DNA of 31,184 nucleotides from positions 123,342 to 154,525 of the forward strand of contig JAVZCB010000003.1 in assembly GCA_038874595.1 (NCBI GenBank), given 5' to 3'. The DNA comes from Candidatus Micrarchaeia archaeon. Its GTDB lineage: Archaea; Micrarchaeota; Micrarchaeia; CAILAH01. Within the stretch, counting starts at the first letter, position 1, and every line of letters starts with the position of its first letter. Below, piece after piece: positions 1-31,184 of this stretch. The notes under the pieces were generated by a model. That model saw nothing but the letters and a program-made list of their open reading frames with translations, was not told the origin of the DNA and did not search any database. The position numbers and the translations under genes are program-made.

Positions 1-8047: not shown

Positions 8048-9001
8048 ATGGAAATGAAAGCGATGATAGATTCATTCAGCAGCCAGCTCATTGAAGGGTG
8101 GGAGCACGCCCGCAACATCCAGCTCGGCCACGGTATTGTTGATTACGCTAATGTGATAGGTATGGGAGGGAGTGCACTCCCTGGCGATTTCCTGCGCGCA
8201 TATTCCGATAAGGCGTTTATTAATGTGAGCAGGGATTACGACCTGCAGCCACTCCCCCAAGGCGCACTTAACATATGCATCTCATACTCTGGGAACACAG
8301 AGGAAACCGTGAGCGCGTTCGAATCACTAATCAACAGGAAACTGCCGTGCGTAGCGATTGCAAGTGGCGGTACCTTGCTCGACCTTGCGCGTGTCCACGA
8401 TATCCCGCACGTTGAGGTGCGGAAAGACCTAGTACCGCGCCTTGCACTCCCGTTGTTATCATCAGTGCTGCTCTCCATATGTGAGCGCGCACGCATACTT
8501 AACGTACGCGAAGATGAGATTACCGAGGCGGCCCGCATGCTCAAATCCGCAAACACATCAGAGCTTGGCAAGGGCCTCTCGAGCGCATTTTACATGCGTA
8601 TCCCATTATTCTACGCATCTGCACGCAACGAGATAATCGCAAAGGCAGGCAAGATAGCACTTAACGAGAACTCAAAGACCCAGGCGTTCTATAACGTAAT
8701 CCCGGAGATGAACCATAACGAGATGAACGGGTTTGATATCCTGAACGGCCAGTTCACTGCCGTGTTCATTTACGATAATGATGACAACCCGCGAAACGAG
8801 AAAAGGATGCGGCTGACACAGCAGGTACTGAACGACCACGGTGTCCCCACAATGGAATTTAAGCTTCCTGAGGAGAACCGCATATTCAAGATATTATATG
8901 CAATCCAGACCTTCTATTGGGCATCATACTACCTGGCAAACAGGTATAACGTTGACCCGGTAAGCGTGCCGGTGGTTGAGCAGTTCAAGAAACAGCTATG
9001 A
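8048..9001 (+). CDS. Bifunctional phosphoglucose/phosphomannose isomerase
   Basis: GMGGSA, SYSGNTEET, SGG, NENSK and PEMNHNE motifs of SIS-fold PGI/PMI. Confidence 0.95.
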   Translation: MEMKAMIDSFSSQLIEGWEHARNIQLGHGIVDYANVIGMGGSALPGDFLRAYSDKAFINVSRDYDLQPLPQGALNICISYSGNTEETVSAFESLINRKLPCVAIASGGTLLDLARVHDIPHVEVRKDLVPRLALPLLSSVLLSICERARILNVREDEITEAARMLKSANTSELGKGLSSAFYMRIPLFYASARNEIIAKAGKIALNENSKTQAFYNVIPEMNHNEMNGFDILNGQFTAVFIYDNDDNPRNEKRMRLTQQVLNDHGVPTMEFKLPEENRIFKILYAIQTFYWASYYLANRYNVDPVSVPVVEQFKKQL

Positions 9002-9030
9002 TATTTGTATAGTTAAGTGAAAAAGATAGG

Positions 9031-9062
9031 CATCAACTACTTTAGTTGGTTTTTTGTTTTAT
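9031..9062 (+). terminator. Putative terminator (hairpin plus T-tract) after pgi/pmi
   Basis: CAACTA-CTT-TAGTTG followed by GTTTTTTGTTTT. Confidence 0.45.
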
Positions 9063-9158
9063 ATGCTGGGGATACATACCTTTTCGTTTGGACTGGGATA
9101 GAGCACATAAATAGTTAAGTTCGTGTTTTTTGTTTTATAGCTTGGGATATATACCTTT
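9050..9158. repeat. Degenerate ~33-bp direct repeat pair separated by ~40 bp of unique sequence
   Basis: TTTTTTGTTTTATATGCTGGGGATACATACCTTT (9050) versus TTTTTTGTTTTATA-GCTTGGGATATATACCTTT (9126). Confidence 0.75.
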
Positions 9159-9441
9159 CACCGCAAAGAGATCTACTAACATAGTTGGCTTTTTGCCCGA
9201 AGTATCTTGTATAGCTAATTGAAATCCGCAAACTTTTTTTTTGATGAAATTTTTGGTGACCGGGCAGGGCCATTTTTAATAGTTGAAGATCAGCCTGCCC
9301 ATCTATCATCACAGCACTATATGGAAACGCACCCAGCGCGTTTTCCATTATATAAATAGTGCTCAGTGATCACCTTAACATCATCATCTCTGCCTAATTA
9401 AGACCTTGCGTGCTTAAAAACATTGTTTATAATTTATTACT

Positions 9442-9963
9442 GTGAGATGTTTCATAGCAGCCGAAGTAAGCGGGCATACACGTGATATGATAGCGAATGC
9501 TATGCGCCACACTGATAAGTATGCACTTAAGGTTGTTGGCCCCGAGCTTATGCATATCACCATCAAGTTCCTTGGTGACATCAGCGATAGCGATTTGGAG
9601 GTATGCAAGCGCGCAGTTGATGATTGCGCAGGCGCACAAATCCCAATAAAGGTTGTAGGCGGTGGTGCATTCCCTAACCCATACAGGGCCCGTGTGATTT
9701 ACGCAAGCATAACCTCCCCAGAACTGTATGCAGTGGCGGACTGCATCAGGAAACGCACGTCACAGTACGGTGATAACAAGCCGTTTGTGGGGCACTTAAC
9801 GGTTGCGCGCACACGCAACTCACCAATCAACGCAACAGGCATTATTGAGCGGCTGAACACTATCAGGACGGAAGATACAATCTCAAAAATCAGCATTAAG
9901 AAGAGCACGCTCACGCCATCAGGCCCTATTTACGAGGATATACACACAAAAATTTTGGGATAA
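9442..9963 (+). CDS. thpR: RNA 2',3'-cyclic phosphodiesterase (2'-5' RNA ligase family)
   Basis: MRCFIA start, two 2H motifs (HITIKFLG, HLTVAR), GAFP and STLTPSGPIY. Confidence 0.95.
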   Translation: MRCFIAAEVSGHTRDMIANAMRHTDKYALKVVGPELMHITIKFLGDISDSDLEVCKRAVDDCAGAQIPIKVVGGGAFPNPYRARVIYASITSPELYAVADCIRKRTSQYGDNKPFVGHLTVARTRNSPINATGIIERLNTIRTEDTISKISIKKSTLTPSGPIYEDIHTKILG

Positions 9964-10093
9964 GCAAAATTGAGCGGCTGAACACTATCAGGACGGAAGA
10001 TACAATCTCAAAAATCAGCATTAAGAAGAGCACGCTCACGCCATCAGGCCCTATTTACGAGGATATACACACAAAAATTTTGGGATAAGCAAA
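9844..10093 (+). repeat. Perfect 125-bp tandem duplication of the thpR 3' end, including its stop codon
   Basis: ATTGAGCGGCTG...TTTTGGGATAAGCAAA at 9844-9968 and 9969-10093. Confidence 0.95.
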
Positions 10094-10109
10094 AACTTCT
10101 CAGTAATCA

Positions 10110-10727
10110 TTAGTGCGACCCGATTGCTTGCTGTTGGCCGGGTGCATTATTATCTATTGGAGGCGTATCATCGAGTATGAGCACCGCAGCAGCAACCACA
10201 GTCGTCCATAACCCGTTCTTATCAACGATGGCGGACTGTGTAATGTTACTGGTGCGCACAATTTTCCCACTCATCTTAAACAGCTTCTCCTTATCATCCC
10301 AGCTCTGGTCGGCATCAAACTCAAGCCCGAGCGTCGATGCAAGGAACGTTGCTGCAAGGTCCTCTGCATAATCACCAGCCTTCTCCTCAGTCTCACCGAA
10401 CGAGTGGTGCTCGCTCAGGTACCCGTGCAAGCTCCTATCAGCAGGCACGGCAACGCCCACTGATGCGGCCAGCAGTCTGTTAGGCTCATTTGACGAGTTC
10501 CTGCTCATCACAACGAATGTGATTTCACCAGGCTTGACATATTTCAGGCCCTTCTCACGCGGTATTATCTCCGCATATGGCGGCAGTATGCTTGACACCG
10601 TTACGAGGTTTGCCTTCTCAATCCCCGCATCACGCAACGCAATCTCAAACGAGCCGAGCTGGTGCTTATGCCTCCCGACCCCTTTGGTAAGAAACACTTT
10701 CTTGGGTACAAAATTCATCCCGTTCAT
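10110..10727 (-). CDS. pdaD: Pyruvoyl-dependent arginine decarboxylase
   Basis: [35 protein letters not shown] self-cleavage site, [16 protein letters not shown]. Confidence 0.95.
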
Positions 10728-10803
10728 TCAACACACGACCGGTTTTCTCTTTTGGTTTTTTTATGTGTGTAATATTTTAATACGTTTTCCCTCACAGCAG
10801 AGT

Positions 10804-11829
10804 TCACAGCCATTTACTCATCTTTGACTGCCCATACTTCTCATCTTTTGCTTTCAGATATGCATCAATAGAGTTCCCTATGCGCTCAGTAGAGAACCCG
10901 TGGTTATCGCACATTATCCGCATTACCTTTTGCTTATCCATATTCCCGAAACTAACCTGTACATCATCAACATCAGGGTGCATAAAGAACTCCTCAATCT
11001 CCTCCCATAAAGATAACTCCTCCTGCGCATTTGATTTTGCGTGCACCTCTTTCAGAGATGTGCATTCCTTAACAAGCTTCAGCCCTTTCTTGGGCCCGAT
11101 ATTCCTCACACCATCATTGAAATCCGTACCGGTGAGCAGGCCTATCCATACAAGCTGCTGCCGCGTAATCCCGAGCGTATCCAGTGTTTCTTTGAGGCTT
11201 ATCACCTCCGGGAACACATCAACAAACCTGCCCCTGCCAGGCAGCTTCCGTTTACCACTAACAGTAATATTCCTGAGCAGGAGCGGTGACCCGAACAAGA
11301 GCGAATCATAATCCTGCGACGCAGCATAATCCGCCTTCCCTTTGCTTACCAGGTATGCTGCCTCAGCTTCACCCTCACTTCTTGCCTGGACGTATGGGAT
11401 TCCCATCGCATCAAGCAGCTCCTTGCACTCATCAACCATCTCAGGTGTGAGCGAGCTGGTCGCCTGCGCAAACTTCTTTGCGTCATCAAGCCTGCCTTCC
11501 TTGAGTGCCTCCTCCCATCTTCTCCTGGCATCCTCCTTAACGCTGCGCCTATCCTCTATCGTCTTTGACTTCCACGTTGGCGGCTTGCCATCAAATACGT
11601 ATATCAACCTGATATCCTGCTCAAGCAGGTTAATATTCCTGTAAAAAAGCCCAGATAGATGGCTGGTGATACGCCCCTGCGCATCAAGCAGCGGTGTGCC
11701 ATCCCTCTGCCGTATTATTGATAGGAACTGGTAAATAGTATTGAACGCATCAACCGCAACCACTTTGCCTGCAAGCTCACTGAACTCAATACGCCTCTTC
11801 ACTGCAAGCCCGCCAAGGTCAACCCCCAC
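10804..11829 (-). CDS. fen: Flap endonuclease 1
   Basis: MGVDL start (GTG 11829), DAFNTIYQFLSIIRQRDGTPL, SEGEAEAA, SQDYDSLLFG, GTDFN and PIP box QSKMSKWL. Confidence 0.97.
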   Translation of the reverse strand: MGVDLGGLAVKRRIEFSELAGKVVAVDAFNTIYQFLSIIRQRDGTPLLDAQGRITSHLSGLFYRNINLLEQDIRLIYVFDGKPPTWKSKTIEDRRSVKEDARRRWEEALKEGRLDDAKKFAQATSSLTPEMVDECKELLDAMGIPYVQARSEGEAEAAYLVSKGKADYAASQDYDSLLFGSPLLLRNITVSGKRKLPGRGRFVDVFPEVISLKETLDTLGITRQQLVWIGLLTGTDFNDGVRNIGPKKGLKLVKECTSLKEVHAKSNAQEELSLWEEIEEFFMHPDVDDVQVSFGNMDKQKVMRIMCDNHGFSTERIGNSIDAYLKAKDEKYGQSKMSKWL

Positions 11830-11842
11830 AAAATACCCCCCA

Positions 11843-12256
11843 TTACTTCTCATCAGGCACTTCGGTTATCTTAACGTTCAGTGCCTTCTCGAGCTTTTTT
11901 GCCAGCTTAAGCGTTGGTAACGTATCCCCATGCACCACCCTTTTCAGGTACGATTCATTCTCATCAATGCTCCGTGCAAGCTGGCCATATGATATTCCTA
12001 TCCGGCTTATCTGCTTTTGCAATATCTCAGCATAATCCTCAACAATCTCCTCACGAGAAGATTCAAGCGCAGCTTTTTTATTCTCCTTTTTCATACCAAT
12101 ATGTGCATCCCCAGATTTCTGTCTTGCAATCGTGGTTGTAGAGCTCTCAACAATCTTGCCAAGCTTCGCACAGTCCATACACACTTCCAGCCTTACACCT
12201 TCTATGATTGCAGTCTTTACGGCTTTCTTTGCACCGCAAACTTCACAGTCACTCAT
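11843..12256 (-). CDS. Archaeal multiprotein bridging factor 1 (Zn-ribbon plus HTH)
   Basis: CEVCG...IEGVRLEVCMDCAKLG, EIVEDYAE, C-terminal HTH ending LAKKLEKALNVKI. Confidence 0.92.
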   Translation of the reverse strand: MSDCEVCGAKKAVKTAIIEGVRLEVCMDCAKLGKIVESSTTTIARQKSGDAHIGMKKENKKAALESSREEIVEDYAEILQKQISRIGISYGQLARSIDENESYLKRVVHGDTLPTLKLAKKLEKALNVKITEVPDEK

Positions 12257-12300
12257 CTTCCCACCTATACATCCTAATATTTTCCCGCAAGCTTATAATA

Positions 12301-13680
12301 ATGCCTTTGCTAATATCACCAATGCAAGGCATAGTTGTTTTAATCGCGGTTGTGGGTGCATTCCTCACGATACTTTCTCTTCCATTATCTGATATCCACA
12401 AGTTCTTTGCGGAACTCATCCTGCTCGGTGCTTACGGATACTATCTGCACAAGAGATACAAGATAGAGTACTACTATGGCATGCTGATGCTTAAGACGCG
12501 TGAAGGCCTCGGGGAGATTGATAAGATTTCAAAGAACACGCGAGTATGGCAGCATATCATTGATGCAGGCACGGTGCTTTCTTACGGTGCACTGACCCTG
12601 CTCTTGTTCAAGCACGTGCGGGTGCGCGATTTCATTATAGGTATGGCCACACTCCTTATTGTAACCGTGCTCCTGCTGCCAAACCTATACCCGGTTGCAC
12701 TCTCAGTAATAGGCCTACCTTATGAAGGTGTGAGCAAGCCGCTCTCATCATCAGGGGGTGCAGAGCTCACAATCCCTCTACTGCTAATAGGGATTATGCT
12801 CACCGGCCTTGCAACAGTGATAACACTCGGTCTCATTTACCAGGCAATCATAACCCTGATTGGATTATACATGAACTTTTTCGGTGGTACATCAACAGTT
12901 GTACAACCGGGCGCATACCTCATACTCCCAGGGATAAACATACCTTTCATTGAAGGCGTGATTGCACTCCTCCTGCTACTATTCGTGCACGAGCTTGCGC
13001 ACGCCGTCTTATCACGTGTAGCCCGTATCCCGCTCAAATCTGCAGGTATCCTGCTTTTCGGGTTCATACCGATTGGCGCATTCGTCGACCCGGATGAGAA
13101 GATGCTTCTCAAAAAGCCAAAATCAGACCAGACACGCGTTATCGTGGCAGGTTCAGTGGCGAACTATGCACTCTCAATCGCCTCGTTTGCAATGCTGACA
13201 CTGCTCATCTCACTACCGCTCGATGCATACGATACAGGCCTTAACGTGATTGCTGCAAAGGACGGCCTGCCGATACAGAAAGGTGATGTGATTTTTGCAA
13301 TCAATGGTGTTGAGATGTCCTCCTATATCACATACCAGAACTATCGTTTAGGGATTCAGCCAAACTCAACACTTATCCTAACCACGCAGCGCGGTGATAT
13401 TGAAGTCCAGACCGATGAGAACGGTATGATAGGAGTACTGCTGCAACCACGTGTAAAATCCTCTTTTGGTTGGTATACATTCCTACGTGACCTGTTCGCC
13501 CTCCTGTTCACATTAAACTTCTTTGTTGGCTCATTCAATCTCCTGCCGGTACCTCTGTTTGATGGGTACCGCCTGCTTGAGCTCGGCCTTGACAAGAAAT
13601 GGGCATTCCTGCTTAAAGCGGTTACAATACTCTCAACAGCCTCACTGGTTGTAGCCCTGCTCCCATGGCTGCTGAGATAG
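12301..13680 (+). CDS. Site-2 (M50) membrane metalloprotease with PDZ-like insert
   Basis: HELAH, GAFVDPDE, AGSVAN and NLLPVPLFDG motifs; many TM segments; GDVIFAING PDZ-like stretch. Start uncertain. Confidence 0.93.
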   Translation: MPLLISPMQGIVVLIAVVGAFLTILSLPLSDIHKFFAELILLGAYGYYLHKRYKIEYYYGMLMLKTREGLGEIDKISKNTRVWQHIIDAGTVLSYGALTLLLFKHVRVRDFIIGMATLLIVTVLLLPNLYPVALSVIGLPYEGVSKPLSSSGGAELTIPLLLIGIMLTGLATVITLGLIYQAIITLIGLYMNFFGGTSTVVQPGAYLILPGINIPFIEGVIALLLLLFVHELAHAVLSRVARIPLKSAGILLFGFIPIGAFVDPDEKMLLKKPKSDQTRVIVAGSVANYALSIASFAMLTLLISLPLDAYDTGLNVIAAKDGLPIQKGDVIFAINGVEMSSYITYQNYRLGIQPNSTLILTTQRGDIEVQTDENGMIGVLLQPRVKSSFGWYTFLRDLFALLFTLNFFVGSFNLLPVPLFDGYRLLELGLDKKWAFLLKAVTILSTASLVVALLPWLLR

Positions 13681-13711
13681 GTTTTTATTTAATCCAGGAG
13701 ATATTGGGTTA

Positions 13712-14089
13712 ATGTTCATTTCCACACTCATAGGCTCAAAAAGAATTGCTAAAGTGCACTCAATCATAGGCAACATCCCAAAACAGATACGTGACGAGCT
13801 CGAGGACGCAGTAATAATTTATAGGGGTATTGTGAGCACGAGCGGGGCAATGGGCGACCTGCTGGTCCGCAAGAAAGGGCATAGGATATGCAACATTGTA
13901 TGGAAAGAGGGGTACGGCGAGGTCCGCGAAATGGAGCCCGATATGCTCGATGACCTCATCAAGTTTTATGACAAGTTCTTCCAGGAAATGCTGGTACACC
14001 AGCCCAAGAAGACACTTGACAAGCTTGACATAATAAACCAGAAAATAGACCTAACACCAACATCGTTCAGCAAAATACGCCAGAAATAG
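13712..14089 (+). CDS. Hypothetical protein
   Basis: 125-aa ORF filling the gap between genes, with an AT-rich TATA-like box upstream; no family recognised. Confidence 0.6.
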   Translation: MFISTLIGSKRIAKVHSIIGNIPKQIRDELEDAVIIYRGIVSTSGAMGDLLVRKKGHRICNIVWKEGYGEVREMEPDMLDDLIKFYDKFFQEMLVHQPKKTLDKLDIINQKIDLTPTSFSKIRQK

Positions 14090-14127
14090 TAATCATCCAC
14101 AGCACATTTTGGTGGTTTTATATCATG

Positions 14128-15300
14128 TCATATTTTTCTTATTATGATTGCACTCTCACGTACAGGTAGCTTACCCTTGACAGGGACATCTGCATGCCTT
14201 ACACTGCCAACCCATACTTCACTCTCCATCCCGAAATCTTCCGCCATCTCTGCAAGTATTGTATCGCACTCTATATTGATACGCTGGAGCACAGTGTTAC
14301 CTACAACCATCGCACACACTGCACCGCTCCGCATTACCCTGTGGCACTCCTCAATCACCTTCAGCATGTCAGTGAAATATGCATACGCAACTGGTGGCGG
14401 CGTGCCGATATGTGCAGCCAGCTTCTCATACACGTAATCCGCCTCCATTTTCATATGTGACCCGTTCCTGCCAATGAACGAGCGCACCATATTCTGCCGT
14501 ATATCCTTTACACTGTGCTCCTTCCCAAGCAGGCTAAGCTCCATCCCATACACTTTAGTGTAATCAACATTGTTCAGGTAAGGTGGTGAAGTTATAATCC
14601 CATTTACCGAGTTATCCTGCAGGTTAAGGTGCTTTGCACTGCCGACCTCGATATTTGGCTCATCGTACACCACACCGTACCCGCGCAGGTCACGCAGCAT
14701 CATCTTGACCTTTTTCCTGAACAGCGCCTTTGCATCACCTGCCCGCTTATTCTCAATTATCTTGAGCACACCACCATCTTTTAGTACATAACTTACCTGT
14801 GGCAGGATGGAAACCAGAGCAACAAGCATAAACTCCCTTAACCGGTGGTCTTCAATCCCATCAATCTGCGCCCTCAGTGATGTTATCGCCTCTATATTCC
14901 TACGTGGGAATGCCTTCTCAGGACTGAACAGCTCAAACCCCCACTCATACCTTTCCTTATTTTTCCCGATTGCTGAGAGCATCCTCTCGCAAGTGTTTAA
15001 AGCCGCCGTAATAAAAGAATCATCATAATTCCTGCACTTAACAGTTGAAACCAGCACGGCAAGCGGGTTGGCATCCCTGCCTATACTCACTATACCTTCA
15101 TACTTGCACTCTAGCGGCACGGTGCCCGCACCAACAAATGGGTCAAGCACGGGACCACTCATCTCAAATTCTTTTATGAGCGTGCTGACCAGATGACTCG
15201 AGAACGCCTCCTTATAATAAAACCAGTTGAATATGGGCCTCTTCTTATCAGGCTGGAACGTCATGTGCAGTCCCAGCTCAGGTTTCTCAACAAACTTCAC
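14128..15300 (-). CDS. DNA amino-methyltransferase (probably N4-cytosine), orphan
   Basis: SAM-binding DPFVGAGT precedes catalytic TSPPY (alpha-type order); WFYYKEAFS N-terminal motif. Confidence 0.88.
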   Translation of the reverse strand: MKFVEKPELGLHMTFQPDKKRPIFNWFYYKEAFSSHLVSTLIKEFEMSGPVLDPFVGAGTVPLECKYEGIVSIGRDANPLAVLVSTVKCRNYDDSFITAALNTCERMLSAIGKNKERYEWGFELFSPEKAFPRRNIEAITSLRAQIDGIEDHRLREFMLVALVSILPQVSYVLKDGGVLKIIENKRAGDAKALFRKKVKMMLRDLRGYGVVYDEPNIEVGSAKHLNLQDNSVNGIITSPPYLNNVDYTKVYGMELSLLGKEHSVKDIRQNMVRSFIGRNGSHMKMEADYVYEKLAAHIGTPPPVAYAYFTDMLKVIEECHRVMRSGAVCAMVVGNTVLQRINIECDTILAEMAEDFGMESEVWVGSVRHADVPVKGKLPVRESAIIIRKI

Positions 15301-15366
15301 AATATTCAGTTATGCGCGAATTTATTTAATTGTATATCCCTATGAGATGGCAACAGCGCTTTTGCA

Positions 15367-15903
15367 TTATTCTTTCTGAAAGTTCACCTTGAAATACTCC
15401 CTAAACTTCTGTGTTGTGCTCAGCACCCAGTTCCTTCCGTTTTTCCTCTTATTTATGAACTTCTGCTCTTCAAGCGAATGTATATGGTCATAGCATCCTG
15501 TACCAAGCGCCTTCACAACAGATGACTGTACAACACCAGTCTTACCCTCTTTCTTGGCTATGTATGCAAGCACTTTCAGCTCGCCCTTTGTCAGGTCAGT
15601 TGCCCTCGCTATACCCGCAACGACCCCAAGGTACGCATCACACACTTTCATAAAATACGTATTATCATCCGATACGATTTCAATCGCACCGCCGCGCGCA
15701 TTATACTCGCTCTTGAGCGCCTCTGCACACTCCTTAACATCTGCAACCGTGCCAATCCCAACCATCTTGGCAATCGTTTTGATGTGCATCGGTTCAGTTG
15801 ACATAAACAGTATCGCTTCAACACGCCTTTTTATCTCTTCAGTTTGCTTATTGCTGGTTTGCGCAATTTCATTTGTGGTATGCACTTCTGCAGCAGTATC
15901 CAT
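15367..15903 (-). CDS. scpB: Segregation and condensation protein B
   Basis: VEAILFMSTEP, LKSEYNARGGAIEI, LKVLAYIA, TTQKFREYF. Confidence 0.92.
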   Translation of the reverse strand: MDTAAEVHTTNEIAQTSNKQTEEIKRRVEAILFMSTEPMHIKTIAKMVGIGTVADVKECAEALKSEYNARGGAIEIVSDDNTYFMKVCDAYLGVVAGIARATDLTKGELKVLAYIAKKEGKTGVVQSSVVKALGTGCYDHIHSLEEQKFINKRKNGRNWVLSTTQKFREYFKVNFQKE

Positions 15904-15982
15904 AAGCTCTCTTTAAGAAGGCAAAATATTAAAATGAGCAAGCACGATGGATTACAAAAAACAACTTACCTGTATTTTGTGC

Positions 15983-16501
15983 TCAGACCGCACCATGCAT
16001 AAAGAGCAGCTGTATCATCTCGTTATCTTCATTTTCTTTTGCCCACGTAAGTGCCGTCCAGCCGTATGATGACTTCTCATTAACTTTCGCGTTGTTCCTT
16101 AAAAGCAGTTCTGCGATCTTCACGTTCCTCAGCTCGGCAGCGACCATTAGTGCAGTCTGCCCATACTTATCCTTTAAATTCACGTTCGCACCGTGCAGTA
16201 TAAGAAGCGTTGCAATCTCAAGGTTCTCCTCATAAACTGCCCACATCAGTGCAGTCTTGTGCTCCTTATCCTTCGCGTTCGGGTTCGCACCCCTCTCAAG
16301 CAGCCGCTTCACTTTTTTAAACTCGCCATTCCTGCACGCGTCAATCAGCATTGAATCAAGCAACTCCTGCTGCCTGGCCCTAACCCTGCGTGCTGCAATG
16401 GGCATAGGCTCATACATATCAATTAGGCTAACCTTAATAAAACCACCGCCTTTTGGCCGAGCTTGTGCCTTTGCCTTTTCCTCATTTTTTGAGATTGTCA
16501 T
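15983..16501 (-). CDS. Ankyrin repeat protein (~4 repeats)
   Basis: LLERGANPNAKDKEHKTALMWA, GANVNLKDKYGQTALMVAA, GWTALTWA. Confidence 0.93.
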   Translation of the reverse strand: MTISKNEEKAKAQARPKGGGFIKVSLIDMYEPMPIAARRVRARQQELLDSMLIDACRNGEFKKVKRLLERGANPNAKDKEHKTALMWAVYEENLEIATLLILHGANVNLKDKYGQTALMVAAELRNVKIAELLLRNNAKVNEKSSYGWTALTWAKENEDNEMIQLLFMHGAV

Positions 16502-16553
16502 ATAACCCCCTATACCACACACGGACCGAAAAAATCAATTAATTACAGGCAGA

Positions 16554-17027
16554 TTACCTGTTAAGCTCATCACCGGCATACAGGAACTGCCTGCTGTTAA
16601 GCTCGTAATTAAACAGCTCATCTTCCTTAAAGAAAAGCGATATCTCGCGCTTGGCAGTCTCAACAGAATCGGATGCGTGTATGATGTTCCTGCTGGTGCT
16701 TACTGCAAAATCACCACGTATCGTCCCGGGCGCTGCCTTGTTTGCATCAGTTACACCGCACATATTCCTCATAACTTCAACGGCGTTCCTGCCCTCAACT
16801 GCACCCACAATAACAGGTGATGCACTCATAAACCCTACAAGGTCAGGGAAGAACGGTTTAGATGCAAGGTGCGCATAATGCTTCTCAAGGATCTCCTTGT
16901 TGAGCCACATCATTTTAAGGCCAACTATCTTAAGCCCCTTCTCCTCAATGCGCGATAATACCTTCCCGCAAAGCCCCCTGTTGACTGCATCCGGTTTTAA
17001 TATGATGAGCGTTCTCTCAACTGGCAT
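16554..17027 (-). CDS. ndk: Nucleoside diphosphate kinase
   Basis: ERTLIILKPDAV, PGTIRGDFA, NIIHASDS. Confidence 0.98.
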   Translation of the reverse strand: MPVERTLIILKPDAVNRGLCGKVLSRIEEKGLKIVGLKMMWLNKEILEKHYAHLASKPFFPDLVGFMSASPVIVGAVEGRNAVEVMRNMCGVTDANKAAPGTIRGDFAVSTSRNIIHASDSVETAKREISLFFKEDELFNYELNSRQFLYAGDELNR

Positions 17028-17035
17028 ATATCCAC

Positions 17036-17242
17036 CTATTTCTTCCCAGCAGGATTGCTGCTCTCAACCTTAACTTCCGGCTGCGTCCACTTGAGCTTCC
17101 TCGGTTTCCTACCCAGCTTAAGCGAGTTCATACGGCATTTCCGCGAGCAGAATGGTAATACCTTCCCATCCTTCTTTACGTAAAGGAGGCCTGTCCCTCT
17201 CTCCATCTCAGCATTGCAAAACGAACACTTCACATAAACCAC
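17036..17242 (-). CDS. rpl24e: 50S ribosomal protein L24e
   Basis: CSFC...GTGLLYVKKDG...FCSRKC...RKPRKLKWT. Start may be GTG 17233. Confidence 0.96.
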   Translation of the reverse strand: MVYVKCSFCNAEMERGTGLLYVKKDGKVLPFCSRKCRMNSLKLGRKPRKLKWTQPEVKVESSNPAGKK

Positions 17243-17249
17243 CCTTTAT

Positions 17250-17456
17250 TTACCTCGCTTTAATCTCCTTGGCCTCTCTTTCCGACTCAAGCAGGCACAG
17301 GATATCACCTTTCTTGACAGGGCCCTTCACATTCCTCCTAATAACCCTGTTTTGGTCCTTGCCCTCAAGTATCTTGCACATTACCTGGTAAATCTCGCCG
17401 TAGACACCGGTTTTCCCGATGACCTCAACGACTTCAGCGTGAACAACGTCTCCCAT
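17250..17456 (-). CDS. rps28e: 30S ribosomal protein S28e
   Basis: [11 protein letters not shown]...[26 protein letters not shown]. Confidence 0.97.
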
Positions 17457-17467
17457 CTAAAAGCACC

Positions 17468-17833
17468 TTATGCTTTTTTAGGTATATGGTTGAGCAGCTC
17501 TTTAAGAAGCTCACCGCCGTTGCCAGGGTTCTCGATTGCAACTGCTGCACTCTGCACACTCATCCCTGCATACTTACCAAGCTCTTTCTTATCAGGCACG
17601 TATATGAAAGGTATCCCTTTTTCAGTGCATATGTCAGGCAGGTGCATTACAATCTCTTCTGGCTCAACATTCTCTGCTATGACTACGATTTTTGCAGTAC
17701 CGCGCTCAATCGACTTTGTGGCCTCATTCGTCCCCCTGCGCACTTTCCCCGTTGAGCTTGCTATCTGGACGAGCTCATACGCCTTCCCCGCAACTTCGGG
17801 TGCAACGCTAAATTTCACGTAGGATTTTGCCAT
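17468..17833 (-). CDS. rpl7ae: 50S ribosomal protein L7Ae
   Basis: [31 protein letters not shown]; L7Ae-S28e-L24e-ndk operon. Confidence 0.98.
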
Positions 17834-17837
17834 GTTT

Positions 17838-17864
17838 CCACCTCTACTGATGTCTCATCGGTAG
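17838..17864 (-). promoter_or_regulatory. Kink-turn in the rpl7ae 5' UTR covering the Shine-Dalgarno sequence (autoregulatory site)
   Basis: Minus strand CTACC-GAT-GA-GAC-ATCA-GTA-GA-GGTGG: C-stem CTACC/GGTGG, 3-nt bulge, tandem G.A pairs; SD GAGGTGG ends 4 nt before the ATG. Confidence 0.75.
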
Positions 17865-17985
17865 TGTTTTGTGTTAAAGCGCGCTAATATTATAAACATT
17901 CCTTTGCCTTCCGCAGCCCATCCACACCAAAGGTTTGTTGGCAGAAGCAATTCCTATATATAAATATTACAGCAAATTATACATC

Positions 17986-18726
17986 GTGGCAAAAGTTGTT
18001 CTGGCCATTACGCGCCATAAGAAGAGGCTAAAGAAGGTCAAGTATATCTCGCTTAGGCTGGGCAGAGACGTATTTGCATACCCGCTGTTAGCGAAGGCGG
18101 ACTTAAAATCGCTTGGCATACCTGACATACAGCTTTTTGATTCTGAAGTAGATGATGCTAGGCTTGAATTGCGCAATACCAAATACCTGCAAAGCAAGAT
18201 GATACACATCACTGTCGGGAACGAGACATTTAGCAGTACATTATATGATGAGCTGCAAACACTTATAGACTGGCTCGGGTACGGCGCGTGCGAGAGCGAG
18301 AAGGATGAGTTTATGAACAGGGCAACATCGCTCAAGAACGAGCTTGAGCCGATTGCGCATTACCTGTTTGACACGCAGGTAAAGGAGCGCATATTCCAAT
18401 TCTTCGTTAATTTCAAGGATATCAAGCAGTCAGCCGACCCGTACCACGATAAGCGCAGGAACCTTACACGGCTTGGCAACGAGAGCTCAAAACAGTTTAA
18501 GGATTCAATAATGGAGATACTAAGGAAGCCGCGTGAGCTCGAGGAGATTATCCAGCTCACCAAAGTTAATGAGTCAAACGCCCGCAGGTGGCTCCTGAAG
18601 CTTGAAAGCCAGGGAATAGTGACAAAGACACGAAAAAGAATGGGTATAGGCAGGCCTAAGAACATCTATTACTTATCACACCGTCTCCAGCTCCCCGCAA
18701 ACGGCAACAGCAGTGAGCAGCAATAA
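17986..18726 (+). CDS. Putative transcriptional regulator: unknown N-terminal domain plus C-terminal winged HTH
   Basis: LEEIIQLTKVNESNARRWLLKLESQGIVTKTRKRMGIGRPKNIYYL. TATA box (TATATAAA ~17956) favours GTG 17986 as start. Confidence 0.7.
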   Translation: MAKVVLAITRHKKRLKKVKYISLRLGRDVFAYPLLAKADLKSLGIPDIQLFDSEVDDARLELRNTKYLQSKMIHITVGNETFSSTLYDELQTLIDWLGYGACESEKDEFMNRATSLKNELEPIAHYLFDTQVKERIFQFFVNFKDIKQSADPYHDKRRNLTRLGNESSKQFKDSIMEILRKPRELEEIIQLTKVNESNARRWLLKLESQGIVTKTRKRMGIGRPKNIYYLSHRLQLPANGNSSEQQ

Positions 18727-18741
18727 TTCATAGCATACTAT

Positions 18742-19260
18742 TTATTTCCTGATAATCTTCATCTTTCTGAAAATGGCCCGCGCCTTGGCCTTTACTGTAG
18801 GGCCTACTCTTATGTAAACGAGCCCCTCACCCGGCTGCCCATAAATCACTATATCCCCTTTCCTGCATTTCATTATTGCAACAAGTGCCAGCAGGTCCTC
18901 TTCCCCATCAACACTAATGCAACACGTATCTTTTCCTGCAAGTGCAGACTCAAGGGCAATACGCGCGGCCTCGCTTATCATGCCTGCAGCGTTCCTTACG
19001 TGATATACCTTATTATAATTCTGCAAAATCTCCCTGGTAAGGCTTTTCCTCACACTCCTGCGCAGGCTCCTCCCATCGCAAATTGATATTGCAGGAATAA
19101 TACCCTCCCTAATAAGCGCAAGTGAGCATATATCCCCTACACATACAATCTTGCCGTGGGCTTTTTTTAGGCTTGATATTACCTGTTTTGTTTGCATAAC
19201 CTTTCCGAACGGCCTACGCAGCTTTTTTCTAAGCCCATCATCAATAACCCTTGCGCGCAT
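18742..19260 (-). CDS. GTP-dependent dephospho-CoA kinase (DUF359 family)
   Basis: LRRPFG, VGDI, DGRSLR, NAAGMIS, VDGEEDLLAL, YGQPGEGLV. Confidence 0.93.
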   Translation of the reverse strand: MRARVIDDGLRKKLRRPFGKVMQTKQVISSLKKAHGKIVCVGDICSLALIREGIIPAISICDGRSLRRSVRKSLTREILQNYNKVYHVRNAAGMISEAARIALESALAGKDTCCISVDGEEDLLALVAIMKCRKGDIVIYGQPGEGLVYIRVGPTVKAKARAIFRKMKIIRK

Positions 19261-19311
19261 CAAGAAGTTTTCAGCTGTTCAATATATAAGGTTTCAATGT
19301 GTAATTATTTT

Positions 19312-19764
19312 ATGAACACGCTTCAGAAAGATATGCGCGTCTCCGACTTAATGCGGAAGGAAGTTGTTGTGATACCCGATTATGCAACGGTGCGCGACGC
19401 AGCCATAAAGATGCGCGATAAGGATATCGGCTCGGTTGTGATAGTTAAGGACAATCACGGTATAGGCATACTCACCGATAGGGATATCGTTGTGCGTGTA
19501 GTATCCTCAATGAAAGACCCTGAGATGATACTCGTGCGTGAGATAATGTCCAAAAATATTATCTCCATAGATATGGATGCATCCATAAACGATGCTGCAG
19601 CACTTATGGTAAAGCACAGTATCAAGAAACTCCCTGTAACAGACAAAAGTGGAAACCTGGTGGGCATACTTACTTATACGGACCTGCTCCGTGCATACCC
19701 GAGCTATGTTGAAGTGCTCAGGGAGATTGTGCTTGCAAACACGGGTGGGGACGTACACATATGA
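19312..19764 (+). CDS. CBS-domain pair protein
   Basis: VSDLMRKEVV...DAAIKMRDKDIGSVVI...GILTDRDIV and a second CBS repeat (IKKLPV...GILTYTDL). Confidence 0.93.
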   Translation: MNTLQKDMRVSDLMRKEVVVIPDYATVRDAAIKMRDKDIGSVVIVKDNHGIGILTDRDIVVRVVSSMKDPEMILVREIMSKNIISIDMDASINDAAALMVKHSIKKLPVTDKSGNLVGILTYTDLLRAYPSYVEVLREIVLANTGGDVHI

Positions 19765-20825
19765 CCAGTTCATTCTTGAAACTGCCAGAGGGGCTTGAAG
19801 CATCGCTCAGGGACAAGCTGGGCGCGGCGTTTGAAAGCGAGCTTGCAAAGGTTATGGCTGATTATGCAGACATGATTGACAGGAAGGCCGCGCTTTACAT
19901 ACTTGGGATTGAGCACGGGCTCGTGCAGAAACGTAAAAAGTCTATCGTGTCATTTACAGAGCTCAGTGAGGATGAGCAGAGCGTCTCGTTCAGTGCGCGT
20001 GTGCAGAAGGTCTTTGTACCGTTTGAGAGCAGGCAACACCGTACACTGCGCATCTTGCTTTCTGATAGTAAGGGCGGTGAGAAAGTATTGGTGTTATGGG
20101 ATACAAAAGTTGATGAGGCACTCTCAAAACGTCTGGAACAGGGCGATACACTAATTATAGATAATGCATATTACAGGAACGGTGAGCTGCACGCCGGCCA
20201 GTATTCTGCGCTTACAGTAGATAAGAAAGATAAGATAACCCCGCTCTCTAAGGTTACCGATGGCAGGTGTAACGTAGCTGTCAGGTTAGTCTCACCTGTG
20301 GGAACCCGCACCTATATCCGCAATAATGAGGAAAAGCAGATGGCGAGCGGGTTTGTTGCAGATGATACTGGCAGGGTACGGTTTGTCGCGTGGAACGGTG
20401 CGGTGGCTAAGATAAGTGATGCAAAAGTTGGTGATGTGCTGAGGGTATACGGGGCACTTTTCAAGAACGGCGAGTTGCACATAAACGAGTTCTCGCGGGT
20501 TGAGCTCAACCCAGAAGGTTGTATCGTGCTGAGCAGGGTTGAGGAGGTTTTTGATGGGGTGCGGTGTGCATTCACCGGCAAGATAATTTCGGCGTTTGAC
20601 AGTGATGGCAGGTTGTATATTGTATCCCGTACGGATAACAAGGATGTAAAGGTATTTGTAGGTGCAAACGCTTTGAAGGGCATAATAGAAGGCCTCAGCC
20701 CCGATATTGATATTCAGGTGGCAGGCCTCTTGAAACTCAAATCACTCATAGGCAAGGAATGTATACTGGAAGGCAAGATGGATGAGAATGGCGTTTTTGA
20801 GTGCACATCGCTGATTATAGAGTAG
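19761..20825 (+). CDS. Replication protein A-like multi-OB-fold ssDNA-binding protein
   Basis: OB-fold motifs LSDSKGGEKVLVLWD and VADDTGRVRFVAWN...GDVLRV...ELHINEFSRV; N-terminal IDRKAALYILG helix. Confidence 0.82.
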   Translation: MTSSFLKLPEGLEASLRDKLGAAFESELAKVMADYADMIDRKAALYILGIEHGLVQKRKKSIVSFTELSEDEQSVSFSARVQKVFVPFESRQHRTLRILLSDSKGGEKVLVLWDTKVDEALSKRLEQGDTLIIDNAYYRNGELHAGQYSALTVDKKDKITPLSKVTDGRCNVAVRLVSPVGTRTYIRNNEEKQMASGFVADDTGRVRFVAWNGAVAKISDAKVGDVLRVYGALFKNGELHINEFSRVELNPEGCIVLSRVEEVFDGVRCAFTGKIISAFDSDGRLYIVSRTDNKDVKVFVGANALKGIIEGLSPDIDIQVAGLLKLKSLIGKECILEGKMDENGVFECTSLIIE

Positions 20826-20919
20826 TTTGTGCGCCTAACAATAAACGTGCTGTTAATGCAGGCCGATATGTGGCGGGGCGGATGTGAAAGGCATATATAT
20901 GTTTTATGCATTAATACTA

Positions 20920-21708
20920 ATGATGGAAGTGGAGAGTGGAGCATCCGGTATTATTATGGATGAGCAGCAGGTGCCATCTAATGGCAGTCTTGATTTCATC
21001 AAGTTTGTTGAGAACCCTACCTGGAAGGATGTGCTTCTTGGCCTCGTTAACAGTGAGCAGATAGACCCGTGGAACATCGATATTGCAGATATCACTGCAA
21101 AGTACCTTGAGGTTATTAAGGATATGGAACGGCTTGACCTGCACATCCCAGCCAACCTTATCCTGGCAGCAGCAATCCTTGTAAGGATAAAGAGTGAGGC
21201 GCTGGTGTTCAAGGAGTATTATGAAAGTGACTTCCTGAATGATATCCCGCCAGAGCTTAATTTTAATATCGGGTTTACCAATATTGAGAGTGTCCCAGAA
21301 CTTTCGTTTAAGGCCAAGTTCCCGAAGAAGAGAAAGGTGACTTTACAAGAGCTTCTTGATGCTGTTGAGGATGCGCTTGCCAGCGAGCTCAAGCACGAGA
21401 CGGCACGTACCGTGCGCAGGCCGCTCACATCCGCAGACCTTGGTCTTGAAATTGAGAAGATAGATGTTGAGAAGCTGATAAGTGATAAGTATTCACAGAT
21501 ACTCTCAAGCGCCGACCAGTACGGGCTTGTGAAATTTTCAGACATTGCAGGTGATACACCCATAGATGCTGTGCGCTCGCTCCTAGCAGTCCTTTACCTG
21601 CGCTCATATGAGGTTATTGACCTGGAGCAGGCAAAGTTCTTCGGCGATATAATTGTGAAGGTAATCGATAAGGAGAAAGACCTTGCAAAAATAAACCTCA
21701 CAATATAA
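20920..21708 (+). CDS. scpA: Segregation and condensation protein A (kleisin)
   Basis: IDPWNIDIADITAKYL, AAAILVRIKSE, RKVTLQELL, LEQAKFFGDI. Start uncertain (20920-20956). Confidence 0.93.
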   Translation: MMEVESGASGIIMDEQQVPSNGSLDFIKFVENPTWKDVLLGLVNSEQIDPWNIDIADITAKYLEVIKDMERLDLHIPANLILAAAILVRIKSEALVFKEYYESDFLNDIPPELNFNIGFTNIESVPELSFKAKFPKKRKVTLQELLDAVEDALASELKHETARTVRRPLTSADLGLEIEKIDVEKLISDKYSQILSSADQYGLVKFSDIAGDTPIDAVRSLLAVLYLRSYEVIDLEQAKFFGDIIVKVIDKEKDLAKINLTI

Positions 21709-21774
21709 AATAGTGTAATCCAGCCATCCAGGCGCGGTTTTTAACCTTAATATTGCCTGATTTAAAGCTCACGC

Positions 21775-23070
21775 TTAAGGCTTGTATCTCTCAATCGTCC
21801 TTGGGAATGCGATCGCATCCTTGATTGTTTCTAGGCCACATATCCACCTGACAACACGCTCCACACCAAGGCCGAACCCGCCGTGCGGCACACTGCCATA
21901 CCTTCTCGTGTCCAGGTAGAACTCATACTGCGCCGGGTCCTCACCCTGCTCAACGAGTCTCTCCCTGATTTTAGTGATATCGTGCTCCCTCTGTGACCCG
22001 CCTATTATTTCACCGTATCCCTCAGGAGCCAGGAAATCACAACCCAGCACAACATCGCTATTCTTCGGGTCCTCCATCATATAGAACGCCTTCACTTTCT
22101 TCGGGTACCGTGTGCATATGATAGGCACATCATACAGCGTTGTAAGCTTCTCCTCCTCAATCGTTCGCAGGTCCTTCCCCCATTCAATCTCCATCCCGAA
22201 CTTGCTCTTGAGCACTTCGAGCGCTTTGGTATACGTCATCCTCACGAACGGTTTCTCAATCACCGGCTTAAGTTTTGAAGTATCCCTACCAAGAGTTTTC
22301 AATTCTTGGCCGTTCTTCTCAAGCACTTTCCTAACTATATGCTTGATGCACCCCTCACCGTAATTTTGTATATCCTCAAAATCCGCCCATGCAACTTCCA
22401 TCTCAGCGTGCCAGTACTCTGTCAGGTGCCTGCTCGTCTTGCTCTTTTCTGCCCTGAACGATGGTGCAATCGTGTATATCTTCTCAAGCGCAAATATTGC
22501 GGGCTCAGCGTAAAGCTGCCACGTCTGTGCAAGGAACACGTCCTTTCTCCCAAAATAATCTACCCGGAACAGCTCGCTCCCACCCTCACACTGCACCGCC
22601 TGGAATATGGGGGACTGGTATTCATAGAACCCCTCATTCCTGAAATACTCGTGTATTGCATTAAACACAGTGCTCCTTATTTTTAGCACGGCAGTCATCT
22701 TTGAGCTCCTGAGCCACAGGTGCCTGTTATCAGCAAGGAACTCAATCGATTGGTCCTTTGTAATCGGGAAGTTCTCGCTTTTCCCTATAATCTCGTATTC
22801 TTTGACCTTTATTTCATACCCAGTTGGCGCCCTCTCATCTCTTCTTACAGTACCTCTTATTACAATTGAAGTTTCAACCTGCAAGTGGTCTATCTCATCC
22901 CATCTCTCCTCAAAATTATCCCTGCTGAAAACGCACTGTATATGTGCGCTTGAATCGCGCAACACAATGAACTTGAGCCTATTGCTGCCACGCTCGCGGT
23001 GAATCCAGCCCCTAACTTCTGCATCCTTCCCGTCCATCTCAGTCCTCAGCACTTCATTTATCTGCATCAT
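21775..23070 (-). CDS. asnS: Asparaginyl-tRNA synthetase
   Basis: RHLWLRS, FLAQTWQLY, FRAEKSKTSRHLTEYWHAEME, APEGYGEIIGGSQRE, YGSVPHGGFGLGVER. Confidence 0.95.
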   Translation of the reverse strand: MMQINEVLRTEMDGKDAEVRGWIHRERGSNRLKFIVLRDSSAHIQCVFSRDNFEERWDEIDHLQVETSIVIRGTVRRDERAPTGYEIKVKEYEIIGKSENFPITKDQSIEFLADNRHLWLRSSKMTAVLKIRSTVFNAIHEYFRNEGFYEYQSPIFQAVQCEGGSELFRVDYFGRKDVFLAQTWQLYAEPAIFALEKIYTIAPSFRAEKSKTSRHLTEYWHAEMEVAWADFEDIQNYGEGCIKHIVRKVLEKNGQELKTLGRDTSKLKPVIEKPFVRMTYTKALEVLKSKFGMEIEWGKDLRTIEEEKLTTLYDVPIICTRYPKKVKAFYMMEDPKNSDVVLGCDFLAPEGYGEIIGGSQREHDITKIRERLVEQGEDPAQYEFYLDTRRYGSVPHGGFGLGVERVVRWICGLETIKDAIAFPRTIERYKP

Positions 23071-23090
23071 GGATGAGATTATGCCTATGA

Positions 23091-23100
23091 GATTTAAAAA
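23091..23100. promoter_or_regulatory. Candidate shared bidirectional TATA box for asnS and aspS
   Basis: Palindromic TTTAAA (23093-23098) lies ~23 nt from the asnS ATG and ~26 nt from the aspS ATG, in a 53-bp intergenic region. Confidence 0.55.
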
Positions 23101-23123
23101 CTATTGACGCCTAAATCTGCCTT

Positions 23124-24419
23124 ATGAGGAGCCATTACATTTCCGATGCGGCCCGGCTTGAGGACGGGGCAGAGGTAACCCTTGGCGGCTGGCTGCATGA
23201 GATACGTGACATTAAGAAAATCGTATTCGCAATTTTAAGGGATAAGACGGGATTTATACAGATAACTGCAAAAAGGGGCGAAGTCCCAGATACAGTAGTT
23301 GATATGCTTGTACAGCCCAAGGAAACAGTTGTGGTAGTTAAAGGCAGGATTGCGCGCGGGAAAGGCGCTAAGGCCGGTGTTGAGCTAATACCATCACATA
23401 TCGAAGTTTTAGGGAAAGTGTATGGTAAGGTGCCATTTGACATTGCCGAAAAGGATAAATTGCCAGATTTGGATGTGCGCCTTGATAACAGGCACGTTGA
23501 CTTGCGCAGGCCTGAAGTGCAGGCGATATTCAGGGTGCGTGCAACTGTGCAGCAGGCGTTCCGCGAGTACCTGATTTCCGAGGGGTTTGATGAGATTGTT
23601 CCCACAGCTATTGTGGGTGCTGCAACGGAAGGCGGTGCTGAGCTGTTCCCCATAGTGTACTTTAACAGGGAGGCGTTTCTTGCGCAGTCACCGCAGCTCT
23701 ATAAGCAGATGGCAGTTATAGGTGGGATGGATAAGGTGTTTATGCAGTGCCTAGTTTACCGTGCAGAGCCGCACTCGACAACCACACATCTCAACGAGGC
23801 GTACCAAATGGATATAGAGATGGGGTTTGCTGATGATAATGATGTGATGGATGTTGAGGAGGAAGTGCTGAAACACATATTAAAATCTGTGTCTGAGAAG
23901 AGGCGTGCCGAATTGGAGCTGCTCAAAGCAGAGGTTAAAGTACCATCATCCATCCCTAGGTTTACATACTCACAGCTGGTTGATAAGCTGCGTGCCAACG
24001 GTGAGAAAATCGAATGGGGTGATGATTTCAGTAGGGCGCATGAGAAGATGCTCGGTGAGCTCGTTGGCAGCGAGGCATATTTCATAACCAAGTGGCCGAC
24101 CCGGCTGCGCGCATTTTACTCAATGCCTTCAAGTGATAATGTTGAGGTATGCAATGCGTTTGACCTAATATATAGGGGGCTTGAAATCTCTTCAGGTGCA
24201 CAGCGTATCCACGACCCCGAGCTGCTCGTACAGCAGATACGAAGCAGGGGGATGAACCCGGACAACTTTGACTTTTATGTGCGGGCATTCCGTGCAGGTG
24301 CACCGCCTCACGCGGGGTGGAGCATAGGCGCTGAGCGGCTCACAATGAAGATATGCGGCCTTGACAACATCAGGGAGGCAACACTATTCCCACGCGATAT
24401 GAACAGGATATTCCCATAA
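23124..24419 (+). CDS. aspS: Aspartyl-tRNA synthetase (archaeal type)
   Basis: RLDNRHVDLR, ATEGGAELF, AQSPQLYKQ, EISSGAQRIHD, GAPPHAG, FPRD. Confidence 0.96.
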   Translation: MRSHYISDAARLEDGAEVTLGGWLHEIRDIKKIVFAILRDKTGFIQITAKRGEVPDTVVDMLVQPKETVVVVKGRIARGKGAKAGVELIPSHIEVLGKVYGKVPFDIAEKDKLPDLDVRLDNRHVDLRRPEVQAIFRVRATVQQAFREYLISEGFDEIVPTAIVGAATEGGAELFPIVYFNREAFLAQSPQLYKQMAVIGGMDKVFMQCLVYRAEPHSTTTHLNEAYQMDIEMGFADDNDVMDVEEEVLKHILKSVSEKRRAELELLKAEVKVPSSIPRFTYSQLVDKLRANGEKIEWGDDFSRAHEKMLGELVGSEAYFITKWPTRLRAFYSMPSSDNVEVCNAFDLIYRGLEISSGAQRIHDPELLVQQIRSRGMNPDNFDFYVRAFRAGAPPHAGWSIGAERLTMKICGLDNIREATLFPRDMNRIFP

Positions 24420-24471
24420 GTTTTATGCGTTTCTTATAACCTTTTTATAGTTTGTCCCGTATCCTTTACTC

Positions 24472-25212
24472 ATGACAGGAATAAACCTTGTATTGTTTGA
24501 TAAGAAGCCTAAATACAGCGGTTATACGCTTATTGAAGGGTTCCCGGGGTATGGGCTGGTCGGCACGATAGCTGTTAATTTTCTGGTTGAGAAGTTCAAT
24601 ATGGAGCTTATTGGTTATGCGGAATCACCTCTTTTCCCACCAATCGTTGCGATTCACGATACAGTCCCTCTCCCACCGTTGAGGATTTACAAATCCGACA
24701 AGTATAAGCTGCTCATCGTAATGTCAGAGTTTGTAATGTCAATGAAAGCGGTGCACGCAATGGCAGATGTGATTTATGATTGGTGCCAGAAGAATAACGT
24801 GCGCAGGATAATATCACTTGGCGGCATTTCAATCTCCGGTAAGCAGGATGAGGTGTTTGGGATTACATCCGACCCAAAAGAGGTTAAGATGTTTTATAAG
24901 TATGGCATACTCCCTATCAAGGAGGGCGCAACCACAGGCATAAATGCGTTGCTGTTACAGAAGGCTGCAATGGGCGGTAAAGTCCCGGTGATATCTTTCC
25001 TTGCAGAAGCAAAGCCGGACTATGTTGACCCGCTCGGTGCTGCAATGGTGCTTACATCCCTATCAGATTATCTTGGGATACAGATTGATACAACAGAGCT
25101 TGTAAAAGAGGCAATGATTATTGAATCAAAGCTCAGGAAGAATTTAGAGGCAGTGAAAAAGGCCGAAACGACGTTTAAGGATACTGCATCAACAGGCGGG
25201 ATGTATGCATAA
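24472..25212 (+). CDS. Proteasome assembly chaperone (PAC2 family)
   Basis: EGFPGYGLVGTIA, PPLRIY, ISLGG, DPLGAA; C-terminal HbYX-like motif MYA. Confidence 0.92.
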   Translation: MTGINLVLFDKKPKYSGYTLIEGFPGYGLVGTIAVNFLVEKFNMELIGYAESPLFPPIVAIHDTVPLPPLRIYKSDKYKLLIVMSEFVMSMKAVHAMADVIYDWCQKNNVRRIISLGGISISGKQDEVFGITSDPKEVKMFYKYGILPIKEGATTGINALLLQKAAMGGKVPVISFLAEAKPDYVDPLGAAMVLTSLSDYLGIQIDTTELVKEAMIIESKLRKNLEAVKKAETTFKDTASTGGMYA

Positions 25213-25471
25213 TCCGGATGTGCCCGTGCAATAGATTAGCTTATATACACATACACATATGATGATGTATGCATAATCCTGGATATGCCTGTGCAATAGA
25301 TTAGCTTATATGCACATACACATATGATGATGTATGCATAATCCTGGACATGCCTGTGCAATAGATTAACTTATATGCACATACACATATGATGATGTAT
25401 GCATAATCCTGGACATGCCTGTGCAATAGATTAACTTATATGCACATACACGTATCGGAATGCATGCATAA
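25200..25471 (+). repeat. 64-65-bp tandem array (4 units plus terminal 12-bp copy) starting at the PAC2 stop codon
   Basis: Units begin GATGTATGCATAATCC at 25200, 25264, 25329 and 25394; closing ATGCATGCATAA at 25460; a few substitutions between units. Confidence 0.95.
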
Positions 25472-25525
25472 CTCTTGTTTTATTTTTAATATTAATCCTG
25501 TTTATAACTAGCTTGTATAGCAAAT

Positions 25526-25893
25526 GCAGGGGTGGCGGAGCCCGGTCAAGCCATGCTGGCCAAAAGCAAGCTTTTGCAGCCACATCGGCTCCGGAAAAAC
25601 GCGCCGGATTTAGGAAGAAGGGTGGAAGTGAGTACCCTTCCCCCCTTCTCAACCCACCTATCCCCTTGAGAGCGGAAGCGGTGTGTGAAAGAGGTGGAAG
25701 TGAGTACCCTTCCCCCCTTCTCAACCCACCTATCCCCTTGAGAGCGGAAGCGGTGTGTGAAAGAGGTGGAAGTGAGTACCCTTCCCCCCTTCTCAACCCA
25801 CCTATCCCCCTCAAAGGAGCTGGGTTGCATCTTCATAGATGTAAAAAGTCCGGTCCCCTAGCGGGTTCGCCAGTTCAAATCTGGCCCCCTGCA
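25526..25893 (+). tRNA. tRNA-Leu(TAG) with two introns (D-loop 25548-25596; anticodon loop 25615-25847)
   Basis: Acceptor stem GCAGGGG/CCCCTGC plus A73. D-loop intron has a clear bulge-helix-bulge (CCGG-TCA-AGCC / GGCT-CCGG-AAA). Anticodon arm CCGGA-TT-TAG-G|G-TCCGG with TTTA/TAAA central helix; long variable arm; T arm GCCAG-TTCAAAT-CTGGC. Confidence 0.88.
25621..25809 (+). repeat. Perfect 72-bp tandem repeat (45-bp R x3, 27-bp S x2) inside the tRNA-Leu anticodon intron
   Basis: GGTGGAAGTGAGTACCCTTCC...CCTATCCCC at 25621, 25693 and 25765. Confidence 0.95.
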
Positions 25894-26049
25894 CTTTATC
25901 CACACCTCTAAGCATCAGCCGATAACTCGCGGTTTGTGCTTAGCAGGTGAGCCTCATCACCGCTTTTTTAAGAGGCATCCGTTAAAGTGTAGAGTCTAAG
26001 AATCTGCACGTACGGGAACAATTAAAAATGTGCACGATAAAAGAGCAAT

Positions 26050-26409
26050 ATGGATAGAACTTTATATATTCTGCTTCTGGTCTTGCCAGTTGTTTTTCTT
26101 TCGGGCTGCTGCGGGCCCGCCACGTCCTACTCATCCTCCTGCCCCTATGGTACTTATGGTGAAACGTGCACAAAAGTCTGTAAATCAGTAGGTGGAAAAA
26201 ACTGCTTCTCACAATGCATCGATAATGTCCGTGCCGAGGGGCTTGGTGATGCAACAACGTGCTGTAAGGAAACTTTCCTGCAAAACTGCAGGAGTAAGTG
26301 CAAAGGAGTGGCATATGGTGAGGATTTGCAGGACTGCTATGCTGAATGCGACATGATATTGGAATCCACCGGGCTAGATAAAGATATCTGCTACCTGCCG
26401 TTCCTTTGA
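26050..26409 (+). CDS. Small Cys-rich putative lipoprotein (four CxxxC motifs)
   Basis: Hydrophobic signal plus lipobox LSG|C; 14 Cys in 119 aa. Confidence 0.75.
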   Translation: MDRTLYILLLVLPVVFLSGCCGPATSYSSSCPYGTYGETCTKVCKSVGGKNCFSQCIDNVRAEGLGDATTCCKETFLQNCRSKCKGVAYGEDLQDCYAECDMILESTGLDKDICYLPFL

Positions 26410-26471
26410 GGCTTTGCAGCTTTCCAGCAAAGGGTATACCGTAACGCTTGTGCACTGCGGTGTTTTGCATG

Positions 26472-27428
26472 TTATCTAGTTGTTATAATAAGCGATATTG
26501 TAACAAGTATAAACAGGATATAAATTAGCATAAAGAGTATCCCGTTTTTCTGGGTTATACCCCTTTTCACCGAAGCTGCATACAATAGTAGGATGTTTGC
26601 AATTATTGCAAACAGCAGTGCTGCTATGAACACTGGCAGGATGACAGAGATAGGATTAATCACGGAAGCCACACCAAGCACGAGCGTTAGGTTTGTCATA
26701 TTTGCGCCAAGCGCATCGCCAAGTGCAATCCCGTAATGTTTCTTTCTTATTGCCTGTAATGCTATTGACATCTCAGGCAGTGATGTGCCCAACGCGATAA
26801 CGGTCGCACCGATTATGCTCTCTGCGATGTTAAGCTCCCTTGATATCTTCACTGCGGAATCAACCACAAAGCCTGAGCTTACAAGGACAAGAATAACACC
26901 AGTTGAGAAATACAAGAATGCGTAAAGCGCTTCGTGTTTTGTTATTTCCTTTCCATTCGTATCAATTTTCCGTTTGCTCAGCATATATACGGCATACCCT
27001 CCAAATAGCAGTATAAGTATAATCCCTTCGAGAAGACCAAGCGCCTGCCCTGCAACCGTGCTGTTAAATATAATGTATGCAGATATTACAGTTGTAAGCA
27101 CAAGTATTATCCCAATATCCTGCACTTCCTCCCTTTTAATTTTCAGGCCGTAGAGTGCAGAGCCTACTCCCAATATTAAGAGGATATTAACTATGTTCGA
27201 ACCGAACACGTTGCCTGCGGCGATTGCACCTTCTTCAAGCGTTGATGATATGACTGATACTGAAAGCTCAGGCAGAGTGGTACATACTGAAATGAAGAGG
27301 AACCCAATCGCAAGCTGGCTTATCCCAAAGAATTTCGACAGCTTGGATGCATTCTCAACAACCACGCTAGCCGCTTTTGCCAAAATGATAATGAAAACAA
27401 AGAGCGTGAACATCTCAGTATATACCAT
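26472..27428 (-). CDS. Na+/Ca2+ exchanger family (CaCA, YrbG-like) antiporter
   Basis: Alpha repeats CTTLPEL...GNVFGSNIVN and GTSLPEM...GDALGANMTN; ~10 TM segments. Confidence 0.94.
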   Translation of the reverse strand: MVYTEMFTLFVFIIILAKAASVVVENASKLSKFFGISQLAIGFLFISVCTTLPELSVSVISSTLEEGAIAAGNVFGSNIVNILLILGVGSALYGLKIKREEVQDIGIILVLTTVISAYIIFNSTVAGQALGLLEGIILILLFGGYAVYMLSKRKIDTNGKEITKHEALYAFLYFSTGVILVLVSSGFVVDSAVKISRELNIAESIIGATVIALGTSLPEMSIALQAIRKKHYGIALGDALGANMTNLTLVLGVASVINPISVILPVFIAALLFAIIANILLLYAASVKRGITQKNGILFMLIYILFILVTISLIITTR

Positions 27429-27522
27429 ATAACCACAACATATCCAAGTATCCTAAACAGGTTTATTTACCGGTAACTATTAAAACTATATTTGTGCTGC
27501 CGTAATCCTTTTTCAATTATTG

Positions 27523-30174
27523 TTAAGCATACTCACCCTCCTGCAATACCTGCGTGGGCTCACCGGCCTCCTTTTTCCTGCTGAATACGTATAACCGCCC
27601 GCTTGCACCCTCTTTTAAGTTTTCATCGTGCGTAATTACAAATGATTGCTCTATTATGTTCGGCAACCTCTCCCTTAATATTTCACCCAGCGCCTTTACA
27701 CCATTTTCATCAAGGTTATGTGTGGGCTCATCAAGCACAAGCATGCTCAGGTTAGGTGCAAGGACTATCGATAACGCAATACGAAGTGCAAGCGCAGCGG
27801 ATGCGCGCTCACCACCGCTTACATTCCCTTCTATAACAATCCATTCGCTATTCCTTTTTGCTTTCAGCACGTAATCAGATTCCGTCGCCTCAATCATTAC
27901 CTCTTTCAAATCCCCGTATGGGTATATCACCCCCCATACCTTTTCTAGCACGGAATTGATAGAGTTCACAAGCTCGCTCCTGAGCAAAACCTGCGTCTCA
28001 ATAATAGACTGCTGGAACTCTCTCGCCTGCACAACCGCATTGCTCATTCTTGCAAGCTCATTCTCCTTGCCTTCAATCTCTGCAAGCTGTTTCGAGGCAA
28101 GCTCAACTCTTTTTTTTGCAATCTCTGCAGCATTTGATACATTGTCAAGGTTTACTTCAATCTCCCTCTTCTTAACAAGCACTTCATTATACGCACTGCT
28201 TATACCCACAAGCTCATTCTCATCATAACCCAAATTCTTAATGCTTTCTTTTATTGCTTCGAGCTGTGCACGCCTCCGCATTACGGCCTCCTGCAATTCC
28301 AAATCCTCACGTATCTCATTTGCCAAGTTCCTGCTCTTAATCAGCGATTTCTCAACATCGCTCAGCCTGTTGCGTATCATCGAAAGCTCGCCAATCTCCT
28401 TTTCATATTCAGTCTTTAGGCTTTCAAGCGCTTTATCATCATCCATATGCTGTGACAGGAATGACTCTGTTTCAGTAATCTTCTGCCTGAGCACCTCTGC
28501 ATCCTCAGCCTTACGTACCAATTCAAGCGCTGCCGTAAGCTCTTCGTTGAGCGTTTTTACTTTTTGTCCACTGCCGGCAACCTGCATATCAAGCGATTTT
28601 GATTTCTCAAGCTTTTCACGCAGCTCCTTCTCCTTCTGCTCCAACCCCTGCAACAGCATCGTTACCTCAGCCTTGCGTTTCAGGCCAGCATCCGCCTCCT
28701 GTATCTCCTTTCTCAATCTGCCAAGCCGCTCCTCATTCTCAGCAAGCTCCTTTTGTGAATTCTCGATTATCTCGCGCTTTTTAGCGATGAGCATCTCACG
28801 TTTCTTCTTATCCAGCGGGCTATCACACAGCGGGCATACCCCGCCCTCCTCTTTTTCAAGCGCTGCTATAGATTCGGTGGCGGTCTTTATCATCTCTTTT
28901 AATGAGGCAATCCACTCAATCGTGCTCGCCTCCGTATGCCTCAAATCATCAAGCGTGCGCTGATGGAAGCCGCCCAACAGCTCGGCCTCCCTCCTTAGCT
29001 GCGCCGAAGCACTAATCTCCCCCTCAAGATTGGCGATATCCCTCCTCAGTAACGTTAGCTCGGTGGTAAATGCACCGTGCTCTTTCTCAGCCGCTAGCAG
29101 TTTTGACCTGAGCAGCTCGGCCTCTTCGCGCGTTTCCTTAACATTTCCTATATCCCCAAACTGCGCAAGCCGCCTCCTGAATTCCTCATATTCTTTCTTC
29201 TTTAGCTCAGCCAGCTTAATGTTAGCTTCAAGCTCTCCTATTTTCCGGCCTATCCTGTTAACCATCTCCTCCTTCGTAGCCAGGCTTTTGCGTAGGGCGG
29301 CCTCCTCATTCTCAAGCGCTGCGATTTCCTTATCCACACGCATCGCATCCGCATGTGTATGCTTCCTTATCCTGCTTTCAACACTTCCAATGAACGCGGT
29401 GCACTCAACCTCCTGACGTACCAGTGTTTCGTACTGCCTCCGTTTCTGCTCAGCGTTCTCCTTTTTCTTCCTAATCTCATCCTCCTTTGATATGAGTGAT
29501 TTGAGCTCTTCTGAAAGCAATCTTTGCTTTTCAGCAATGCTATTAACCTCTTTTTCCGCATCTTCCCTTTCCTTTATGATTGAGGCTTTGTCATATGTAC
29601 CGATTTTCTTGTGGAGCTCTTCAATCTCATCGTTCAAGCGGTTGATTAGCTTTGTTGAGTTTGCACGTGCAAGCTCAAACCTGTCAATCCCTATCAGGTT
29701 ATCAAGCTGCTTTTTCCTGTCACCGGGATTCAATGATAAGAAGTAATCAAGAGCATTCTGCTCTGAATAAATTGCTTTTGTAAACATGTCATAATCAACA
29801 CCCAGGATATGCTCAACCATTCTCGTGACCGCTTCGCTTTTGGCCTCAATCATTCTTTTTCCTTCGCGAAGCTCAGCATCACTCTTACCATCGCTGATCA
29901 TCCTCTTAACAAAATACTCCTTGCCATCCTTCTCAAATACAACCTCTACACTGCATTCGCGAGTACCAGTATTCTCATTAATGATTTGTGCAAGCTTTAC
30001 CCTCTTTCTAGCCAGTGCAGGAAACGTACCGTACAATGCAAAACATATTGCTTCAAGCACTGAGCTTTTCCCAGAACCCATTATACCAACAAGCATATTT
30101 GTGCCTTTTGAGAATTCAAGCTGCGTTTCCTTGTGCGATCTCCAGTTCTTTAGCACAACTCTTTTGATTAGCAT
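27523..30174 (-). CDS. rad50: DNA double-strand break repair ATPase Rad50
   Basis: Walker A GIMGSGKSS, Q-loop YSEQ, central CPLC zinc hook, VSGGE signature, LDEPT, ITHD. Confidence 0.95.
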   Translation of the reverse strand: MLIKRVVLKNWRSHKETQLEFSKGTNMLVGIMGSGKSSVLEAICFALYGTFPALARKRVKLAQIINENTGTRECSVEVVFEKDGKEYFVKRMISDGKSDAELREGKRMIEAKSEAVTRMVEHILGVDYDMFTKAIYSEQNALDYFLSLNPGDRKKQLDNLIGIDRFELARANSTKLINRLNDEIEELHKKIGTYDKASIIKEREDAEKEVNSIAEKQRLLSEELKSLISKEDEIRKKKENAEQKRRQYETLVRQEVECTAFIGSVESRIRKHTHADAMRVDKEIAALENEEAALRKSLATKEEMVNRIGRKIGELEANIKLAELKKKEYEEFRRRLAQFGDIGNVKETREEAELLRSKLLAAEKEHGAFTTELTLLRRDIANLEGEISASAQLRREAELLGGFHQRTLDDLRHTEASTIEWIASLKEMIKTATESIAALEKEEGGVCPLCDSPLDKKKREMLIAKKREIIENSQKELAENEERLGRLRKEIQEADAGLKRKAEVTMLLQGLEQKEKELREKLEKSKSLDMQVAGSGQKVKTLNEELTAALELVRKAEDAEVLRQKITETESFLSQHMDDDKALESLKTEYEKEIGELSMIRNRLSDVEKSLIKSRNLANEIREDLELQEAVMRRRAQLEAIKESIKNLGYDENELVGISSAYNEVLVKKREIEVNLDNVSNAAEIAKKRVELASKQLAEIEGKENELARMSNAVVQAREFQQSIIETQVLLRSELVNSINSVLEKVWGVIYPYGDLKEVMIEATESDYVLKAKRNSEWIVIEGNVSGGERASAALALRIALSIVLAPNLSMLVLDEPTHNLDENGVKALGEILRERLPNIIEQSFVITHDENLKEGASGRLYVFSRKKEAGEPTQVLQEGEYA

Positions 30175-30305
30175 CAGTTAAGATTAGCCAAATGCATTTT
30201 TTATTTGTAATCTTTGGGCTTTTACGTTATACAGTAATTGTACTTAAGATAGCAAAGTATAAATACCTTCACTTCTATTCATATATTGAGTTAAGAGGTG
30301 TTCAT

Positions 30306-31184
30306 ATGAGTAGAAAAATGAAAGATAAGATTATGAGTAGATCTAAAACCAAAGAAGTAAGAGTAAAGAAAAAGAAAGAATTTCAGTCTTTTAAAAAATC
30401 AGAGACTGAAATGCTATCAGGAGAAGAGAAAAAACAATTGAATTATAGGCTAATTGAAGCTGCTAATACTGAGGATGTCGACCTTGTAAAAAGATTAATA
30501 GAGCGAGGTGCAGATGTAAACGCTAAAGATGAGGATGGCTGGACTGCACTGATGTCTGCTGTCTCAGAAGGCCACCCAGAAATTGCAAAACTCCTTATAA
30601 AAGCAAGAGCAGATATAAACGCTAAAAATAAGGATGGCTGGACTGCACTGATGCTTGCTGCCTGGAGAGGTCATACAGAAATTGCAGAACTTCTTATAGG
30701 AGCAGGAGCAGATATAAACGCTAAAGATAAGGATGGCGATACGGTACTGATGCTTGCTGCCTGGAGAGGTCATACAGAAATTGCAGAACTTCTTATAGAC
30801 GCAAGAGCAGATATAAACGCTAAAAATAAGGATGGCTGGACTGCACTGATGTCTGCTGCCTCAGAAGGTCATACAGAAACTGCAAAACTCCTTATAGATG
30901 CAGGAGCAGATGTAAATGCTAAAGAGAAAAAATATGGCAGTACGGTACTGATGCTTGCTGTCGAATATGGTCGTACAGAAACTGCAAAACTTCTTATAGA
31001 CTCAGGAGCAGATGTAAACGTTGAAACTGTCTGGGGGAATACGGCACTGATGTCTGCTGCCTCAGAAGGTCATACAGAAACTGCAAAACTCCTTATAGAC
31101 GCAGGAGCAGATGTAAATGCTAAAGATAATCATGGCAAGACTGCACTGATGTACACTCTCGAAAATGGTTATCCAGAAACTGCA
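30306..31184 (+). CDS. Ankyrin repeat protein (3' truncated by window edge; absent from ORF track)
   Basis: ATG 30306 after a GAGGTG SD. The frame stays open to the window end with ~7 repeats like GADVNAKDEDGWTALMSAVSEGHPEIAKLLI. Confidence 0.93.
   Translation, partial: MSRKMKDKIMSRSKTKEVRVKKKKEFQSFKKSETEMLSGEEKKQLNYRLIEAANTEDVDLVKRLIERGADVNAKDEDGWTALMSAVSEGHPEIAKLLIKARADINAKNKDGWTALMLAAWRGHTEIAELLIGAGADINAKDKDGDTVLMLAAWRGHTEIAELLIDARADINAKNKDGWTALMSAASEGHTETAKLLIDAGADVNAKEKKYGSTVLMLAVEYGRTETAKLLIDSGADVNVETVWGNTALMSAASEGHTETAKLLIDAGADVNAKDNHGKTALMYTLENGYPETA
30510..31184 (+). repeat. ~99-bp near-identical nucleotide units encoding the ankyrin repeats
   Basis: Recurring GCAGATRTAAAYGCTAAA...ACTGCACTGATG...GGTCATACAGAAA...CTTATA blocks. 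Confidence 0.9.

What the first reader, a model, noticed from the sequence alone, without database searches (positions are those of the whole stretch)
25526..25893. tRNA-Leu(TAG) with a D-loop intron and a 233-nt anticodon intron holding a perfect R-S-R-S-R repeat
Seen: intron 1 (49 nt) has a clear BHB at a non-canonical D-loop position. Intron 2 keeps the TTTA/TAAA central helix but contains a 45-bp segment three times, separated by an identical 27-bp insert. This is the duplicate-plus-insert architecture seen at the gene ends. Both tRNAs in the window are affected. Inference: tRNA introns act as tolerated sites (or targets) for the same process, giving unusually long non-coding introns.
Basis: partly seen in the sequence, partly recalled or inferred. 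Interest (0 to 1): 0.7.

Follow-up and report, generated by a model that had tools for sequence, protein, structure and literature searches.

The report
Repeat-expanded modular intron in tRNA-Leu
The only leucine tRNA(UAG) gene of a tiny hot-spring archaeon (Micrarchaeota) is split by two introns; the long one is three tandem copies of a small hairpin cassette that starts many tRNA introns in this archaeal family, which gives a dated example of how such introns are exchanged and grow.

Summary
Window 25526-25893 is a real single-copy tRNA-Leu(UAG) gene. It has a 49-nt D-loop intron (25548-25596) and a 233-nt intron at 37/38 (25615-25847). Removing both gives a normal 86-nt cloverleaf. "R-S-R-S-R" is a perfect 72-nt tandem repeat, 2.6 copies.

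S is not a foreign insert. R (hairpin plus an invariant core) and S (the strand that pairs with the core) together form a two-hairpin intron module.

The module is confined to one Micrarchaeia family. In the cases inspected it mostly starts at intron nucleotide 1-2, in sense, at 37/38 or in the T-loop, in at least 10 different tRNAs. Covariation supports the first helix.

The Leu copy is 96% identical to the module in this genome's tRNA-Ile(GAU) T-loop intron, which is also a tandem array of period 72. It is only 81% identical to the orthologous Leu intron of a same-genus genome, which has one R, no S and no D-loop intron.

An epsilon2-type EndA and RtcB are encoded.

Best reading: exchange between introns, then recent unequal recombination or slippage. 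This is tolerated because the splice helices lie outside the array. Half of the genome's long perfect arrays touch tRNA genes.

The scan had already found the same module and repeat phenomenon on other DNA of this genome. The exact copy number and the splicing remain unproven.

The parts
25526..25547 (+). Exon 1 of tRNA-Leu(UAG): acceptor 5' strand, D-stem 5' strand and D-loop up to nt 20a.
   Evidence: It aligns to the intron-less Leu(GAG). It is part of the 86-nt spliced product that ARAGORN calls tRNA-Leu(tag).
25548..25596 (+). Intron 1: 49 nt in the D-loop, with a relaxed bulge-helix-bulge motif. The central helix is CCGG 25542-25545 / CCGG 25591-25594. The 5' bulge is TC|A. The 3' cut AA|A lies in an A-rich internal loop.
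   Evidence: Seen in the MFE fold of the precursor. Absent from the Leu(TAG) orthologs of G001, G002, G006 and G008. A 49-nt intron sits at the same site in three Leu tRNAs of G003. Present in contigs of two metagenome runs.
25597..25614 (+). Exon 2: D-stem 3' strand, anticodon stem 5' strand and anticodon loop up to G37. The anticodon TAG is at 25611-25613.
25615..25847 (+). Intron 2: 233 nt at the canonical 37/38 position. The 5' bulge is GG|A and the 3' bulge is AA|G. The central helix is TTTA 25609-25612 / TAAA 25842-25845.
25615..25665 (+). Intron-start cassette: leader AAGAAG plus R1. The long hairpin begins at intron nt 2 and is followed by the invariant core CCCCTTCTCAACCCACCTATCC.
   Evidence: The covariance model scores it at 69.4 bits. 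In the hairpin, 93.8% of cells are paired, 5 pairs change on both sides, and 0 of 500 shuffles reach this.
25621..25809 (+). The 72-nt tandem array, 2.6 copies, 100% identical. R1 25621-25665, S1 25666-25692, R2 25693-25737, S2 25738-25764, R3 25765-25809.
   Evidence: It is 91% identical over 158 nt to the Ile(GAU) T-loop intron at C1:202266-202423.
25810..25847 (+). Ancestral intron tail. A diverged S-like strand (CTCAAAGGAGCTGGGTTG) pairs with the core of R3. It is followed by the closing hairpin CATCT/AGATG (25828-25841), TAAA and AA.
   Evidence: 35 of 38 nt are identical to the tail of the G001 ortholog.
25848..25893 (+). Exon 3: G38, anticodon stem 3' strand, long variable arm, T arm, acceptor 3' strand and discriminator A. 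CCA is not encoded.
   Evidence: The 54-nt match that includes it (query 315-368) is 100% identical in G002.

Best explanation
This is the functional, single-copy gene for tRNA-Leu(UAG) of a Micrarchaeota (DPANN) archaeon. Its precursor carries two protein-spliced (EndA-type) introns.

The long 37/38 intron is a head-to-tail array of three copies of a family-specific two-hairpin intron module.
- Hairpin 1 (in R) starts at intron nucleotide 2. It therefore supplies the helix next to the 5' splice bulge.
- The invariant core of R pairs with S to form hairpin 2. In the last copy it pairs instead with the older, diverged tail.
- The anticodon stem, the TTTA/TAAA helix and the closing hairpin lie outside the array. 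Units can therefore be added or lost without touching the splice sites.

Inferred history:
1. The module tract was exchanged at the DNA level (gene conversion or recombination) between this intron and the T-loop intron of tRNA-Ile(GAU). The crossover lay in the conserved core of R.
2. Unequal recombination or replication slippage between the identical R copies then changed the unit number.

The broad-specificity epsilon2 EndA cuts at the relaxed motifs and RtcB joins the exons.

Shown: gene anatomy, repeat, module family, hairpin covariation, presence of the enzymes, ortholog states. Inferred: splicing itself, the recombination mechanism and the order of events.
For: - The spliced product is a normal tRNA-Leu(tag). 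The MFE fold of the whole 368-nt precursor keeps the cloverleaf and the splice helices.
- It is the only Leu(UAG) gene among five Leu isoacceptors. CTA makes up 8.2% of Leu codons.
- The EndA fragments match the ARMAN-2 epsilon2 enzyme 4FZ2 at E 5e-44 and 3e-40. RtcB matches at E 1.8e-172. The epsilon2 EndA cleaves strict and relaxed motifs (PMC3239211, PMC12397907).
- The R core was found only in family f1: in 5 of 8 other genomes plus this one. The two hits in the other 142 class genomes look like chance.
- Of the covariance-model hits outside the training set, I inspected the context of 17. Fifteen begin right after an anticodon-loop 5' half or after GTTCRA of a T-loop.
- Hairpin covariation is shown. 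The core pairs with a downstream G/T-rich strand in all 9 instances folded.
- The Leu module is 96% identical to the Ile(GAU) module of the same genome but 81% identical to the G001 ortholog. The tail is 92% identical to G001.
- G001 has a single R, no S and no D-loop intron. G002 has another module.
- Internal units lack the full leader (GAAAGA versus AAGAAG; 50.9 versus 69.4 bits). This fits local duplication, not serial insertion.
- A contig of a related strain holds the Ile(GAU) intron with one unit fewer.
Against: - There is no RNA evidence, so splicing, mature tRNA and the fate of the intron are unobserved.
- The copy number rests on a short-read assembly. Public contigs prove only leader-R, R-S-R and R-tail junctions, plus a depth ratio of about 1.7 for the S unitig in one run.
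- The 81% versus 96% contrast could partly reflect fast evolution of the hairpin in G001 rather than exchange.
- The 22-nt core is nearly invariant across genera while its pairing partner varies. A purely structural, neutral model does not explain this.
- The enrichment of arrays at tRNA genes suggests some targeting that plain slippage does not explain.
Confidence: 0.68

Rival explanations
1. The R+S unit is an active mobile cassette that homes to tRNA splice sites, by DNA insertion or by reverse splicing followed by copying back. The array would record successive insertions at the 5' splice site.
For: The cassette sits at intron nt 1-2 in many non-orthologous tRNAs and at two positions, mostly in sense. 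Intron content at a fixed position turns over completely within one genus, for example the Ile(GAU) T-loop intron in G000, G001 and G002. Arrays are enriched at tRNA genes. The core is nearly invariant across genera.
Against: Units within a locus are identical but differ by 9-10% between the two loci of one genome, so there is no common master copy. Internal units lack the complete leader and outer stem that a former 5'-most insertion should carry. The assembly was not searched for a reverse transcriptase or a recombinase linked to these sites. No copies were seen outside tRNA genes or their flanks in this genome.
Confidence: 0.13
2. The repeated module is functional cargo. The excised, possibly circularised intron would act as a small RNA (guide, protein-binding scaffold or decoy), and copy number would tune its dose.
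For: The 22-nt core is almost invariant while the flanking hairpin covaries. The orientation is sense in every intron copy. Archaeal tRNA introns are known to carry guide RNAs (own knowledge; also the earlier scan note on tRNA-Met).
Against: There are no C or D boxes. No Rfam family matches even at E up to 10. No antisense target of the core was found in the genome. The module is absent from the Leu(TAG) intron of G002 and G003, so it is dispensable for this tRNA. No RNA data are available.
Confidence: 0.08
3. R-S-R-S-R is a scar of off-target CRISPR spacer integration: the target R is duplicated and S is the captured spacer. This reading was proposed elsewhere in the scan for the gene-end mini-arrays of this window.
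For: The genome has a true CRISPR array (31-nt repeat, period 66-71) at C6:76862-77817. The 72-nt period is close to that range.
Against: The two S copies are identical. S has homologs after R in Ile(GAU) (22 of 27 nt), Ile(UAU), and introns of G002, G005 and G007, and it pairs with the R core. The 45/27 split does not fit 31/35-40. No Cas1 was found in the assembly.
Confidence: 0.03
4. Assembly artefact: the true intron has fewer units (R-S-R, or R only) and the assembler over-expanded a short repeat.
For: The genome is a metagenome assembly. The 189-nt array is longer than one short read. Logan contigs break inside the array and cannot count units.
Against: The R-S-R junction contigs exist in runs from two studies. 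In X1 the depth of the S unitig is 16.3 against 9.2-10 in the flanks. Related arrays occur at several other tRNA genes and in other genomes assembled independently.
Confidence: 0.08

Closest known systems
[quoted passage not shown]
   Same: Same phylum and same enzyme type (4FZ2 match). Relaxed motifs, introns at 37/38, in the T-loop (59/60) and elsewhere, and several introns per tRNA.
   Different: ARMAN-2 has 56% disrupted tRNA genes. Here 37 of 42 are disrupted. The introns here reach 233-386 nt, are built of shared hairpin modules and hold perfect tandem repeats. I did not find these features in the passages I read of those papers or in my literature searches.
Transposed tRNA introns of Thermoproteales (Fujishima et al. 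2010, as summarised in PMC4090602)
   Same: Near-identical intron sequence in tRNAs of different identity and at different positions (here Leu 37/38 and Ile 59/60). This implies DNA-level copying between introns by an unknown mechanism.
   Different: A different phylum and endonuclease type. What is shared here is a defined cassette anchored at the 5' splice site, with a covarying hairpin and an invariant core. It is amplified in tandem inside single introns.
Minisatellite-type tandem duplication by replication slippage or unequal recombination
   Same: A perfect head-to-tail array with a 72-nt period and a non-integer copy number. A possible unit-number difference between strains was seen for the sister Ile(GAU) array.
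   Different: The arrays sit inside an essential RNA gene. In this genome they are concentrated at tRNA genes far beyond their share of non-coding DNA.
Long archaeal tRNA introns that carry a C/D box guide RNA (tRNA-Trp of Haloferax; own knowledge)
   Same: An unusually long intron at 37/38 with conserved internal sequence.
   Different: No C/D boxes, no K-turn signature found, and no target complementarity found.

Membership tests
Archaeal endonuclease-spliced (BHB-type) tRNA intron | Removing the intervening sequence restores a canonical tRNA cloverleaf. | tested here: met
   The 86-nt product folds as tRNA-Leu(tag). The exons align to the intron-less Leu(GAG).
Archaeal endonuclease-spliced (BHB-type) tRNA intron | A bulge-helix-bulge motif, or an accepted relaxed form, at both exon-intron junctions. 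| tested here: met
   Intron 2 has a 4-bp TTTA/TAAA helix, a strict 3' bulge AA|G, and a 5' bulge GG|A followed by the module hairpin. Intron 1 has a CCGG/CCGG helix, a strict 5' bulge TC|A, and its 3' cut in an internal loop. Both motifs are relaxed, not strict hBHBh'.
Archaeal endonuclease-spliced (BHB-type) tRNA intron | The genome encodes a splicing endonuclease able to cut relaxed motifs, and an RNA ligase. | tested here: met
   An epsilon2-type EndA (4FZ2, E 5e-44 and 3e-40; the gene is cut by the contig start and an N gap). RtcB.
Archaeal endonuclease-spliced (BHB-type) tRNA intron | Excision is observed in RNA. | not testable with these tools
   No RNA run holds the locus.
Transposed/shared tRNA introns (Thermoproteales type) | High sequence similarity between introns of non-orthologous tRNAs, including at different positions. 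| tested here: met
   158 nt at 91% between Leu(TAG) 37/38 and Ile(GAU) T-loop. The cassette is found in at least 10 tRNA species of the family.
C/D box sRNA-bearing tRNA intron | C (RUGAUGA) and D (CUGA) boxes flanking a guide. | tested here: not met
   Neither motif occurs in either intron. No Rfam hit in the gene at E up to 10.
CRISPR or neo-CRISPR unit | Repeats separated by different spacers of about 35-40 nt, with a repeat length equal to the resident CRISPR repeat. | tested here: not met
   The spacers are identical and homologous to module sequence elsewhere. The split is 45/27 against 31/35-40. Cas1 was not found.
MITE / IS-type transposable element | Terminal inverted repeats and target-site duplication, with copies outside tRNA genes. 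| tested here: not met
   No inverted repeat pairs of 12 nt or more in the region. All copies in the genome lie in tRNA genes.

The most novel reading that the evidence does not exclude
The hairpin-plus-core cassette is a portable 5' splice-site half. It actively seeds or replaces tRNA introns at any site where the flanking tRNA can offer the other half of the motif. Its nearly invariant 22-nt core would be the recognition site for the unknown machinery that copies it. The tandem arrays and the exchange between the Leu and Ile introns would then be direct footprints of the long-sought mechanism of archaeal tRNA intron gain.
Probability: 0.2. Interest if true: 0.85.

Novelty: new variant of a known kind. 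Interest (0 to 1): 0.55.

Why it matters
How archaeal tRNA introns arrive and spread is an open question. The review PMC4090602 calls the mechanism unknown, and a 2026 Asgard survey (10.64898/2026.10.13.758758) found no general route.

This locus offers a closely dated before-and-after series in one gene:
- one module (same genus),
- another module (same genus),
- no anticodon intron but a D-loop intron (sister genus),
- three tandem modules plus a D-loop intron (here).

It also offers a sister array in another tRNA of the same cell.

The locus shows that the epsilon2 system apparently tolerates introns several times longer than the tRNA. It also shows that the sequence next to the 5' splice site is a conserved, exchangeable cassette. 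Both points can be tested directly with recombinant EndA and with long-read or tRNA sequencing of the hot-spring community.

Tried and rejected
- ARAGORN in default mode and Rfam (gathering and E up to 10) found no tRNA here. The gene had to be parsed by hand, by ARAGORN intron mode elsewhere in the genome, and by a custom stem scan.
- Exact scans for the 22-nt core in JGI metagenome contigs and in viral contigs found nothing.
- No RNA holder was listed. The one metatranscriptome laid had no cover.
- Logan contigs break in the repeat and cannot give the copy number.
- My pattern for the 3' end of the D-loop intron was mis-specified for this genome. Apart from three Leu genes of G003 it returned chance hits in coding DNA.
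- Pfam found nothing in the two ORFs that overlap the gene, so a coding reading was dropped.
- There are no C/D boxes.
- Cas1 was not found. The CRISPR-scar reading was rejected for this array.

Full report
**Observation**

A 45-nt segment (R) occurs at 25621-25665, 25693-25737 and 25765-25809. It is separated twice by the same 27-nt segment (S). This is a 72-nt tandem repeat of 2.6 copies with 100% matches.

ARAGORN in default mode and Rfam see no tRNA in the window. However, the flanks of the repeat align base for base to the intron-less tRNA-Leu(GAG) of the same genome.

**Gene anatomy**

- Exon 1: 25526-25547.
- Intron 1: 25548-25596, 49 nt, in the D-loop between nt 20a and 20b.
- Exon 2: 25597-25614.
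- Intron 2: 25615-25847, 233 nt, at position 37/38.
- Exon 3: 25848-25893.

Joining the exons gives an 86-nt class II tRNA-Leu with anticodon TAG and a normal cloverleaf. The minimum-energy fold of the whole 368-nt precursor keeps the acceptor, D, anticodon, variable and T arms and the splice helices.

Intron 2 has the 4-bp helix TTTA/TAAA and a strict 3' bulge AA|G. Its 5' bulge GG|A is followed directly by a long hairpin of the intron.

Intron 1 has the helix CCGG/CCGG, a strict 5' bulge TC|A and an inner helix. Its 3' cut lies in an A-rich internal loop. Both motifs are therefore relaxed forms, not strict bulge-helix-bulge motifs.

This is the only Leu(UAG) gene among five Leu isoacceptors. 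CTA makes up 8.2% of leucine codons, so the gene must work.

**Organism and machinery**

The window lies in a 0.92-Mb, 44% GC, 93.5% complete assembly. Its relatives are named Candidatus Micrarchaeota / Micrarchaeia. The public runs that hold the locus are hot-spring metagenomes.

The genome encodes an EndA whose two readable pieces match residues 151-261 and 264-387 of 4FZ2, the three-unit epsilon2 enzyme of ARMAN-2, at E 5e-44 and 3e-40. The gene is cut by a contig start and an N gap. RtcB is present. The epsilon2 enzyme cleaves strict and relaxed motifs at non-canonical positions (PMC3239211, PMC12397907).

**What R and S are**

R is a 14-bp interrupted hairpin (AGAAGGG-T-GGAAG ... CTTCC-C-CCCTTCT) followed by the core CCCCTTCTCAACCCACCTATCC. 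The helix starts at intron nucleotide 2, right after the 5' bulge.

S is G/T-rich and pairs with the core. In all nine instances folded, from five genera, the invariant core pairs with a downstream strand of variable sequence. In the third copy this role is taken by the tail, CTCAAAGGAGCTGGGTTG.

S is therefore part of a two-hairpin module, not an insert.

**The module family**

The 22-nt core (up to 3 mismatches allowed) was found in five of the eight other genomes of the same family, and in this genome. There were two hits in the 142 genomes of other families of the class, and both look like chance.

Each time the core lies in a tRNA intron and in sense:
- Leu(TAG), Ile(GAU) and Ile(UAU) in this genome,
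- Leu(TAG) in G001,
- Val(CAC) in G002,
- Trp(CCA) in G005 and G006,
- Thr(CGT) in G007.

In an alignment of 12 copies, 93.8% of hairpin cells are paired, five pairs change on both sides, and 0 of 500 shuffles reach this.

A covariance model built from these copies finds further ones. Of the hits outside the training set I inspected 17. Fifteen begin immediately after an anticodon-loop 5' half (Met, Thr, Trp, Gln, Leu(CAG), a CGG anticodon) or after GTTCRA of a T-loop. The cassette is thus a general intron start at two positions.

**History of this locus**

The orthologous genes lie next to the same PAC2-family gene.

- G001 (same genus): no D-loop intron. Its 37/38 intron has one R, no S, and a tail 35/38 identical to ours.
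- G002 (same genus): no D-loop intron and a different module.
- G008: R plus an S-like strand and further hairpins.
- G003: Leu(TAG) has no anticodon intron but has a 49-nt D-loop intron at the same site, as do two other Leu genes of G003.

The cassette of our Leu intron is 96% identical to the one in the Ile(GAU) T-loop intron of the same genome. It is 81% identical to the G001 ortholog.

The whole tract from intron nt 1 through R-S-R-S and the first 10 nt of the third R is 91% identical between the two introns. Both are arrays of period 72. In G001 and G002 the Ile(GAU) T-loop intron holds unrelated sequence.

I infer exchange between introns within the genome, with a crossover in the conserved core. 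This was followed by gain of units through unequal recombination or slippage between identical R copies.

Internal units lack the full leader (GAAAGA instead of AAGAAG) and score 50.9 against 69.4 bits. This argues against serial insertion of complete cassettes at the splice site.

R-S-R dimers also occur in Val(CAC) of G002 and Trp(CCA) of G005, and, with an insert splitting the second R, in Thr(CGT) of G007. Tandem growth of this module is therefore recurrent.

**Genome context**

A stem-based scan finds 42 tRNA genes.
- 37 are longer than 95 nt and so are interrupted.
- 21 have a T-loop intron.
- 13 are 200 nt or longer.

Of 20 tandem arrays with period 40 or more and 90% or more matches, 10 lie in or within 100 nt of tRNA genes. 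Four are inside introns; the others lie in leaders or over 3' ends. These zones are 1.7% of the genome and 18.6% of the roughly estimated non-coding DNA. The crude binomial P is 4e-13 against the whole genome and 6e-5 against non-coding DNA, and the arrays are not fully independent.

tRNA genes are thus hot spots, not only tolerated sites.

**Read evidence**

Only Logan contigs were available, and they break in the repeat. Runs from two studies hold the leader-R, R-S-R and R-tail junctions and the D-loop intron. In run X1 the S-bearing unitig has depth 16.3 against 9.2-10 in the flanks.

At least R-S-R is therefore real. Two S copies are likely. Three R copies are not proven.

A contig of a related strain carries the Ile(GAU) intron with one unit fewer. 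This is weak evidence because the depth is 4.7.

**Rivals**

- Active homing cassette: not excluded, but units are identical within loci and 9-10% apart between loci.
- Functional cargo: not excluded. The invariance of the core is unexplained, but there are no C/D boxes, no Rfam match and no target.
- Off-target CRISPR integration, proposed elsewhere in the scan for gene-end arrays: fails here. The S copies are identical, they are homologous to module sequence elsewhere, and they are the wrong size for the resident 31-nt repeat and 35-40-nt spacer array. Cas1 was not found.
- Coding: dropped.

**Comparison with what is known, and novelty**

The closest systems are the disrupted tRNA genes and epsilon2 EndA of ARMAN-2, and the transposed introns of Thermoproteales (PMC3239211, PMC4090602).

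The new elements are the defined cassette anchored at the 5' splice site, its tandem amplification to introns of 233 nt and more, and the within-genus series of states. Four full-text literature searches found no description of this.

The scan itself had already described the same module and repeat growth on other DNA of this genome: Ile(GAU), Ile(UAU), Val(CAC) and the system-level pattern. This report is therefore an independent confirmation at a new locus. It adds the ortholog series and the Leu-Ile exchange.

**Limits**

There is no RNA evidence and there are no long reads. Relatives are incomplete metagenome bins. The tRNA census is heuristic. Mechanism and direction of exchange are inferred.

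Noticed in passing
window 25200-25455: A 65-nt x4 array (96% matches) starts with the last codons and the stop of the PAC2-family gene. It fills most of the spacer up to the tRNA promoter. A diverged copy of the gene end (ATGCATGCATAA) follows the array. In the ortholog of G002 (isolate SKW51) the gene end is only about 55 nt from the tRNA, with no array. Each unit holds an imperfect hairpin.
   Followed up: partly
window 5626-5904 (-): The second tRNA gene has a 205-nt intron made of two copies of another module (CACTGATGG-hairpin-...CCCTCGTGTGGTCTACACC...), with a 51-nt double-hairpin insert in the second copy. About 130 nt of it recur in the T-loop intron of tRNA-Ile(UAU) at C1:42170-42300. 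ARAGORN calls the gene Cys(GCA) with the intron inside the anticodon. A 37/38 parse and the G discriminator favour Arg(GCG).
   Followed up: partly
G000 C2:43870/43962, C3:55268/55309, C4:78864, C5:96683/96774: A related hairpin element (GTAGGGAGCCGGCGCCCCCTAC-CACCCCGGCAACC) lies in the 5' flanks of several tRNA genes, often abutting the mature 5' end. It is antisense to the tRNA there, whereas the intron copies are all in sense.
   Followed up: partly
G000 C1:24517-24732, C3:55244-55342, C2:669-815, C3:54785-54987, C6:28402-28533: Perfect or near-perfect arrays abut tRNA 5' ends (an 80x2.7 array before Leu(CAA) and a 41x2.4 array) or repeat the tRNA 3' end with an insert (Ala(GGC) 63x2.3, a 91x2.2 array, and Asn 55x2.4).
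   Followed up: partly
G000 C6:76862-77817 (contig end): A true CRISPR array with a 31-nt repeat (GTTTCAATCCTACAATAGGCTCGATTCTAAC) and a period of 66-71. No Cas1 was found in the assembly.
   Followed up: partly
G000 C7:1-733: The epsilon2 EndA gene is cut by the contig start and holds a 10-N scaffold gap, so its first ~150 residues are missing from the assembly.
   Followed up: partly
G003 C10:8797-8900, C11:18420-18541, C11:12520-12675: Three Leu tRNA genes of a sister genus (anticodons TAG, CAG, CAA) share a D-loop intron of about 49 nt at the same site as intron 1 here. Their Leu(TAG) has no anticodon intron.
   Followed up: partly
window 25913-25961 (-): A sub-threshold match to the fluoride riboswitch model (21.3 bits against 34, E 0.08) lies just downstream of the tRNA. 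Its position behind the 3' end of the neighbouring minus-strand ORF makes a chance hit or a terminator hairpin likely.
   Followed up: no
window 9844-10094: A perfect 125-nt x2.0 duplication spans the 3' end of an ORF (9442-9963). It is one of several 100%-identical arrays in the genome, which suggests a high current rate of tandem duplication.
   Followed up: no
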